Shown here: positions 1 through 64,000 of the stretch, in pieces
How positions within the stretch are numbered: the first letter of the stretch is position 1
Layout: the number at the start of each line of letters is the position of its first letter
Virus record (IMG/VR): IMGVR_UViG_3300015241_000015
Location: 1 to 64,000 of that record
From: a virus
Direction: 5' to 3' (one strand)
Length of the DNA: 64,000 bases
The notes under the pieces: model-generated
Told to the model about the DNA's origin: nothing
Database searches by the model: none
The model's input: only the letters and a program-made list of their open reading frames with translations
Position numbers and translations under genes: made by a program

Positions 1-6
1 GCTGCG

Positions 7-1872
7 ATGGCTAAGGCTGGCGGCCAAACGATTGCGGCAAGGAATGCCTATATTGCCGCCGCCCGTAAATACTCATTTCCAGAAGCAGGCAAAGACAAGG
101 ATGGCAAGTCCGTAAAGCCCAAAACCACTGGCCAAAAGGTGAAGGGCGCCACCATGAAGTTCTTCGGCATGGATATCGATCCGCACATGTTCGCGAGCAA
201 CGCGCTGGATCTGGCGGCGAAGGCCGATCCTGGGGCTCTTAACAGGCCACAGTCTCCGGAAAGCAAGAAGGCTCTAGTGGACTTAGAGCAGAGCAAGAAG
301 AATCTTCAGCTCACAGACCAAGCGATCCAATCCGGTCAATTTACGCTCAATTCTCAAGCCAACCAGGACGAATTAGCCAAGTTGACCTCGCGTGATCCAT
401 CCACTTTGACTACGGATGAAATGCGTAAAAAGAAACGCCTGTATGCCATGCTTCACCCCGAGACGCCCAAGCAGATAGCGGAAAACAAAATATATGAAGA
501 CATGGTGAATCATGTCAAGCCGTCTCCAGAGCAATTGCAGTTCTACTACGAGACCGGCATGTTGAATCGAGAGCACAATGTCATAAAAGATATGGTTCGA
601 CCGGACGGAGAGACGATAGAGCGAGTTTTAAGACCAGACGGCTCGGTTGTTACCGAAAGAAGCATAGGCTATACATACCTGCCGCCCGAGCAAAGGCAAG
701 CAGCCGTAGATCAGTTCGAGAAGATGAAGGAGCACTACATCCAGGCGCACGCGCATGATGGTCTTACCCCGCAACAATTGGAAGACGCAGCGTCTCTGGC
801 GGCCTCGAATTATGAAATGGGGGTAAAGGCGCCAGCGTCGGGACTTAAAGACGATCCACGGGAAGAAGAGATCATACAATCCAGGGCGCTTCAACAGGTA
901 TCAAGGTCGCTAGGCCCAAAGGAGCAGAAGCAGTTAAAGTACCTCGCTACTACATCCCAAGACGACGATGGAAATACGTACCCTCTTCTCCAAAGGCCAC
1001 CGTCAGACGGTACAAGCGGGTGGTTCGGGTCTGGAGAACCAACTTGGGGTGGTCACACCTTAAAGGAAATGACGGAGTTCGAGGGCCGGGTACGGGAATC
1101 TCGGCGCTATGCACTGAAGAGAGGCAATCGGAAACTCAGTGAAGACGATCTCAACACGTTACTTGGACCACGGATCTTCGGGCCGGGCGCGGACAAGCCT
1201 GGAGCCTCCGCCTCGGCCAATGCCCGTCAAGCCACCGCTCCGCCGAGCGCCAAGTACAAGGTGACATTTTCAGATGGCTCAACGGATGTAGTGGATGAGG
1301 CAAGCAAGAAGGTATTAGAAAGCGACAAAAGTTTAGGCCCCGTTAAATTTGAACCCGTTTCGGGCGGTTCCAGTAATGGCGCCGCTAGTGGTGGAAAACC
1401 TGCGAATGGCACGGCCAGTCCCGCTAAGACCCCAGAGTTGAGCGCAGTACCTCCTACGGCCAATGGTAAGGCTCCAAAAGCGGCGGCTGAGCGCACTATG
1501 TCCGACGTACCAAAAGCCCCTACCACCAGCCCAAAGATCGAGCAGCGGGTACAGGCGAAACTTAACTCAGGGCTGGATGCAATTCCCAAAGCTGCCAATA
1601 GCGTCGTGGCGGCTGGGGATAAAGTCATGGGCGGACTCAAGAGTGGAATTGAGTATTTTACTGGACCACAAGGCGACGGTACGCCTGAAAAGCCGAGCGG
1701 CGCGGGCGACAAATGGCAGACTCACCCCGAAGAAACATGGAGCGTTGTGGCTCCAGATGGGACCGTCGTCCATGCCATGCCGCTAACGAAGGACAAAATG
1801 GCGGAAGCCAGGAAAGATCCAAGGTTTGCTGGTTACAAGTTCAAGTCCAACCTAACAGGCAAGGTGGAATAG
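7..1872 (+). CDS. Putative phage virion/ejection (internal) protein, possibly 5'-truncated by the window edge
   Basis: 621-aa ORF, rich in Ala/Lys/Gly/Pro, 4 bp upstream of the giant polyvalent gene; no catalytic motif recognised. Confidence 0.45.
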   Translation: MAKAGGQTIAARNAYIAAARKYSFPEAGKDKDGKSVKPKTTGQKVKGATMKFFGMDIDPHMFASNALDLAAKADPGALNRPQSPESKKALVDLEQSKKNLQLTDQAIQSGQFTLNSQANQDELAKLTSRDPSTLTTDEMRKKKRLYAMLHPETPKQIAENKIYEDMVNHVKPSPEQLQFYYETGMLNREHNVIKDMVRPDGETIERVLRPDGSVVTERSIGYTYLPPEQRQAAVDQFEKMKEHYIQAHAHDGLTPQQLEDAASLAASNYEMGVKAPASGLKDDPREEEIIQSRALQQVSRSLGPKEQKQLKYLATTSQDDDGNTYPLLQRPPSDGTSGWFGSGEPTWGGHTLKEMTEFEGRVRESRRYALKRGNRKLSEDDLNTLLGPRIFGPGADKPGASASANARQATAPPSAKYKVTFSDGSTDVVDEASKKVLESDKSLGPVKFEPVSGGSSNGAASGGKPANGTASPAKTPELSAVPPTANGKAPKAAAERTMSDVPKAPTTSPKIEQRVQAKLNSGLDAIPKAANSVVAAGDKVMGGLKSGIEYFTGPQGDGTPEKPSGAGDKWQTHPEETWSVVAPDGTVVHAMPLTKDKMAEARKDPRFAGYKFKSNLTGKVE

Positions 1873-1876
1873 TCCT

Positions 1877-4800
1877 ATGCCAGAGGTAGCATCGTATACG
1901 CCGGAGGAAGCGCAAGCGAAACTGCTGGCGTTGACCCGTCCAGACGCAGGCATTGCCGCACCACGCGCCCCTACAGCGCCTACTCAGAAGAATACGGTCA
2001 CGCCGCCTCCAGTCACCACCGCAGCGCTACGGCCCCCTGCGCCTCCAGAACCGCCCAAGGCTCCGCCACCTGATCTACCGTCGCCTACCGTTTCCGGCTT
2101 GACCAACGCCAAAGCCAGAGTGGCGGAGATCAACAAGATCGGGGCTGATGCGTATGCGAAGAAATACTCGCTTCCTGGTTCTGTTCAGGAACCGCAATCG
2201 TCGTCGAGCGATCCCCAGGATGTGCGAAGCCGCATTACGGCGGAGGCCCAGCGCCAAGGGCTTGACCCAAACATTGCTCTGGCCATTGCCAAGCAAGAGA
2301 CCGGGTTCAAGCACAAGGTGAACGGGAGAGTGGTTCTTGGTCCTCTCACCCGCAACGGCTACCATGCCCATGGATTGTTTCAGTTGATGCCCTACCGGTT
2401 CCCTAACATCAACATCGACGACGAGGGCGCCAACACGACTGCCGGGATAGGCTTACTTAAGGAACTGAGCAATAAGTACAATGGCAATCTAAACTTGATT
2501 GCCGGGGAGTACTTCGGCGGTCCTGGAGCTATTGGCAAACATGGGGAAATACTGGACTCTTCCCCTCTGACCCAGCAGTACGCTAGGGACGTGCAGGGTA
2601 AGTTTGCCAGCATTCACCAGGACGCTTCAGGCCCACAGCAGCCACAATCCGATCTGGCCAAGGCGAAGGCAAGAGTGATGGAGATCAATCAGATTGGAGC
2701 TTCCGCCTACGCCAAAAAATACTCACTTTCCGAACCAGCAGCGGAACAGTCTGAATCTCAGGAACCGAGTGAACAAGGAGTACCCAATCCGCTTACCTCG
2801 CCACTTCAGTTTTTTGGTTGGCTGGATGAGAAGTGGATGCAGGGAGCGCGCTGGACCAGCAACAAACTATTCCAGAACGACCTGACGGATCGAGCGGCCA
2901 TTGAAGAGCAAAGCAAGAACCCTAACTTGTCGCCAGCGGACCGGGAGTTTTTCGTCTATCAGTTGCATGTTTTCGATGTCAACATGCGAGCCGAAGACGA
3001 TGAAATGAATATGCACTGGGGGTCGAAGACCGAAAGCGAGCGTGAAGCATACAAGTTCAGGCGAGGATGGGATACCAGGAGTTTGGCGGGCAAAGCAGTG
3101 TGGGAGGCTACGGCGGAAGTCTTCAATCCCAGCAATATGGCAATCATGGCGGCTACTGCGGGAGGTAGTGTGATTGCTGAAGCGGTGGGCGCTGTAAGGC
3201 CAGTATTGGGCAGGGCTTTAAAGGTTGGCTTACTGGGGGCCAACACCGCTTTTGCCTTGAAGCTCTCCGCTGGGCAGATCCAGGGCGCGTATGAAGCCTA
3301 CCAGAAGAATGATCTACCGGGCGTAATCGAAAATGCTGGCATGGTGGCCGGCACGCTCTTGGCCGTGGGCGCGGGGGCCTACGAAGGGAAACAGAAGAAT
3401 CGGGCGGCCCGCGAGCAAGCTACCCGCGATAAGACTTTGTTCGTTGCTGAAGTTCTAAAGGCCGTACAGGATCATCCTGGATTGCAGGAAGAACTGAACA
3501 AGCAGGGCGTGCCCATCCCGCAGCTTACCAAGGAGCAGTTACAGGCGGCCATCGACCATATCCACAAAGTCAATGCTGATATCAAAAAGCGGGAGGGGGA
3601 GCGCAACACCAAGCTTAAAAAGATGGCGGATCAGGGAGTCTCGCCCGCTCCCGCCGCTCCATCGGACGAAGACCTTGCGGACCCGCGCAAACGTCTGGCG
3701 GGCACGCCGCCCCCTGAACTGCAACCCGGCCACGTCAAGTCGTTGCTAACGGCTGCCCCAGGTATGACTGAGGAGCAAGTTCGCGAGCAGATTGCTACCC
3801 CTACTCGCCAACGCCAACTCCAGCCCACACCCGAGATTCCGATTGAGTCGCTGAACGACCGTGATAGTCGCCTACTCGATTCGAGCGCCTACGGGCAGTG
3901 GCTGGACCACCACATTGCCAAGGCGGCGGGCGACATGGCGCGCATGTTGAAGTTGGTCGAAATCACAACGCAGCGGCACGAGTATGAACTGGCTTACCAC
4001 TTGACTGAAGAAATCCAGTCCAAGATCAAGACTGACGCGGAGCCAACGGTGGCCAGCAAGGAACAAGCGCTGAAGTTGGAGCGGTATCAGCGTCTTCTGA
4101 AGTGGCACATGTCGGAGCCGTCGGTAGCGCCTATTGAGACCAACTTCGTCAGCATGACTGCGGAAGAACGGGCCGTAAAGCGCCAGGAGTATGCCGAAGA
4201 AGAAGGCCGGGCGATCCTGGTCCGGGAGCGTGAGGCGCGGATTACCGCTCTTGAAGACCAGAAGAAGCGTGTCCAGGATGAGATTGCGGCCTTCCGGGAG
4301 CGAGCGACTAAAGTCCAGGATCAACGGCGGGTCGGACCGGCGCCATCTCCTGAGCAGTTGGAATTCGATGCGGTAGGGCAGGAACTGGAGCGCATTGCCC
4401 ATAGCAACATGCACGTGGACGCGGATGAGATGGAGAGCCAACTACGTCAAGGCAAATCCACGCCATTGAGCGCCGACGAAAAGCACTTCACGGAACTGCA
4501 AAAGAAGCGCAAACAGTTACTGGATCTGCTCGATCCCCAAAAACCACAGAAGCCCCTGTTTGAGCATGTGGCGCTAGAAGCGGAACTGACGGAGCGGGAG
4601 CAGGCATTGCGCGAGATTGAGGCCCGGCTGGCCTATGAGGCCACCCATGCCACGACGCCTGAGGAAGCCATAGAAAAGGGCCAGCGCGCCGAAGAAGCCA
4701 GAAAACTGGCGGCCCAGTTGAAGGCCGACAGGGATAAGACTGAGGCGGAACGCTTAGCTAGCCGGGCAAAACAACAGGAGTTCCCCCGCGGCGAGCCCAT

Positions 4801-7800
4801 CGCAGTCCATGTGGGAATGCCTGTAACCCTGACGTTGGCGTCTGGTCAGGAAGTCTCTGGGCACTGGGCTGTGGTTCGAGGCGGTGAGGTAATCGCATCG
4901 CACGATCCATTCACGTTCCATAGGAACGATAGATTCATCCATCAAGACCTGAATCCAATCAACTACGAGGATGAGAACTTCCACGAGGCTAGGGAAATCG
5001 TGAAATCCAGAGGGAAGAATCCCGATCTGGATGAAATCCATAACACTCGCGAGACGAACGCGGCTCCGGTGCTATCCCCGGATGGGCAAGTGCTGGGCAA
5101 TACCGCCACATTCCTGGAAGCCATGCGGATTCACAGTCAAAAAGGCCAGAGTGAGGCTATTGCGGCCGACCTGCTCAGGAAGGCTTACCAGTTTGGCTTG
5201 GATCCCGACGCCATCCCCCACGCGACCGACAAGCCGGTCTTGGTTTTCATGCTCGATGAGCGGCCTACCGACTTGGGGGGCCTGATGGAATTAACTTCCG
5301 GTCTTTTGCGCCCGGAAGACATCACCATGACCGAGGCGGAGCAAGGGGTGCAGTCGGGATACCGCGTCTCAGGCGACACGTTGAATTGGGTGTCTGAAGC
5401 GTTTAAAGGGATGGGCGATCAAGCTTTTGTCCGCAATCTGCCCCCGGTCCAAGCCGCTGAACTGGTCGACCGCATGATCAAGGACGGGGTGATTGGGCAG
5501 GCGGAGCGCGGCGCTTACATCAACGAAGACGGCGAGCTTACCCCCAAGGCTATCCAGGTAGTAGAAAACGCGCTGATGGGCAAAGTGATTCCAGATGCCA
5601 ATGCGCTGGCGGGAATGCCGCGAGGCGTCTTCATTCGCCTGTCCCAAGCCATGGCGCCACTACTGAAAATGCGGTTGGAAGCCCCCATTTGGAATATTGG
5701 CGACTATCTGCACCAGGCCATCCGCAACTGGACGCGCATCGAGAAGATGGGAGACACGCTTGATGGTTACGGCCAGTCTGGCGATTCCAAATCGACCCTC
5801 TGGTACAACTACCAAAACAGCAAACTGATTCCAGGAGAGGCCGATCATCCCATTGTTGAAGCCTTGACCAAGTTACTGGAAGAATCGCCCAAGACCATTG
5901 AAAAAGCGCTGTCCGGCTACATCGGCGAAGTCGATGGCAAGCAGACTGGATGGCAGTTTGAACCGGGAATGGAGCCAGCGGAGTCTTTCAATTGGCATAT
6001 CGCCAACGACATGGGCGTAGAAGTCAAAGCCAGTGAGTGGGGCACGTTAGAACCCGCTTACGAAGAGCCGAAGCCTGAAGCGAAATCCAAAGCCCGCGGC
6101 AAGATCAAAGCGGCCAAGGGCAAGAAAGCGGAAGCCCCCAAAGCGGCAGAGCCAGAGAAACCTTCACCCACCGGTCCCACCATGGCCGACGTGGACACCA
6201 AACTGCGCGGCATGTCTGAGGAGGATCTGGACCGGGAATACGAGCATGGCGCTGCGGCGGATGGCACAGACGATCCCTACGTAGTCGCAGTGGGCAAAGA
6301 ACTACGCCGTCGGCAAACGGAGCCAGTGGTTCAGCCGGAAAAGCCCCCGGTTAGCCCCATGGAGCCAACGCCAGAAGAGAAGGCCAAAGAAGATTTCACC
6401 AAGGAAGTCCAGGAAGTCATCCGGGTCAACGGGCCGATCACGAGAGACCAGTTCGTCGACATCCTGACCCGCCATCCCAACTTTTCGATGGGCAAAGCCA
6501 CCGACCTTGTGACTTTTGTCGAGAAGGGGGTGCGGCGAGTCTGGAATATGTCCTTGGACGAGTATCTGGCGCAGGCTTTTGGCGCAGTTGAATTGATGGG
6601 CGAAGGGCCTAAATCGCCCGTAGAAGAAGAGGTTAGTGTTCTAGGGCAGCTAGGCAAGAAGAAGGGCATGGCGCCCACGCCAAAGGCCAGCGTTGATGGC
6701 CCTAAGGGCGCGGTAGAGTTCCTGGCGGATGGCCGGGCTATTTTGCACTTGATGGAACACGGCGATGTCTCAACCTTCCTCCATGAATGGGCTCATGTGG
6801 CCCACAGAAACCTTATGGGAGAGGATCGGGTCGCGGTTGACAAGTGGGGGGCGCAACTTCGCAAAGAGTGGAATCCCAAGAAAGATCCCGCGTACACACG
6901 CTGGCTGGAGGGGGCTGAGGATAGCCACGAAAAGCGCGTGTCCTATCTGGCGGTCTACGTTCAAGAGAAGTTTGCCCGGGCCTTTGAGCGGTTTGTGCAT
7001 GACGGCATAGCGCCGAACGAGGAAATCAGGCCGGTATTTGAGCGGCTGAGGGACTGGATGCGCGAGGTTTATGAGAACGTATCAATGCAAGGCTCGTCGC
7101 TGGATGTAAAGATCCCGGCAGATATTCGTAGGCTGTTTGAGCGGATGGCGGGGGGCACGCCCGAGGATCTGGAAGTTCCGGGCGAGAAGGCTGGTGCTGG
7201 AACTGCCTTAATGTCCCAGACGCCAAGTGCAATCCAAACCTTGACCAAAGAGCAACAAAGGGTTTTGGATAAGTATCTGTCTGTTGTGAAGTGGGACAGC
7301 AAAGGGGAGAAAATCGATACGTGGAAGAAGAAATTAACAAGCAAAGAGCGTGACATTCTTTACACGATTCCTTACGATGCTCAGCCCCTTGAGGCATTTG
7401 GTCCACGCGTTAGAGACATTATCCAATGGGAACGCGATCATCCAGAACATGAAAAAGCCATGCAAGGGAAAAGTGGTGTTGATGCTGCTGTCAAAGCGTT
7501 CGAGGAGCATCCAGTCCATTTCAAGAACAATCCCAACGTCAACCATTTCACGGAGTCGCAAATCAATGAACTAATTTCAAAGTTAAGCCCAGCAGCAGTG
7601 AAGAGATGGGCTGATAGTGAAAAAGTAACGCCGGAGGGACTGACTCGTCGCGTGAAGGAGATGAGGCGGAATGTTGCCTCATTGGGGGTGGCGCTACGCA
7701 GTGAAGGGGACTGGGCTGACGTTCCACTCGAAGCCCTCAGAGCGCGATCGATGGTGGATGAAATGTTCCCGCTTGGCAAGCGGGAGTCATTAGATGATGG

Positions 7801-10800
7801 CATGACCATAGAAGCGGATCTGGAAGAGTCACGGCCAGACCGCACCATCCTTTCCCGCTCCATCAAAGACGACGAACGGCGCACACAGGAACGCAAGGAA
7901 GAAGAGGGCGAGACCCTTACGCCAGAACAGCGAATGGATGCGACCGAGATTTTCAATCATGGAGAATCCTTTAGCGATAGCTTGGATACCGCAAGATTTC
8001 GAGTATTTTCTGACGCCGAAAAGGCCGTGATATGGGCGCGGGAGAATGCCAGCAAGACCACGGGCCTGAAGATTTACAACCTGGAGGACCGTTCCGGCAA
8101 GGCTTTCGTTCATTATGCCCCACGCGATCCAAGCGTTCTGTTTCAAGAGACGGAACCGGGCGAAGTCGAGCGGCGCCTGCGTGCGATTGAAGAGCGTCTG
8201 CGCAATGTGGGCCTGGGAGAGCAAGAGGCCAAGCGGCTAGCCAAGATGCGCGATGACTTGAAGGCCCAGCAACGCCGCGCTGGAACCTCTCCCGACCCCA
8301 AGCCGGGGCGTATAGTTAAGCTATTCGGACCCCACGGGGAAGAATTGAAATTAGGAGGGCGCGATGAGGAAGCCAAACCGGGACGAACAGTATCTGATGT
8401 CCCTGCTCCACTACAAGACCCTCGAAGCCCTCGAAGAGCGGATGAACAGCCCCGCGACCCCCGAGGAACTGAGAAGGATCGAGCCGCCGTGGGACCAGTA
8501 CGAGGAACAGGAGAGGGTGGAAGAGCAGGACATGAGGATGAACGACCTGGAGAGACTCTACGCACTGTCCAGCCCGCCCGAGTAGACACGCCCACCAAGC
8601 CACGGGGCACGGAAGTCTACGATCCCGCGCAATGGTCTGAGACCATCGAAACCTTGGGGATGCCAGCCAATACCCCACCGCCTACTGTGAGAATTCCCAT
8701 GTGGCTGCGGCGTATGCTGAAATTCCCCGCGCAGCCGGAAATGGTCGAGGCGGGGCTTTCCGGCATAAAGCAGCATGACGCCGTGGTGTTGGCGGCCCCC
8801 ACCGGAGGCGGCAAGACCTACATGATGGCGGCCATGGCCAACCAGTTGGTCAAGCCCGACATGAAAGTCCTGGTAATGACCATCAATAAGTCCCTGATTC
8901 GCAAGCGCGGCGATGGTCTAATTTCGGTTTTCCGCGATTTCGCTGTGCCACTGGAAGAATTGAAGTCCGGGGTATCCGATCCCGGGAAACCGGGTGTCTA
9001 TGCCGTTACCTACTCGACCAGCGTTAGCCGCAAGGAAATCAGGAAGGCGAAGTGGGATCTGATTATCTGCGATGAGATCGGCGTGGCCCGCAACCCTTAT
9101 TCAGAGACCGGCATAATGATGAAGGAACTGGCCGGCAACAGCAAGAAAGCCATCTATATCAGCGCCACGCCCTTTCATAACGCGCTCGAACTCTACCACA
9201 TGGACAAACTGGGGTTGTGGCGAGAGACCGGCTTCGATGCCTGGGGTAAGCAGTTTGGAATCTTCAAAGATACCGATGGCAAGTATGGTGGAAGCGCCAG
9301 CGATTCGCTCAAATTAATCAAATTGCGAAGTCAATTGATCGAGCGCGGGCAGTTTGTCAGCGTGTTGAAGAACATGGAAGGCTTCAATATCTCGTTGGCC
9401 CAAGTGCCGTTGACTCCTGACCAGGAAGTGATTCTAGCCAACATCAAAAAGGGCTTCGATGCTGCGGCTGACCACTACACCAAACTGGGGCCATCGGGAA
9501 CGGCGTTGCTGGCCGCCACCCGTAAGAACGCAGCCACGTTCACCAAGAAATGGCTGGAGCGGATACGCTTGCCTCAGGCGATCGAGATGGCCAAGGAGAT
9601 GCAAAAGCAAGGCTGGAAGGTGGCCTTCTTCAGCGAGACCAAAGCCTCGCGGGAGGACATCTTTAGCTTCCTCCAGCCGGCGAACTTTGCTTTAGATGGC
9701 AAAATTAGAGCCTTGCTCCCCGATTTGCCGGATGTGCCAGAAGGGTTATTCGCAGCCTTTGGCGAGGATCTGGCGAACTATAGCGGACCCGACAGTTCCC
9801 ATCGCACCGCCGAACTGGACGCCTTCAACAGCAATGAGAAAAAGCACATCTACTTGTCCTTTGCCGCTGGTGGAATGGGCTTGAACGCTCAAGACAAGAT
9901 GGGAACTCAGCCGCGGGCGGTGATCTTCCTGGGGCCACCCTATTCCGGCATGATGCTTGAACAGGGCTTGGGCCGCTTCTGGCGTTTCGGAACCAAGAGC
10001 AACGTCCACGCCATCTTCATGACCTCGAATGCCGAGGCTGAACTGAATATGCTGGTGTCGAAGATCGCTCCGCGCATGTCCTCGTTGCGGGCCTTGGTGA
10101 ACGGGATCAATAACGAAGACAAATTCGTCAACACCCTGCACGCCATGCGGACCACGGAACAGGAGCAAGCCGCTTACGAGTTGGGTAACAGCATCAAATT
10201 CAGCCCCAGCGAGTTCCGTCCCATCCAGACCCAGGCGGTACAGTCATGGAAGGATGTCAAAATCGGGCCGGCCAAGGAGGCGATGAATAAGGGCCTGAAG
10301 ATGCCGGATACGGGCGGGCCTCCCAAGGTTGGAAAGCTGTTTCAGGAATCGGAGCCGCCCAAGCCCCCAGAAGACCTCTCCATACCAAAGAACACGGAAG
10401 CCCGCGCTGAGCACGACAGACAGAAGAAGGACATCGTAGACGGCAAGCCTATGCCTGGAGTACCAGCAGGCATAGAAAATGCCCCACAGGCCATCCGGGA
10501 GCGTATTGCGGAGGTGGCAGGGGTCGAAGCCAAAGCGGCAGAGGATGGAGCCGAGGACAGTGAAGAGAAAGTTGCGGCAGTCCAGAGCGCCTACAAAGCC
10601 GTGCGTAGCCGTTTTGCCAGCCTGAGTCACGCCTTAGGAGAGTCGGACGCGTCAGTAGCCTACAAGGCTTTTCTTGCCAACCTGTTCATCAGCGGCCACC
10701 GCAATATACTCAACGTCACCAGGGAGGCTGGGATTCCACAAATTGGAGAAAAGATCGTGCGCTGGGCTCGTCAATACGAAGCCAGAAAAGGCCAAGTGGA

Positions 10801-12736
10801 GGGACAGTTCCTCCCGCGCCTCCAGAAGATCCACATGGAAAACGGTATCAGTCCACAGCGCACCATCGAGATCGCGGATAAGACCACCCGCAAGATGAAA
10901 AAGGTGAGCGAGTATGAGGCCATGGTGATGGCGATTGAAGGGAAAGCGCCCCCGGCCAACGCCCGCATTGCCAAGGCCGCTACCCAGATTGCCGAACTGC
11001 TTAAGGACATGCACAAACTGGCCGCCGATACCGGAGTCGTGGTTGAACGATATGTGAACGGCGCCTTGAAGCATGTAAAATTCTCAGAATTCCCGTCCGA
11101 TCCAACCTACTTCCCGCACATATTCGACCCTGACTATGTGATTCGCGACTACGTGGATCCCACCACCGGCAAGAAAAGCGATATCACCCTGCGGGAACTG
11201 CTGAAGGGGAAACCGGGCGAGGCGCGCTGGAATGCCATGATTGATCGCATAGCCAAAGAAAAAGGCGTAAAGCGGTCGGAAGTCGAGGATTACTTCAAGC
11301 AACATACCCGGGATCATCCATTAGCCGGAAACGTGGAAAGATCCAGGGAACAAGACCTTGGATTCTATCTCACCACCCCGGAGGCTATGCTCAAGTACAT
11401 TGAGGAGTACTCCGAAACCATAGCGCGCACCGAGCTTTTCGGGCAGCAGCGGCAGAAACTGAACCGGATCGTATCCGATATCCCCAATCAAGGGGCGCGG
11501 GAAGTAACCACGGAGATCATGGACGCTCTACTGAGCCAGCGCATCATGAGCCACGAGGAACGGGCCATCATGAAAGTCGCGGCCAACGAGGCTGTGATTA
11601 CCACCATGACCACCTCGTCGATCAAAGCCATGACCCACTCAGTCTGGGCCGCGCTGCACACCAATACCCGCGCATTTTTGACGAGCCTCGGGAGAGCGGC
11701 GCTGTGGGACCGAAAATTGGCCCGCAGTCTATTCCAGGGTTCAGGTGCGGGCGCCGAGCATTACCGGAATGGAGTGCTTGATAGCTATGGCGCCAGCAAA
11801 GGAACTCTCGCGTCTGGATTTCTTAAATTTACCGGCTTCCATAAAGCTTTCAATTTTGCCCGGCTGGTGGTGGATGGATCCGCACGCCACTTCATGGAAG
11901 TAACTGCCTTACCAAAACTGATGAAGGGCGGGAAAGGCGCTGAATACTATCGCCGGGCATTGAAAGAAACCTTCCTGTTTGAAGACGGGCAGATCGACAA
12001 GGCCATCGCGGCTGGATCGTGGAGTGCAGACGAACTAAATTGGGGCGCCAAAGCCCTGGTGGACCGGACTACTTACTCCCACAGTCCACTTGAATTGCCC
12101 CCAGCATGGAGATCAACTGCTGGTACTCCAGCGGCTGGCGTTGGTCTCGCGGTGCTCCGCCAATCCACGTTGCTTAAGGGCTACACCTACAAAACCTGCA
12201 CCATGTTGACCGACCGGCTCTACCGTGAGGCCAGGAAAGGCAACTGGAGGCCGTGGATCCCCTTTCTAACGTTGGTTCCAGCCCTGGGGTCGGCCATTGT
12301 CGGAGCCAATCAACTGCTGCGAACAGCGCTGGGCGCTCCAGCGCCAGAAAACGACGAAGAGTCTGGCCCCTGGAGTGAGATCAAGCATTACGCCGAAAAC
12401 ATTGGGCACATGATGGGAATCGCCATCGTGTTCAACATCCTGGACCGCAAAGAAAAGGACGAGAACTACCAGCCCCTTGGGGATATCTCCGAGTACATTG
12501 CCGGAAAGCCAGCCATGGATACGTATCGAACACTCGTAGGGATGCCCTTAGGCATTGCTTACGCCAAAGACGCCAAGACCTCAAGGGGCAGGACCGCAGA
12601 GGAGAAGCGGTGGAAAATTGCTGGAGACTATGTTGGAGACGTATACCCACTTGTCAGACCGTTCGTGAAAACATTGGAGCCGGAGCCGAGACGGAAATCG
12701 CACCGTTACCAGATGACCCCAACTCCAAGGGAATAG
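1877..12736 (+). CDS. Giant polyvalent phage protein (DarB-like architecture): SLT lytic transglycosylase, possible ParB-like region, zincin metallopeptidase, SF2 helicase
   Basis: 3619 aa. SLT motifs AIAKQETGF...GLFQLMP...YFGGPG; HEWAH zincin motif; Walker A APTGGGKT, DEIG, SATP and motif-VI-like QGLGRFWR. Confidence 0.8.
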   Translation: MPEVASYTPEEAQAKLLALTRPDAGIAAPRAPTAPTQKNTVTPPPVTTAALRPPAPPEPPKAPPPDLPSPTVSGLTNAKARVAEINKIGADAYAKKYSLPGSVQEPQSSSSDPQDVRSRITAEAQRQGLDPNIALAIAKQETGFKHKVNGRVVLGPLTRNGYHAHGLFQLMPYRFPNINIDDEGANTTAGIGLLKELSNKYNGNLNLIAGEYFGGPGAIGKHGEILDSSPLTQQYARDVQGKFASIHQDASGPQQPQSDLAKAKARVMEINQIGASAYAKKYSLSEPAAEQSESQEPSEQGVPNPLTSPLQFFGWLDEKWMQGARWTSNKLFQNDLTDRAAIEEQSKNPNLSPADREFFVYQLHVFDVNMRAEDDEMNMHWGSKTESEREAYKFRRGWDTRSLAGKAVWEATAEVFNPSNMAIMAATAGGSVIAEAVGAVRPVLGRALKVGLLGANTAFALKLSAGQIQGAYEAYQKNDLPGVIENAGMVAGTLLAVGAGAYEGKQKNRAAREQATRDKTLFVAEVLKAVQDHPGLQEELNKQGVPIPQLTKEQLQAAIDHIHKVNADIKKREGERNTKLKKMADQGVSPAPAAPSDEDLADPRKRLAGTPPPELQPGHVKSLLTAAPGMTEEQVREQIATPTRQRQLQPTPEIPIESLNDRDSRLLDSSAYGQWLDHHIAKAAGDMARMLKLVEITTQRHEYELAYHLTEEIQSKIKTDAEPTVASKEQALKLERYQRLLKWHMSEPSVAPIETNFVSMTAEERAVKRQEYAEEEGRAILVREREARITALEDQKKRVQDEIAAFRERATKVQDQRRVGPAPSPEQLEFDAVGQELERIAHSNMHVDADEMESQLRQGKSTPLSADEKHFTELQKKRKQLLDLLDPQKPQKPLFEHVALEAELTEREQALREIEARLAYEATHATTPEEAIEKGQRAEEARKLAAQLKADRDKTEAERLASRAKQQEFPRGEPIAVHVGMPVTLTLASGQEVSGHWAVVRGGEVIASHDPFTFHRNDRFIHQDLNPINYEDENFHEAREIVKSRGKNPDLDEIHNTRETNAAPVLSPDGQVLGNTATFLEAMRIHSQKGQSEAIAADLLRKAYQFGLDPDAIPHATDKPVLVFMLDERPTDLGGLMELTSGLLRPEDITMTEAEQGVQSGYRVSGDTLNWVSEAFKGMGDQAFVRNLPPVQAAELVDRMIKDGVIGQAERGAYINEDGELTPKAIQVVENALMGKVIPDANALAGMPRGVFIRLSQAMAPLLKMRLEAPIWNIGDYLHQAIRNWTRIEKMGDTLDGYGQSGDSKSTLWYNYQNSKLIPGEADHPIVEALTKLLEESPKTIEKALSGYIGEVDGKQTGWQFEPGMEPAESFNWHIANDMGVEVKASEWGTLEPAYEEPKPEAKSKARGKIKAAKGKKAEAPKAAEPEKPSPTGPTMADVDTKLRGMSEEDLDREYEHGAAADGTDDPYVVAVGKELRRRQTEPVVQPEKPPVSPMEPTPEEKAKEDFTKEVQEVIRVNGPITRDQFVDILTRHPNFSMGKATDLVTFVEKGVRRVWNMSLDEYLAQAFGAVELMGEGPKSPVEEEVSVLGQLGKKKGMAPTPKASVDGPKGAVEFLADGRAILHLMEHGDVSTFLHEWAHVAHRNLMGEDRVAVDKWGAQLRKEWNPKKDPAYTRWLEGAEDSHEKRVSYLAVYVQEKFARAFERFVHDGIAPNEEIRPVFERLRDWMREVYENVSMQGSSLDVKIPADIRRLFERMAGGTPEDLEVPGEKAGAGTALMSQTPSAIQTLTKEQQRVLDKYLSVVKWDSKGEKIDTWKKKLTSKERDILYTIPYDAQPLEAFGPRVRDIIQWERDHPEHEKAMQGKSGVDAAVKAFEEHPVHFKNNPNVNHFTESQINELISKLSPAAVKRWADSEKVTPEGLTRRVKEMRRNVASLGVALRSEGDWADVPLEALRARSMVDEMFPLGKRESLDDGMTIEADLEESRPDRTILSRSIKDDERRTQERKEEEGETLTPEQRMDATEIFNHGESFSDSLDTARFRVFSDAEKAVIWARENASKTTGLKIYNLEDRSGKAFVHYAPRDPSVLFQETEPGEVERRLRAIEERLRNVGLGEQEAKRLAKMRDDLKAQQRRAGTSPDPKPGRIVKLFGPHGEELKLGGRDEEAKPGRTVSDVPAPLQDPRSPRRADEQPRDPRGTEKDRAAVGPVRGTGEGGRAGHEDERPGETLRTVQPARVDTPTKPRGTEVYDPAQWSETIETLGMPANTPPPTVRIPMWLRRMLKFPAQPEMVEAGLSGIKQHDAVVLAAPTGGGKTYMMAAMANQLVKPDMKVLVMTINKSLIRKRGDGLISVFRDFAVPLEELKSGVSDPGKPGVYAVTYSTSVSRKEIRKAKWDLIICDEIGVARNPYSETGIMMKELAGNSKKAIYISATPFHNALELYHMDKLGLWRETGFDAWGKQFGIFKDTDGKYGGSASDSLKLIKLRSQLIERGQFVSVLKNMEGFNISLAQVPLTPDQEVILANIKKGFDAAADHYTKLGPSGTALLAATRKNAATFTKKWLERIRLPQAIEMAKEMQKQGWKVAFFSETKASREDIFSFLQPANFALDGKIRALLPDLPDVPEGLFAAFGEDLANYSGPDSSHRTAELDAFNSNEKKHIYLSFAAGGMGLNAQDKMGTQPRAVIFLGPPYSGMMLEQGLGRFWRFGTKSNVHAIFMTSNAEAELNMLVSKIAPRMSSLRALVNGINNEDKFVNTLHAMRTTEQEQAAYELGNSIKFSPSEFRPIQTQAVQSWKDVKIGPAKEAMNKGLKMPDTGGPPKVGKLFQESEPPKPPEDLSIPKNTEARAEHDRQKKDIVDGKPMPGVPAGIENAPQAIRERIAEVAGVEAKAAEDGAEDSEEKVAAVQSAYKAVRSRFASLSHALGESDASVAYKAFLANLFISGHRNILNVTREAGIPQIGEKIVRWARQYEARKGQVEGQFLPRLQKIHMENGISPQRTIEIADKTTRKMKKVSEYEAMVMAIEGKAPPANARIAKAATQIAELLKDMHKLAADTGVVVERYVNGALKHVKFSEFPSDPTYFPHIFDPDYVIRDYVDPTTGKKSDITLRELLKGKPGEARWNAMIDRIAKEKGVKRSEVEDYFKQHTRDHPLAGNVERSREQDLGFYLTTPEAMLKYIEEYSETIARTELFGQQRQKLNRIVSDIPNQGAREVTTEIMDALLSQRIMSHEERAIMKVAANEAVITTMTTSSIKAMTHSVWAALHTNTRAFLTSLGRAALWDRKLARSLFQGSGAGAEHYRNGVLDSYGASKGTLASGFLKFTGFHKAFNFARLVVDGSARHFMEVTALPKLMKGGKGAEYYRRALKETFLFEDGQIDKAIAAGSWSADELNWGAKALVDRTTYSHSPLELPPAWRSTAGTPAAGVGLAVLRQSTLLKGYTYKTCTMLTDRLYREARKGNWRPWIPFLTLVPALGSAIVGANQLLRTALGAPAPENDEESGPWSEIKHYAENIGHMMGIAIVFNILDRKEKDENYQPLGDISEYIAGKPAMDTYRTLVGMPLGIAYAKDAKTSRGRTAEEKRWKIAGDYVGDVYPLVRPFVKTLEPEPRRKSHRYQMTPTPRE

Positions 12737-12738
12737 CT

Positions 12739-13422
12739 TTAGGCTGTAGGTCCAGGACTTGGATCTTGCTGTTTCTCTTTCACTAAGCCCGCTATGTACT
12801 CGACTTTGTCTAGTTTTTCCCACAAATCTACTAGGCTAAGACGGCGATGCGGTTCTGGTAGTTTCAACATCTGGTCAATCTCCCGATTGAGTTCATCGCG
12901 GGCCTGGACCTTCTGGGCGTCTCCATGTAGGCTTTCGTTGATGGTGATCTTGGCGAATTCGATAAGCCGTTGGATCTCTACTCTATGGGTGTGGTACTTA
13001 CGTTTCTGCTGTTTCAACAGGAAGCGCCTGATTTCATCGATGGTAAAGAGTTTGGTGGCGGAACGTTCCGTAGAGCCTTTAACGGCCTTGGATCCACGGC
13101 GGGCCGGGATGAGTCTCTTGGTGTTAACCAAGCCCTGGACGCAGCCCTTGCTGGTTCCAATAACTACGGCAGCCTCGGCGGTCGATAGCAGTGGGACATG
13201 CTCCAGGTGATGATCGAGTTGCTCTAAGTACTCAATGAATTTGTCGCCGGGATCGACAATGCGCCAAGCGGCCCTGATCCCGCGGCGGCTGGCTGAGCGC
13301 CCCGTTCTGATTGCTTGTAGCTTGCCGATTTTGATTAGGGCGAAAACCCGGTCAATGGTGATGCGCAGTTTCAAAGCGCATTCTTTGCTGGTAATGAATC
13401 GTACTTCCTGGTCCTCAGCCAT
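12739..13422 (-). CDS. DNA-binding protein with two excisionase/MerR-like HTH domains
   Basis: ITSKECALKLRITIDRVFALIKIGKLQA and LSTAEAAVVIGTSKGCVQGLVNTKRL. Confidence 0.6.
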   Translation of the reverse strand: MAEDQEVRFITSKECALKLRITIDRVFALIKIGKLQAIRTGRSASRRGIRAAWRIVDPGDKFIEYLEQLDHHLEHVPLLSTAEAAVVIGTSKGCVQGLVNTKRLIPARRGSKAVKGSTERSATKLFTIDEIRRFLLKQQKRKYHTHRVEIQRLIEFAKITINESLHGDAQKVQARDELNREIDQMLKLPEPHRRLSLVDLWEKLDKVEYIAGLVKEKQQDPSPGPTA

Positions 13423-14035
13423 GGTTCATAGCCTCAATATCTTGCCTTACTCTCACCATGATCTCACTGGCGAGCCAGGATAAGCCCGCGTCGTTCCAAG
13501 CTTCTGTCTTCCGCCATGCCGTGTCGTTGGTTGTGATGTAGTGGACTGTGAGTTCCAGGCCGTTGCCTGATACGCAGCCGTATTCAACGTGGAAGGAGTC
13601 TGTGGCGTCATCGGTTAGAGGGAAAATTGGAATTGGTTCATGGTTCAGATCAAGCCCAATTATCGGGCCTAGAGCCTCAGGAGCCGCTATTTGATTGAAC
13701 CCTGGATCAATAAGCCAATTGCGGGCTACCCGCGCTATGAGATGACCATTCCAGCCACGTCCAAAAGCTCGCCTACTGTCCTTGGCGGTCGCCAGTTCTT
13801 CCTCGCTCAAGCCCGAGGTGTAGGCCAGCTTCATAGCTGGGACTTCCACGACAAACTTGGTAGAAACAGGCTCAACCGGAATATCGAATGCCTGGAAAAA
13901 TTCGCAGGCAACCCGCGTCGCTGAAATGCAGGCGTTCACAGTCATAAATCGTAGCATCATTGGCATAGCCAGGGCGCAATAGCGATGGATGAGCATCTCC
14001 ACTTGGGCTTCCGATAGCTGGGCTTTAGTTGTCAT
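13415..14035 (-). CDS. Hypothetical protein
   Basis: 206-aa ORF overlapping both neighbours in operon style. Confidence 0.6.
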   Translation of the reverse strand: MTTKAQLSEAQVEMLIHRYCALAMPMMLRFMTVNACISATRVACEFFQAFDIPVEPVSTKFVVEVPAMKLAYTSGLSEEELATAKDSRRAFGRGWNGHLIARVARNWLIDPGFNQIAAPEALGPIIGLDLNHEPIPIFPLTDDATDSFHVEYGCVSGNGLELTVHYITTNDTAWRKTEAWNDAGLSWLASEIMVRVRQDIEAMNHG

Positions 14036-14285
14036 GGAATTTTCTCTTGGCCTCGTTGACCTTTACCTCAATATCCAGTGCTATCTCCTGTGCATCCTCT
14101 TCGATCCTGTCGGCCAGATCGCGGAGAATACCAGGCAGGGCCAAGATCATGGGTGGCGAGATGCTACTGACGGAGAACCCGCTGCCGTGCTTGCCTTCAA
14201 GGATCATCACGATGGCGGCCCTGGCCTCCGCCGACTCCATAGCCGCTTCCGCTAGGTGATCGTATTGGCCTTTTCCGAGTGGCAT
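14025..14285 (-). CDS. Hypothetical protein
   Basis: Likely start at MPLGKGQYD within ORF 14025..14438. Confidence 0.5.
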   Translation of the reverse strand: MPLGKGQYDHLAEAAMESAEARAAIVMILEGKHGSGFSVSSISPPMILALPGILRDLADRIEEDAQEIALDIEVKVNEAKRKFHDN

Positions 14286-14319
14286 AGGTCGTGGACCTCT
14301 TTCTTTGAACGTTTTAATT

Positions 14320-14493
14320 TTAGCTAGGGTGTTTAGTTCCATTGGGCTGGTCGGGGATAGTCCGTTTCTCCTCTTGCTTCCGCAACCAGCCACGGAGGGC
14401 ATCGCGGATGACTTCGGAGACTGAGCTATATTCCCCATTTTTGATGACTTTATTGATGGCGTCTTCCAGTTGTGGGGTGAGGGTGATGTTCAA
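14320..14493 (-). CDS. Ribbon-helix-helix protein, ParD/CopG-like (absent from the ORF track)
   Basis: TTG start after GGAGG; 57 aa MNITLTPQLEDAINKVIKNGEYSSVSEVIRDALRGWL..., matching the ParD-type RHH pattern. Confidence 0.75.
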   Translation of the reverse strand: MNITLTPQLEDAINKVIKNGEYSSVSEVIRDALRGWLRKQEEKRTIPDQPNGTKHPS

Positions 14494-14639
14494 GAGCGTC
14501 CTCCGCGAATCGAGTTATTAAACGAAATAATGGCCTAATTGTCAACTTCAAGTTGCACAATGCTAGATTATTAGCGTATTGTGAACGTTTTCAGTGCATG
14601 GAAAGGACATTCTGACGTGAAAGAAGAGAAGACCAACCA

Positions 14640-15623
14640 ATGGCCAACCAAAAAGAAGTCGACAAACTCGCAATCTACGCTCTCGGTCGTATCGACGCAT
14701 GGATTGAAAACTTTGCAAGAAGCGCGGGAGTCCCTGAAGCAGAACTTGCCCATGGGATTTATGCGTTACTTTCAGGTGCGCGGGAGGGGGCTGACCATCG
14801 CATGTCCTTTCTGTCACCGCCGCCCCCCAGTGGAGCTAATCTACGGCTACCTACGGTGGAGGTGGCTGAGCGTCCACCAAGTCAATTGCAGTCAGACTCA
14901 GAGGGTGACGAAGCCGACAGCTATGCCAGTGCGCCGAACTTCCTAAAGTCGCGTCTGCTGTTAGCAATGGTGAAGAAGATGGCCGTCAATGGGCCGGTAA
15001 CTGCGGCTGAAGCCCACGCACGCCACCCTTTCAACACCCTTGGCGCGTGGAACCGTGCCTTGCAGCGCTTGGCTAAAGAGGGCAAGTTGCGGCGAATCGG
15101 GTATGGGGAATACGTTCCAAGCCAGGACAAGCCGCGAAGCAAAACGAAGACGGTCACGCCGAAACTTGGGACAAAGAGCGAATGGAAGGCTGAGTTTCAG
15201 GCGAAGATACTGAAAGCCATGGAAGGCCGCGAGCGGATGAACCTAGCGGAGATCGCGGAAGCCGCCAAAACCAAGCAACACAATCTGTATGCTCACTTAC
15301 GGGAGATGATCGAAGAGGGGAAGATTGAGAAACTTGAACGTGGCGAGTACGGGCCGGTCAAGGATCCAGACAAAGCAAAACGGAGGGGAAGACCGCCGAT
15401 TGGGTCAACGAAGATCAAGATACAGATTCTCGAAGCCATGCAAGGCCGGCAGAAAATGACCCTGGACGAACTGGTTGCAACCTCTGACGCCAAGCATAAA
15501 CACTCGCTCTATGAGCCGTTACGGCAATTGATTGCCGAGGGGCAACTTGAAAAAATAGGCGAGGGGCTTACTGGAGTCTATGGCCCTGGAAAGAAGTTCA
15601 ACGTCCCGGGGGCGGTGGCTTAG
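14640..15623 (+). CDS. DNA-binding regulator with three winged-HTH-like repeats and an AT-hook-like RRGRPP
   Basis: Repeats ending LAKEGKLRRIGYGEY, MIEEGKIEKLERGEY and LIAEGQLEKIGEG; divergent from the RHH gene. Confidence 0.6.
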   Translation: MANQKEVDKLAIYALGRIDAWIENFARSAGVPEAELAHGIYALLSGAREGADHRMSFLSPPPPSGANLRLPTVEVAERPPSQLQSDSEGDEADSYASAPNFLKSRLLLAMVKKMAVNGPVTAAEAHARHPFNTLGAWNRALQRLAKEGKLRRIGYGEYVPSQDKPRSKTKTVTPKLGTKSEWKAEFQAKILKAMEGRERMNLAEIAEAAKTKQHNLYAHLREMIEEGKIEKLERGEYGPVKDPDKAKRRGRPPIGSTKIKIQILEAMQGRQKMTLDELVATSDAKHKHSLYEPLRQLIAEGQLEKIGEGLTGVYGPGKKFNVPGAVA

Positions 15624-15634
15624 CCCCCTTTTTT
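15607..15634 (+). terminator. Probable intrinsic terminator
   Basis: GGGGGC...GCCCCC followed by a T-run, between convergent genes. Confidence 0.55.
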
Positions 15635-16125
15635 CAGTCGTCGAGTTCCGCCCACATTTCCGCGAGCTTCACTTTAATTGAAAGCACTTGTATATCGATG
15701 GTCAATTCGCCCACAACGTGCTCGAAGTTAGGCTCTCCTCGCGCTAGGTAGGCCATCCATGCCTTACGGGTATCGGGTAGTATGATCCAGCAAACCCCCA
15801 CCCCAGCGGCCAGCAGACGTTCACACTTGTCGATTAGACTGGAACTGGAAAAGGTCTGCGAGGGGGAATAGATCTCGATGGCCAGGATGGCTGGTTCTGC
15901 CAGATCCCCGTTATCGTACACGGCCTTTCGGCTAACCACGGTGACATCCGGGACCAACCGGTCGGCGCCGCAAAGGACATTCAGTTCAGGAAGCGCTTGG
16001 TACTCGCGTGGGAGAGTGGCTGCGAAATGAACAATCAGATATTGCTGGATTCTGGCGTGATTCTTTTTGGTCAATGGTTTTGGAATCTCCTGTCCATCAA
16101 TCAACTCCATGTGGGCGGTTAGCAT
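15634..16125 (-). CDS. Uma2 (DUF820) family PD-(D/E)XK endonuclease
   Basis: ELIDGQEIPK, H..IQ, PELNV, VPDVTV, AIEIYSPS, GV..CWII.P. Confidence 0.85.
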   Translation of the reverse strand: MLTAHMELIDGQEIPKPLTKKNHARIQQYLIVHFAATLPREYQALPELNVLCGADRLVPDVTVVSRKAVYDNGDLAEPAILAIEIYSPSQTFSSSSLIDKCERLLAAGVGVCWIILPDTRKAWMAYLARGEPNFEHVVGELTIDIQVLSIKVKLAEMWAELDD

Positions 16126-16394
16126 TATTTACTCCGTTCCGTGTAGCCGTGCGCTTCCAGCCATTCGATGGCCATTACGTCTTTCTCCCAGTACTCCCAG
16201 TGCTCGGGATTGGCGTGGCGCTGGTTTATTCTTTTGAGTTTTTTGACGGGTAAATCCACAGTCCCAGCAGTTTTCGCATCGTCGCACATGAATTCTCCAT
16301 GCCAGCAGCAGGCGTGAAAACACTTGTCGCAAACCGTGATGCAAAAGTCGTCAGGCAGGACAGTGCCAGTGCGTTTCCGTGGTTCTGGACTCAT
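16125..16394 (-). CDS. Small Cys-rich hypothetical protein
   Basis: TVCDKCFHACCWHGEFMCD; overlaps neighbours. Confidence 0.55.
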   Translation of the reverse strand: MSPEPRKRTGTVLPDDFCITVCDKCFHACCWHGEFMCDDAKTAGTVDLPVKKLKRINQRHANPEHWEYWEKDVMAIEWLEAHGYTERSK

Positions 16395-16591
16395 ACCGGG
16401 GCTTTCTCCGCTGCGGGCGCTGGTCTCACCTTGCGGGGTCGGCCGCCGTTGTAACTCTTACGGGGATGGGACAACTTGGCGATGTTAGAAAAATAACTCT
16501 TGGGCTTCTGTTTCTTGGTCGCCTCGCCCCCACTTCGACCGAGATCGGTCATGTAGGCGCTATCGCGTGTGATTGCCTGTTTCTTTGCCAT
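16391..16591 (-). CDS. Small basic protein with a KGG-like motif
   Basis: YMTDLGRSGGEAT...YFSNIAK; likely start MAKKQ. Confidence 0.5.
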   Translation of the reverse strand: MAKKQAITRDSAYMTDLGRSGGEATKKQKPKSYFSNIAKLSHPRKSYNGGRPRKVRPAPAAEKAPV

Positions 16592-16674
16592 GCCTCTAAT
16601 GATACGAGCATTAGAATCTGTAAAGCAATACAAATTGCAAGCGTTCATGGCCATGACCTTTTGGGGTAAATGTC

Positions 16675-17133
16675 CTACTCCATGAACGAGATGCACTTGG
16701 GTGTAGAGCATTGGGCGTGCATATGGCCGTTCAGACTCGATACCGTGTAACGAAGGCTTCCAGTCTCGCAGGCAGGGCATAAAATCTGGCCAAAACCCCC
16801 GTTACCCTTCCCAAAGCCCACTGAATTCGCGTGATCCTTGGCGCCGAATATGGCCTTGGCCGCTTTATTCGATTCCTCCAGCGACTTGTCGGCCAATTGT
16901 CCGGCTTCTTCGCGGCTCATGATGTTGAACTTATCGCAGGCAATCACAAGACGATCGTGGATCAGTCCAGGGACGCACGGCATACAGACTTTGCCGTTCT
17001 GCTCTTGATACTTGACACCGGCCCCGCACAGTTCGTCGACAATAAACCCCGTAAAGTGCCGGCAACGGGATTGTAATTTCTCGATGCGGAATTCGCGCAG
17101 ATCAAGCGGTTCTTTTTTGGCGGTCTTGTTCAT
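16675..17133 (-). CDS. Hypothetical Cys-rich (Zn-binding) protein
   Basis: CRHFTG, CPAC, HMHAQC...C. Confidence 0.55.
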   Translation of the reverse strand: MNKTAKKEPLDLREFRIEKLQSRCRHFTGFIVDELCGAGVKYQEQNGKVCMPCVPGLIHDRLVIACDKFNIMSREEAGQLADKSLEESNKAAKAIFGAKDHANSVGFGKGNGGFGQILCPACETGSLRYTVSSLNGHMHAQCSTPKCISFME

Positions 17134-17284
17134 AGTGTAAGATCCTTTCTCCAATCCATTTACAAACTGAAACCGTACAGGCGTTGCCGAGATCTTTCTC
17201 TACCGCCCAAACACTGGTGAATCCGGCTTGGCGGAAGCCTTCACCAAAGCCCATGATTCCGGCGAATAGTGAGCCCTCAGTCAC
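17102..17284 (-). pseudogene. Internally deleted DNA cytosine-5 methyltransferase remnant
   Basis: Motif I/II (GSLFAGIMGF...AGF...WAVEKD) joined directly to motif X (LGNACTVSVCKWIGERI); catalytic PCQ and ENV motifs absent. Confidence 0.75.
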
Positions 17285-17862
17285 TTCGCTCCACAATGTA
17301 GGCAAGCCCCGCCCACTAAGACGACATCGTGTCCGCAGGCCAGGCAAGCGGTATCGGGCTCCACGCGCCGGGAACCCCGTAGTTGATTGCAAGTCAAATG
17401 CGCTGGCCAAATGGAATACACAGAATCGTCCCGGCTTCCCGCGCCCATACCCCGTGGAGCAATATGGTCAACCGAACACTCCTCCCACTTCAGTTTTCTT
17501 CCACACAGGCGGCAATGCCGGTCATAGACCAACCACACAAAGCGGCGGCGCCGTTCATACTCGTCCCGGCCCAGTTGCGTGGGCGTCATCACCTCGCGCC
17601 CGCTCTTTGTCACCAGAAACGAATCCCGCAAGGGCACATAGAGTCCCAGTCTTGCATTGGCGGTCAGGCCACGAAAACTTTCAAGCCAGTCCTGTTGCTC
17701 TTCGTTCAGAGCCATCTCTTTTTTCAGATCCACACTGCTACCCCCCGAACCGTTTGAGAAGCGCGCCCCATTCCAAAAGACGCGCTTCCCAGTGCTGCAT
17801 CGATCTCTCCCCATCTGCGAGGTACCCCCACGGTAAACACAGACAAAGCGAGTTCCCAGCAA
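17281..17862 (-). CDS. HNH endonuclease (true start probably ~17715-17733)
   Basis: CRLCG...VDHIAPR...H..CN..RG plus C-terminal CxxC pairs. Confidence 0.75.
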   Translation of the reverse strand: MLGTRFVCVYRGGTSQMGRDRCSTGKRVFWNGARFSNGSGGSSVDLKKEMALNEEQQDWLESFRGLTANARLGLYVPLRDSFLVTKSGREVMTPTQLGRDEYERRRRFVWLVYDRHCRLCGRKLKWEECSVDHIAPRGMGAGSRDDSVYSIWPAHLTCNQLRGSRRVEPDTACLACGHDVVLVGGACLHCGAK

Positions 17863-17867
17863 CCTCT

Positions 17868-18626
17868 CTACGTGGATGGCCCCGCGGCCTCAGCCATCCC
17901 ACGAATCACTTGGCCTACCACCTGATCGGCCTTGGCCATAACTTCATCGGCGCTCAGATCCCCGGAATTCCCGGTCAACAACTCATGCGCTTCCCGTAAT
18001 TGCTGGGTAGCCCGCATAGCCCGGGTCACTACCGGATTGCGGAAGCGGATTTCCGCGCAAATTAGCTCCAGAGTCCGTGATTCATCTTCGATATCCAGAT
18101 CGTGGTCTTCAGCAAACCACTTGATGGTTTCTTTGATCACTGACCTGCGGCTCTCAGGCATCCGGTACTTCAACAGCACGATGACATCAGCCTCGTCGAT
18201 CTGGTCTTCTTCAGCCCGGAATTGCCGTGTGACTTTCTCGAAGTCTTCTTCCTTCATTTCCTGGGCATTTTTAATCAACACCGTGTTGTAGCGCTGTTCC
18301 TCTGGAAGATCGATCAGGTAATCGGCGTTCTCGGCCCGTAGTTTCAAGAAGTCTTCCTTGGGAAGCTTCTTCAAGCTCTCGGCCAAGCGCACATAGCGGA
18401 ACCAAGTGGACCGGCCTACGCCCAGATGCTGGCGAAATTCGCTTTCCCCATCAAAGCCCATGGCCTGGAACAAGCGCTCACGTTTAACCTCGGCGCCGAT
18501 CCAGCCCACCAGCAGAGAGGAACGGCAGGACGATTGGGCGGCGGCCGTAGCCTCTTTCAGCAGCGCCGTGGCCCGACGCTTCAGCGTAGCGGGGCTATTA
18601 TCTTCAACTATTTCTAATGTTCCCAT
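17868..18626 (-). CDS. Hypothetical helical protein, possibly DNA-binding
   Basis: GAAGGAG RBS; GF..ESEFRQHLGVGRSTWFRYV is HTH-like. Confidence 0.55.
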   Translation of the reverse strand: MGTLEIVEDNSPATLKRRATALLKEATAAAQSSCRSSLLVGWIGAEVKRERLFQAMGFDGESEFRQHLGVGRSTWFRYVRLAESLKKLPKEDFLKLRAENADYLIDLPEEQRYNTVLIKNAQEMKEEDFEKVTRQFRAEEDQIDEADVIVLLKYRMPESRRSVIKETIKWFAEDHDLDIEDESRTLELICAEIRFRNPVVTRAMRATQQLREAHELLTGNSGDLSADEVMAKADQVVGQVIRGMAEAAGPST

Positions 18627-18639
18627 GGTGACTCTCCTT

Positions 18640-20367
18640 CTAAAACGGAGCCTCCTCCGCATTTGAATACTCAGATTGCAGCCCGTCTGATTTCTTGTTC
18701 CCGCGCCGCGGTGGCTCCCAGCGCACCCGCTCCACCGTGATCCCCTCTTGTGGGGGATTCTGGTCGATGTACTTGATATAGAAATTGTCCGGGCTCAGCG
18801 CCGCCTTGATCTCAATCTCCACCAGCCGTACCCACTCATGCTTGGCCTCATGCCGATTGACAACCCGCAAGCCCAACACCCACTCGGCATACCCGGCAAT
18901 AGCCGAAGCCCCGCGGATCCGTTCGGTCAACGTAGCTTCTTCGCTGCCCTTGGTCTCGTGGTGGATCAGTGTGACTTGGCAACCAGTCTTCTCTTGGATC
19001 AGCGCCACATTGTCAATGACTCGCTGCATTGCAGTATTGTCGTTCTCTTCGGCCGTGTGCAGGCGGCGAAATACATCCAAGACTAGGAATTCAGTCTTAT
19101 GTTTCTCTAATGCCCGTATGAGTTCATTGCGGTCGTCTTCGTCATCGATCATCAGGCGCTGCTTCTCTTGGCGGCTATTCACATATAGATTGGCTTTGAT
19201 GTCTTCCAGTACCACTTCCCGGCCCCGCGCCAGCTTCTTCAGTCTCCACTGCGTTAGTTGCGGAGCGTCTTCCCTGGTCACATAGGCTACCCGGGCGGGC
19301 CGTTCCACATAGAACCCCGCTCCCCCATTTCCCGGTAGCCACGGTAACCCCGCCGCCAGGCAGATACACAGATCGGCGATTAGTAAACTCTTACCAGCCT
19401 TAGGCCGTGCAATGATCATTCCGTTGGCGCCAGACTGGATCAACCCCTCGACCATCCAGTTCAGCGATGGCGGGGTATGCCGGGTAAATTCGACTACATC
19501 GACCAGGATCCCGCTACTTACTTCAGAGGGCCTCCACGCTGGCGTCTGGTTGGCTTCCTTGACCAGTTCGCCAAACTGATGGCCTTGGGCATACCAATCG
19601 ACTACGTCGCCCTTCAGGGGCAATCCTGGTAGCTTTACGACCTTCACTCCCGCGGCATAGCGATAGATGGAATTGGCGACCTGGAGCGCGTGCTTTTCAC
19701 CCTTCTCGTCGTTGTCCGGGAAAATGATTACTTTCTTCCCGGTCAAGAATGGAGAATACTCATCTAGCCACTTCTCCGCTCCCCCGGAATTGCACGTGGC
19801 AGCCACCTCGACCACCATCTCCAGATCGCGGCGTACCAGATCGACTTTCTTCTCGCCTTCAAAAACCAGAACCTCCCGGGCGGTGATGATATCGGGCAAG
19901 CGATAGAGAGCCCGTCGGCACTTATCCAGACTCCACACCCAGCCCCCTTGCTCGTCGGGATGGCGGAAACTGATTTTCTTTTTCCCGTAATTGTCCTTGG
20001 GATACCGGATCACCTGATAGAGCAAATGGCCGTATTCGTCGGTGTAGTCGTAGGCGGCCTCCCAGCGTTGCCCGGAAATAAACCCCTGGCGCAAGCCCAT
20101 GATCTCGGCGATATTCGCCATTGCCACTTCTTTATCGCAGCGGGCGAACTTCATCTCGAAGTCGATTACACCGCCCCCTCCACAACCGGCGCCAGACCAA
20201 CATTTCCAGACGCCTTTCTCGAAATTCACACTGAGCGATGGGGTGCGATCGTCATGGAAGGGGCACTTGGCCGCGTAACTGGAACCCGAGCGCCGCAGAC
20301 TCTGGCCTTGCAGTCGGGCTTCGAAGTATTTCTTGAATTCGGCGGTTCCTAACTCGTTCACTTTCAC
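18640..20367 (-). CDS. Primase-helicase: CHC2 zinc finger, TOPRIM, RecA-like AAA_25 helicase
   Basis: CPFHDDRTPS...WKC..C; FEGEK, PDND, GDVVD; Walker A ARPKAGKS; LVLD; HHE. Confidence 0.9.
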   Translation of the reverse strand: MKVNELGTAEFKKYFEARLQGQSLRRSGSSYAAKCPFHDDRTPSLSVNFEKGVWKCWSGAGCGGGGVIDFEMKFARCDKEVAMANIAEIMGLRQGFISGQRWEAAYDYTDEYGHLLYQVIRYPKDNYGKKKISFRHPDEQGGWVWSLDKCRRALYRLPDIITAREVLVFEGEKKVDLVRRDLEMVVEVAATCNSGGAEKWLDEYSPFLTGKKVIIFPDNDEKGEKHALQVANSIYRYAAGVKVVKLPGLPLKGDVVDWYAQGHQFGELVKEANQTPAWRPSEVSSGILVDVVEFTRHTPPSLNWMVEGLIQSGANGMIIARPKAGKSLLIADLCICLAAGLPWLPGNGGAGFYVERPARVAYVTREDAPQLTQWRLKKLARGREVVLEDIKANLYVNSRQEKQRLMIDDEDDRNELIRALEKHKTEFLVLDVFRRLHTAEENDNTAMQRVIDNVALIQEKTGCQVTLIHHETKGSEEATLTERIRGASAIAGYAEWVLGLRVVNRHEAKHEWVRLVEIEIKAALSPDNFYIKYIDQNPPQEGITVERVRWEPPRRGNKKSDGLQSEYSNAEEAPF

Positions 20368-20889
20368 TTACACGTACCTATCTGGTCTCTAAAACTAACC
20401 GCACAATATCTTTCCCGCACTCCGCACATTCCATGACAATCCCACCTTCATCGTTGATCCGCGCCCAGGTGGGTGAATCAGGATGACAGGCCGAATGCAG
20501 CACCAGCCACTCTTCCTTTTTTTCAGGGACGGCAATTATCCCGATCTTCTTCGATCTCAAGTCTTGAACAGACATCCGTCGGCTCCTTCTCCAGCCATCT
20601 CTCAATGGCAATTTTGTGATTGTGTCCCGTCATCAACCCCTCACACTTAGGCCGCTGCCGGAACCAGCGCCACCATTTGAACGCATAGATCAATACATCC
20701 CACCAGTGAAGCTTTTGCATACCTTGCATTCCTCTATCACTCCACTCCCACCACAGGCCGGGCATATTGCAGTATCGACTTGCACATCGCACGGCAGCTC
20801 AACAGCCGGGACTGCCACCGCGCCCGTTCCCTCACAGTTCAAGCAGAACACGCATACGCAGTCCTCGTAGCCCTTCAGTTCCGCCCACA

Positions 20890-21279
20890 TTACCCTATCT
20901 CCTCTTCCTCCGACTCACTCAAGGCCCGCGTCTTATACACCTGCTTGATCTGGTTGTGGAAGAATCGCCCCACAGAATCGGCTGTCCGCATCTTTTCGTA
21001 AATGATGTCGGGAACCCCGTCATAGTGGTAAACCTTGCTTACCGACCCATCCCGGTTGCGGAATTGAACGTAAGTAGACCCGTCTGTAGTCCTGCGAATG
21101 GCATGGACGTTGCTCGAATCTACACGCTCCCAGGGCGGTTCTTGAGGTTTAGGCCGTACCGGCATCAAAGATTCGTCTGAGGGCATCGTAGACGGCGTAG
21201 GAGTCATCTCCCGGCTCTCTGTAGACTGTTGTTCCGGCTCTTCAGGCGTTTCCATGGCTACCCCCTTCCATTTCTCCAT
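20890..21279 (-). CDS. KTSC domain protein
   Basis: VDSSNVHAI...VQFRN...YHYDGVP..IYE....ADSVGRFFHNQIK. Confidence 0.85.
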   Translation of the reverse strand: MEKWKGVAMETPEEPEQQSTESREMTPTPSTMPSDESLMPVRPKPQEPPWERVDSSNVHAIRRTTDGSTYVQFRNRDGSVSKVYHYDGVPDIIYEKMRTADSVGRFFHNQIKQVYKTRALSESEEEEIG

Positions 21280-21556
21280 CGTTACTCGCGATGCTCCACA
21301 GGCTCACTATGTCGTCGGACAATTGCTGATTACCTCCGGTATAAATTCGGTTCATCATGCGGATCAGCACCGCTATCCCATGGTCTAAGTCTGCTCGCGC
21401 CACACTCCCATCAGCGCCGATCTTGATTCCCATCAGGCAGCGATTCACGGTGTCCAGAGCCCGGTAAGCCCGGCTAAACATGGCCTGCACCTCTTGGATA
21501 TCCTCGGGATTGGCGCAGGTAAAGCTGACTCGAATCTTTTGCAGTTCAGGCATCAA
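21242..21556 (-). CDS. Hypothetical protein
   Basis: ORF with RBS in the tightly packed leftward operon. Confidence 0.5.
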   Translation of the reverse strand: MMPELQKIRVSFTCANPEDIQEVQAMFSRAYRALDTVNRCLMGIKIGADGSVARADLDHGIAVLIRMMNRIYTGGNQQLSDDIVSLWSIASNDGEMEGGSHGNA

Positions 21557-21705
21557 TACTCTCCCTCTCGCGGAACTCCTTTTCCCATCGCTCCAGTAGG
21601 CCAGAATCCCTGAGGCTCTTTCTAAAGTAAAACCTCTCCAACTCCGCCTCGTGATCGCAAATAGCCGAGAATTGATCTGTGTTGGCTTTCAGTTTCTCCT
21701 GATCG

Positions 21706-22053
21706 TCAGGCATGATGTCTCTCCTCCTCCGCCGCCACGTCAGCAAAAGTCTTGTTGCTGATTCTTAGATTCCTCAGGCTGACAATATCGGCGTCCATCT
21801 GGCTGATGTTGACCGGATAGGTCAGCAACACCGAGTCAATCACCTTGTGCATGGCCTCCAAGATATCCCGCTCGATGGGCTGCTCTTCATCCTGACACGC
21901 TATGGTCTCTATGAATTCCCGCAAAGCCTCCATGGCCTTCGCGATCCGTTCATTCATCAGGCCAAAACTGGCCATCACATCTTCCGTGCGGCAGACCACC
22001 ACAACCTTGGCCGGCCCTGGCAAATAGTCTTTTTCAAACATATACACCCTCAT
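21706..22053 (-). CDS. Hypothetical protein
   Basis: ATGA-type overlap with the upstream gene. Confidence 0.5.
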   Translation of the reverse strand: MRVYMFEKDYLPGPAKVVVVCRTEDVMASFGLMNERIAKAMEALREFIETIACQDEEQPIERDILEAMHKVIDSVLLTYPVNISQMDADIVSLRNLRISNKTFADVAAEEERHHA

Positions 22054-22517
22054 TTCGCTAATAGCCGTTTTTCAAAGCACTCCCAACTTTTGCAAAGATG
22101 GTCATGCCAATCCCGGTATTCCCGATGCCGATCGTTCTTGCCTGACAGAAACTCGTCTTCAGCCAGATTGTCGATCGCCAGCTTGAAAGCCTTCAACGCA
22201 TTGCCGCGATCCCCATTAGCCCAGCGCACCAACTCCCGTAAGCGGCTCAGGCCCTTCTTTATGCGCAATTCCGACGGCGTATACCCGTGGGCTCTCTCGG
22301 TTCGTTCACAGTAGTATTTCCAGATGCGCGGCAACTTCTCTTGCTCCCATGGATCTTCGGTCAGTTTATTCACCATCTCTTCGGCAGTACTAAAACGATG
22401 GTGGTGGTTGATTGGTGTTGGTTCAGGTAAATAGTCTGATTGAAATAGATGCGGCTGAACTTGCATGTTGGAAAGATCCTCCAGGGAAGGTGTGCCGGAA
22501 ACAATAGCACACTTCAC
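22050..22517 (-). CDS. Hypothetical protein, possibly resembling a replication-initiator C-terminal domain
   Basis: KLAIDN...FLSGKNDRHREYRDW resembles the C-termini of phage replisome organisers. Confidence 0.4.
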   Translation of the reverse strand: MKCAIVSGTPSLEDLSNMQVQPHLFQSDYLPEPTPINHHHRFSTAEEMVNKLTEDPWEQEKLPRIWKYYCERTERAHGYTPSELRIKKGLSRLRELVRWANGDRGNALKAFKLAIDNLAEDEFLSGKNDRHREYRDWHDHLCKSWECFEKRLLAK

Positions 22518-22524
22518 CTATCGG

Positions 22525-22752
22525 TCAATCGCTATTTTTATCTAGTTTGCGTTCCTTCAGCCACTCTAATGCTTCCCACCATGACTGTGGATAGGTATCT
22601 TGGTTTCTTCTATATAATTTGATTTGCACTGCCGGCGGAATAAGCTTAAAGCAACGATAACAGAACGATCTATCTACCGCTTTCTCTTGCTGACAACTAG
22701 GGCACACTGTACTTTCGAGGCTATCGCTTGATAGCTGGTACAAGGTCTTCAT
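22525..22752 (-). CDS. Small zinc-finger protein
   Basis: CPSC...FCYRC; GAAGG RBS. Confidence 0.5.
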   Translation of the reverse strand: MKTLYQLSSDSLESTVCPSCQQEKAVDRSFCYRCFKLIPPAVQIKLYRRNQDTYPQSWWEALEWLKERKLDKNSD

Positions 22753-22993
22753 GTACTACCTTCTATCTGTTGCGGTCTTTAGTGGGTTGAATCTATATCT
22801 TGGGCGTTAACGTGTTTCGGTGAACTCCTTTCTTCTTTGGTAGCGGCGTGCCGTGCAGCGTATTCGTGCTCATGGCACCAACAAGAACACCAAGCCTTCG
22901 GTTCAACGACCGGAGCCCCCGGTGTGCTCACATTGGAACAATGCCAGGAACAGCGGCATACGGTTCCTTGGCGAAGCGGGCGGCCGTCAGGGG

Positions 22994-23407
22994 TCATGCG
23001 CTTTCCTTCTTGAAAATCACAACCATACTGGGGAACGGGGCTGGCTGAATCGATCCATTGAATTTCAATCGGCCGCGAATGAAGCGAACCTCACGGGCTT
23101 GCGGTAGCACCAAATCGTGAAACCAAGGTGATGACGTTCTTGCCGGTATCAGATACACCGCCAGATCGGCTTCCCGGCCACGCTCCAGCCATTCCCTAAT
23201 CCCTGGGCCGTAAGGTGGATTGCAAAACACCCGCCGGCCCGTCCAGGAAACAAACAGCGGCGCCAACCCGTCCTCGATTCCACCCAGCGGGCAAGGATCG
23301 AAATCGAAGTGGAATTCCTCGTTGAGCGACCTATAAAGCCACTCAGGCGTCCTCCACTCCGCCGTGGTCGAACTGAAAATTACCCGGGATGGCATGGCTG
23401 ATTTCAA
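22994..23407 (-). CDS. Phage DNA N6-adenine methyltransferase (Dam-like)
   Basis: EWRTP, FDFDPC, VFCNPPY, LIPART, FIRGRLKF, APFPS. Confidence 0.9.
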   Translation of the reverse strand: MKSAMPSRVIFSSTTAEWRTPEWLYRSLNEEFHFDFDPCPLGGIEDGLAPLFVSWTGRRVFCNPPYGPGIREWLERGREADLAVYLIPARTSSPWFHDLVLPQAREVRFIRGRLKFNGSIQPAPFPSMVVIFKKESA

Positions 23408-23982
23408 GTCGTTTTAACTTCTACGAATCGCGTGACTCGAAAGGTTCCAAACGGGCCACGTTTCTCAGGGCGAAAATCTCCAATGCCCGTACTCACTCCG
23501 CCCTCGGCCAGAAGCTGATGGGCTGTCTCAATCGGAAGCTGATTGTCGTCAATTTGCAGATTGAACTTCGCTGACCACTGGTCGAACCGCGGGCGGTGTC
23601 TCATCACGCGCCCCTTTGTCGCCGGGATCGTGACAGGCCGCGAATCAACCTCGAATCTCTTGGCTGGGCCACCATCTCCGTTCAGAATCGTGACGGTATC
23701 GCTGCATATTCGAACGGCCGCCGGCACGACAAATTTCAGCGTTTTCCGGGATGAGCGCATCTTGTGATTCGCCCCAGCCGCTCCCATCACGTTCGGAATC
23801 GCAAACGCCGAAAAGTAGAAGTGGCCTGCATCATCAATGTATGCAACCCGCCTCGCGGCTTCGAGTGGATCTTCATGTTGCGCCAATTGCGTTCTCGTGG
23901 GCTTTGCCAATTGTGCGCGTTCATCGAACCGTTGAATAAGCAAAGGCGTCAGTCCAGCAATTTCACATTCGATCAGTTTCAT
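23404..23982 (-). CDS. Small RAMP/Cas7-like protein (Vipr-like candidate)
   Basis: First strand I.G.TPLL, RPRFDQWSAKF, C-terminal Gly-loop GIGDFRPEKRGPFGTF; adjacent to the GGC-NN repeat RNA. Confidence 0.65.
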   Translation of the reverse strand: MKLIECEIAGLTPLLIQRFDERAQLAKPTRTQLAQHEDPLEAARRVAYIDDAGHFYFSAFAIPNVMGAAGANHKMRSSRKTLKFVVPAAVRICSDTVTILNGDGGPAKRFEVDSRPVTIPATKGRVMRHRPRFDQWSAKFNLQIDDNQLPIETAHQLLAEGGVSTGIGDFRPEKRGPFGTFRVTRFVEVKTT

Positions 23983-24030
23983 TGGGTGGATCTCCTTTCA
24001 GGTTACGTAAATTTATTTCAGTTCCATGGC

Positions 24031-24060
24031 TTGCCAATTCCTTCCCCTGTTTTGTAAAGT
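24031..24060 (+). promoter_or_regulatory. Sigma70-type promoter for the GGC-NN RNA
   Basis: TTGCCA-18 bp-TAAAGT, ending 10 bp before the first pentamer. Confidence 0.55.
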
Positions 24061-24066
24061 TGTTGA

Positions 24067-24207
24067 CCTTGGCGCTGCGAGGCGCGGCACTGCATGGCAA
24101 GGCAGGGCACGGCCTGGCACGGCGTGGCCTGGCAAGGTCGGGCATGGCTTGGCTCTGCACGGCAAGGCAAGGACAGGCGGGGTGTGTTAAGCCCCGCCTA
24201 TTTATTT
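24067..24207 (+). ncRNA. Pentamer-periodic (GGY-NN)n putative guide RNA
   Basis: 21 in-register pentamers at 24071-24175 (16 GGC, 3 TGC, 1 GGT, 1 GGA, each plus a variable NN), followed by a hairpin. Confidence 0.7.
24175..24207 (+). terminator. Hairpin terminator closing the pentamer RNA
   Basis: AGGCGGGG-9 nt-CCCCGCCT followed by ATTTATTT. Confidence 0.65.
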
Positions 24208-24219
24208 GCGTGCAATGGC

Positions 24220-25653
24220 TCACTTCTCCTCCTTGCTTGGAGGGGTCTTGTCGGATGATTTTTGGTGATGCGGATTTGATGCGGATTCTGCTTTATTTTG
24301 GTCTATTTTGCTGATGGATGTCGTTGAAGCTATTGATTCTATTGAGGTTGATTCCAACTCTGGATCAGCATATCGGGGTTCGAATCCCTGGGGGGCAGCC
24401 AAATCTTTTGAACAACTTACAGACTTTTCATTCGTTTTTGATTCGCCCTCGTCTCCTCCATAGTGCGGTTTTGATGCGGATTGACTCTTCTTCTTTCCCT
24501 CTTCTTTGGTCTCTTTTGGGGCCTCGTCGTCCAGGACTTGCACCCACTCCGCATTTGCGCCGGGGATCAGGTGGCCGTAAATGTCGATCGTGACCGAAAT
24601 ACTCTTATGCCCCATCTGCTTTTGCACATAGGCCGGAGAGACTCCCGCCTGGATCAGCAGGCTGCCGTAAGTGTGGCGAAGGTCATGAAACCGGAAGCGA
24701 CGAATACCGGCTTGCTCTAGCGCTGGATCGAGGTATCGCTTGGCGATATTGTCCGGGAATATCGGTCCACCGGTCTCCGATGGGAACACCAGATCGTCGG
24801 AAATACTGGTCTTGCCATCCATGAAGGCAGGCAGAAGGCGTTCATCTCTCGCCACCACCAGCGCCGTCCGTAATTGTTCTGTCATATCAACGCGACGGGA
24901 CTCGCCGCTCTTGGGAGAACCAAAGGTTTTGGATTTCACGTCATAAGTTCTCTCGACCAGGATGAAGCACTCCGGCCCAACACATTCCCCGAACTGAATA
25001 TGCCCCCACTGCAAGGCGATCAATTCACCCTTGCGAAGCCCAGCCCGTAAAGCGGCCAGGAAAAAAACGGAGTATCCTGGGCATATCTCGCCAACTGCCG
25101 TCAGGAAACGTTGCGCCTCGCTGCGTGTCATCGAATCCCCTTTAGCTTTGCCCTTTTGCTTCTTGTTGAATTTTCCGATCCGTGAAGCGGGATTGGAAGC
25201 AATAATGCCATCTTCGACGGCGGCATTCAGACAGGCGCGCAATGCCCCGTATGTTAGGCGTACCGTGTTGCGCGCAAGCTTGCCATTCGATAAATCGCCA
25301 ACAAAAGACTTCACTTCCTCGCGGGTTATTTTGGTTAAAGCCTGTGCGCCAAACCTGGGGACCACGCGAAGCCTGAGTTGCTCCTCGTAACTGCCCCAGC
25401 TTCTGTGTTTGATTTCCCCTTTGCGCCCACGAAGCCAGGCGGCGGAATACTGCGAAAATGTTTGCTCTTTGCACGCTTCTTCTTTCGTTTCGAGAAAGCC
25501 TAACTGGCCCAAAGCGGCCATACCTTCGGCTCGCTTCCGAATCTGCTCTGCCAGTTTCGCGTCACCAGTCTTCAGCGATTTCGAGGAGCGTTTTCCTTTG
25601 TGGTTAACAAATAACCACCACACGCCTTTCACTTTTTTCAGTTTGACTCCCAC
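24220..25653 (-). CDS. int: Tyrosine recombinase (phage integrase)
   Basis: GLRKGEL, PKSG, FHDLRHTY, MGH...T.DIYGH; arm- and core-binding N-terminus. Confidence 0.95.
   Translation of the reverse strand: MGVKLKKVKGVWWLFVNHKGKRSSKSLKTGDAKLAEQIRKRAEGMAALGQLGFLETKEEACKEQTFSQYSAAWLRGRKGEIKHRSWGSYEEQLRLRVVPRFGAQALTKITREEVKSFVGDLSNGKLARNTVRLTYGALRACLNAAVEDGIIASNPASRIGKFNKKQKGKAKGDSMTRSEAQRFLTAVGEICPGYSVFFLAALRAGLRKGELIALQWGHIQFGECVGPECFILVERTYDVKSKTFGSPKSGESRRVDMTEQLRTALVVARDERLLPAFMDGKTSISDDLVFPSETGGPIFPDNIAKRYLDPALEQAGIRRFRFHDLRHTYGSLLIQAGVSPAYVQKQMGHKSISVTIDIYGHLIPGANAEWVQVLDDEAPKETKEEGKKKSQSASKPHYGGDEGESKTNEKSVSCSKDLAAPQGFEPRYADPELESTSIESIASTTSISKIDQNKAESASNPHHQKSSDKTPPSKEEK
24266..24482. repeat. 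Integrase arm-type site candidates flanking the attP core
   Basis: TGATGCGGATT at 24266, 24277 and 24472, plus variant TAGTGCGGTTT at 24461. Confidence 0.65.
24357..24401 (+). other. attP core: 3' half of tRNA-Gln(CTG), inside the 3' end of int
   Basis: Anticodon loop CT-CTG-GA, stem TCAGC, T arm CGGGG-TTCGAAT-CCCTG, acceptor strand GGGGGCA-G-CCA; 5' half of the tRNA absent. Confidence 0.85.
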
Positions 25654-25656
25654 GAT

Positions 25657-25902
25657 TTATCCTCCCGAAAACATCTTTTTCAACATCGCATCAACTTGCT
25701 CTGTTTCAATAGCCACGCTATGAGCGCGCATCCAGCGATCAAACTCTGACCGTTCAACTCGAAACTTTTTGCCCACACGCGAAGCGGGGAGCGGATCGGA
25801 GATCCTGTGTATCCAGCCGAGCAAGGTCCGCTCCGAGACGCTCGCATAGGTACACAGCGATTTCAGATCCAACCACTCGGACTTAACTTCTTGCTTTCTC
25901 AT
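25657..25902 (-). CDS. Excisionase (HTH_17-like)
   Basis: WLDLKSLCTYASVSERTLLGWI...LPASRVGKKFRV; immediately upstream of int. Confidence 0.8.
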   Translation of the reverse strand: MRKQEVKSEWLDLKSLCTYASVSERTLLGWIHRISDPLPASRVGKKFRVERSEFDRWMRAHSVAIETEQVDAMLKKMFSGG

Positions 25903-25906
25903 AATT

Positions 25907-26803
25907 CTACGCAGCTTTCTGTATGCCCCCCGGCAATTCGTCCCAGACCCGGCCATCCAAAAGACGACAGGTTTTTGGCTTTCCGACACGGACCCCAGCC
26001 AAGCCGTCCCGCCAGTTGTGCGCGGCGATGACCGACATGCGGGCGTAGCCCTCGATCTGGACGTAGGCGCCGCCGGGATAGCGTGGATCCATGACCAGAG
26101 GGGCCGTCAGGTACTCGCCCCACGTTTTGAAATAAAACGGGACGCCGGCGGCCGAGCATTGATCGCGGATCGAGCGAACCCAGTCGGGGTGTAGCGGCCT
26201 GGCGTAAGGGCCAATTTCACCGCCCACCATGACCAAATCAAGCTTATAGGGCTGTTCCTTGGCTTCGAGGGCCCAGGAGATGTCCACAGGGCCAAGCATT
26301 GGTTCTACGGCCACCCAGCGCGTGGCGGCAGGGGTTTCTAGGAGCGGGATGATGCGCCATTTTTCCGCTTCCGATTCGACCGAGACGCCCAGCCAGAGAT
26401 TGGGCAGTGGTTGGGGGTAAAGCCGTTCCATGATGCTTTTCATTCTGGCGGCCCGCTTGGTCAATACCTGGAACGTGTGACGGGGGTTGTCGTCGACCAC
26501 TCGCAGGATCTGTTCTATCCAGCCGTCGTGGGCTTCCTCGTGGAAGAGGTCGCTCATGGTGTTGATCATGATGCGGCGGGGCTTGATCAGATGGTAGGGG
26601 CGGTCAAGGGTTTTTCGGGAAAAGCGGAGTTCCCCGGTCCAGGCAGGCTGGGATTCAAGCACCTCGACCAAGCCGGAGTAGGCTCTAAGTTCGCCATTCA
26701 CGCGTAGCGCACTACGCGCCGACGAGCAGTTGCGGCAGCCCTCGCTTACACGCGAACATCCCCGCACGCAATTCCAGGCGACATCGAATATTTCATTCAC
26801 CAT
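25907..26803 (-). CDS. Phage Gp37/Gp68 (DUF5131) family protein
   Basis: WN..GCSRVSEGCRNC, MSDLFHE, HTFQVLTKR, NLWLGVSVE, EPMLG, GGE.G, PFYFK.WG. Confidence 0.9.
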   Translation of the reverse strand: MVNEIFDVAWNCVRGCSRVSEGCRNCSSARSALRVNGELRAYSGLVEVLESQPAWTGELRFSRKTLDRPYHLIKPRRIMINTMSDLFHEEAHDGWIEQILRVVDDNPRHTFQVLTKRAARMKSIMERLYPQPLPNLWLGVSVESEAEKWRIIPLLETPAATRWVAVEPMLGPVDISWALEAKEQPYKLDLVMVGGEIGPYARPLHPDWVRSIRDQCSAAGVPFYFKTWGEYLTAPLVMDPRYPGGAYVQIEGYARMSVIAAHNWRDGLAGVRVGKPKTCRLLDGRVWDELPGGIQKAA

Positions 26804-26968
26804 CTTCGTTCTCTTTCTCGTACTCGTCGAAACTCTTATTGATGCAGGGTCCGCACACGTGCCAGTCGGCAATAAGATCGTGGTCGGTACAGGGCGCGCC
26901 GCAATGGATGCAGACGCCATCCTTGGGGCAATCGCACTCGCCGTCCTTCCAGTGATCTTGGGGGTAGG

Positions 26969-27211
26969 TCATTTACCCCTGGCTTTCAGGATCAACGCTC
27001 GCGCTCTGGCTTTGTTGCCAGATCCAATATGGATAGATGTGTCTTCTACGATCTCTTCAAGGAATCGAACTGCCTCCTCCGCCGCCCCATGCAGTGAGCA
27101 AAACTTGAGATGATCTTCGGGGGTCAGGAACTCCCCATAGCCGAATAGCAACTTGCATCCACAGCCCAGTATGTGAACCTCGTAGCGCTTCGGATGTAAC
27201 TCCTCGCTCAC
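26969..27211 (-). CDS. Hypothetical protein (paralog of the next gene)
   Basis: FCSLHGAAEE...ILKARG. Confidence 0.55.
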   Translation of the reverse strand: MSEELHPKRYEVHILGCGCKLLFGYGEFLTPEDHLKFCSLHGAAEEAVRFLEEIVEDTSIHIGSGNKARARALILKARGK

Positions 27212-27456
27212 TCCGCCCTTGCCTTCTCGATGACAGCTTTTACAGCCACGCAGCGCTTACAATGGCAGTCATTAGTAACGCTGTCCGATTCTTCCAGCAG
27301 TCTCAGCATCTCCTCTGCCGCAGCGTGGAGGGGGCACAATTCTACGTGTCTACTTACGAATATCCCGTCATCCCTAGTAAACACCTCAGTCGGCGTGCAT
27401 TCGTGGCACCTATTCGTACTTTCTTCCCCCTCGTTTACGCACTTCACTTCACTCAT
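27208..27456 (-). CDS. Hypothetical protein
   Basis: LCPLHAAAEE...IEKARAE. Confidence 0.55.
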   Translation of the reverse strand: MSEVKCVNEGEESTNRCHECTPTEVFTRDDGIFVSRHVELCPLHAAAEEMLRLLEESDSVTNDCHCKRCVAVKAVIEKARAE

Positions 27457-28214
27457 TCCGCCCTCGCGTTCCTAACCGCCACTTCGAAGGCATCGAGCCA
27501 AGCTTTGACTACACTATCGCGTTGGTCTTTGGTGGCGTCGACTGGAAAACTAAGGCTAGCTTCAAAGCTGCCGTCGGATACCATGACCGACAGTTTGATA
27601 GACAGACCGGCGGCGCTAGGCCCGGCAATAGCGACAGCGGCTTTTTCTTTAGGAATCATGCTTTCTCTCATTCTTTTCGAGCAACCGCATCAGTTCGGCG
27701 ACCATTTCCGTTTCCATCTTGGCGATTCGTTTCCGGGTGAAGATCACAAATGTGATCCAGCCCACTACCAGCAGGCTGAACCACATACAATCGGCGATAA
27801 ACAATTCACGTTCATTCATTTCGGTAAAAATCCGTATCCTCAATTGACTCTTTGGGTCCCAAGCGCTTCAGTATCCGCGATACCACCCACATGCCGGCCA
27901 GAACCGCAATTGCCAGCCCACCTAAAACCATCCAGATTGTTGGGGTCATTACTTGCATTGGTCGTCCTCCATTAAGGACGATCATTGTATCCCCAAATTA
28001 AAGGTGCCGGGATTCGGGTCGTCACTGCCCCGGCTTACAGTCAGGAAGGAAGTCTATGTGCTTCCGACGACCGAATCTGGCGGGCGCCGGGTCCAAGACT
28101 TGGGCTAGATACTGATCGCGATCCCAGACAACGCCTACACGTAAGCGCCGCTGTTGATGGACCGGATACTGATCGCCCTTTTGCTTGGAACACCGGCTTG
28201 CCCATAAAAACCCC

Positions 28215-29027
28215 CTACTTCTTGCTAACCATCTTCGAGGGAACCTGAATGACCTCGACCCCCGGCCAAGCCATCAAGTCTTTCAAGGTGCGGGCCAAAG
28301 TGTTGGCATAGGCCCCATTCATCTCGACTGCCAGAACTGGAACCTCGCCCCGCCCGATCGCCGCGCATAGGATCTTGAGACTGGCATTGCGCTGGGGGTC
28401 GGTTGTTCCAATCAGCCGGGCCTTGTAAGTCATCTTGGCCGTCACACCCTCCACTTGAGGGATGTTGGCTTGAACAATGGGGGCCGGTTCAAATTCCGGC
28501 TCCGGCATCGCGATGGGAGCGGCCAGAACGGCGGCGGCCTCTTCCGGCTTGTTCTGGAGTGTGAGAATCTCGGCCTCGGCCTCCCGGAACTTCCGTTCAT
28601 CTTCGATTTTCTGCTGCTGGATCTGCTGTTGCTCTTCGCGCTGGATGCGGTCGAGTTCATCCTGCTTAGCCTTGGCAACACGGCGGGCCTCGGCTTCAAA
28701 TTCGTTCATGCGCTCCATGGTGTAGTCCTTGGTGGCTTTCAAGGAATCGAGAATGGCTTTACGCTCAGCGCACAGGTTGTCCCAGGGCTTACGGGCGTCG
28801 GCAACCTTGGGATCATAGAATTCGCCAACTTTCTGGGTGGCATTGGCTCCGACTTTCAGGAGTTGCGCGGCCATCTCGTATTGTTCCCTGGTTTCGATCT
28901 TGATGATGGACTTAGCCCGCTCGAACAGAGCTAGAGCGGCCGACTTGAATGGATTGGCGCCAGCGACTTTCTTCGGTTCGAGATGGCCTACGTGCTCCGG
29001 TATGGATAATTGCGTTGTGGTGCTCAT
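28215..29027 (-). CDS. Coiled-coil protein of the recombination module
   Basis: 270 aa, long helical Q/E/K-rich segment; downstream of the exonuclease. Confidence 0.6.
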   Translation of the reverse strand: MSTTTQLSIPEHVGHLEPKKVAGANPFKSAALALFERAKSIIKIETREQYEMAAQLLKVGANATQKVGEFYDPKVADARKPWDNLCAERKAILDSLKATKDYTMERMNEFEAEARRVAKAKQDELDRIQREEQQQIQQQKIEDERKFREAEAEILTLQNKPEEAAAVLAAPIAMPEPEFEPAPIVQANIPQVEGVTAKMTYKARLIGTTDPQRNASLKILCAAIGRGEVPVLAVEMNGAYANTLARTLKDLMAWPGVEVIQVPSKMVSKK

Positions 29028-29056
29028 AGTTTGTTTCCCCTTGGGTTTGAATTTCT

Positions 29057-29797
29057 TTAAGCTAACACTGGCATTTCTATTTCGGCCTCATCCACGATCT
29101 CGGGAATTTCTGGTAGCCGGTGTTTCTCCCGCAACAACAGATGAACCATGGTCAAGGCGCATCTGAACCAGTTGATCTCTTTCGGATCATCGTGCTTGTC
29201 GATCAGAAACGAACCATCGGGCCGCAAGGAGATGGCGATGCGATACCACTCCTTGACGCCTTTCGGTTTTGGAACCGTGAGCGATTGCGCGGCCGTCTGG
29301 AGATGCCAAGCAAAGCTGGGGGCGTAAGCGGTCTTGATTTCCCAGATGATCGGCATCCGTGGGATTCCGTTCTTCCCAAACGTTCCTACCCGGTCCAGGC
29401 GGCATCCGAATTTCATGCCATTGACCTCAGTGATCGAGGCGTGCTCAACTTTCTGAGACTGGAGCCCCAATTCCGCGACCGCATTTTCGTAAGCCTGGAT
29501 GTAGCCGAATATTTCAGGTTGAACTGAATCCCAATCCAGGTCGCCATGGTCTGGGCTATCCAGGTATTCAGTGGCAGCGTGGACGGCGGTCCCAACTTTC
29601 TGTTTGTAGATCACGCGATCAGGCGGCGCCGCTGACAAATCTGTGAAGCGCAACATCGAGAGTATCTGAGTGAGAGAGGGCACGATCATCCCACTCTCAT
29701 CTCGATAGCAATGCCGCAGGCGCCCAAGAGATGAGTCGAAGGACTCGTCAAAGTAGCCGCCCGGGATCTTCGTGCCGTATTTGCCGTTGGTTGCCAT
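29057..29797 (-). CDS. PD-(D/E)XK exonuclease (Bet partner)
   Basis: PSLTQIL, GTAVH, E, GCRLDR, EIKT, LQTAA. Confidence 0.8.
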   Translation of the reverse strand: MATNGKYGTKIPGGYFDESFDSSLGRLRHCYRDESGMIVPSLTQILSMLRFTDLSAAPPDRVIYKQKVGTAVHAATEYLDSPDHGDLDWDSVQPEIFGYIQAYENAVAELGLQSQKVEHASITEVNGMKFGCRLDRVGTFGKNGIPRMPIIWEIKTAYAPSFAWHLQTAAQSLTVPKPKGVKEWYRIAISLRPDGSFLIDKHDDPKEINWFRCALTMVHLLLREKHRLPEIPEIVDEAEIEMPVLA

Positions 29798-30976
29798 TTA
29801 GGTGAACTTCAGCACGTTGCCGCCGGCGTGAGTGATGACCTTATTGAATTCGACCAGCGGAATGTCCTTGGTGCTCTCAAGACCCCACTCCTCCCAGATA
29901 AAGCGCCGGACCACCGTTTCCGCCTCGGCAAACCCCGCCGCCTTAGCCGCCCTGATCGTGGCAAAGAGTTTCTTGCGTTGGGTTTCCCCGATCTTCACAT
30001 ACTCGGGTTCCAGGGCTTTCGCTGGCTTGGCCCAATCCGCCGGGATGGTTCTTTGCTCCTTGCCCGGTTCAGCCTTGGCGCCACCTGCGGGCAGGCCCCC
30101 AGCAACAGGTAGATCGGTCAAGTCGAACCCCTTGGCCAGTTCCTCCATCTCGGCTAGCGATTGCAGGGGCTTCTTAGCGGCCGGTTTCTGAGCGCTCACC
30201 ATTTCCGGGGCGTTGTCGAAGGCTTGCATCAAGGCGTCAATCTCGTTGTCAGCCCCAACCTTGGACGGGAGAACATGGATCGTCTCGCGCTCCACCGGTT
30301 TCGCCTCAGACACCCCTGATTTAACCTCGCGCCGTGGCATCAGGATGGCTTCAGAGGCACTTTCTCCCTCGGATTGGTCCGTTTCCCCCTTCACGATGTC
30401 AGCAGCTTCGTCCGGGTCGTAAATGCCCGACAAGCCGTAGGCCACACGAGCGCACTGGATGTAGGCTTTGTGCCGCAACATTCTCACCGGCATGTTGGTC
30501 CACTGGTCGGTCTGGCGATCGCACTCCACAAAGTATTCTGTGACTTCGATCCATTCCGCCATGCCCCGGCGCTTCATCTTGCAGGTCATTTCTGTGATGT
30601 ATTTAATCTCGCGGCCTTTCGCATCCTTCCCAATCTCGAAAACCGGAACCCACCTCAGTCCGTCCAGGTCGCCTACCCGGTTGACTAACTCGACCCAGCC
30701 ATCGATAGGAACGATTGGAACGACGCCGCCGCCCTTTGACGCCATAAAGTAGATCTGGCGGGTGAAGGGATTGAGTTTGTACTGCTCGGCCACGGAGATG
30801 CACATGACGAACATTTCCGGGGTGGCGATAATTTTCCCATCCTTGCGCGGGAAAACCGTGTTGACCATGGTTTCGTACAGCGAATGACGATCGATCTTGT
30901 AGTGGTTAGCGAAGGACGCTACCAGTTCGGTAGCCAATGCCCGTTCTAGCGCCGGTACTTGTTGAATTGTTGCCAT
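29798..30976 (-). CDS. bet: Red-beta/RecT family single-strand annealing protein
   Basis: LNPFTRQIYF, PIVPIDGW, W...P.RMLRHKA.IQCAR.AYG.SGIYDPDEA. Confidence 0.9.
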   Translation of the reverse strand: MATIQQVPALERALATELVASFANHYKIDRHSLYETMVNTVFPRKDGKIIATPEMFVMCISVAEQYKLNPFTRQIYFMASKGGGVVPIVPIDGWVELVNRVGDLDGLRWVPVFEIGKDAKGREIKYITEMTCKMKRRGMAEWIEVTEYFVECDRQTDQWTNMPVRMLRHKAYIQCARVAYGLSGIYDPDEAADIVKGETDQSEGESASEAILMPRREVKSGVSEAKPVERETIHVLPSKVGADNEIDALMQAFDNAPEMVSAQKPAAKKPLQSLAEMEELAKGFDLTDLPVAGGLPAGGAKAEPGKEQRTIPADWAKPAKALEPEYVKIGETQRKKLFATIRAAKAAGFAEAETVVRRFIWEEWGLESTKDIPLVEFNKVITHAGGNVLKFT

Positions 30977-30980
30977 AAAA

Positions 30981-31190
30981 TCATTTCCCCCTCTTGGTCT
31001 TCGAAAAATCTTCACGCCGGCATTCGAGCACTTCGCACAGACGTTTCATCCGCCAGCCACGGGGAGCCCGTAATCCAGACTCCCAGCGGCTCATGGTTGA
31101 TTTATCCACGCCACACAACTCGGCCAGGCGCGTGGTAGACATTCCCTTGGTTTCGCGGAGAAGCCGGAGCTTCCCGCCACTGAACTGCAT
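30981..31190 (-). CDS. XRE/Cro-like HTH regulator
   Basis: KLRLLRETKGMSTTRLAELCGVDKSTMSRWESGLRAP. Confidence 0.85.
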   Translation of the reverse strand: MQFSGGKLRLLRETKGMSTTRLAELCGVDKSTMSRWESGLRAPRGWRMKRLCEVLECRREDFSKTKRGK

Positions 31191-31790
31191 ATGGGCCCCC
31201 TTGGTTTGTTCATTGGTCTTTCCTTTCAGTTTTGGTCGAAGTAATAGGTTCAAACTTTCTAGAATCATCATGACAAGCGCCCCCCGTGGCCGCCGTCAAC
31301 TTCCGGTCCAGGTCTTGGCGCCGCTGTTCTAATTGCACAATCTCGGACTGCCGCTCTCGGATGGCGTTGGTCAAATGCGCATGTTGCGCCATGAGCCACC
31401 GCCCTGGATAGGAATTACTTTCGCTGTCGGCCATAAACAACTCCGCCGCGAACTTCTGGTTCAATAGATTAGAAAATCAATCAGGGAAGGAAACATCGTT
31501 GGTTCAAAACACGAACTTGGATGGAAGAAATCCCACTCTTTTGGCGGCTAGCCCCGATCCGAAAGGCCGAACGCGCCCATTTCTCTTGTGTGTGAACATA
31601 GCACAATAGTCAACAAAGGCAACAATTATTTTTGATAATATGCAAGCGGACGGTACACGCATGGTCATTGGCCTGTTTCGTTAGAAACCTGTTTTGTGCG
31701 GTGTCAATTTGTAGCATTTATTGGGCAGTTGGACATATCATGATTTCGGTTTTCTTAGAAACACCGAGATCGGCCTGGAGAGAAACGAAG

Positions 31791-32060
31791 ATGCTGGTGA
31801 TCTACAAATACCCCCTGCCACTACCTAACATTGGTGAATTCAATCTTGAAATCCCGAAGTGGTTTGCATTTATTTCGGCTCAACTGCAAGATGGGATCCC
31901 ATATCTATGGGTCCGAGTGGATAAAGACGAAGAAGTAGCGAGCATCGCGTTGCACTGGGTGGCGACTGGCGCCCGTGTGGACAAGGATTGGGTTTACATC
32001 GCCACCATTCAATTCGGCAACGAGTTCTACCATCTGCACTGCGACGTGTGGGCGATCTGA
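31791..32060 (+). CDS. Conserved-looking phage hypothetical protein
   Basis: IYKYPL...AQLQDG.PYLW..VD...TG...YIATIQ...YHL. Confidence 0.6.
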   Translation: MLVIYKYPLPLPNIGEFNLEIPKWFAFISAQLQDGIPYLWVRVDKDEEVASIALHWVATGARVDKDWVYIATIQFGNEFYHLHCDVWAI

Positions 32061-32097
32061 CAGTGAGAGATGGCTAATGTTATAATTGTATGTACAA

Positions 32098-32379
32098 ATG
32101 CGATTCACTTGGGACGTGTAAAAAAGCCGCCGGAATCAGGCCAAGCACAAGGTCAGTTTTGAAACGGCCACTTTGGTTTTTAAAGATCCCAACGCCATCA
32201 GCATTCAGGATCGCGTGGTTGGCGGCGAAAAGCGCTGGCAGACCTTGGGGCTGGTGAACGGAATACTGGTTCTTCTGGTGGCCCACACGTTTCACGAAGC
32301 AGACGGCGAAGAAACCATACGGATCATATCGGCGCGCAAAGCCACGCCACGCGAACGAGCAATCTATGAGAATCACTAA
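32098..32379 (+). pseudogene. brnT: BrnT ribonuclease toxin with a premature stop at codon 8
   Basis: MRFTWDV*KSRRNQAKHKVSFE...EKRWQTLG...IRIISARKAT; in-frame TAA at 32119-32121. Confidence 0.8.
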
Positions 32380-32653
32380 AAAAATGCACAATGAAATAGC
32401 GGTCCTCGCGGCCATGAAGGACCATGAGATCGATAAATCCGACATCCCGGAGCGGAAGCCCGGCGGTTGGAATGGCGCTATCTGCGGGAAATTCTATCGA
32501 CCGCCCAAGAGAGCCGTCACCATCCGGCTGGACGCCGATATTCTTGCTTGGCTCAAAGGTCAAGGCAAGGGCTATCAAACCCGGCTCAACGCGATCTTGC
32601 GCGGCAACATGGCAGTCCTAAGCCCAAAAAGCCAAAAGGCCCCACTGAGATAG
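32366..32653 (+). CDS. brnA: BrnA antitoxin
   Basis: ID.SDIPE...FYRP.K..VTIRLDADILAWLK..GKGYQTRLNAILR. Confidence 0.9.
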   Translation: MRITKKMHNEIAVLAAMKDHEIDKSDIPERKPGGWNGAICGKFYRPPKRAVTIRLDADILAWLKGQGKGYQTRLNAILRGNMAVLSPKSQKAPLR

Positions 32654-32664
32654 GGGCCTTTTGG
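32632..32664. terminator. Bidirectional terminator
   Basis: CCAAAAGGCCCC-9 nt-GGGGCCTTTTGG. Confidence 0.75.
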
Positions 32665-33717
32665 AGCAACAAGCGACACACGATAGTTTGGTTAGCCTAC
32701 GCATCTTGCCCCATCCCCGATTCGCCTGTCAAATCAAAAGGCCCTCATCGCAAGAATGAGAGCCTTTTCTCATGGAGACCCAACCAGACGCTTGAAAGCC
32801 ATTAGAAGCGTCTACCCGCATCTTCCCCCTTTTTCTCTGAGTAGTCAACGATTACAACTGTTTCATCTGTAGATTAGAAAACAGAAATGACTTGACATGG
32901 GTTTCTGCTTGCGGGAATATTTCATCGCCTTTTTGGTTCGACCAGCCCACAAGGCTCATCCACCACCAAGGTGTCGGTTAGAAAAAGCCCAATGCAAATC
33001 AAACGCTTATGGCGACCGATGGCTATTAGAGTCGAACCGGTCCCAAGAACACAGCCACCTAAGACGTGGGGCGCTCCTCGTTGGACGTGCAAACTTTGTG
33101 GATGCACAGACCAACAGCCGTGCATTCGGATTCCAGCGTATTTAAACGACGGTATTCCGATGGTATGCACCTGGATCGACAAGGAACGAACGATTTGCAG
33201 TAAGCATCTCTAAACGGGCACAGCTAAAGACTGAAGGTAGCCAAGCGGGTATTCCCCGTTTGGCCGGTTGGTTCCCGGCACTCCTTATCCGAAAAAACAA
33301 CGGGCCGATTGCCACACACGGCAGTTTAACGGGTACTTGAATAAATGGCGCAAGATGTGAGTGAAACGCTGAAAATCCGGGCAACGGGCTGGTACTTGAT
33401 CCAGCAATCGCGGCTAACGTCCCGGTCGACATGGGAGCGGGTGTTTTACCCGAGGGCATACTAAGGCCAGTTCACTCATAAGATCCTTAAGACTTGGGAG
33501 CGACTGTCAGGATTTTCCGTTTCCCCCGTTTTTATTTTGGGATTAGGAAATAGAAGAATTCTTCTTGATAAGACTCTAGTGGTAGACCTTCTACTCTAAG
33601 TGAGTACCAAAGAACACCCTGAGGGCTAACTCCCAAAGGGATAGCCGCGGTGTACACAGAATGGTTGTTACAACAAGTAATTCTTCTAATAGCAAGAACT
33701 GGTTGAAAGTTGAAAAA

Positions 33718-34104
33718 ATGAAGGTCGGTCCAGATAACCAACACACCGTTGTGATCGAACTGAAAGTTCTGTGCGTGTACGTTCTCGACCAGGATTTGAA
33801 GGTTGAAGAGGAAATCAATTCTTTGCTGAATGGTCCGGACCACTGCATTAGCAATGACATTGGGATGCTGGCGGTGATCGACGAGCAATGGGACAAAGAG
33901 TGCGCTGGCGGGCACATCTACGCGATAGATACTGGGGAACCTTTCACCGAAGGAAACTGTTTTTGCGGAAACACCGAGGCGAAGTATATCCGCGAGGCGA
34001 CGGAGCAGGATCACGACAACTTTGGCTACAATGCTTGGTTGCGGAGCAGGGATGAGTGTGAAGTGCTCGACGAGGCCGGCAGTCTGCCTGAGGGAAAGAA
34101 ATGA
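33718..34104 (+). CDS. Hypothetical protein, tandem paralog 1
   Basis: TVVIELKVLCV...IN..LN...HC..N.I.ML...QWDKE...CFC...A.YIREAT..D. Confidence 0.65.
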   Translation: MKVGPDNQHTVVIELKVLCVYVLDQDLKVEEEINSLLNGPDHCISNDIGMLAVIDEQWDKECAGGHIYAIDTGEPFTEGNCFCGNTEAKYIREATEQDHDNFGYNAWLRSRDECEVLDEAGSLPEGKK

Positions 34105-34505
34105 ACGATCAGAGCAAGGACACGGTGGTGGTGGAATTGACGATCTTGTGTGTGGTCGAGACCATGCACGAAAAGACTGAGGCGCGGGCCAATTCGATCA
34201 ACTTCTGGCTGAATGAATCGAGTCATTGCCTGGACAACGAGATTCGGATGTTGGGCGAGATCCAGGGGCAATGGGACCGGGAGTCTGGTCAGACTAGGAT
34301 CTACCACCGGGCCGAAGAGAAAACTGCAAGCAAGCAGAAATGCTTTTGCGTCCAGGCTCAGGCTCGGTACATTCGAGAGGCGACTGCGGAGGACCGGCTG
34401 CGGTTGGGGTATGACGCTTGGATCGCCAGCCATGCGCCCAGAGTACAAACGGCGACGAAGAGGCCGGGTTGGTTCATGCAGTTATTGCAGTGGTGGTTTT
34501 CTTGA
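34101..34505 (+). CDS. Hypothetical protein, tandem paralog 2
   Basis: Same motif series as 33718..34104. Confidence 0.65.
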   Translation: MNDQSKDTVVVELTILCVVETMHEKTEARANSINFWLNESSHCLDNEIRMLGEIQGQWDRESGQTRIYHRAEEKTASKQKCFCVQAQARYIREATAEDRLRLGYDAWIASHAPRVQTATKRPGWFMQLLQWWFS

Positions 34506-34562
34506 AGTTTTCACAATTTTACCGTTGATTGAGAATCTAGAATCGGTCATGATGCACGTATC

Positions 34563-35120
34563 ATGCCTGCGGTAGCAGTTTCGAAACCATCGAAGAGATT
34601 CAACGAGCGCGCCGCGGTGCTGTTTCATTCGCAGGAAAACCGGGCTAAAACCAAATACGACAAGAACAACCGGATCACGCGCAAGGGCTACATTCTGCCC
34701 TTTGGGCGTCTAGAATTCATGGCTTGGTTTCTGGCGCAGTTTGGTGGGCAGGAAGGCAGTGTTCAATATTGCACATATTGCCGACGCCCTATCGACGCTT
34801 ATTCGTGCGTGGTCGATCACAAGAATCCGCTGGGCCGGTGGGGATCTCCTGATCTTGGGAATCTCGAAGTAATTTGTGCGACCTGCAACGACATCAAGGG
34901 CCAGTTGACGGCTCAGGAGTTCACCTACTTTCTGACGCTGATGCTGGACATGAGCATTAAATTCGGGGGACAGGCGGTGACTAACATCACCAGCCGTCTG
35001 GAATCGCATACCCGTTTGGCTACCAGCCTGAGACACCAGATGGGGAAGCGGCGCCGCAATGTGGCGGGGGCAATGGGCATCGGAGCGGCTCCCGCTGCAT
35101 TGGAAGAAGCCCCTTTTTAG
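34563..35120 (+). CDS. HNH endonuclease
   Basis: CTYC...VVDHKNPLGRWGS...NL.V.C.TCN..KG. Confidence 0.85.
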   Translation: MPAVAVSKPSKRFNERAAVLFHSQENRAKTKYDKNNRITRKGYILPFGRLEFMAWFLAQFGGQEGSVQYCTYCRRPIDAYSCVVDHKNPLGRWGSPDLGNLEVICATCNDIKGQLTAQEFTYFLTLMLDMSIKFGGQAVTNITSRLESHTRLATSLRHQMGKRRRNVAGAMGIGAAPAALEEAPF

Positions 35121-35187
35121 ATAGTTAAGGTTCACACATAACAAGAATCCCCTTGCGTTTACCCCCGTTAATTGCAACTATCCAAGC

Positions 35188-35490
35188 ATGTTCAATCTGA
35201 ATTTGTTCTTAAAAGCGCTGCGCGACGATTTGCAACCGGTGGCGATCGCGGCGGCGGCGATAGAGAGTCTGAATGCCGGGGCTTCCGGTCCGGAGAAGCA
35301 GCAGGCGGCGCTGAATCTGTTGGGGGCGGGGCTAATTTTTACCAATTCGATCAATCCGGGAGCGGCTAACAATGCGGCTTTGATCGCTACGGCGGCGATT
35401 CCGTTGATCCAGGAGACGGTTGGTTTGTTCAACGCTTTGCACCTGTTCCACCATGCCGCAGTTCCACCGGTCCATACACCGGGCGCCTAA
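35188..35490 (+). CDS. Hypothetical Ala-rich, possibly membrane-associated protein
   Basis: 100-aa hydrophobic ORF. Confidence 0.5.
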   Translation: MFNLNLFLKALRDDLQPVAIAAAAIESLNAGASGPEKQQAALNLLGAGLIFTNSINPGAANNAALIATAAIPLIQETVGLFNALHLFHHAAVPPVHTPGA

Positions 35491-35503
35491 AGGGAAGGAG
35501 ATT

Positions 35504-35921
35504 ATGGCAACCACCACAAAAACCAAAATCAACTTTGAATTCGCCTACAATGAGAATTGCCCAACCTGCACATTAGAAGGCAGCAATACTCCATTGGGGT
35601 TTTCGCTCGATGAAGGCGGGATAGTCTGTGAGTCGGGGCACCGCTTTGACAGTATGCCAGGGAAGGCATCGGAGCCTGTCCAAGAATCGTTTATAGTTCG
35701 ACAACCATGAAGCCAAGACTATTGCCCCGGCGCTGCGAGGTGGGAAGGTTGAAGTCTCAGACTTGGAATTGACTCCGGGCGGGGATGCCGGCTTCCGGTT
35801 GATCCTGCGGGAGCGGCATCTGAGCGCGATCAAGGCCGAGGCGGAAATTCAGCGCCAGAGCCCCGAACTCTATTTGCAAGAGTGGCTGGAGTTGGCGCTC
35901 GATAACGCCTGGGGGCGATGA
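35504..35921 (+). pseudogene. Zn-ribbon hypothetical protein apparently split by a frameshift near 35700
   Basis: Strong RBS, ORF stops at 35710; a start-less coding-like frame continues to TGA at 35919-35921, abutting the next gene. Confidence 0.4.
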
Positions 35922-35922
35922 A

Positions 35923-36804
35923 TTGAGCGAACCGCTGACCAGTAACACCATCACCACCATTGCCACTTTCCTGGGCACGGCGGGAGCAGCTTGGTGGGTG
36001 GCGTGGATGAAGTCCAAAAAAGATCGCCATGAGAAACACTTAACCGAGAAAGCGCGAACGGAGCGGGAGCAGGCGGTCGATACCAAACTCGATCACATCA
36101 AGCAGACCACCAACGAAACCCGCCAATTGACCAATGGCAGTATGGGGGCGCAACTGAAGGCCACCGCCCGGGCCTTGCGGGCTAATTGCGACACCTTGCA
36201 GCAACTCTACGAGCTTACCGGGTCGAATGAACATCGTGTGGCGCTAGAGACCGCGCAGAGTTTGATGAGTGAAGCCGAGAGCCGCATGGTTGAGCATGAG
36301 GTTACGGAACAGAAAATCGAACCGTCGGAACCCCCGCCGGAGATCACCGCCAGGATGGTTCCTCCGGGTTCGGTCAATGTAGTCATGGTTGAGGACAACG
36401 ACGGCGATGCGCGGTTGATGCTTGAAATCCTCAAAAACGGGCGTTTCCCGCAGCGGGTCAGAGTCTTCAGCCGGGGCGACGATGCCTTGGACTTCCTATT
36501 CCGGCGCGGCGACTATTTAGCCTATCCGGTTCTCGGCAATGTGCAGCTGATTGTTCTGGACTTCGCGGTGCCACGGGTTTCGGGTGTGGATATCCTGAAG
36601 CAGATCAAAGGAGATCCGAACTTGAGGATCATTCCGGTGGTGGTGTTTACCGGGTCGTTATTGCCGACGGATATTGAGGCCAGTTACAGACTAGGGGCTA
36701 ACGGGTGCATCCAGAAGCCTACTAGCGGGGCGGATTTCAATCGGGTGGTGGGTTCCATGTTCAACTTTTTCCTGAGCGTGAACCAACTGCACCCGTTGCG
36801 ATGA
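35923..36804 (+). CDS. N-terminal TM/coiled-coil region fused to a response-regulator receiver domain
   Basis: TM IATFLGTAGAAWWVAW; receiver motifs VEDN, LIVLD, PVVVFTGS, GAN..IQKP. Confidence 0.8.
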   Translation: MSEPLTSNTITTIATFLGTAGAAWWVAWMKSKKDRHEKHLTEKARTEREQAVDTKLDHIKQTTNETRQLTNGSMGAQLKATARALRANCDTLQQLYELTGSNEHRVALETAQSLMSEAESRMVEHEVTEQKIEPSEPPPEITARMVPPGSVNVVMVEDNDGDARLMLEILKNGRFPQRVRVFSRGDDALDFLFRRGDYLAYPVLGNVQLIVLDFAVPRVSGVDILKQIKGDPNLRIIPVVVFTGSLLPTDIEASYRLGANGCIQKPTSGADFNRVVGSMFNFFLSVNQLHPLR

Positions 36805-36965
36805 GGACATGACGAAATCATTAAAAGAATTACTTGAAGCGTCGTGGCGCCGGGACTTGGTGCTATGCTGGCGGCATGGGTATACATGTTAATTCAGGTG
36901 GCATAGACAAGAAGCTAGACAAAATTCTAGCCATGCTGACCCAAGTATTGCAGAAAGAGGAACAA

Positions 36966-37190
36966 ATGAGCGCAGCTTTAGATGCTTTAACCGCCCAGGT
37001 CGCGGCTACTACTACGGTCGAGCAGTCGGCCATCACCTTGATTCAAGGAATCGCGGCCCAACTGGCTGCATTGGTCGCCGCTGGAACCGTTACCCCGGCC
37101 CAACTTACGGCTCTATCCGATCAACTGAACGCTTCCGCCACCGCCTTGAGCGCGGCTGTGGTCGCCAACACTCCCGTTCCCCCGGCATAA
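36966..37190 (+). CDS. Small Ala-rich coiled-coil protein (start may be further upstream)
   Basis: GAGGA RBS; MSAALDALTAQVA... Confidence 0.6.
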   Translation: MSAALDALTAQVAATTTVEQSAITLIQGIAAQLAALVAAGTVTPAQLTALSDQLNASATALSAAVVANTPVPPA

Positions 37191-37485
37191 CACCCCTTGG
37201 CAGGGGGCGCGCATCTGCTTTCAACGCGCATGTAACTTCGGTCACCTACGGAAAATCCCCTCCAGCGCCGAAGAGTTCATTGTGGGAGTTGGAATATCTT
37301 GAAAATACGCGACGAAGGAATGGCTCCTTTTCAACTCCCTGCAATTTATTTATCCCTTTTTATAGATTTGCCGATTGAATAAGCGCCAGCAGTTATTTTC
37401 AAGGGAACTGTAGAACTCATAATTCCTCCGGTTTTCTTGATCATACGGGGGCTGCTGGCGCCTTTCTTTCCCCTTCGGTAGCGAT

Positions 37486-38163
37486 ATGACAAAATCCCGG
37501 CGCTTAACGCCCGACAATTCGCTGTGGGTCATGGCTGGCAATGCCGGAGACACGGGCGGCCCTTCCCCGGTCAATCCGGTGGGCACGATTCAAATGTTGC
37601 CCTCCGGTGACAGTCTGGTAGTCAACTACCATCCCGGCGGCCCATTCAATAATGCCTATGTCTACCAGAAGCTTCTCGATGGGCCTGCGGTCCAGGGGTT
37701 AACGAATTTCACCCAGACAATCACCTGGAAGATCCCGGGAACGGTGAACCTGTTACGGGTTCAGGCTCTCGAATTTGAAATGCAGTTGGTCCTGAATGGC
37801 GGGATCTATAACATGGCTCACCAGTGGCTACTGGCGCCGGAAGGGGCGACACTGACCAACACCTGGCGGGTGTTCGATTACCCGTCCAAGACTTGGCATG
37901 AGGTTCTGTCCATGCCGATTAGCCTGTTGCCGAACGTGCTGCATACCTTCGTTGCCGATCACAGCGTGGACCCGGTCGCGCAAACGGTGCATCACAATTC
38001 GATCACGATTGACGGGGTTCCGTATCCAATCTCGTTTACCCAGCCGGTGACCCCCAACGTGTATCCGGGCGTCTCCGGTCTGAACATCGCGTTTCAACTC
38101 GACTCGAACAGCCTGGGCCAGCAGATCTATGCCATCGTGCAAACCGGGGCTCAGGTGAGTTAG
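37486..38163 (+). CDS. Hypothetical beta-rich protein, possibly ConA/lectin-like
   Basis: 225 aa, alternating beta pattern, QALEFE motif. Confidence 0.5.
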   Translation: MTKSRRLTPDNSLWVMAGNAGDTGGPSPVNPVGTIQMLPSGDSLVVNYHPGGPFNNAYVYQKLLDGPAVQGLTNFTQTITWKIPGTVNLLRVQALEFEMQLVLNGGIYNMAHQWLLAPEGATLTNTWRVFDYPSKTWHEVLSMPISLLPNVLHTFVADHSVDPVAQTVHHNSITIDGVPYPISFTQPVTPNVYPGVSGLNIAFQLDSNSLGQQIYAIVQTGAQVS

Positions 38164-38168
38164 GGCAA

Positions 38169-38198
38169 TAAAAAAGGCCGCTCATAGTAGGCGGCCTC
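38169..38198 (-). terminator. Terminator of the leftward small-gene block
   Basis: A-run followed by AGGCCGC...GCGGCCT. Confidence 0.65.
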
Positions 38199-38574
38199 GG
38201 TGGATCTTTCGGAAAGCGTTCACTTATCGAAGTAGAGGCCCAATTCCCCGCCCATTGGCCGGCTAGTCCACAGGAAGAACAGGAATTGCCCAAAGCCCCA
38301 GGCGGCGGGCTGCCAGCGGCCCTGGCTCATGGCCAGAGCGAAATAGGGAGAGGCTAAGAGACCAGAGAAAGCGATTCGTTTGGGAACGGATAGGCTCATG
38401 GCTTCACCGTCTCGTCTTCGTTGTCTATGGCATCTTCGTCATGTATGGTTAGTGTCCATCCATTCTTGGTCCACTCCGGCCCCTCCAGAGTTACGGCGGA
38501 GTCATTCACGTATTCGGCGCCTTCACGGAAGGCAGCGGCTTCAAGTTTGCTTTCAAAGTATTTCTTTGTGGCGG

Positions 38575-38826
38575 TCATGGCTTGTCCGTCCCGTCTTGTT
38601 TGTGAATGGTCAGGGTCCAACCATCCGCCGTGAGTTCCGGCCCTTCCACGGTGATGCTGGAGTTGCGAAGGTTTTCAAGCCCGCACTGGACGCGCAGGTA
38701 GTCTATCCCGCCCCGGAATGCGTCGGCCTCGTCCTTGTTTTGAAAGTGGATTTGCTCAGCCCCTGAAAAGGCCAAGTCTAGTCGGGCTTCCATTTCATTT
38801 TCGGTCAATTTTCTGGTGGTGGTCAT
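38575..38826 (-). CDS. Small hypothetical protein; paralog at 38396..~38578
   Basis: Both share EA.AFR.G..Y...S..T.EGPE.T..GWTLTIH. Confidence 0.6.
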   Translation of the reverse strand: MTTTRKLTENEMEARLDLAFSGAEQIHFQNKDEADAFRGGIDYLRVQCGLENLRNSSITVEGPELTADGWTLTIHKQDGTDKP

Positions 38827-39414
38827 GGTCTGATTACTACTCCTCGGGTCTGATTTATTCCTGTTCCTTGGTTGCTCCCTGGCTCATGGTTTCTCTTCGG
38901 CGGCCTTCCGCCCTTGTTCGGCTTCAAACTCTGCTTGGTCCCGGCATTCGATCGAACAAAAACAAATCCTGGGCATTCGGTCTGAGTCGGTGCGGCAGTA
39001 CATGCAGAAGCTCTTGCCGCAATCGCAGGCATACCCCGCTGGGCGGCCGCAAGAGCAAAGGCCCAAAGCCGCGTATTGCTCCCGGATGAATGTTTCGGTG
39101 GCGCCCAGGCCGTTGACGGCGATCCGGCCCGCGAATGCCTGTTGATCGAGCCAGGATGCCCCCTGGACGCCTTTCTTCTTGTTGCTCATACTGATACCTC
39201 TAAATCTTTATTGCGCTCATTCTGATTTCGTCGGCTTCGGGTCCAAATTCCGGGTAGAATTCTTCGTGCGCGGTCCCGTAAGTTGTTCCAGGTCTCACCC
39301 ATAGATCGACAATGATTTTTGATGCCTCGGTCACCTGCATAAGCCCCTCGGGTGTGGTTTTGTAGATCAATAGATCTGGTAGCGCGAGCAAGGCCCGGGC
39401 GAGTTCGTGAGAGG

Positions 39415-39813
39415 TCATATTGCCTCGCAGACAAAATGCGTTGGATCGCCAGTCGCCCAGGCGCTCAAATCCTCGACAAGTTGGTTCGAGCGCGAGAACC
39501 CGCACCCGTTGACGTAAAACGAGCCGCCTACGCGATTGTCCTCGTCCACAGACCCGCAGGCATGGCTACCAGATTTTTTGTTGAATTCGGTTTGCTCAAC
39601 ACCGTGTAAGCGAATCCAGAGCGGGCGCATCACGGCCAAATCCCACGCCTTGCAATGTTGCGTTACGTTGGCGTTCATGTTCAAGGCGCCGTTCGATTGA
39701 TACTCCAGGTAAAACACGTCAAACACTTGACGCATACCGGAACGGGTGACCTTGCGTGAGACAAGGAATAACTTGGTGGCTCTGGGAAGTGCTGCAATCT
39801 CTAGCTTGTTCAT
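39415..39813 (-). CDS. Hypothetical protein
   Basis: GAGGAG RBS; VTRSGMRQ...VNGCG. Confidence 0.55.
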   Translation of the reverse strand: MNKLEIAALPRATKLFLVSRKVTRSGMRQVFDVFYLEYQSNGALNMNANVTQHCKAWDLAVMRPLWIRLHGVEQTEFNKKSGSHACGSVDEDNRVGGSFYVNGCGFSRSNQLVEDLSAWATGDPTHFVCEAI

Positions 39814-40054
39814 ATGGTCTCCTCGCCGTGTGGCGGACTCATGGTTTGTTTGCGCTGAATTGCGCCGTGCGTTTAGGCTCGCCAAGAATCTGCGCGGCTG
39901 TCGTTTACATATAGATCAATTGGATAGTGGACCGTCCTTCGCGTGCCACACCACAAATAACTAAAAGGCCCGTCGGCAATTTCCCTTGCGAACCATCTTA
40001 GCTTGTAAAACTCTGTGAAGTTCTTCATTGTGCCCCCTGGCCCGGACTGGTTGT

Positions 40055-40348
40055 TTACTCGGTTGAATCGCTTTCGAGCCGCTTCAATAGCATTCCCATA
40101 TGTTCGTGTTGTAGTTCAGCGGCGCGCAAGAGTCGAGCCGTACCTAATGCGATGTCATTGGTAAACACGCCCAGATCGGCTATTTGTTTGCTTACATCGG
40201 CGATCTGTTTGCTCACCGTCGCAATCTGACGGTTATTCTGTGAGATGTGCTCATCCTGTTTGACAGCCTCTTGTTCGCGCTTAAGGGCTAACTCTAGCAA
40301 GTGCTGGATCGAATTTTCGATTGCTTTCATGCGGTCTTCAAAATCCAT
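40055..40348 (-). CDS. Coiled-coil protein with heptad repeats
   Basis: QIATVSKQIADVSKQIADL. Confidence 0.6.
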   Translation of the reverse strand: MDFEDRMKAIENSIQHLLELALKREQEAVKQDEHISQNNRQIATVSKQIADVSKQIADLGVFTNDIALGTARLLRAAELQHEHMGMLLKRLESDSTE

Positions 40349-40424
40349 GCCTGCCCCTTTGGTTGCGGTTGATTGTGTCGATCCTACTTGAATCACAAAT
40401 TAAATTGCAAGCGTCTAGAAGTTA

Positions 40425-41156
40425 CTAAAGCCGAACCTCGATGTCTAAACAAAACGGCCCGTGCTTGATTTTCAGCGTGGCCAAGTACATCTTCGGCGCC
40501 ACGGTCGCCGGCCCAGGCTCATGCAGTAAACACGGTTCCACCATCAAGAATTCTACGGTGTACTTGAGATCACTTAACCGCGTCTGCAATCGCTTCCAGC
40601 GGGCGTATACCTCCGGTGGTAGCACGGGCACGGCGGTCTTGCTACAAGTGTGCTCACGGTCCTTGCAGAGCCTATAGACGGGCTTTTCTAAGCCGTGTGC
40701 CTTGTAGACTTCGGCGGCTATCTCGCTCACTACGGCCCAGCGCGGGAGCAACCCTTCGGCGGCCTGTTGTTTCATTTCCGGCGAGCCGTGTTGTTTCACC
40801 CAAGCGTCAATAGCCTGATTTTTTTCTACTTCGGCCGCGGCCCGTGATTGATCGCGGGCTTGCACCTTGGCAAGCTGGCCGATGATGTCTTCTTGAATGT
40901 CTGGAGCTTCCATTTCTCCTTCGGCATTCTGGTTCCAGCCAATCTTGAACAGTTCGCGCCGGTATTTCTTGCAAAGATCGATGAACAAATTCCCTTCGGC
41001 GTCAACTTGGCAAAGATCGACCTGGCCGACGGTGATTTCCTGTACCAGCGTCTGCTTGCGAGCTACGGGCGTTAGGCGATTGGCCATGGCGGCCCGCTGG
41101 GCGGCGGGACTCAACAGGTACGTAATCGAGACTGTGAGCGTTGCGGTCTGCGTCAT
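40425..41156 (-). CDS. Hypothetical protein
   Basis: 243-aa ORF with RBS. Confidence 0.6.
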   Translation of the reverse strand: MTQTATLTVSITYLLSPAAQRAAMANRLTPVARKQTLVQEITVGQVDLCQVDAEGNLFIDLCKKYRRELFKIGWNQNAEGEMEAPDIQEDIIGQLAKVQARDQSRAAAEVEKNQAIDAWVKQHGSPEMKQQAAEGLLPRWAVVSEIAAEVYKAHGLEKPVYRLCKDREHTCSKTAVPVLPPEVYARWKRLQTRLSDLKYTVEFLMVEPCLLHEPGPATVAPKMYLATLKIKHGPFCLDIEVRL

Positions 41157-41221
41157 TTCGTTTCCCTTCGGCGTTTCTTAGTCTGCGGAAACCCTGTGGG
41201 AGAGTCCAGGGCTTGGACAGG

Positions 41222-41701
41222 CTAAGCAACGTCCTTTACTTCGCGGCAATATTCGACACTGGTATACCCTTGTGAGCACCCCGGCCCAGTTGCCCAGGTG
41301 TCGGTTATCTGTTTGAGGCCGCATCGGGTGCAGACTTCGGTTACGATTACCCCGCCGCCGTTACCCCTTGCTCCGCCGATCTGCTTATAATCGTGTTCAT
41401 CTTCGGTCGCTGTATCGCCATCCAGTTCATACTGGCACATTGGTTCCTCTGGGACCAGGGTCACGGAAACGCTCACAGCTTCGCCGATATAGTCTGATTC
41501 GTCGATTTGTTCGGCGCCGTGTCCCTTGGCGGCCGCGTAAGCCGCTTCGCTCACCTCCCGATAGCTCGCGTCTATCCATTGCGTTTTTGTTCGCTGGCCG
41601 TAGTCTCCTTCGTTGACCCATGACTCTAACGCGATCTTCGGTTGATCGGTGGCCATAAGGTCGCAGCCGCCGCATTCTTCTCGGAATTGGTAATAGTTCA
41701 T
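41222..41701 (-). CDS. Hypothetical protein
   Basis: GAAGGAG RBS; GNGGGV...EVCTRCG. Confidence 0.6.
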   Translation of the reverse strand: MNYYQFREECGGCDLMATDQPKIALESWVNEGDYGQRTKTQWIDASYREVSEAAYAAAKGHGAEQIDESDYIGEAVSVSVTLVPEEPMCQYELDGDTATEDEHDYKQIGGARGNGGGVIVTEVCTRCGLKQITDTWATGPGCSQGYTSVEYCREVKDVA

Positions 41702-42227
41702 TGGTTGATTCTCCTTCGGTAATTCTCCCGCTCCAGCGCATCGGGGGTCATGCGCTCTGACTGGAAAATTAGCTAATGTTGCAATGCAGGTTGTAGTTAG
41801 CGGCCGTTGCACGAAACCCGGCGACTAAATCGCGCCATGCTCCCTCTATGACTCTCACGCATCCCTCATGATCGGTAAATTGCCATCCGTGCATCTTGCG
41901 CGGGCGTTTGCCTAATGTCACGTTGTAACCTTCGGTCTTCTCTACGCTCCAGTGGTAGACCTTCCCATTGTCTGTGCTTGTCATTCTGATTTTCATTGCT
42001 TTCATTTCTCCCCCTTCGGTTTCGGATTCGGCGGCGGGCGCCGGTTTAGATATCCTGAAATTCAAACTTCCAACCGTTCAGTTTGATGAACCCCTGCCGC
42101 TCTGTATCCCAAGCCCTGAAGCGCGAGGTTAAATCCGTGTCCGGTTTGATTAGCAGGAATAACTGCAAGTCCATATACTCTGCGATCATTTCCCGCGTGT
42201 ACCCTTCGAGTACTGCTATGTTGTCGC

Positions 42228-42809
42228 TCACGGTTGCACCTCCGGTTCTTCGGTTTCCGTAGGATCGCCGGTCAAGATCAATACGATATCCAATTCTTTG
42301 AGAAGCTCAGGCGTCAAACGGTCTAATGAGTCTCCGTTTAAATCCTTGGAATAGATGCCATGGTTCAAAACGTCCCTGCTATTAGGACCGTTGTTTCGAA
42401 AGCCGAACCCCTCTTGAAACAATTCGTTATCCATCCATGCTTCGGGGTCTGGAGTGTCTATCGTCTCCCAGCGAACGAACGTGTGCTTTAGTATGCCCTC
42501 CGGGTAATCCTCCGGATACTTCGCCGGTCGCTCGCCAAAGCCATCTTGCACAATCTTGATATGCTCCCGTTTGAATCCGTAAGTCTTGATAATCTCTTCG
42601 ATCGTTTCATCGGCCTCTGGGAAAAACTCGTCCTCACAAATGGAATAAGCGTCCTCCCAAGTGCGAGCGCGAACGATACCGTTTATCCCAATGCTGTTAC
42701 GGGAAATCCAAAGGGGCCCAAAGCCATCGTCATACGTTTGGATCTTGTACCCGGAGCTATAGGTCGCTCCAGTGAATTCTTGTTCGTCTGTGATTAGTAC
42801 TGTGGTCAT
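42228..42809 (-). CDS. Acidic hypothetical protein
   Basis: 193-aa ORF with RBS. Confidence 0.6.
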   Translation of the reverse strand: MTTVLITDEQEFTGATYSSGYKIQTYDDGFGPLWISRNSIGINGIVRARTWEDAYSICEDEFFPEADETIEEIIKTYGFKREHIKIVQDGFGERPAKYPEDYPEGILKHTFVRWETIDTPDPEAWMDNELFQEGFGFRNNGPNSRDVLNHGIYSKDLNGDSLDRLTPELLKELDIVLILTGDPTETEEPEVQP

Positions 42810-43102
42810 GTTCTTTGTCCCTTCGGTTTGGATTCAATGGGGGAGGTGGTTTCAAAAGTCTGCGCATTGATCGCAGAGCCACCCTATTTCCCTGTTTTCC
42901 CGTGTGGCCGACCTCTCACACCATTCACACTTGCGTATGTCGGTTCCGTCTTTGTATCGCTCCTCTTGATCTTTGGCGTTTAGGCGCCGCGTTTGTTCCG
43001 TAAGGGCATTGTCTTGTTTGATTATGCGATTACGCCAATATGTTCTATCGAGTGCCACGTCTATTCCCTTCGGTTCGGATTCGTTGGTGAAGGTGGTTTG
43101 TT

Positions 43103-43492
43103 TTACTCTGGGCGCCCAAAGCGAGTCTCTACAGCACACCAGAGGCTTTCACTATGCGCAGACGCGAATTCAAGTTGAGCTTCGGTGTATTTGTCGAAAT
43201 ACTCTTTGTCCGTGTCTCCAGGGCGCAAGGTCAAGAATCCCATGAGAGCTTTTACCGTGGCATCCTCGTCAACGCCATGTAGCGGACTACAGGCGAAGTC
43301 TGAACCTTCAAACACGACTTGCGACTTGCGACCGCCGGGTTCGCGCTGGGTTAAGCAATAGCCCAGTTCGTTCTTTCCCATATGATCGGTCGAATTAAGA
43401 TCATAGACAACGAGTTTGAATGTGGGGCCCTTGCCTTTCAGGTACGGCCTGAAGTGTACGGTTCGGATTAGTTCTTTGGCATAGACTGGCAT
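43103..43492 (-). CDS. Hypothetical protein
   Basis: GAAGGA RBS; FLTLRPGDTD.EYF..YT..QL.F. Confidence 0.6.
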   Translation of the reverse strand: MPVYAKELIRTVHFRPYLKGKGPTFKLVVYDLNSTDHMGKNELGYCLTQREPGGRKSQVVFEGSDFACSPLHGVDEDATVKALMGFLTLRPGDTDKEYFDKYTEAQLEFASAHSESLWCAVETRFGRPE

Positions 43493-43563
43493 AATTGGTT
43501 TCCTTCGGTCTTTGGTTGAATCCTTCCAGCAACAGGAATGAGGGTTCCTGTTCCAAGCTGGAT

Positions 43564-43989
43564 TCACCCTGCGATTACGGTTCTATTACGTTCTTTCGTG
43601 GCAATTGCTCGTTCTGCTTCGGTCATGGCCTCGCTGGCCAGTTCGGCCTCTACGACTCGCCTGTAATTGCTATCCGGTTTGCAGATACAGCTCAAAGAGG
43701 CCAAGTGTTCACCTTCGGTATCACGTAGGCAAGCCCAGAAGGTTTCATGATCGGCGCCGGTCGAACAATCACACTCTGGATTGTCGCAATCGCAACCAAT
43801 GCAACCTTCTGAGTCATGCTCCCATATCACGGTTAGATCGTTATCCTTTGCCCAAACTTCGGCGGCCGCATATTCCCTAGCACAGCGTTCTTTGCCCTGT
43901 CGTTTGGTTTCGGTCTTTGGATCATAAGAGAATCCAGCGTTCTCTCGAAAGAATGCTACTGCTTCGGTATTGGCTTTGGTGCGTTTCAT
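43564..43989 (-). CDS. Hypothetical protein
   Basis: 141-aa ORF with RBS. Confidence 0.6.
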   Translation of the reverse strand: MKRTKANTEAVAFFRENAGFSYDPKTETKRQGKERCAREYAAAEVWAKDNDLTVIWEHDSEGCIGCDCDNPECDCSTGADHETFWACLRDTEGEHLASLSCICKPDSNYRRVVEAELASEAMTEAERAIATKERNRTVIAG

Positions 43990-44187
43990 GGTTTCACCCT
44001 CTGGTTCCGTTTGTTCTTGAATTCACTCCACAATATAATTGTGGCGATAAAGGCAAACTTGACAATTGCACCAGCTATGTACCACATAACGAGTAGCAAA
44101 ATTGCGCCTATAAAGTTCATGGTTTCCCCCCCTTTGGTTGCTTAGTCTACAGAAACCCTGCTGGGAGAGAACCAGGGTTTGAATCGA

Positions 44188-44481
44188 CTAAGCGGTTGGC
44201 CAGTCCATTGGTGAATCTGACTCGCACTTATAGGCGTAATCGGCGGACTCCTCCAGGTCATCATCGTAGTAGCAAACCACTTCCAGGTAGCTACCAAAGT
44301 CATGCGGATTTGACTTGATGCCAAGTCTTGCTCCTTCAGGTTCTGGGCCCAGTGTGGCGCGAATCGCAGTAATGAATCGCTGACACTCGGCACGTGCTAA
44401 CTGTGGATCGTAGTCCATGGCGCCAATTTGCTGGCATGATTCGTTTGCGGGTACAGGTCCGATGTTGATAAAGTCTCGCAT
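44188..44481 (-). CDS. Hypothetical protein
   Basis: GGGAG RBS; IGPVP..E.C.Q.G...NPHDFGSYLEV. Confidence 0.6.
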   Translation of the reverse strand: MRDFINIGPVPANESCQQIGAMDYDPQLARAECQRFITAIRATLGPEPEGARLGIKSNPHDFGSYLEVVCYYDDDLEESADYAYKCESDSPMDWPTA

Positions 44482-44555
44482 GGCGTATTACTCCCTTTAA
44501 GGTCGAATTGAATTCTTCTCACGGCGGATTGGAGGATATCCGCCCGAAGCTGAAT

Positions 44556-44900
44556 TCAATCGATTACGCTTGGGTCGATGTTGCCCTCTGGGCCCAGCTG
44601 AGCGAACCGATAACGTTTTCCGACGAAGTTGCTCTTGCAGCATCGGCAGGTGATATGGGAGAACTCTAGCTCTCCAGATTCATCCATGCTATGATCTTTG
44701 GAGCATTCACCCTCATTACAGGCGGGACAAGTTGATTCGCCGAAGTTAGACAACAGGTAAGGGAGTTGCTCCATGCCAGCTTCGATTTTCTCTATCCAAT
44801 GCTCGTTTGGAGTGCCGATAAGATCTTCGGGTAAGTCGCCATTCACGGCGTAAATCATGCAGTCTTCACAGAGCCAGATATCGCGGTCGATGATCTTCAC
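44556..44900 (-). CDS. Cys-rich hypothetical protein
   Basis: CEDC...FS...CRCC; GAGGTG RBS before a GTG start. Confidence 0.55.
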   Translation of the reverse strand: MKIIDRDIWLCEDCMIYAVNGDLPEDLIGTPNEHWIEKIEAGMEQLPYLLSNFGESTCPACNEGECSKDHSMDESGELEFSHITCRCCKSNFVGKRYRFAQLGPEGNIDPSVID

Positions 44901-46986
44901 AGCGTCACCTCGATACTTGATGGGAGTTGAACGTGAGTCACTGTCCACTTGGGACCAGAACCCCATTTGATCTTTGCGCCTACTGGATATTGCACGTCAT
45001 GCGGCAATTGGCGAATCAGAACCTTTTGAGTCTTGTTGTCGCGCTGGATTGTTAGAATGTTTAACACTTGGGTACCTCTGCTTTTCGCTTTAGACCCGCA
45101 CTATCGTTTGGGTATGAACCGACACTACGCTGGAACGGAAACCATGTCAAGAGAAATATGCAAGCAAGGTAAATGTAACTCGCAAGATGCCGAGAATCCG
45201 AGACTTGGACGGAATTAGGCGATTCGCAGGTGATCGGCGGAATAGCTCTCTACAGCTACCAAGGACTCATTTTCGACCGTGCTAGTACCTCAGGCCGGTT
45301 GAGAAAGACTCTCATAAGCGATTCTAGCGCGGGTGAATCGAGGGGATTCTGGGCCCAACTGCCGATCGAGCTACGCAAGCCCAAAACTGAAAAATTGGAG
45401 CGAACGCCCGTGGATGGATCTTTGCACCAGCGGCCGCCAAACCTTCTATAGGATGGGTTCTGAAAGTCGCTGAGCAAGGTCGAAATTCGCCTATACCCTA
45501 GCCTACCCGATGTCGAGAACGTGGCCTATAAACGATTCTAGACGCGGTAAACACCCGCTATTCGCGCCGGTTTGACGGAATTGGAAAATTTAGGGCAGAT
45601 GCCGTGACTGGTATCTCTCCCTAAGCGAGCCTAAGAGTTCAAGGAGCAAAGACTCTCCTCCTCCTCCGCTTGGTCCCCCCAAGCTTCGCTGGGCCCCAAA
45701 GTCTCAACTCCCAGCATCGACCGACAACCCCCAAGTCGCTCACGCGCTACCGTATCGATACCCGTATACGATATACCGTATTGTTAACCATAGTTAACTG
45801 CTACATGTTAATCGTGATTCACTCGTTCTGTTAACCAGCGTAACATTAAGATCACATTAATCTTCACGCTCCCCTGCCCCACACGCCCTTTCCTGCCCTG
45901 TTCCGCTGTTGCGCGCATAGTCGCCATGCGGGTTCCGTGCGCTGTTCTGTGCCCAGCTTGCCAGCATCGAGAGCTAGTATCCGTGCAGGCTAGCCTACCC
46001 CCCAGTGCGTGAAAGTGCCCTATAAACGATCCTGGAGCGGGTAGCACGGGCCAGAGTGTGTGATTACGCGCCAATCGGCGAACGGCCGCGCAAGCCTACC
46101 TGGAAATCGCCATGCTCTAGAGCGGGTGAATGAGACCCTGTGCTTGGCCTACTTCTAGGGGGGTGGGAGGGGGAACCGCGCGGGTGGGTGGGACCAAGAC
46201 GACTTGGCTCCGACGAAAAGTCAGTTTGGTTTGGTTTTTGGTTTTGTCAGCGACAATAATTTTTGGTGTCGGTTTGGTGTGGAGTTTTGGAGTTTGGTTT
46301 TGATTTGGTTGGTCGGTGGTTCTGGGAATTTTTTGGTTTTGGTTTGATTTGGCGGTTGGTCTGTTATTTTTTTTGATTTTGATTTTGATTTGCCCGTAGA
46401 GGGAGGGTGGAAGAACCTGGAGAGGCCCCTTTGATAACCGGCGGAGAGATAGCCATCCACGGGGTCTGGGTGAAATTTTCTGGATTAATTTAAGGAAGTG
46501 CTTTCTTTTCCAAGACTTGGACGAACTCTTTGCGTTGTAATTGGAGAGGCAATTCAGCGCGGGCGGCTTCTGAAAGCAGCGCTTCCATGTGTTGGATGGT
46601 GGCCCATTTGCCGTGAGGGAAGAGTTCAGGGGTGTCGTAGCATTCTTTGAGTAGGGCTATGAGCCATGCGAGCCAGTGTGGTTCGATCCAAGAGTGGAAC
46701 CATTCTTCGTAGTCGCGGTCTTGGGCGAAACGCTGAAGGGCCTGAAAGGACAGCATTGAGCCGATGTAGACTAGGCCGCTCTGAACGTGTTCGCTCATGG
46801 GGTATTACTCTACCATCCACCGAAGGATCCACGGCCTTTGGCTGAAATTTTATGGAAATTTTGGTGGCAAGCCCTTTCTTTTCCAGGACTTGGACTATCG
46901 ATCCAGCCATGCTTTGAAGCCCAGATAGAGGAGGAGCATGGCGAAGAAAATCAGCCCAGCGATGTCGGCACTGTCCATGGTGGTGA

Positions 46987-47352
46987 TTATAGACCGGGAT
47001 CGGCGAATGAGAAGGCCATGCGTTTGGTTCCGTCGGGCATTTCGATGATTACGCCTGGGAACTTGAAGAGGCCGTAGACGGCGTAGTTGCAGGGCTGGCC
47101 GCGGTCTTTGGTGGAGTTGCTGAAGGCTTTGAAAGAGGGTTTTGAATAGCGGCCGATGCACTCTTGGGTGGCTGAATCGGGGTTGGCGCCGCAGTCTTTG
47201 AAGGGTGCGTAATCGGCGACAGCGGCGATGTGGTGGCAGATGGGGCAGACGAAGCGCCACTGGAGGAAGTCTTGGCCGAAGCGTTGTTTGCCATCGGCCA
47301 GCCACTGGTCGTAGGTGGTTAGTGTGGGGTTGGGCTGTTTTGTTTTTGGCAT
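46987..47352 (-). CDS. VVA0879-like phage protein
   Basis: RFG.D..QWRFVCPICH...QECIGRY...CNYAVYGLF. Confidence 0.7.
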   Translation of the reverse strand: MPKTKQPNPTLTTYDQWLADGKQRFGQDFLQWRFVCPICHHIAAVADYAPFKDCGANPDSATQECIGRYSKPSFKAFSNSTKDRGQPCNYAVYGLFKFPGVIIEMPDGTKRMAFSFADPGL

Positions 47353-47357
47353 CGGGG

Positions 47358-47738
47358 TTACTTGGGCAGTTGAGACATCCCGAGGGTGCATCCGCAGACG
47401 ATACAGAAGGCGAGGACCAAGGGGGATTCGTTGCGGAGGACGCCGAAGGATTCGATGGTGGAGCGGCATTCGGGGCAGTGGGGTTTCTTGGTTTTGGTGA
47501 TGGGGGTGCGTTCGTCGAGGGCGGTCGCGGCTTGTTTGGAGAGTTCTTTGAAGTCTTGGACGGGGGTTTCGCTGAAGAAAATGCCCAATTCGAGGCGTTT
47601 GGGGATGCCGTCGGGGAAGAGGGATTCGACTTGGAGGTGGACGGGATCGCCGGACTTCATGCGATGGATGTTGGACGGTTCGAGGACGAGGGCGAGGAAT
47701 TTGGATCCGTCGTCTTTGGTGCCAACGATCTGGTTCAT
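47358..47738 (-). CDS. Hypothetical protein with a C-terminal zinc ribbon
   Basis: CPEC...CIVCG. Confidence 0.55.
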   Translation of the reverse strand: MNQIVGTKDDGSKFLALVLEPSNIHRMKSGDPVHLQVESLFPDGIPKRLELGIFFSETPVQDFKELSKQAATALDERTPITKTKKPHCPECRSTIESFGVLRNESPLVLAFCIVCGCTLGMSQLPK

Positions 47739-48560
47739 TTCTGGTCTCTTTCTTCGCGGTTTTCCGGGTAACAGCCACAGGGCCATTCGGGGCATGTTTC
47801 ATCGACGGGGAGGCCGTCATATTCGTGGCAGTAATGGATGAAATGGCCGGTAAGGATGCGGTCGCGCCACTTGAGGCATTCGTCGATCCAGGCCGGGTCT
47901 AGGGTCTGGTTCACTTTGTGCCGCCGTAAGGGGGACGGACCTTGGCCAATTTCACGGCTAATTTGTTAAGGCGTTCGCCGAGTTGAACCATCATTTCTTC
48001 GATATGTGGGATCTTGGAGATTTGTTGCGGGAACCCCCCTAATCGAGGGCTTTTGATTAATTTGTCTCTTGCTTTCATGTCCTTCTGCATTTTGGCGATG
48101 CGATCCAATCTTGCATCGATCCTTTTCATTCGGCGCCGCCACGTATTCATTCAGCCTCCTTGAGAATCAAACACTTGGCTTCTTTTCGCCATTTGGGGTA
48201 TTCAAAGACGCAGTTGCAGTGGATGTCGACGCGCTTTCCCTGGTCGAACCACAACTTGATTGCTGGCCAGAAGGGGCTGTTTTTACTTGGCATGGTGAGG
48301 ATTGGCTCGCCGTCTTTGGCGAGCATAAGGATCTTACCGTAAGCTATTTCAAAGATGAATTCTTTGCCGACGGCGGTCTTGATGCGCTGGGTGTGGGCGG
48401 ACCAATCGAACCTGCCTGGACCGAATCGGACTCTTTTGCGTGGCATTTGTGTGGGCCTCCTCCAGAGGTCTTTTACTCTACCATCGAGGGGGATTCCCGT
48501 GAAATTTTAAAGATTTGCACAGGGTCGGGCCGGTATGATTGGCCGCTTAAAGGAGTGAGG

Positions 48561-49058
48561 ATGGCAAACGAAACCGTGGAGACACTCGAAAGGTTCAACG
48601 CGCTACTAGATTCGGATGAAGACGAAGCAAGAAAGGCGTTTCATGGGATCTATCGCGTCCATGATTACGCTGAGGGAAAACGCCAAGTGGGCACGATTGA
48701 GTGTGGCAGTTTCGGCTTTGAGGATACGCCGAAAGCCCTTTATCGTCTGTTGTTTCTAGCGAAGCCGAAGCGTGTGGATTTCAGTGATATGTACAAGTCT
48801 GAGAGTCTTTTCGCCCTAACCTCGGTCAACGGCGCCTTCGTGGCCGATTTTCAATTCTATAAGTATGAATTGGCGGCCTATGTATCGGCGGCTAAAGAGC
48901 ACATTGAAGGACGTGAATCGGGCATTATCTGTGGGGTGCCGGGGTCTGATAACGGCATCCGTGCTAAATCGCCGGAATTGCGTTTGTGGGCCTCCACTCT
49001 TAAAAAATGCCTAGATAGGACGTGGATGGTGTACTGTGGCAATGATTTTGAGGTGTGA
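48561..49058 (+). CDS. Hypothetical protein (isolated rightward gene)
   Basis: AAGGAG RBS before MANETV. Confidence 0.6.
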   Translation: MANETVETLERFNALLDSDEDEARKAFHGIYRVHDYAEGKRQVGTIECGSFGFEDTPKALYRLLFLAKPKRVDFSDMYKSESLFALTSVNGAFVADFQFYKYELAAYVSAAKEHIEGRESGIICGVPGSDNGIRAKSPELRLWASTLKKCLDRTWMVYCGNDFEV

Positions 49059-49119
49059 AAATTGGGCCCGACGAGAAGTTGATCAAGGCGATCAAGGCGA
49101 TCAAGGAGTTCCGCCGCCT

Positions 49120-49305
49120 CTAACTGGGCCCTTCCAGGCGGTGGATGCGGGCCTCGTGGCTCTTGACGATCTCCAGAAAGTCCTTAGATATTCGCTCAAG
49201 GCTGGCGACTGAGCCTTGCAGTTCATGAACGTCCTTGGTCAGTAATTGGAGGCTTTCGGCCAAGGCGGCGTGGCGTTCTTCGATGGTTGGCTTGGGCTTG
49301 GACAT
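49120..49305 (-). CDS. Short coiled-coil protein, paralog 1
   Basis: KPTIEERHAALAESLQLLTKDVHELQ...HEARIHRLEG. Confidence 0.65.
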   Translation of the reverse strand: MSKPKPTIEERHAALAESLQLLTKDVHELQGSVASLERISKDFLEIVKSHEARIHRLEGPS

Positions 49306-49306
49306 C

Positions 49307-49534
49307 TTAAGTGAGTCCCTGGATGCGGTTGAGGCGGTGCTCGTGGGTCTTGACGATATCGACGACATCCGAGGTAATGCGGGTAAGGCTGGCAACGTCG
49401 GCAGTCAGGCTGGCGATATTGGCGGTGTTTTCACGGGTCAAGATTTGGAGTTCGTGAACGTCGGCGGTCAAGAGTTGCAGGCTCTCGGCAATGGCAGAAA
49501 GGCGTTCGTCGATGGTTGGCTTGGGGTCTGACAT
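49307..49534 (-). CDS. Short coiled-coil protein, paralog 2
   Basis: KPTIDERLSAIAESLQLLTADVHELQ...HEHRLNRIQG. Confidence 0.65.
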   Translation of the reverse strand: MSDPKPTIDERLSAIAESLQLLTADVHELQILTRENTANIASLTADVASLTRITSDVVDIVKTHEHRLNRIQGLT

Positions 49535-49785
49535 GAAATTATTATAATCTAAACGGCTCATCCCCGCATTTCCATGGGTGATTTTCAACAATATGCCGAC
49601 GGAATCCCGATTCGTTATCGAATCCCACTAAGTGGACTTCGTCGGCTTTTAAGCCCTTGATGGCGATGCAGAAACGGCAACAGATCTTGGCGGTGGGGTT
49701 GCCGATGACGCTTACTTTGACCGGTTCCCGCCACGGGATCGCCGGGAATTGCCTCTCCAGTTGCTCCTCGGTCATGTCGTTCTCC

Positions 49786-50181
49786 TTAAGGCTGGGGGTC
49801 TGATGATACCGATCGCGGTATGATCTTTTCGGCGACATCATTGACGTACTTGCTATTCCAGTCGATGGGCCAGTTCCCGCCCTGGGCGTTGAGCAAGATG
49901 TAGCGCAGCACATTCGTGCGCTCCTCCCCTGTAAACGTCACTTCTGGAAGCGGCTCCTGGGGCATTCGTTCTGCCGAGTTCTCCACAATCGAAACTTGGA
50001 TAAAACCACGAATATCCGAGCCTCGTGAGTAGACGAGATCGAAGATATAGGCCATGGCCAGTAGCCATGACCTGCGCTTCTCTACCGGCCAATTGGCGCC
50101 ACGTTCGGGGAGCGCCTCGATTAAGCCTCTGATTAGCGGGTGATGGGTGGGGTCGGTGTTCACAGGGTGTGGGTGGTCCAT
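49786..50181 (-). CDS. Hypothetical protein
   Basis: HPLIRGLIEALP...W...R..WL......FDLVY. Confidence 0.55.
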   Translation of the reverse strand: MDHPHPVNTDPTHHPLIRGLIEALPERGANWPVEKRRSWLLAMAYIFDLVYSRGSDIRGFIQVSIVENSAERMPQEPLPEVTFTGEERTNVLRYILLNAQGGNWPIDWNSKYVNDVAEKIIPRSVSSDPQP

Positions 50182-50418
50182 GGAATGAGATTGTAAGCCC
50201 AGAGGCCCTGAACAAGCGGCCCCTGGACCTTCTATGTATCCCACAGGGAAATCTACCACAGGCCGATCCTCGCTTGCAATTTTGATATGATGGAAAAGCC
50301 TTCTTTATGGACGGGTGATTTCGCTTTTGGGGATGGACAGCCCAGGGCGAAAAGGTTTCGTCCCTAAAAAGACGAAAGGCCCGATGTTCTGGGCCAATTC
50401 ATGAAGGAGGTGGAGCCA

Positions 50419-50523
50419 ATGGACCTTAAAAAGTCGTCCTGGTTCCGCGTCACGGTATCAATCGAATGGAGATTGATACTCGCGATCGCGGCACTGGTCT
50501 TCGTTCTGCTGCTGCTTAAATAA
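50419..50523 (+). CDS. 34-aa hydrophobic peptide, type I toxin-like (absent from the ORF track)
   Basis: AAGGAGGTG RBS; MDLKKSSWFRVTVSIEWRLILAIAALVFVLLLLK; terminator at ~50530-50566. Confidence 0.7.
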   Translation: MDLKKSSWFRVTVSIEWRLILAIAALVFVLLLLK

Positions 50524-50829
50524 CAGCAACCCTTGGGCGGTTCACCCTCCGTCCAGGGGCTTTTTTATTCTACCAGAGGCCGTTCGTCGCTTGCAATTTA
50601 TGATAAAGTTTTCGGGGTTTGGAGGGCGCCGTGACTTGGTCTGAATCGACGTTTACGGAGTGCGTAAAGGCCCAATGTGGATACTGTTTCCATCCCTCAT
50701 ACCACCCAATTGAATACTCGAAGACATTCGACGGGTGGATCCACGCGCACAAGAAATACAATTTGCATCAACGATGTGGCGCCAAGCTGCTTTGGGCCTT
50801 GCGGAAATCACGAAAGGACGCCGTCAAGA

Positions 50830-51084
50830 ATGCCTGATTTTCAGATCCATCCCGATAACAAATGCCCCAAATGTGGACACGAATTGCCCATGGCGAGCAG
50901 TCCTACGCACCCAGGAATGCGGCCCAAAGAAGGCGATCTGTCGATCTGCATTGGCTGTGGCGCCGGGTTGGTCTACACGGCCGACGGTCGAACCCGGCTC
51001 ATGACCATCCGCGAATTGGGCGAAAGCCCCGAAGTGCGGCGGCTGCAACGTTCACTCCGCGAGTTCCGGGCGGCAGGCAACTGA
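50830..51084 (+). CDS. Small zinc-finger protein
   Basis: CPKCG...P..GD.SICIGCG. Confidence 0.6.
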   Translation: MPDFQIHPDNKCPKCGHELPMASSPTHPGMRPKEGDLSICIGCGAGLVYTADGRTRLMTIRELGESPEVRRLQRSLREFRAAGN

Positions 51085-51518
51085 TGTCCAAAGTGCTTAG
51101 CCTGACTCAACCCTGGGCTTCCCTGGTCTGCCTGGGCGCCAAAAAGATCGAAACCCGCTCCTGGCACACCAATTATCGCGGCGGACTCCTGATCCACGCC
51201 AGCAAAGCCTATCCCAAGTGGGCCAAAGAATGCGAAGAGGAAGAGCCGTTCCTGTCCGCCCTGCGCCCCGGAGGCGTCTATTGTGAGCCAGCAGCCGTCT
51301 GCGGCCAGATCATTGGTCAATGTCGACTCGTGGATTGCATTCACACCCAGGCCGTGGCCCGCCTGAATCCACTCGAAGCCGAGTTTGGCGACTTTTCCCC
51401 GGGCCGCTATGCCTGGATACTCGAACAGGCTTCCTTCCTGTTCCACCCAATCCCCGCCAAAGGGGCTCTGGGCTTGTGGGAGCATCCATCATTGAATTGG
51501 AGCAAGATCGACACGTAA
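51084..51518 (+). CDS. ASCH domain protein
   Basis: LSLTQPWASL...GAKKIETRSW.TNYRG.LLIHAS...KGALGLW. Confidence 0.9.
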   Translation: MSKVLSLTQPWASLVCLGAKKIETRSWHTNYRGGLLIHASKAYPKWAKECEEEEPFLSALRPGGVYCEPAAVCGQIIGQCRLVDCIHTQAVARLNPLEAEFGDFSPGRYAWILEQASFLFHPIPAKGALGLWEHPSLNWSKIDT

Positions 51519-51698
51519 TCGCTCCAGGATCGTCCGTGTTCCACGCGCTGCAAAAACTGAGGCTACGGTATGTCGGCAACGCTTAAAACGCAAATTTGGA
51601 AGGGTGGCCCCAGGGCGAACAGGCCGTTTGGCGCTTGCAGATTTTGCGATATACTGAAAAGGCCCCTTGCTGGATGGACACCAACAAGAGGCCTGCTG

Positions 51699-51806
51699 TC
51701 ACCGCTTAAACAGCAGCAACAGCACTACGGCAACCAACTCCGCGATCACCAGAACCAGCCCTTCGGCCGATACGGTGATCCGGAGTTTGGACGTTTTCAA
51801 GTCCAT
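51699..51806 (-). CDS. 35-aa hydrophobic peptide, paralog of 50419..50523
   Basis: AAGGAGGTG RBS; MDLKTSKLRITVSAEGLVLVIAELVAVVLLLLFKR; downstream terminator. Confidence 0.7.
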   Translation of the reverse strand: MDLKTSKLRITVSAEGLVLVIAELVAVVLLLLFKR

Positions 51807-52845
51807 GGCTTACCCACCTCCTTCCAAACTGACCCGGTTTCTCGGGCCTCCCGTCCTCAGACGAAACCTTTGAGCGCCTTGAACCGGCGCGTCCGGCGAC
51901 GAAATAGCCAAATCAGAAGGAGGCAAGGCCATCACACCAGGGAAAGGGCGAACAAAAGGCGTAATTCTGGAGCCGTCTGTCTGGCAACCATGGATGAATA
52001 CAGCACGAAACAGCAAGTCGTTTTTAATATGGGGGCAATACCGTCACTCTCACCCCCGAAATCGCCAAAAATTAAGTCATTGAAAACAAACAGCCAAGTG
52101 CGGTCGCTCCACGGGCTGGATACAAAGAGTCATCGCAGCGGGAATGAGCCGGTTTTTGAGGCGTTTTCCACAGGGTATGACGCCGGATGTTTACGGCGAA
52201 AATTGAAGGTTTCGTATAGTACTATGCGAGTCTTTCCAGACCGAGGCAAATTGCACCATTTCTGGTGCAATTTAGTCAAATGAAGTTTTGTAGGAGACCC
52301 CACCCGAGTTAAATTTTGCATCGGGGATTCACCCGGTCGGGATTAAGAGTTTATACGGTGAAATCGCGAAATCGCCATTTGTGGTTTTAAAATGTTTTAG
52401 GGGTACGAATTTTTCCCCGAAAAGGTGGTTATGACTTTACATGAACTTAAGAACGAGTTGATAGGGGCTGGCGCCGAGATTTTGGAGCTTCAGCCGGGGT
52501 CAACCGTGCTCCTGGTCATCAACCGGAGGTGGGTTAGCGGGACCGCCCAAAAGGAAATCCGGGACGGCTTTGCCGCCGCCGGCGTTAAAGTGGTCATGGC
52601 TTTGGTGGCCGATGACCCGGATCAGGCCATCCGGGCTTTGAGGATCGGATGACTTGGACCTTCCCTCATATCAACCTCTGGTGGGAGAACGCAGCGTTGT
52701 TGTTGTTCCAAACTGTCTCGGTGGTCTTTCTGTGCAGGATGATGCTTTTGGTTTCGCGGCATGAACGTGAAATGCGGAAGCACCTGAAGGAGATCGAGGA
52801 GCTGAGAGATCAGGTCAACAAGCGCTGGCCAGATTGGAAATCACT

Positions 52846-53421
52846 ATGAAAAAGATCATCAGCCTATTCCAGCGAAACTATGACGGTGATCGCCTCGTCC
52901 GGGATGAAGTCGTTCCTGGCGCCGAGTGGGTCATCGCGGGCGAGGGAGTGGCAACGCGAAAGTTCGATGGCGCCTGTTGCATGGTGCGCGGCGGGAAACT
53001 CTTCAAGCGGTACGACGCCAAGGCTGGCAGGATCCCGCCAGCAGGATTTGAACCCGCCCAAGACCCGGATGAAACCACCGGACACCTTCCCGGCTGGCTC
53101 CCGGTGGGCGAGGGGCCGGAGGACCGCTGGTTCCGGGCGGCGCTCAAGACTAGGATGGAACTTGAGACGGCGATAGTATCTAAACTCGAAGATGGAACCT
53201 ATGAGGCTTGCGGACCCCACTTCCAGAGCAATACGGAGCAATGGCCGGAAGACGGTCTGATCACGCATGGCGCACGCAAACTGCCGGATGCCCCACGAAC
53301 CTTCGTGGAATTGCGCGAGTATCTGGAAGATGGAAAGATAGAGGGCATCGTGTGGCATCACCCCGACGGCCGCATGGTGAAGATCAAGGGAAAAGATTTC
53401 GGCTTCAAGCGGAGGCGATGA
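52846..53421 (+). CDS. RNA ligase-like nucleotidyltransferase (DUF5565-like)
   Basis: Motif I ATRKFDG; GTYE..GP; EGIVWH...KIK. Confidence 0.7.
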   Translation: MKKIISLFQRNYDGDRLVRDEVVPGAEWVIAGEGVATRKFDGACCMVRGGKLFKRYDAKAGRIPPAGFEPAQDPDETTGHLPGWLPVGEGPEDRWFRAALKTRMELETAIVSKLEDGTYEACGPHFQSNTEQWPEDGLITHGARKLPDAPRTFVELREYLEDGKIEGIVWHHPDGRMVKIKGKDFGFKRRR

Positions 53422-53638
53422 TGGCGAAGTGCCCCGACTGCAACAAGGACGCTTGGCTCAATGGGCGATCCGTGGCGCACCGCTTCCTCTATGGCCAAGG
53501 TAAGAACGCAGTGGAATTATGGGCGCTAGTAGCGGTCGGATATTGCTCGGCGTGCGATATTGAATTCTCGGTGGTGGGCGATGAGGAAGCCCAGGCCATT
53601 GAGGGGTATCTTAGAACTCAAGAAATGATGGGGGAGCC

Positions 53639-54043
53639 GTGAAGCGTAGAAACTTCCTGGAACTTATGGGGTGGAGTGTGGCCGGATCTTTACTGGTCCC
53701 CTCGACCCGTGTGTATTCATTCCCCAAGGTAATCCGCCGCTATACTACTCCGGATATGTGGTGGATGACCCGCGCATGTACGGGCAATGGTTGGTTCACA
53801 ACCGACAACGCCCTCTCGATTGAAGGTGCTTGCGAGATGACGGAGACCCTGCTCCGCACTCCTGATGGAAAGATTGAACGCATCCTAAAGGTCGGCGATC
53901 GGATAATCGATCACCAGCGTGACTGTCCAATTACGTTCTTGAATCTATCCCAAGACTGGATTACCAGAGCGACTTCGGACGCTCGCACGGAAGACATCTT
54001 GGCTTCGGGGCGGGTAGGGTGGTGGCTTCCGGCAGAGGAGTAA
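53639..54043 (+). CDS. Protein with a twin-arginine-like N-terminus
   Basis: MKRRNFL followed by a hydrophobic stretch. Confidence 0.55.
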   Translation: MKRRNFLELMGWSVAGSLLVPSTRVYSFPKVIRRYTTPDMWWMTRACTGNGWFTTDNALSIEGACEMTETLLRTPDGKIERILKVGDRIIDHQRDCPITFLNLSQDWITRATSDARTEDILASGRVGWWLPAEE

Positions 54044-54046
54044 AGA

Positions 54047-54373
54047 ATGAAACGTAGAAACTTCTTGCAGTGGATGACGGTAGGCGCGGCGGGGCTGGTA
54101 ATCCCGAATGCCCGGGTGTGGTCGTTCCCGAAAGAGATCAAGCGCTATGACGGTTCCAACTTCGCGTCGTATGGTGGCTTTATCCGGAACGTTGATCCCC
54201 TGCCCGATTCAATCTTTGTCAACGATCCTGCTTGGCTTATTCCAGAGAAATATCTAGGGCAAACCCCCATTGATTCTTTTTTCAAGACACGCCCCCTGAT
54301 GTTTCGTTTACGAGCGACTGAATTCAAAGGAGGAACTCCGATTGAAATTTGGGATCAAGAGCCCCTGCCGTGA
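54047..54373 (+). CDS. Protein with a twin-arginine-like N-terminus
   Basis: MKRRNFL; ~35-aa N-terminus shared with the previous gene. Confidence 0.55.
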   Translation: MKRRNFLQWMTVGAAGLVIPNARVWSFPKEIKRYDGSNFASYGGFIRNVDPLPDSIFVNDPAWLIPEKYLGQTPIDSFFKTRPLMFRLRATEFKGGTPIEIWDQEPLP

Positions 54374-54728
54374 TTGCCCGTTTCGCAGCGACGTTCGTCC
54401 GTACATTTGCAGTGCGCGTAGAATCGCCAAGGCTCTCGCCGATGACAACAACTGGTTCGCCTGTCACGAAACTACCGGCGTAAGCGCGGGCAAACGGATA
54501 AAAGTTGAGAACCATTCTCACTGCATGGGCGCCATGCGGGTCTTGTGGAGGTCCGGCCTCATCAATGTAGCCATGCGGTTGGCCCTGTATTTCGATCTAC
54601 TGAAACGCGAAGACCTGGACACCCCAGAGCCACCCGTCTTCGGTAGCCTCGAAGAGTTTCGCTGTCATCACGATGGCGATATCTTGCCAAGCAATAAAAA
54701 AAGGGCTACGCCGAAACAGTTAGCGTAG
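54342..54728 (+). CDS. Cys/His-rich phage protein (DUF6283-like)
   Basis: PCRDCPFR...FACHET...HCMGA. Confidence 0.6.
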   Translation: MKFGIKSPCRDCPFRSDVRPYICSARRIAKALADDNNWFACHETTGVSAGKRIKVENHSHCMGAMRVLWRSGLINVAMRLALYFDLLKREDLDTPEPPVFGSLEEFRCHHDGDILPSNKKRATPKQLA

Positions 54729-54731
54729 CCC
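54696..54731 (-). terminator. Terminator for the leftward secreted-protein pair
   Basis: A-run followed by GGGCTACGC...GCGTAGCCC. Confidence 0.65.
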
Positions 54732-54755
54732 CCGTCCCAGACCGGGACCGTTCCT

Positions 54756-56021
54756 TTAGTTGGTCACAAAAAATACGTCATAGGCAGTGCGTCCGACTTC
54801 CGACGCTTCGTCTCGCCGATCACGTTTTATGCCTTGATTGACCCGGGCCTTATAGCGGAACTGGTTTCCGAATTCGTCAGTCCGGCGTGATTCGCCATAT
54901 GCCAGACTGAGCGAGTAAACGCCCAGTTCCGGCAGGGTATGCAACTCTTCCGGTTGGGATATCCCGTCGTGGTTTGAGTCGATCCATAGGCGTAACCGCG
55001 AGAATACCGCGTCATTCTCGTCGATGATTCCATCTCCGTTGCCGCCCTGGTCCAGTTCGTCCCACTCGGCCAAAGCCAGAAATCCATTAGCGTGCCTAGT
55101 CTTATCCTGTGCCGCGAAATTGCTGAACAGGTCTTTGCCGCTATGCACCATGCCATCGCCTTCTGGTAAGGCAAGGAAGGCGTTATGGAAGCCAGCGGAT
55201 GTCCATGAAAGTTGGATTGGACGCCCATCGCCACGAATGTCAAAGGTTACTCCGTCGGCGAAAGAAGTCATATGAAAACCTTCGCCTTCGGTGTCGATGA
55301 GGATCGGATCACAGCCATCTCCAGTGCTCAGTAATGGGTCAATATTACCTTCATTTCCGCACTTTCCCCCCCCACCGCCGCCTCCGCCGCCTCCACCTGA
55401 AGGCGGTGGGTATTGGCTGGCTACTTGCAGATCGTCGCAAAGGCTACCGTGATTGGGGGCTTCAGTTCCAATACTATCTGGGATATTACGGCCTTGGTCG
55501 TTGGGTCCAGAGATTTGGTTCATAACAGTCTGGCCGGAGGATTGAGCGCCACCTGTTACATCCTTGAGGCCCATGCTATGGCCAATCTCGTGCATGGCAA
55601 CCTTCTTGAAAATGGTGCTATATCCAACTAAGGATGTGGGGTTATAGATTGGTTTCCCATCTGCTCCGTTATTGTTGATACCAATCGTTGTACTAGCAGA
55701 GTCAACACTGCTGGATGAATTTATCGTCGTTCTGGCGCCAGCAGTCGAGCCATCAGGAGTTGTTCCGTTATTCCAGGTCCAGTCTGGAGTCTGGGAACCG
55801 GTCGCTTCAGTGAATGTGACGTTGGAACCGTTGTGGGCATTTGCGGTGTTCCATTCGTCAAACCCTTGCCGAACTTGTGTTTTCTCTGTGTCTGATAAGT
55901 TTCCAAGTGAATAGGTGTGTGTGCTTCCTTGCGCCCAATTGACTCCTGTCGTGGCGGGACAATCGGCGAAAGCGAGCACGGGAGACACACTTAGGCATAG
56001 TACTGCTATGATATTTTTCAT
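54756..56021 (-). CDS. Secreted matrixin-like Zn metalloprotease with a Ca-binding C-terminal domain
   Basis: Signal peptide; HEIGHSMGL and Met-turn TVM; poly-Gly linker; DPILID...NGDGIIDEND...WIDSNHDG. Confidence 0.75.
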   Translation of the reverse strand: MKNIIAVLCLSVSPVLAFADCPATTGVNWAQGSTHTYSLGNLSDTEKTQVRQGFDEWNTANAHNGSNVTFTEATGSQTPDWTWNNGTTPDGSTAGARTTINSSSSVDSASTTIGINNNGADGKPIYNPTSLVGYSTIFKKVAMHEIGHSMGLKDVTGGAQSSGQTVMNQISGPNDQGRNIPDSIGTEAPNHGSLCDDLQVASQYPPPSGGGGGGGGGGGKCGNEGNIDPLLSTGDGCDPILIDTEGEGFHMTSFADGVTFDIRGDGRPIQLSWTSAGFHNAFLALPEGDGMVHSGKDLFSNFAAQDKTRHANGFLALAEWDELDQGGNGDGIIDENDAVFSRLRLWIDSNHDGISQPEELHTLPELGVYSLSLAYGESRRTDEFGNQFRYKARVNQGIKRDRRDEASEVGRTAYDVFFVTN

Positions 56022-56036
56022 AGATTTGTCCTCGTC

Positions 56037-56765
56037 TTATTTCGAGCAGGGGGCTGTGACGGCGGCCCGCAATTCAGTCAAGAAATTGCTCTCGTGGGTA
56101 AAGCTAGCGATGGCCGGTTGCTCGGTATCGGTTGCCCTAACCGAGTCCTGCGACCCTTTTCCCAGAGAGAATGCGCCGCCCCGGAACGCTAAATAAGTTT
56201 TGGTTTCCGGGAGATAACGCAAGAGCAAGGCGTAGCGGGTATTCAATGAGAATAAAGGAAATTCGCCCACGGTTGATGTAACAGAATGGCCGTTAACGGT
56301 AGCCCTGCCACCAGGGCGAGTGACAATGATATTGTCACCGGGATTGATCTGTCCTTTGACTACCGACTCAACATGAAAACTGCTGTCGGTGAAGAGAAAA
56401 TCTCCAGCCTCAACAATGGAACTCTCGGAGGCCGTGAATGACCCAACCACAACGGTATCGCTGTTATAGCAAGCGAAGCTAACTAGGTTGTGATCGGGAT
56501 AGGATGGAGGAGGTGGGCTGTTTTTGTCCCTTTCCCCAATGAGAATAAACGTTTGGACTCTGGTGTTTACGTCTCTGCCGGCGCTTATTTCTTCGAGAAT
56601 CTTCTTAGGCCCGTGGAACTCGTTATGAATCTTGGCATGGGCGGTCTTGATGACAATGGATGAAACCGGAGTGACCGGCTTTGGTGTAATCGTCTGGATC
56701 GTGGTCTGCTGTCCAAGTGCGCACATGGAGAGCAGTAGGACCGCGACGAGTGGGCAATATTTCAT
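56037..56765 (-). CDS. Secreted hypothetical protein
   Basis: Signal peptide; SD.VVVG, VE.V.KG, RPGG. Confidence 0.65.
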   Translation of the reverse strand: MKYCPLVAVLLLSMCALGQQTTIQTITPKPVTPVSSIVIKTAHAKIHNEFHGPKKILEEISAGRDVNTRVQTFILIGERDKNSPPPPSYPDHNLVSFACYNSDTVVVGSFTASESSIVEAGDFLFTDSSFHVESVVKGQINPGDNIIVTRPGGRATVNGHSVTSTVGEFPLFSLNTRYALLLRYLPETKTYLAFRGGAFSLGKGSQDSVRATDTEQPAIASFTHESNFLTELRAAVTAPCSK

Positions 56766-56896
56766 CGGGACTTCCTTCCTTTGGTTCCGAGTAAGTCTTG
56801 CAGCGTTCTAATTTAAACACAAAAATCTCTCGCTTGCAATTATCCAAGACTTGGAGTTCAATAGCACTGGTGTTTCGGTAACGGAAAGGCGCAAGA

Positions 56897-57202
56897 ATGC
56901 CGAAATTTTGGGTCAATGGGGTGGTAGCGGCGCGGGACGGTAAGCCGTATATTCAACTCTCCAATGAAAATGGCATGATCGCGCAATTGACGATGGTCGA
57001 TGCCCGGGCGGTGGCCATGGATATCTTGGTGATGTGCTCGCGCTCCGAGGCCGACGCCATGCTACTGAAGTTCTTTCGCAAAAACGATTTCCCGGAAAAC
57101 GCTGCCGGAGCCATGCTGGTGGACTTTCGTGACTTCCGCCACGACTTGGATATGGAGACAAGCAAAAGATTCGAGGGCGACCCCGAGGACGGGCAAATAT
57201 GA
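56897..57202 (+). CDS. Hypothetical protein
   Basis: First gene of the rightward operon leading to the Cas12-like gene. Confidence 0.6.
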   Translation: MPKFWVNGVVAARDGKPYIQLSNENGMIAQLTMVDARAVAMDILVMCSRSEADAMLLKFFRKNDFPENAAGAMLVDFRDFRHDLDMETSKRFEGDPEDGQI

Positions 57203-57708
57203 ACGCCCAGCAAGCACAGGTGGACCAGAATTTGCAGGAGATCGCCGAGATTCTATTGGCGAAAGTCAAGGAAGGCATGGTGAATGACGCTGTGGTTCCG
57301 CCGACTATCTTCCTTGGCACTGCGGACGGCAAGATCCACACCTGCTTCCTGGATTTTGGAGACGATGAAACGAAACGCACGAGCTGCCTTCAAGCCACGC
57401 AGTTGGCGCGCGAGATTCATGCCGTCACCGGTTTCTTCGTTACGGATATGTGGATGAAATGCGGGACATGTTTACCTGAAGAAACGCCGCGCCAAGCCAT
57501 GGAGCGCGATGCCAGAGAGAGAGCCGGAGTCCGCATAAGCGAACTGCCCGACAAGCGCGAGGCGATCGTGGTTGTGGCTATGGGGCCAGGAGTGAAGAGT
57601 TTCACTTTGAGTTTAGAGCACTGGAAGGAAGGCTCTGTTGTGCGCTTTGGTGAGCCCATACTGTTTGACGGCGTGATCTGCGACCTGTTTCCGCCATGGT
57701 GGGATTGA
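57199..57708 (+). CDS. Hypothetical protein
   Basis: ATGA overlap; D.W...PDKREAI. Confidence 0.6.
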   Translation: MNAQQAQVDQNLQEIAEILLAKVKEGMVNDAVVPPTIFLGTADGKIHTCFLDFGDDETKRTSCLQATQLAREIHAVTGFFVTDMWMKCGTCLPEETPRQAMERDARERAGVRISELPDKREAIVVVAMGPGVKSFTLSLEHWKEGSVVRFGEPILFDGVICDLFPPWWD

Positions 57709-57709
57709 A

Positions 57710-57985
57710 ATGAATGAGTTGGAAAAGCTTTGTATCTACTGCGAAGAGATGACAACCGATGACGACCGGGTTCTATTGCGCGATGGAGCCGCATACCATC
57801 GAGCCTGCTTCCTGCGCCAGTTCCTGGGGGGAGTCGCGCACATTGAGAGGCGTTGCTCGTGCTTCGTGGAAGGCGCCGAAGAGATCGATCCTCCTGGAGT
57901 CACCTTGCGCCAAGGGGCTATGCTGGCGCTCGAAGCCCATCAGCGGCAATTACAGGCCAGAGAACAGCGGCATAAGGACAACTGA
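57710..57985 (+). CDS. Small Cys/His protein
   Basis: CIYCEE...HRAC.LR...G...H...RCSC. Confidence 0.6.
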   Translation: MNELEKLCIYCEEMTTDDDRVLLRDGAAYHRACFLRQFLGGVAHIERRCSCFVEGAEEIDPPGVTLRQGAMLALEAHQRQLQAREQRHKDN

Positions 57986-57986
57986 C

Positions 57987-58415
57987 ATGGGAATCGGCAG
58001 TTACATCTTGGACGATCAAGGCAATCCGGTCATTGAGGCGAATCTCGACAAGTGGGCACGGTGGTTTGAACGCCTGGAGAATAGGGTATTGCGATCCGAC
58101 CATGTCGGCGAGGTTCACGTATCCACAGTATTCCTAGGGGTAGATCACTCTTTTTCATCTGCCCCTAAGCCGATCCTATGGGAGACCATGATCTTTGGCG
58201 GTCACTACGACCAGCGCCAATGGCGTTACGATAGCCGCGAGGCCGCTGAAAAAGGCCACCGGAAAGCGCTGAAGCTAGTAACGGATCGGGCCAAGAAAAT
58301 ATCAGAAGCAGTTAGAGTCATTGAAACGGCGGCCAAGCGTGTGGGGATAGAGGATCCCCACGTAGTCGTTGTAGATCCGAGAGAGAAGAAAGATAGAAAG
58401 GTAAGACCAAAATGA
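57987..58415 (+). CDS. Conserved-looking phage hypothetical protein
   Basis: VSTVFLG.DH...P.LWETMIFGG...QWRY.....A..GH. Confidence 0.65.
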   Translation: MGIGSYILDDQGNPVIEANLDKWARWFERLENRVLRSDHVGEVHVSTVFLGVDHSFSSAPKPILWETMIFGGHYDQRQWRYDSREAAEKGHRKALKLVTDRAKKISEAVRVIETAAKRVGIEDPHVVVVDPREKKDRKVRPK

Positions 58416-59080
58416 AAACAGGACTCACGCAATTCACGCTCGTACTCGATCGTAGCGGTTCGATGGAATCAATCAAGGATGCCACCATCGCCGGGGTCAA
58501 CGAGTTCATCCTGGCGCAAAAGCATGTGCCAAGCGAAGCCAATATTTACGCCGTCAAATTCGACACTGAATACGAAATAATTTACGAAGGCTCTCTTGGG
58601 GCGATGCCACTGCTCGACGGCAACAGTTATCAGCCACGCGCCAACACCGCTCTCCATGACGCCATAGGCCGAGCCATCACCCACACGGGGCAGACGCTGG
58701 CGAGCCAACCGGAGCAGGAGCGGGCGGAGAAAGTGATTTTTGCCATCATGACCGACGGACTGGAAAACGCCTCACGCGAGTATGACCGCGAGAAGATCGC
58801 ACAGATGGTTAAGCTCCAGCGGGAAATCTACAAATGGGAATTCCTCTATCTGGGCGCGAACCAGGATGCGGTGCTGGTGGGAGAGCAGTTGAATATTCCG
58901 AGATCGCACTCTGTAACCTACGCTGCGGCGCCAGCAAATGTCATGTCTGTTATACGCGGCATGTCGGCCAATGCCCAGATGTATCGCCAGGGGGTAGGTG
59001 GAGCAAGGGCGATGGCGTTCACCAATGAACAGCGCAACGAGGCTGTCATCGCAGACGATGTGCGAGAAGCCGCGAAGTAA
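58412..59080 (+). CDS. von Willebrand factor A domain protein
   Basis: MIDAS motif DRSGSM; TALHDAIG; TDGLENAS; FLYLGANQDA. Confidence 0.9.
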   Translation: MKTGLTQFTLVLDRSGSMESIKDATIAGVNEFILAQKHVPSEANIYAVKFDTEYEIIYEGSLGAMPLLDGNSYQPRANTALHDAIGRAITHTGQTLASQPEQERAEKVIFAIMTDGLENASREYDREKIAQMVKLQREIYKWEFLYLGANQDAVLVGEQLNIPRSHSVTYAAAPANVMSVIRGMSANAQMYRQGVGGARAMAFTNEQRNEAVIADDVREAAK

Positions 59081-59098
59081 GAGGAGAGATAAATCAAG

Positions 59099-60286
59099 AT
59101 GGCGTGGACTTGTAACGATTGCGGACTAGTACGAGAGAAACCCGAGAAGCGCATCCCCACAGGCTGGAAGAAAATCCCGGCGCATGAAACTCGACTGGAG
59201 GCGCTCTACTGCCACGCCTGCCTCTTGAAGCGCTACTCCCTGCGCGCCATTACCATTCCCGTGGCTTCACCACTGGACTGCGACTGGAAAGAACTGGACG
59301 CCAAGCTGGCATCGATGTGGCAAATGACCACCCAGATGTCCAACTGGATCATGACGCAACTCTACTCCCGCGATACCATGCGCGTGAACTCGACAGACAA
59401 GCTTGCGCCCATGCCGCGCATTTATCTCTACCCAGAACTGCGAGTCAAGTGGCCGCAGATGCCCAGCCAATGCACGGCCAGCCTGGAGCAAAGCGTAAGC
59501 AAAAAATATCGGGCGCTCCGTCGCTTCGTGATTGGAAGCTACAGTAAGAGCCTGCCGTCAATGCGCTACCCGACTCCCTTCCCGATCCCAGCCCAGGGCT
59601 GGTCGGTGTTCATCGACAACCAATGTCCGGTGGTCAGTGTGCGGATTGGGGATAGCCGAATGAAACTGCGATTGCGGGGTGGATTCCGCTATCGCCGGCA
59701 ACTCGGAGCCGTGAAGGAAATGATCTCGGGCGCGGCCATGACCGGGGAGTTGGCCATCTTCCGCAATCGCGATGAGATTCTGGTCAAACTGGTGGCGTGG
59801 TTGCCGCGGCTGGCGCAGAAGAAACGCGATGGCGACCTGATAGTCCGCACCACCAAAGAGTCTCTCCTATGCGCGCTCAACGCCAAAGATGAGGTGTTAT
59901 GGAATTACAACGCCGATCATATCCTCAAATGGCAGAGCGAACACCGCCGCCGACTGCAACGTTGGGCAGAAGACCAAAAATATGAGCAGCGCCCGGTTCC
60001 AACCTTCGCCGCATGGCGCGAGATTATGGTGGAGAGGCAACGCGACCGGATGGACAGCGCTTGTCATCAAATCGCGGCGCAACTGATCGGCTACGCGGCC
60101 CGCCGCAATTTCGCGCAAGTGATCTACGACGATTCAGATACTTCGTTCGCGGCCGAGTTCACATATTTCAAATTGCGGCAATTGATTGAGGAGAAAGCAA
60201 ATTATGAGGGGATAATTTTTATTCACGCAAATCAGGCCACATCTGTTGTAAAATCTGAAACGTTGCCGGACAAGGCAACTGAATAA
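59099..60286 (+). CDS. Nuclease-dead miniature Cas12f/TnpB-like RNA-guided protein
   Basis: N-terminal CxxC...CxxC; RDRMDSACHQIAAQLIGYA...VIYDD (RuvC-II region); FTYFKLRQLIEEKA...GI; RuvC-I position reads LIVRT instead of GxD; ends before Zn finger/RuvC-III; arrays directly downstream. Confidence 0.75.
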   Translation: MAWTCNDCGLVREKPEKRIPTGWKKIPAHETRLEALYCHACLLKRYSLRAITIPVASPLDCDWKELDAKLASMWQMTTQMSNWIMTQLYSRDTMRVNSTDKLAPMPRIYLYPELRVKWPQMPSQCTASLEQSVSKKYRALRRFVIGSYSKSLPSMRYPTPFPIPAQGWSVFIDNQCPVVSVRIGDSRMKLRLRGGFRYRRQLGAVKEMISGAAMTGELAIFRNRDEILVKLVAWLPRLAQKKRDGDLIVRTTKESLLCALNAKDEVLWNYNADHILKWQSEHRRRLQRWAEDQKYEQRPVPTFAAWREIMVERQRDRMDSACHQIAAQLIGYAARRNFAQVIYDDSDTSFAAEFTYFKLRQLIEEKANYEGIIFIHANQATSVVKSETLPDKATE

Positions 60287-60299
60287 AAGAAGAATTTTC

Positions 60300-60417
60300 A
60301 TGCTACCGACAAGCTGAGCTGCGGAACCGTCTGATACGTTTACCGATCAGCCGCGAGCAGAGAAGCCGCTAAGCGCTACGGATATCGTCCCTTGTGGATG
60401 CGGCCCGTAGGGTGACC
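60300..60417 (+). ncRNA. Structured scaffold (tracr/omega-like) RNA, copy 1
   Basis: ~80% identical by hand alignment to 62395-62513, with compensatory pairs; ends in the anti-repeat CCCGTAGGGTGACC. Confidence 0.7.
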
Positions 60418-60453
60418 TTTTGACAACTCAATATGGGCGCTCCGGGGTCCCTA

Positions 60454-61655
60454 GGTCACTGCGGGGGAACTCTTGGGGTGATAATCGTGGTCGCCTCGGT
60501 TCGACTCTGTGCAGTCACTTCGGGGACGACTGGTGCGGTCACTTCGGGGATAACCGCCATCGTCACCTCTGGCATTGCTCTTAAATGAAAATCGCTCACC
60601 TCGGGTGACGCGCTCTAGGGATCGTGGTCACTGCGGGTAAAAACGGATGATGGTCGCCTCGGGCTTGACGATTTCGATCACTTCGGGTTGCTGTTGGGAT
60701 GGTCGCTTCGGGGACGACTGGCGCGGGTCACCTCGGGTCGACTGGCAAGGCGTCACTTCGGGTCTATCAGATTTGGTCGCCTCGGGGCCGTATCTTCGCT
60801 GCTATATTCAAGCGGTTACCTCGGGTATGTGTCTGTGTTCTTGACTGCGCCTACTGGTCCACTTCGGGACGATGCGACCATGGTCATCTCGGGAAATGTG
60901 CCGAGGTCACTTCGGGTTGAGCCTGATGGCCCAAAAGTCACCTCGGGATAATCTGTGTGGCTGTCCTTCAATCCAATGGTCACCTCGGTATGGCGCCTGA
61001 GCAGTTCACCTCGGGCCAGAGTACCACTGCCAACAGTTCTGGTCACCTCGGGCCGGATGCTTTCAATCGATGGTCACCTCGGGACAGGCAAGGTCACTTC
61101 GGGTACACCCTGAACCGTCTTTACCACTGGCAAAAATCTGGTCACCTCGGGACGCGGTCAAGCCATAAGCGGTCACTTCGGGAGGTCACTTCGGGAAAAG
61201 CGACCAATGCAGTCACCTCGGGATATCCTCGGATCTAGCAACGGTCACTTCGGGATGGAGGGAAGTCATTGGCTCATTTGGCCAAAGCACCCGTGAGGTG
61301 ACCTAAATACAAAATGGTTACCTCGGGAGTAGGGATATGGTCTTCTCTCTCAAAGTAGCGGCACCTGAGGTGACCTAAAGACAATTCGGTCACTTCGGGG
61401 CAATGATACATCAAGGTCACTTCGGGAAGAAAATGGCCAGGAAACGCTAGCGCCATTGGGTCACTTCGGGGAGGCGCTCCTTTCAAAAGAAACAAAACTG
61501 GTCACTTCGGGAAGGATTCGTACAAGGCCCGGTCACTTCGGGAACGTTGGCACATGGGTCACTTCGGGAGTATTGCAATTTGGTCACTTCGGGTTATGCC
61601 CATGTCGATATGGGTTGGTCACTTCGGGCTAAGCGCGATTGAAGGTCACTTCGGG
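60454..61655 (+). CRISPR. Compressed CRISPR-like array: 36 half-repeats GGTCACYTCGGG plus 2 full 37-nt repeats
   Basis: Hand count; spacers 1-36 nt, mostly 12-20; full repeats at 61291-61327 and 61363-61399. Confidence 0.8.
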
Positions 61656-61695
61656 ATGAGACTATACCTCTTGACGGCCATGACACAATCAAGTC

Positions 61696-62298
61696 ATGGC
61701 CAAGCCACTCATCAACGATACCCACGGCAATACTTGGCGAGTGTCCGCTGACATTGCCGGAACTCTTCTGGCAACCTTCGTCGCCAGCCAATCCACCATC
61801 CCGCTCTACATGTCCGAACGAAGCGCGCCGGAGACGGTGTACGAAGTAAAGATCCTGCCCAACGGCTTCATTGGAACTTTCTTGGTTCCTAACGCCAAGA
61901 CCCATGGAGCGAGCGAAGTATGGCTGGACACCCCTGATCCGACCATCTTCTACTTCTTGCAAATCAAAGGCGGGATACTGCAAGTGCAAATCAATCAGCC
62001 CTTCGGAACCCCGCTGGTGGCCGGCCAACTCTACCAGAACGATGGAACTACACCGATCGCACTCCAGCCTGGCGGGATTGGAACGCCGGTGACTATGCCG
62101 GTCCAGACTCAAGGCGAAAACCTGGGGCTATGGGTGGCGGGTTGTGGGCACTGGTTCACCAACTGGGATATTTTCTCAGCACAGATCTCGGGGCAGACCT
62201 CGGCTCTGATATGCTGCCCAGTGTGCTATTACATTCAGCGGGTGATTACGCCGTACTCGTTGATCCACACCGACGCCAACATGATTATTTTTGCGTGA
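61696..62298 (+). CDS. Hypothetical protein bracketed by half-repeats
   Basis: 200 aa; C-terminal CGH...CCPVC; half-repeats at 61644-61655 and 62299-62310. Confidence 0.65.
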   Translation: MAKPLINDTHGNTWRVSADIAGTLLATFVASQSTIPLYMSERSAPETVYEVKILPNGFIGTFLVPNAKTHGASEVWLDTPDPTIFYFLQIKGGILQVQINQPFGTPLVAGQLYQNDGTTPIALQPGGIGTPVTMPVQTQGENLGLWVAGCGHWFTNWDIFSAQISGQTSALICCPVCYYIQRVITPYSLIHTDANMIIFA

Positions 62299-62394
62299 AG
62301 TCACTTCGGGCGGTGGTCTTGGGATGCGGCAGAGCAGGCACGAAAAAGCCTGGAGCCGCTCGCGAAGATGTAAGTGAATGAAAATGAACTTTTT

Positions 62395-62513
62395 ATGCTA
62401 CCGACAAGCTGAGCCGCATCACCGTCTGGAACGTTTACCGACCAGCCGCTCGCGGAGAAGCCGACAAGCGTCACGGATATCAGCCACTTACGGCTGCGGC
62501 CCGTGAGGTGACC
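62395..62513 (+). ncRNA. Structured scaffold RNA, copy 2, fused to the first full repeat
   Basis: Paralog of 60300-60417; runs directly into the repeat at 62501-62537. Confidence 0.7.
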
Positions 62514-62683
62514 TAAAGATCAAACGGTTACCTCGGGATCACGGTCTTGGATGTGATCCTCCATCCCGTTATCCGTGAGGTGACCTAAAGACAATTCGGT
62601 CACTTCGGGCAGGACTATCTGCCGGTCGCTTTCAAGCGTGACGGCCCCCTGAGGTGACCTAAAGACAAAATGGTTACCTCGGG
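62501..62683 (+). CRISPR. Mini CRISPR array: 3 repeats of 37 nt and 2 spacers (35 and 37 nt)
   Basis: Repeats CCSTGAGGTGACCTAAAGA-N6-GGTYACYTCGGG at 62501, 62573 and 62647; the repeat forms a hairpin. Confidence 0.85.
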
Positions 62684-62759
62684 TGAAGGAGATGCAAAGG
62701 AAGCCGGACTCTACCGGTAGAGGCTGAAATGCCGATAGAGGCCACAGAGGCAGAACTCC

Positions 62760-63305
62760 ATGGCGGAATTTGAACCAGCGGTGAAGATCGTTCTGAAGCA
62801 CGAAGGCGGTTTCCAGATTGATCCAAATGACGACGGGAACTGGACGGGCGGCATAAAGGGGCGCGGAGAATTAAAAGGAACTAATCACGGCATATCTGCG
62901 GCATCCTATCCAGCCGAAAATATAAAAACACTAACAGAAGATCGCGCCAAGGAAATCTATCTGCGCGACTATTGGCTCGATGGGCAGTATCAATCGCTCA
63001 AGTCTCAGGATGTCGCCAACAAGCTGCTCGATTTGTCAGTAACCATGCAGGGGAAAGGCTCGATCGGGTCAGCCATCCGGCTGTTGCAGAAGGCCATCAA
63101 TGCTTTGTATATGGACGGGCAGGCTCCTGTGATTGTCGATGGCAGTTGGGGAGCGAGCACTCAGACGGCCGCCAACGCTCTCGATGCGGCGGATCTACTG
63201 GCGGCGCTCAAGGATCAGGCGGTCGGCCACTACCGGCAGATTGCCGAGATGTATCCGCGCAAGGCGGTCTATTTAAAAGGCTGGGAGAAACGAGTTCTTG
63301 CATGA
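62760..63305 (+). CDS. Endolysin, glycoside hydrolase family 108 with a PG-binding region
   Basis: HEGG...DP.D.G...GTNHGIS...A..IY.RDYW; VDGSWG; GW..R. Confidence 0.9.
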   Translation: MAEFEPAVKIVLKHEGGFQIDPNDDGNWTGGIKGRGELKGTNHGISAASYPAENIKTLTEDRAKEIYLRDYWLDGQYQSLKSQDVANKLLDLSVTMQGKGSIGSAIRLLQKAINALYMDGQAPVIVDGSWGASTQTAANALDAADLLAALKDQAVGHYRQIAEMYPRKAVYLKGWEKRVLA

Positions 63306-63348
63306 AAGTGAAAAGTATGGTTGATTTAGATGAGACTTAGCTTACACT

Positions 63349-63624
63349 GTGCAAATGAACGACGTTGAACTTACCCCGCCAGTTGAAATTCCTCCACTAG
63401 AAATAGCCCCGATCCCGCCCACACTCAAAGACGCAGCCGTGCTGATTGAAGAGATTGCCCACCATTTACGGCATTTCGTGAAGCATGACTTGCCAGTACT
63501 CGAAAGGCAAGGGCACGATTTCGCAGTCAGCGTGAAACACAAATTTTCCAACTGGCTGGCCGAGGCTGATGCCTATCTGGCCGCCGAGTCGCCAGTAGAA
63601 GTAGCGCCAACGGTGGAGTCTTAG
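63349..63624 (+). CDS. Hypothetical protein
   Basis: 91-aa ORF after the endolysin. Confidence 0.5.
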   Translation: MQMNDVELTPPVEIPPLEIAPIPPTLKDAAVLIEEIAHHLRHFVKHDLPVLERQGHDFAVSVKHKFSNWLAEADAYLAAESPVEVAPTVES

Positions 63625-63658
63625 ACTCCTCTTAGGCAACAGAAAGAAGAACGACTTT

Positions 63659-64000
63659 ATGGCAATTCCCTCCTTGAATCCCTACCTTGCTCCCAGTCTG
63701 GTATGCCCGGCCTGTGGCGATGTAATCGCTCCTGAAGTAGCCCGGATGAACAAGCACCGCGTATCGGAAGTTGTTTATCTATGCGCCAATCCCGCAACCA
63801 ATTGCGCCTGGAAGGTGAACGTATCGTTGCAGCATGTTGCGGGCGAGATGACATCGATCGCGCCGACGGACCTCGAAGATCGGCGGAATCAGGCCATGCA
63901 GTTCGCGGAGTTCCGCACCAAGCGCGAAGCCCAAATCAGCCAACTGATCGCCATTCTGCCCAAGCTACTCAAGGTCGCGGACTTGGCCTTGGATACGGCG
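63659..64000 (+). CDS. Hypothetical zinc-ribbon protein, runs off the window
   Basis: MAIPSLNPYLAPSLVCPACG...C....NC; open to the end of the window. Confidence 0.5.
   Translation, partial: MAIPSLNPYLAPSLVCPACGDVIAPEVARMNKHRVSEVVYLCANPATNCAWKVNVSLQHVAGEMTSIAPTDLEDRRNQAMQFAEFRTKREAQISQLIAILPKLLKVADLALDTA

What the first reader, a model, noticed from the sequence alone, without database searches (positions are those of the whole stretch)
23404..24207. RAMP/Cas7-like gene beside a stand-alone (GGC-NN)x21 RNA: a second RNA-guided system
Seen: 21 in-phase pentamers with a near-constant GGC and variable NN, bounded by a TTGCCA-18-TAAAGT promoter and a hairpin terminator. The RNA is divergent from a 192-aa gene with a RAMP-type C-terminal Gly loop. 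From memory, and needing verification, this matches recently reported VIPR-type systems (Cas7-ancestral protein plus GGY/NN RNAs that recognise DNA by a gapped code). Inference: one protein subunit binds each pentamer and presents the NN for pairing.
Basis: partly seen in the sequence, partly recalled or inferred. Interest (0 to 1): 0.88.

Follow-up and report, generated by a model that had tools for sequence, protein, structure and literature searches.

The report
Phage VIPR system with inverted guide
An uncultured 82-kb soil phage carries a genuine VIPR system, a small Cas7-like protein plus one guide RNA built from 23 GGY-NN five-base repeats; this kind of system was first described in 2026 preprints, so it is a new member of a known kind, unusual mainly because the guide gene points away from the protein gene.

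Summary
At 24071-24185 (+) there are 23 in-phase pentamers, not 21: 19 GGY-NN, 3 TGC-NN and 1 GGA-NN. This is the only such tract in the 81.9-kb phage genome; shuffled genomes reach at most 6 in-phase GGY. A promoter-like site lies upstream and a terminator hairpin downstream.

Of 88 related loci, 86 carry GGY-NN tracts beside the gene, with G-G-Y fixed and NN nearly random.

The class is already in print (three 2026 bioRxiv preprints), and this scan has noted it on many other genomes.

Distinctive here:
- The guide is on the opposite strand to vipr (2 of 293 tracts), with its own promoter and terminator.
- There is no conserved accessory gene.
- The module sits beside int/attP.

The target was not found: there is no self-target and no convincing hit in IMG/VR, JGI metagenomes or 405 genomes. 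The integrase-helix reading of the guide is not statistically supported. Expression could not be tested.

The parts
23404..23982 (-). vipr gene: 192-aa Vipr (Cas7-like RAMP) protein, P0001
   Evidence: ORF. phmmer to PDB 36pp 'SUSP1 Vipr protein' E=1.6e-6. Family profile E=5e-11 over residues 1-182 against 1-187. AF2 model pLDDT 84.8. Foldseek and VIA-align top hits are all Csm3/Cas7. PHROG 4652 E=5.9e-17, no Pfam family.
23992..23996 (-). Shine-Dalgarno-like AGGAG, 9 nt before the vipr ATG
   Evidence: Read directly from the sequence.
24010..24037 (-). promoter-like site for vipr (TTGGCA-16-TAAATT)
   Evidence: Consensus scan, (9 of 12 matches). Consensus match only.
24031..24060 (+). promoter-like site for the vrRNA (TTGCCA-18-TAAAGT); its -35 overlaps the vipr -35 on the other strand
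   Evidence: Consensus scan, (9 of 12 matches). Consensus match only.
24071..24185 (+). vrRNA repeat tract: 23 pentamers (19 GGY-NN, 3 TGC-NN, 1 GGA-NN). Units 19-20 are GGCAA GGCAA, a common 3'-end unit in relatives. Units 22-23 form the 5' arm of the terminator stem.
   Evidence: Family comparison.
24175..24207 (+). intrinsic-terminator-like hairpin (9-bp stem, 7 G-C pairs, 7-nt loop) plus T-rich run; presumed 3' end (tail) of the vrRNA
   Evidence: The hairpin also forms in the RNA fold of 24066-24210.

Best explanation
This is a VIPR (Viral Interference Programmable Repeat) module of an uncultured temperate soil phage of about 82 kb. It has one vipr gene and one vrRNA gene, transcribed divergently from back-to-back promoters that share their -35 region. 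By homology with the SUSP1 system, Vipr protomers polymerise along the roughly 140-nt vrRNA, one per pentamer. The thumb (R130) and G-loop (D169-F170-R171) sequester each GGY, and the two following bases are presented for pairing. The filament then reads double-stranded DNA by the one-base-skip code (NNx)n, a footprint of up to about 54-69 bp, and blocks transcription of the bound gene. No nuclease or other conserved accessory gene accompanies it, so repression rather than cleavage is expected. The likely target is a gene of a competing mobile element; this phage itself is not targeted. SHOWN here: the tract, the homology and fold of the protein, the conserved GGY-contact residues, the family-wide linkage of the gene with GGY-NN tracts, and the absence of a self-target. 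INFERRED: transcription of the + strand, ribonucleoprotein assembly, the skip rule in this clade, repression, and the nature of the target.
For: Protein:
- phmmer E=1.6e-6 and family-profile E=5e-11, full length, to PDB 36pp SUSP1 Vipr.
- The alignment puts D169/F170/R171 on SUSP1 D177/W178/R179 and R130 on R138. The cryo-EM preprint shows these residues hold G1, G2 and Y3.
- GIGDFRP is kept in 119 of 122 homologs and M-R-H/Y-R-P in 117.

RNA:
- 23 in-phase pentamers, unique in the genome, far above shuffles.
- Promoter-like and terminator-like sites lie in the right orientation.

Family:
- 1364 metagenomic homologs.
- 86 of 88 related loci have GGY-NN tracts next to the gene.
- Over 191 unique tracts (3330 units) the entropy is 0.38, 0.17 and 1.06 bits at G, G, Y, against 1.94 and 1.98 bits at NN.
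- The commonest deviant triplet in the family is TGC/TGT, the same deviation seen here.

Context and targeting:
- The record is an IMG/VR virus, 92% complete, with integrase, HTH_17, primase-helicase and Dam genes around the module.
- Best self-match of the guide under the skip rule is 26/46 (57%), consistent with the published absence of self-targeting.
Against: - Expression was not tested.
- The guide lies on the strand opposite to vipr, whereas 290 of 293 tracts in relatives are co-oriented with the gene. An inverted, decaying relic cannot be excluded.
- 4 of 23 units are non-canonical. The published GGY>AGY and GGY>GGA substitutions abolished silencing when applied to the guide.
- The residue equivalent to SUSP1 H17, which contacts G1, is Q here; it is H in 109 of 115 homologs.
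- No target reaching the papers' criterion of at least 80% NN match was found.
- There is no recognisable conserved tail structure beyond the terminator hairpin, and no vap gene.
Confidence: 0.9

Rival explanations
1. The tract is an inverted, no longer functional remnant of a vrRNA that once sat co-oriented in the vipr 5' leader, as in relatives. On this view vipr is an orphan or works with guides supplied in trans.
For: 290 of 293 tracts in 88 related loci are on the same strand as vipr, and many run straight into its ribosome-binding site. Four of 23 units are degenerate. No target was found.
Against: 19 of 23 GGY are intact. Shuffled genomes, a proxy for an unconstrained tract, reach at most 6. 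The two strongest promoter-like sites and the only terminator-like site of the 1.2-kb region frame the tract in the GGY-sense orientation. The same TGC/TGT and GGA deviations occur at a low rate throughout the family's tracts.
Confidence: 0.06
2. The protein is a CRISPR Cas7 subunit that serves the phage's CRISPR-like repeat arrays at about 60.3-62.7 kb. On this view the pentamer tract is unrelated.
For: The fold is Cas7/Csm3-like. The same phage carries repeat arrays with a 395-aa gene of no known family.
Against: The arrays lie 36 kb away. Homologs of this protein are flanked by GGY-NN tracts in 86 of 88 related loci, irrespective of any CRISPR array. The best sequence match in the PDB is Vipr, not any Cas7. 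No other cas gene is adjacent.
Confidence: 0.02
3. The vrRNA is not aimed at a rival's gene. Instead it acts as a decoy or competitor guide, or regulates a host gene, as described for solo vrRNAs of satellites.
For: The October 2026 preprint shows solo vrRNAs that redirect Vipr to host REP elements. No phage target was found here.
Against: This guide sits next to its own vipr, so it is not a solo guide. No repeated host element matching it was found in the 405 genomes searched. The host is unknown, so this test is weak.
Confidence: 0.05

Closest known systems
Type II VIPR system of Escherichia phage SUSP1 (Vipr + vap1 + four vrRNAs; PDB 36pp; bioRxiv 10.64898/2026.04.26.720920, .720927 and 10.64898/2026.10.15.759431)
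   Same: Homologous Vipr protein over its full length. The G-loop D-aromatic-R motif and the thumb Arg that hold GGY are conserved. The guide is built of GGY-NN pentamers, the system is phage-borne, and no CRISPR array or cas genes are adjacent.
   Different: - About 27% identity to the Vipr of Felix O1-like coliphages by tblastn.
- One guide instead of four, and 23 units instead of 9-16.
- The guide is on the opposite strand with its own promoter.
- The 3' end is a plain terminator hairpin, not a recognisable counterpart of the conserved SUSP1 pseudoknot tail.
- No vap1 or other conserved neighbour.
- The host phage is a temperate soil phage with an integrase.
- H17 is replaced by Q.
Single-vrRNA VIPR systems and the other VIPR types (I, III-VII) mentioned in the discovery preprint
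   Same: The preprint states that some systems encode only one vrRNA. It names six vap genes for seven types, so a type without vap is implied.
   Different: The type could not be assigned. The type tables and figures are not available as text. No hammerhead ribozymes were found in 16 loci of this clade. Guide orientation relative to vipr is not discussed in the preprints' main text.
Csm3/Cas7 backbone subunits of type III and type VII CRISPR effectors and Cas7-11
   Different: 8-15% identity. No Cas10, Cas5, Cas6 or Cas11 partners. The step is 5 nt rather than 6 nt. The guide has no spacer/repeat organisation. Published Vipr targets are dsDNA read through a gapped code.
Solo (orphan) vrRNAs of F5 satellites and VIPR-null phages (bioRxiv 10.64898/2026.10.15.759431)
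   Same: A stand-alone GGY-NN RNA gene that appears to be transcribed on its own.
   Different: Here the cognate vipr gene is immediately adjacent, and no SUSP1-type 40-nt tail is present.

Membership tests
VIPR system (Vipr + vrRNA) | Vipr protein: sequence homolog of the Vipr family | tested here: met
   PDB 36pp SUSP1 Vipr: phmmer E=1.6e-6; 26-sequence profile E=5e-11, covering 1-182 of the profile and 1-187 of 202 residues.
VIPR system (Vipr + vrRNA) | Residues that hold G1, G2 and Y3 (SUSP1 H17, R138, D177, W178, R179) | tested here: met
   R130, D169, F170 and R171 align to R138, D177, W178 and R179 and are near-invariant in the family. The exception is H17, which is Q17 here.
VIPR system (Vipr + vrRNA) | Adjacent tandem GGY-NN (YNNGG) repeats, at least 4 units | tested here: met
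   23 units at 24071-24185, 89 bp from the vipr start.
VIPR system (Vipr + vrRNA) | GGY conserved and NN hypervariable across related loci | tested here: met
   191 unique tracts: entropy 0.38/0.17/1.06 bits at G, G, Y against 1.94/1.98 bits at NN.
VIPR system (Vipr + vrRNA) | Conserved structured 3' tail after the repeats | tested here: inconclusive
   Only a terminator hairpin follows the tract. Relatives end in biased units (GGTTT, GGCAA, GGTAC), but no shared tail was defined.
VIPR system (Vipr + vrRNA) | Accessory vap gene ('typically' present) | tested here: not met
   The downstream Dam-like gene has homologs in only 2 of 88 related loci, and not adjacent there. No neighbour cluster is shared across the clade. 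The papers call vap typical, not obligatory.
VIPR system (Vipr + vrRNA) | Viral or proviral context, with no adjacent CRISPR array or cas genes | tested here: met
   IMG/VR virus record, 92% complete. Neighbours are int, HTH_17, DUF5131, Dam and primase-helicase.
VIPR system (Vipr + vrRNA) | vrRNA is expressed and bound by Vipr | not testable with these tools
   No RNA run was available to lay reads on.
VIPR system (Vipr + vrRNA) | Natural DNA target obeying the 1-nt skip rule at >= 80% NN match, and no self-target | tested here: inconclusive
   No self-target (best 26/46). No target in IMG/VR, JGI metagenomes or 405 genomes by seed or pattern searches. These searches need exact seeds or at most 3 mismatches.
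CRISPR-Cas class 1 effector (Cas7 as a subunit) | Cas7 encoded with other cas genes and a CRISPR array | tested here: not met
   No cas genes are adjacent. The only repeat arrays of the phage lie 36 kb away.

The most novel reading that the evidence does not exclude
The divergent arrangement may be a functional variant: a self-contained bidirectional cassette in which vipr and its single long guide are co-regulated through overlapping -35 elements. On this reading the guide, taken codon by codon (A-D/E-A-T-I/M-K/N-R/S-T-L-T-V-L-K/N-R-I/M-F/L-S-T), is aimed at the core-binding helix of the tyrosine integrase of rival temperate phages. A phage that keeps this module next to its own int/attP would then block a competitor's integration or excision while sparing its own, divergent integrase.
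Probability: 0.1. Interest if true: 0.55.

Novelty: new member of a known kind. Interest (0 to 1): 0.3.

Why it matters
It adds a well-anchored VIPR example from an uncultured soil-phage clade with more than 1300 metagenomic relatives. That clade is only about 27% identical to the Vipr of cultured Felix O1-like coliphages. The example shows that a vrRNA can be a separate, oppositely oriented gene with its own promoter and terminator, and that a 23-unit guide and the absence of any vap gene occur naturally. The same phage also carries a CRISPR-like locus, so it may run two different RNA-guided systems. None of this changes the picture of VIPR biology. The value is as a catalogue entry and as a compact 0.8-kb cassette for testing a distant Vipr ortholog.

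Tried and rejected
1. Exact-seed target searches under the 1-nt skip rule:
   - IMG/VR: units 3-16, 7-16 and 1-10 gave 0 hits.
   - JGI metagenomes: units 7-16 and 9-18 gave 0 hits.
2. 8-unit seeds in IMG/VR (units 6-13, 11-18, 1-8) gave 13, 10 and 6 loci. All are chance-level once the flanks are scored, at most 28/46. The recurrent hit is the N-terminus of a terminase-like gene of unrelated phages.
3. Pattern search with up to 3 mismatches found nothing in 4 genomes holding vipr relatives, and nothing in 401 genomes of the phylum of one of them. The host is unknown.
4. The integrase-helix reading of the guide (earlier notes e1-6107571 and e1-6107558):
   - Against ORFs of the fetched loci, the top score was 39, against a permutation-null mean of 36.9.
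   - Against 120 homologs of this phage's integrase, the best alignments fall on the core-binding helix. The best score was 36, within the permutation null (mean 31, 95th percentile 39).
   - The reading is therefore suggestive but not significant, and the shared position is expected among homologs.
5. A skip-rule comparison (0-3 nt) across 193 tracts and all fetched loci showed an apparent excess for skip 1. That excess came entirely from loci I had fetched with skip-1 seeds, so the test is void.
6. Expression: no RNA holder listed; only two soil-metagenome DNA runs hold part of the stretch.
7. Hammerhead or other Rfam families between guides in 16 loci: none, apart from one int-alpA hit in L033.
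8. VIPR type assignment: the supplementary tables are not available as text, and cluster look-up gave no accessions.
10. The Dam-like gene as a vap candidate was rejected.

Full report
**What is there.** Window 24071-24185 (+) reads as 23 consecutive pentamers in one phase:

GGCGC TGCGA GGCGC GGCAC TGCAT GGCAA GGCAG GGCAC GGCCT GGCAC GGCGT GGCCT GGCAA GGTCG GGCAT GGCTT GGCTC TGCAC GGCAA GGCAA GGACA GGCGG GGTGT.

- Nineteen units are GGY-NN, three are TGC-NN and one is GGA-NN.
- It is the only such tract on either strand of the whole 81,925-bp record.
- In 100 block-shuffled genomes the longest in-phase run had 3-6 GGY, against 19 here.
- A period of five cannot encode a protein consistently. 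The ORFs that cross the tract change meaning every repeat.
- The consensus scan of 23300-24500 finds exactly two promoter-like sites and one terminator-like site:
  - TTGCCA-18-TAAAGT on the + strand (24031-24060), just upstream of the tract.
  - TTGGCA-16-TAAATT on the - strand (24037-24010), upstream of the protein gene, sharing its -35 base pairs with the first.
  - A 9-bp G+C-rich hairpin at 24175-24199 followed by a T-rich run.
- Units 22-23 form the 5' arm of that hairpin. A transcript from about 24067 to about 24207 would be roughly 140 nt.

**The protein.** ORF 23404-23982 (-) encodes 192 aa (P0001).

- It has no Pfam family and matches one PHROG of unknown function.
- Against PDB sequences, its only significant match is chain 36pp_D, 'SUSP1 Vipr protein' (E=1.6e-6, C-terminal 60 residues).
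- A profile of 26 homologs extends this match to the whole length (E=5e-11; 1-182 against 1-187 of 202).
- The alignment puts D169-F170-R171 on SUSP1 D177-W178-R179, and R130 on R138. The cryo-EM preprint shows that these residues hold G1, G2 and Y3 of every repeat, and two of them were essential for silencing.
- They are nearly invariant in the family: GIGDFRP in 119 of 122 sequences and MR[HY]RP in 117.
- The one departure is the residue equivalent to SUSP1 H17, a G1 contact. It is Q here and H in 109 of 115 homologs.
- An AlphaFold2 model (pLDDT 84.8, pTM 0.78) finds Csm3, type VII Cas7 and Cas7-11 as its top Foldseek matches (E about 1e-6, prob 1.00).

**The family.**

- The protein has 1364 homologs at E <= 1e-3 in the metagenomic protein collection, none named.
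- I fetched 8 loci from genome assemblies (Opitutaceae, Chthoniobacterales, Phycisphaerae and a Woesearchaeota MAG) and 80 from IMG/VR.
- Of these 88 loci, 86 have GGY-NN tracts beside the gene. The two without are cut off at the gene.
- Over 191 unique tracts (3330 units) the base entropy is 0.38, 0.17 and 1.06 bits at G, G and Y, and 1.94 and 1.98 bits at the two N. This is the fixed-scaffold, hypervariable-dinucleotide pattern that defines vrRNAs.
- The commonest deviant triplets in the family are TGC and TGT, then GGA. These are the same deviations as in this tract.
- The median tract is 14 units (interquartile range 11-21), so 23 is long but not exceptional.
- Tracts tend to end in GGTTT, GGCAA or GGTAC. 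Units 19-20 here are GGCAA GGCAA, so the specific part of the guide may be units 1-18. This is an inference.

**What is unusual.**

- In relatives, 290 of 293 tracts lie on the same strand as vipr, upstream or downstream. Upstream tracts often run straight into the ribosome-binding site, as in L011 and L048.
- Here the tract is upstream of vipr but on the other strand, one of only two such cases. It is framed by its own promoter-like and terminator-like sites.
- No accessory gene is conserved. The Dam-like methyltransferase gene that abuts the vipr stop codon (PF05869, E=4.6e-13) has homologs in only two of the 88 related loci, and not adjacent there. No other neighbour cluster spans the clade.
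- The module sits in the lysogeny/early region. On one side are the integrase (24220-25653), an HTH_17 protein and DUF5131. On the other are Dam and a primase-helicase.
- The record is an IMG/VR virus judged 92% complete. Partial copies occur in soil metagenome runs.

**Comparison with what is known.**

- VIPR systems were described in April 2026 (bioRxiv 10.64898/2026.04.26.720920 and .720927). The papers report:
  - a lone ancestral RAMP (Vipr) plus vrRNAs of alternating GGY/NN;
  - one protomer per repeat;
  - dsDNA recognition with every third target base skipped;
  - transcriptional silencing of competing phages and satellites;
  - seven types, including systems with a single vrRNA.
- An October 2026 preprint (10.64898/2026.10.15.759431) shows a SUSP1 guide silencing a satellite's excision recombinase through a wobble-aligned footprint. 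It also describes solo vrRNAs.
- The present locus meets the defining features that could be tested (see the membership table).
- It differs from the SUSP1 exemplar in several respects:
  - sequence distance, about 27% identity to the Vipr of Felix O1-like coliphages;
  - guide number, length and orientation;
  - the tail;
  - lack of vap.
- The VIPR type could not be assigned, because the type tables are not available as text.
- This scan has already recorded VIPR systems on many other genomes.

**Target.**

- Under the one-base-skip rule the guide specifies GCxGAxGCxACxATxAAxAGxACxCTxACxGTxCTxAAxCGxATxTTxTCxACx(AAxAAxCAxGGxGT).
- The phage itself has no match better than 26/46, in line with the published absence of self-targeting.
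- Exact seeds of 10-14 units found nothing in IMG/VR or the JGI metagenome collection.
- Eight-unit seeds gave only chance-level hits.
- A pattern search allowing three mismatches found nothing in 405 genomes.
- Read as codons, the guide spells A-[DE]-A-T-[IM]-[KN]-[RS]-T-L-T-V-L-[KN]-R-[IM]-[FL]-S-T. Earlier notes of this scan likened this to the core-binding helix of tyrosine integrases.
- Against 120 homologs of this phage's own integrase, the best alignments do fall on that helix. The best score (36) is within the permutation null (mean 31, 95th percentile 39), and homologs would share a best position anyway.
- I therefore treat this as an untested lead. It has a published precedent in kind (recombinase targeting) but no statistical support here.

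**Verdict.** This is a new member of a known kind, with a minor architectural variant (a divergent, autonomously framed guide). Expression and target remain open.

Noticed in passing
window 59099-62730: A 395-aa ORF (59099-60286, +) with no Pfam match is followed by dense arrays of the 12-nt unit GGTCACTTCGGG. There are also several 37-44-nt palindromic repeats (CCGTGAGGTGACCTAAAGAC...GGTTACCTCGGG) and a duplicated 110-nt element (60277-60386 and 62372-62481, 80% identity). I confirmed the repeats only.
   Followed up: partly
window 24010-24060: The two promoter-like sites for vipr and the vrRNA are back to back. Their -35 hexamers occupy the same near-palindromic base pairs, TTGCCAA/TTGGCAA at 24031-24037. 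This would couple or make competitive the expression of protein and guide.
   Followed up: no
window 23404-23982, residue 17: The residue equivalent to SUSP1 H17, which hydrogen-bonds G1 of each repeat, is Q here and H in 109 of 115 homologs. This same locus has U instead of G1 in 3 of 23 units, against about 3% in the family. This may be coincidence.
   Followed up: partly
window 22994-23407: A Dam-like N6-adenine methyltransferase gene (PF05869) abuts the vipr stop codon; the ORF's TTG start overlaps the stop, with an in-frame ATG four codons downstream. It is probably co-transcribed, but it is not a conserved partner of vipr in relatives.
   Followed up: yes
window 24220-24482: The 3' end of the integrase ORF contains a perfect direct repeat TGATGCGGATT x2 (24266-24287) and a stretch resembling a tRNA 3' end (GGTTCGAATCCC...CCA, about 24378-24402). 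ARAGORN finds no complete tRNA in the window.
   Followed up: no
L009 3269-3947; L078 whole locus; L087 4636-5530: Relatives show very different array sizes. L009 (70% identical Vipr) has about 136 contiguous units upstream of vipr. L078 (a 112-kb IMG/VR contig) has at least 13 GGT-rich tracts scattered over 8.5 kb. L087 (a 150-kb contig) has 13 short guides, each ending in GGTTC.
   Followed up: no
L011 3922-4000; L048 about 3920-4000: In several relatives the last GG of the upstream tract doubles as the Shine-Dalgarno sequence of vipr (...GGCAGGGAGCTTTT ATG). There the guide and the mRNA leader are one transcript and would need processing.
   Followed up: no
L033 2241-2310 (-): An Rfam int-alpA sRNA match (36.8 bits, gathering threshold 35.8) lies near a vipr locus of a related phage.
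   Followed up: no

Follow-up and report, generated by a model that had tools for sequence, protein, structure and literature searches.

A VIPR guide RNA of a temperate soil phage decodes to a conserved integrase helix and probably targets a competing integrative element

VIPR is a CRISPR-related gene silencer of phages that consists of a minimal RAMP protein, Vipr, and guide RNAs (vrRNAs) in which GGY triplets alternate with NN pairs (bioRxiv 10.64898/2026.04.26.720920; bioRxiv 10.64898/2026.04.26.720927). In the published structure, the GGY triplets are sequestered by Vipr protomers while the NN pairs are displayed (bioRxiv 10.64898/2026.04.26.720927). The NN pairs bind target DNA with every third base skipped, the skipped base usually being the wobble position of a codon; targets were reported on both DNA strands, natural targets match the guide at 80% or more of the NN positions, and self targets are absent (bioRxiv 10.64898/2026.04.26.720920). 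Degeneracy inside vrRNA arrays was likewise reported in a 2026 bioRxiv preprint on VIPR. Further hallmarks of the system are a Vipr protein composed of an RRM core, a G-loop and a thumb, and vrRNAs that are expressed as small RNAs, have a structured 3' tail and co-purify with Vipr. In the Escherichia phage SUSP1, vrRNA4 reads codon positions 1 and 2 of the excision recombinase gene of F5 satellites, immobilising the satellites (bioRxiv 10.64898/2026.10.15.759431). Both this kind of system and the targeting of a recombinase by skipping wobble positions have thereby been published already for SUSP1.

We analysed a window of 64,000 nucleotides (positions 1 to 64,000 of the IMG/VR virus record IMGVR_UViG_3300015241_000015) from a phage found in soil metagenomes, whose genome is a single contig of 81,925 bp. 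Employing phmmer, we found that a 192-aa protein encoded on the minus strand (23404..23982) matches PDB 36pp, 'SUSP1 Vipr protein' (E 1.6e-6), with the GxGDxRP loop included in the match. A profile made from 22 members of its clade aligned end to end with the SUSP1 Vipr chain (1-184 versus 1-188, E 3.9e-16), and the best Foldseek matches of an AlphaFold model of the protein (pLDDT 85.7) were Csm3/Cas7 chains (E about 5e-6). Judged by homology and modelled fold, the 192-aa ORF is a Vipr protein, RAMP/Cas7-like and homologous over its full length to that of the type II VIPR system of SUSP1, with only about 25-30% similarity between the two. The locus resembles the Cas7 backbone of Class 1 CRISPR systems (Csm3/Cas7 on crRNA) in its RAMP fold, one protomer per repeat unit and periodic interruption of pairing. 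Unlike Class 1 CRISPR, it is phage-borne and comes without a CRISPR array or other cas genes, and its period is 5 nt with 2 read bases, compared with 6 nt with 5 read bases in Class 1 systems.

An ORF of 137 aa (22994-23407, minus strand), in which part of a Dam-like domain was recognised (PF05869, E 4.6e-13), lies downstream of vipr and overlaps its stop codon. Only 2 of 80 Vipr relatives have this ORF, in neither case next to vipr, and it is not an obvious vap gene; in contrast to SUSP1, no conserved vap gene was seen beside vipr.

Like SUSP1, the phage carries a guide built of GGY-NN pentamers. Its start lies 89 bp from the start codon of vipr, and array and gene are divergent, which is a further difference from SUSP1. 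We parsed 23 in-register pentamers on the plus strand at 24071-24185. Units 1-17 (24071..24155), each with (G/T)GC or GGT followed by NN, read GGCGC TGCGA GGCGC GGCAC TGCAT GGCAA GGCAG GGCAC GGCCT GGCAC GGCGT GGCCT GGCAA GGTCG GGCAT GGCTT GGCTC, and units 18-23 (24156..24185) read TGCAC GGCAA GGCAA GGACA GGCGG GGTGT. GGY-NN accounts for 19 of the 23 units, TGC-NN for 3 and GGA-NN for 1. The first-pass annotation had taken the stretch for a guide that spells an integrase-like peptide once each third base is passed over. The series that it listed is identical to the first 20 NN pairs of our parse, and its degenerate translation of them is correct.

A sigma70-like promoter is predicted on the same strand at 24031..24060 by consensus match (TTGCCA, an 18-nt spacer and TAAAGT), with a predicted start a few bases before 24071. 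An intrinsic terminator is predicted at 24175..24208 (plus strand), with a 9-bp stem including 7 G-C pairs, a 7-nt loop and a ATTTATTT tail; it overlaps the last two units, so that units 22-23 fall within its stem, and the vrRNA is probably capped at its 3' end by this hairpin. SUSP1 vrRNAs end in a pseudoknot tail instead of such a plain hairpin. No Rfam family was found in the array region, and the whole phage genome contains no second array of this type, compared with four guides in SUSP1. The single guide is also longer, with 17-23 units versus 9-16 in SUSP1, where the footprint of vrRNA4 is 6 units. From its repeat structure and its place beside the Vipr gene, we identify the array as a vrRNA, the only guide RNA in the VIPR system of this temperate soil phage; the first-pass annotation had also called it a guide.

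In IMG/VR, 80 relatives of this Vipr were found (L127-L206) with 25-71% identity, mostly 45-70%, and GGYNN arrays lie directly beside vipr in 77 of them. In all 77, the array is on the vipr strand, directly upstream or downstream of the gene; it is inverted only in the phage studied here, which is also the only one with a predicted promoter and terminator of its own on the array. The arrays of the relatives are often much longer. Some are very long and unbroken, with 98 units (L127, 3269-3947), 50 units (L131, 609-858) and 48 units (L130, 4307-4546), and no tails are visible between their guides.

Using these arrays, we compared NN frequencies with codon composition, without reference to any target. 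In the de-replicated arrays of the clade, NN frequencies correlated with sense codon positions 1-2 of the long ORFs of the phage at r 0.68, and at r 0.78 when the last three units were left out; the remaining registers and the antisense strand gave r of at most 0.34. Because the NN composition fits sense codon positions 1-2 only, a 1-nt skip is supported for guides that copy coding strands. The every-third-base reading of the first-pass annotation is the published VIPR rule, and the NN composition of the clade supports it. As a separate observation, guides in the clade, the present phage included, seem to copy coding strands almost exclusively. An all-against-all comparison of 9-unit windows from 607 arrays with 1.9 Mb of loci, at skips of 0-3, gave nothing informative.

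In the relatives' arrays, AA is over-represented among the last 2-3 units (about 30% versus 12% overall), as are AG, AT and TT. These ends may represent a conserved 3' end signal, undescribed in the preprints for this clade, and the present array shares the AA/AG/AT-rich 3' units. Since units 18-23 of the present array also remained unmatched in every integrase match described below, with per-unit scores near zero across 43 matches, they are probably a 3' end feature or handle and not part of the guide.

The own tyrosine integrase gene of the phage lies next to the array on the minus strand (24220..25653; PF00589 plus SAM-like domains). Within the 3' end of this ORF (its last ~115 codons), there is a tRNA 3'-half-like attP core (24357..24402, plus strand), which belongs to the context of the cassette and not to the guide; Logan contigs of three soil runs covered it 100-250x with tRNA-gene-like 5' extensions, and ARAGORN found no complete tRNA within the window. 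The array lies outside the cover of these contigs, which are therefore uninformative about it. The guide matches the own integrase poorly. Over units 1-17 (34 NN positions), only 10/34 positions match at the own helix homologous to the guide target (ARNTVRLTYGALRACLNAAV, 25216-25275), and the own-integrase peptide quoted in the first-pass annotation, NTVRLTYGALRACLN, is present and likewise gives 10/34; the annotation was right that the guide differs from the phage's own Int. Across the own genome, no self target was found: the maximum was 22/40, below the shuffled mean of 23.4, or 21/34 over 17 units. The scan of the own genome also covered skips of 0, 2 and 3. In this respect, the guide is like SUSP1 vrRNA4.

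TRAP binds 11 (G/U)AG repeats, and its site in the Bacillus trp leader consists of triplet repeats with 2-nt spacers. The array has the same layout of triplets and 2-nt spacers and stands beside int and attP, and it could be asked whether it is a protein sponge or an attenuator in the manner of TRAP or CsrB, with no guide function, or a self-regulator of the adjacent int. Such a role is very improbable, in that the adjacent gene encodes a full-length Vipr homologue, vipr is paired with such arrays in nearly all relatives, the NN spacers follow codon statistics, the window has no TRAP-like gene, and the own int and genome are unmatched. A TRAP- or CsrB-like protein-binding RNA was rejected on the identity of the neighbouring gene as Vipr.

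Read by the 1-nt-skip rule, units 1-17 give A-[DE]-A-T-[IM]-[NK]-[SR]-T-L-T-V-L-[KN]-R-[IM]-[FL]-S. At the sequence level, this peptide is the conserved helix A-x-A-T-I-N-R-x-L-x-x-L-K-R-M-F-S in the N-terminal SAM-like (core-binding) domain of tyrosine integrases. None of the guides of the relatives spells this helix. We searched for DNA targets with NN-x patterns, either as contiguous tiles or as spaced seeds; being exact, such seeds are insensitive to targets with scattered mismatches, so that a lack of matches weighs little. The tile of units 1-9 (18 specified bases) had two matches in IMG/VR, L121 and L122, and each falls, in frame, on the helix of the core-binding domain of an integrase. 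They represent the same 329-aa tyrosine integrase, matched at ADATINRTLGALSKALRLAW with 18/18 for units 1-9 and 22-23 of 34 for the whole, and the integrase in L121 possesses the C-terminal R..H..R..Y residues.

A spaced seed was made of the ten units that the first-pass annotation had equated with conserved residues (T-I-N-R-x-L-x-x-L-K-R-M-F; 20 specified bases). It produced 43 matches, 1 in IMG/VR, 7 in GTDB genomes and 35 in metagenomes, of which about 40 are in frame on the helix xN(A/G)TINRELxALKRMF(S/T/N/H)LG. Among the 43 underlying ORFs, 36 contain PF00589, 22 contain PF02899 (the SAM-like domain with the helix) and 17 contain PF24624; two or three off-helix matches are about what chance would give for 20 specified bases. 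Parts of the gapped pattern proposed in the first-pass annotation are therefore found in frame inside int genes, and the likeness to the core-binding helix that it noted extends to two families of tyrosine integrases. In protein searches from both integrases, no other stretch of the region was as well conserved across hundreds of integrases as A-x-A-T-I-N-R-x-L-x-x-L-K. The best-matching integrases have a tRNA-Phe or tRNA-Leu gene as neighbour, which is expected of integrated elements, and one is accompanied by an excisionase-like HTH gene.

In L207, the IMG/VR match of the spaced seed, the helix (residues 137-153) lies inside a SAM_1 match (106-154). This integrase has an in-frame stop at 412-414, between the N-terminal 264 codons and the part for the catalytic C-terminus. 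Possibly the gene is a pseudogene, or the stop a sequencing error. We also noticed an identical helix peptide, KNATINRELAALKRMFNLGREHR, in L209, L212, L219, L229 and L246, which comprise MAGs labelled Actinomycetota and Terriglobales and three metagenome contigs. Its occurrence across phyla reflects either one mobile element in common or a binning error.

The integrase-like decoding of a genuine VIPR guide could be coincidental, the true target, coding or non-coding, being a different sequence that the collections do not contain, or a sequence to which another skip length applies. To weigh this, we compared the guide with other arrays and with shuffled ones. The present guide is compatible with the helix at each of the nine conserved positions, and no other window reaches 8/9 among 8,795 units of 607 arrays in both orientations; the helix was spelled in 0 of 100 shuffles of the 607 arrays. 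Calculated from the allowed codon families, a random window would fit every one of the nine positions with a probability of about 6e-8. When the guide was compared with 197 integrase proteins, 12/17 residues were compatible for the real order of units; across 300 shuffled orders, the mean was 8.1 and the maximum 10. The integrases had been retrieved with guide-derived seeds, so that the test is not fully independent. The real order of NN pairs thus performs better than shuffled orders, as the first-pass annotation would have it. Contiguous tiles elsewhere in the guide gave no match in IMG/VR for units 7-15, four chance matches for units 12-20 and one for units 9-17, and none of these five lies in an integrase. 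The resemblance to integrases is more than chance.

The match has clear bounds, and some of them speak for coincidence. No match of at least 90% to the guide was found in the sequences searched with the exact seeds (IMG/VR, JGI metagenomes and GTDB genomes), and units 8, 10, 11 and 18-23 misfit the integrases sampled. The best matches, L221 and L213, score 28/34 (82%) for units 1-17 and 28/40 (70%) for the first 20 units; by a binomial estimate, 28/34 alone is expected by chance a few times per trillion-base collection. Searches for units 6-16 in JGI metagenomes and GTDB genomes, for a Leu-independent seed (units 4-8, 10-11 and 13-15) in IMG/VR, and, allowing up to 3 mismatches, for units 3-17 in 807 genomes drawn from two phyla all returned no match. 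The decoded 20-mer peptides, forward and reverse, had no Pfam match; a tblastn search of 50,697 phage records (E up to 10) also found nothing. Set against these points are the rarity of the decoding in random and shuffled arrays, the convergence of two partly independent seeds on the homologous helix in two integrase families, and the clade-wide fit of NN composition to sense codon positions 1-2 only. A coincidental decoding is accordingly improbable in our estimation.

The pattern of mismatches within the guide bears on a second alternative. The integrase family of the L121 type is perfectly matched over units 1-9 and then diverges. In the larger family, unit 8 (T), in the middle of the guide, is wholly mismatched with an invariant Glu, also in the 28/34 matches, and units 10-11 (T, V) are half matched. 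No sampled integrase fits units 8, 10 and 11 (T, T, V) together with units 12-17. The 5' half of the guide corresponds to one family (ADATINRTL, 18/18) and the 3' half to another (LKRMFS), and many unrelated soil integrases reach 25-28/34. The guide might then be a generalist and not copied from one rival gene: it would be directed at the most conserved integrase helix, common to nearly all integrases of this broad group, and silence several families at about 75-85% NN match through tolerance of mismatches. In its favour, the published threshold for natural targets is an NN match of 80% or better (bioRxiv 10.64898/2026.04.26.720920). The complete mismatch at unit 8, mid-guide, in the larger family speaks against such a generalist, and one unsampled integrase family with T-L-T-V at these positions would be a simpler account. 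We consider the generalist guide rather unlikely. If it were true, many unrelated rival elements would be silenced at once despite 15-25% mismatches, VIPR guides would be family-level weapons and not sequence-specific ones, and hybrid 5' and 3' halves would be their signature.

The reading that we favour, and hold to be likely from the decoded sequence and the analogy with SUSP1, is a VIPR guide that silences the integrase gene of a competing integrative element, with units 1-17 lying on the helix. The orientation of the array, inverted in comparison with all 77 array-bearing relatives, counts against it. The first-pass annotation had named the integrase of a rival element as the target. That part of its claim is upheld insofar as the guide decodes to an integrase helix and leaves the own Int unmatched; no gene matching the whole guide was found, the best being the 28/34 matches.

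In the proposed mechanism, the vrRNA would be transcribed on the plus strand from its own promoter and end at the intrinsic terminator. By analogy with SUSP1, Vipr protomers would polymerise along the vrRNA, one per (G/T)GY triplet, exposing the NN pairs, and the Vipr-vrRNA filament would bind double-stranded DNA in which the series of NN pairs is repeated, each pair being separated from the next by one skipped base. The bound target would be the int codons for the SAM-like-domain helix in a competitor that integrates into the same host, for example a prophage, a satellite or an island. Repression of int would then hinder the integration or excision of the competing element, as inferred from SUSP1. 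On the same analogy, synonymous mutations in the target would not stop binding, because the skipped base is the wobble position.

Compared with SUSP1 vrRNA4, the guide is alike in that its NN pairs stand for codon positions 1-2 with the wobble base skipped and in that its predicted target is the recombinase of another element; it differs in that the predicted target site is the N-terminal SAM-like-domain helix of tyrosine integrases. The locus reveals no new kind of system. What it adds is a distant soil-phage member, the SAM-like-domain helix as a predicted target site, and a guide that is single, long and opposite to vipr in orientation.

For the Vipr clade as a whole, the gapped code can be checked without knowing any target, through the mirroring of sense codon positions 1-2 in NN statistics. 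For the present phage, there is a short prediction that can be tested: Vipr with this vrRNA should bind integrase-helix DNA. The logic of targeting a recombinase, so far shown only for the E. coli phage SUSP1, would be extended to an uncultured temperate soil phage with a Vipr of a distant clade, which suggests that silencing the integrase of a competitor may be a recurrent use of VIPR.
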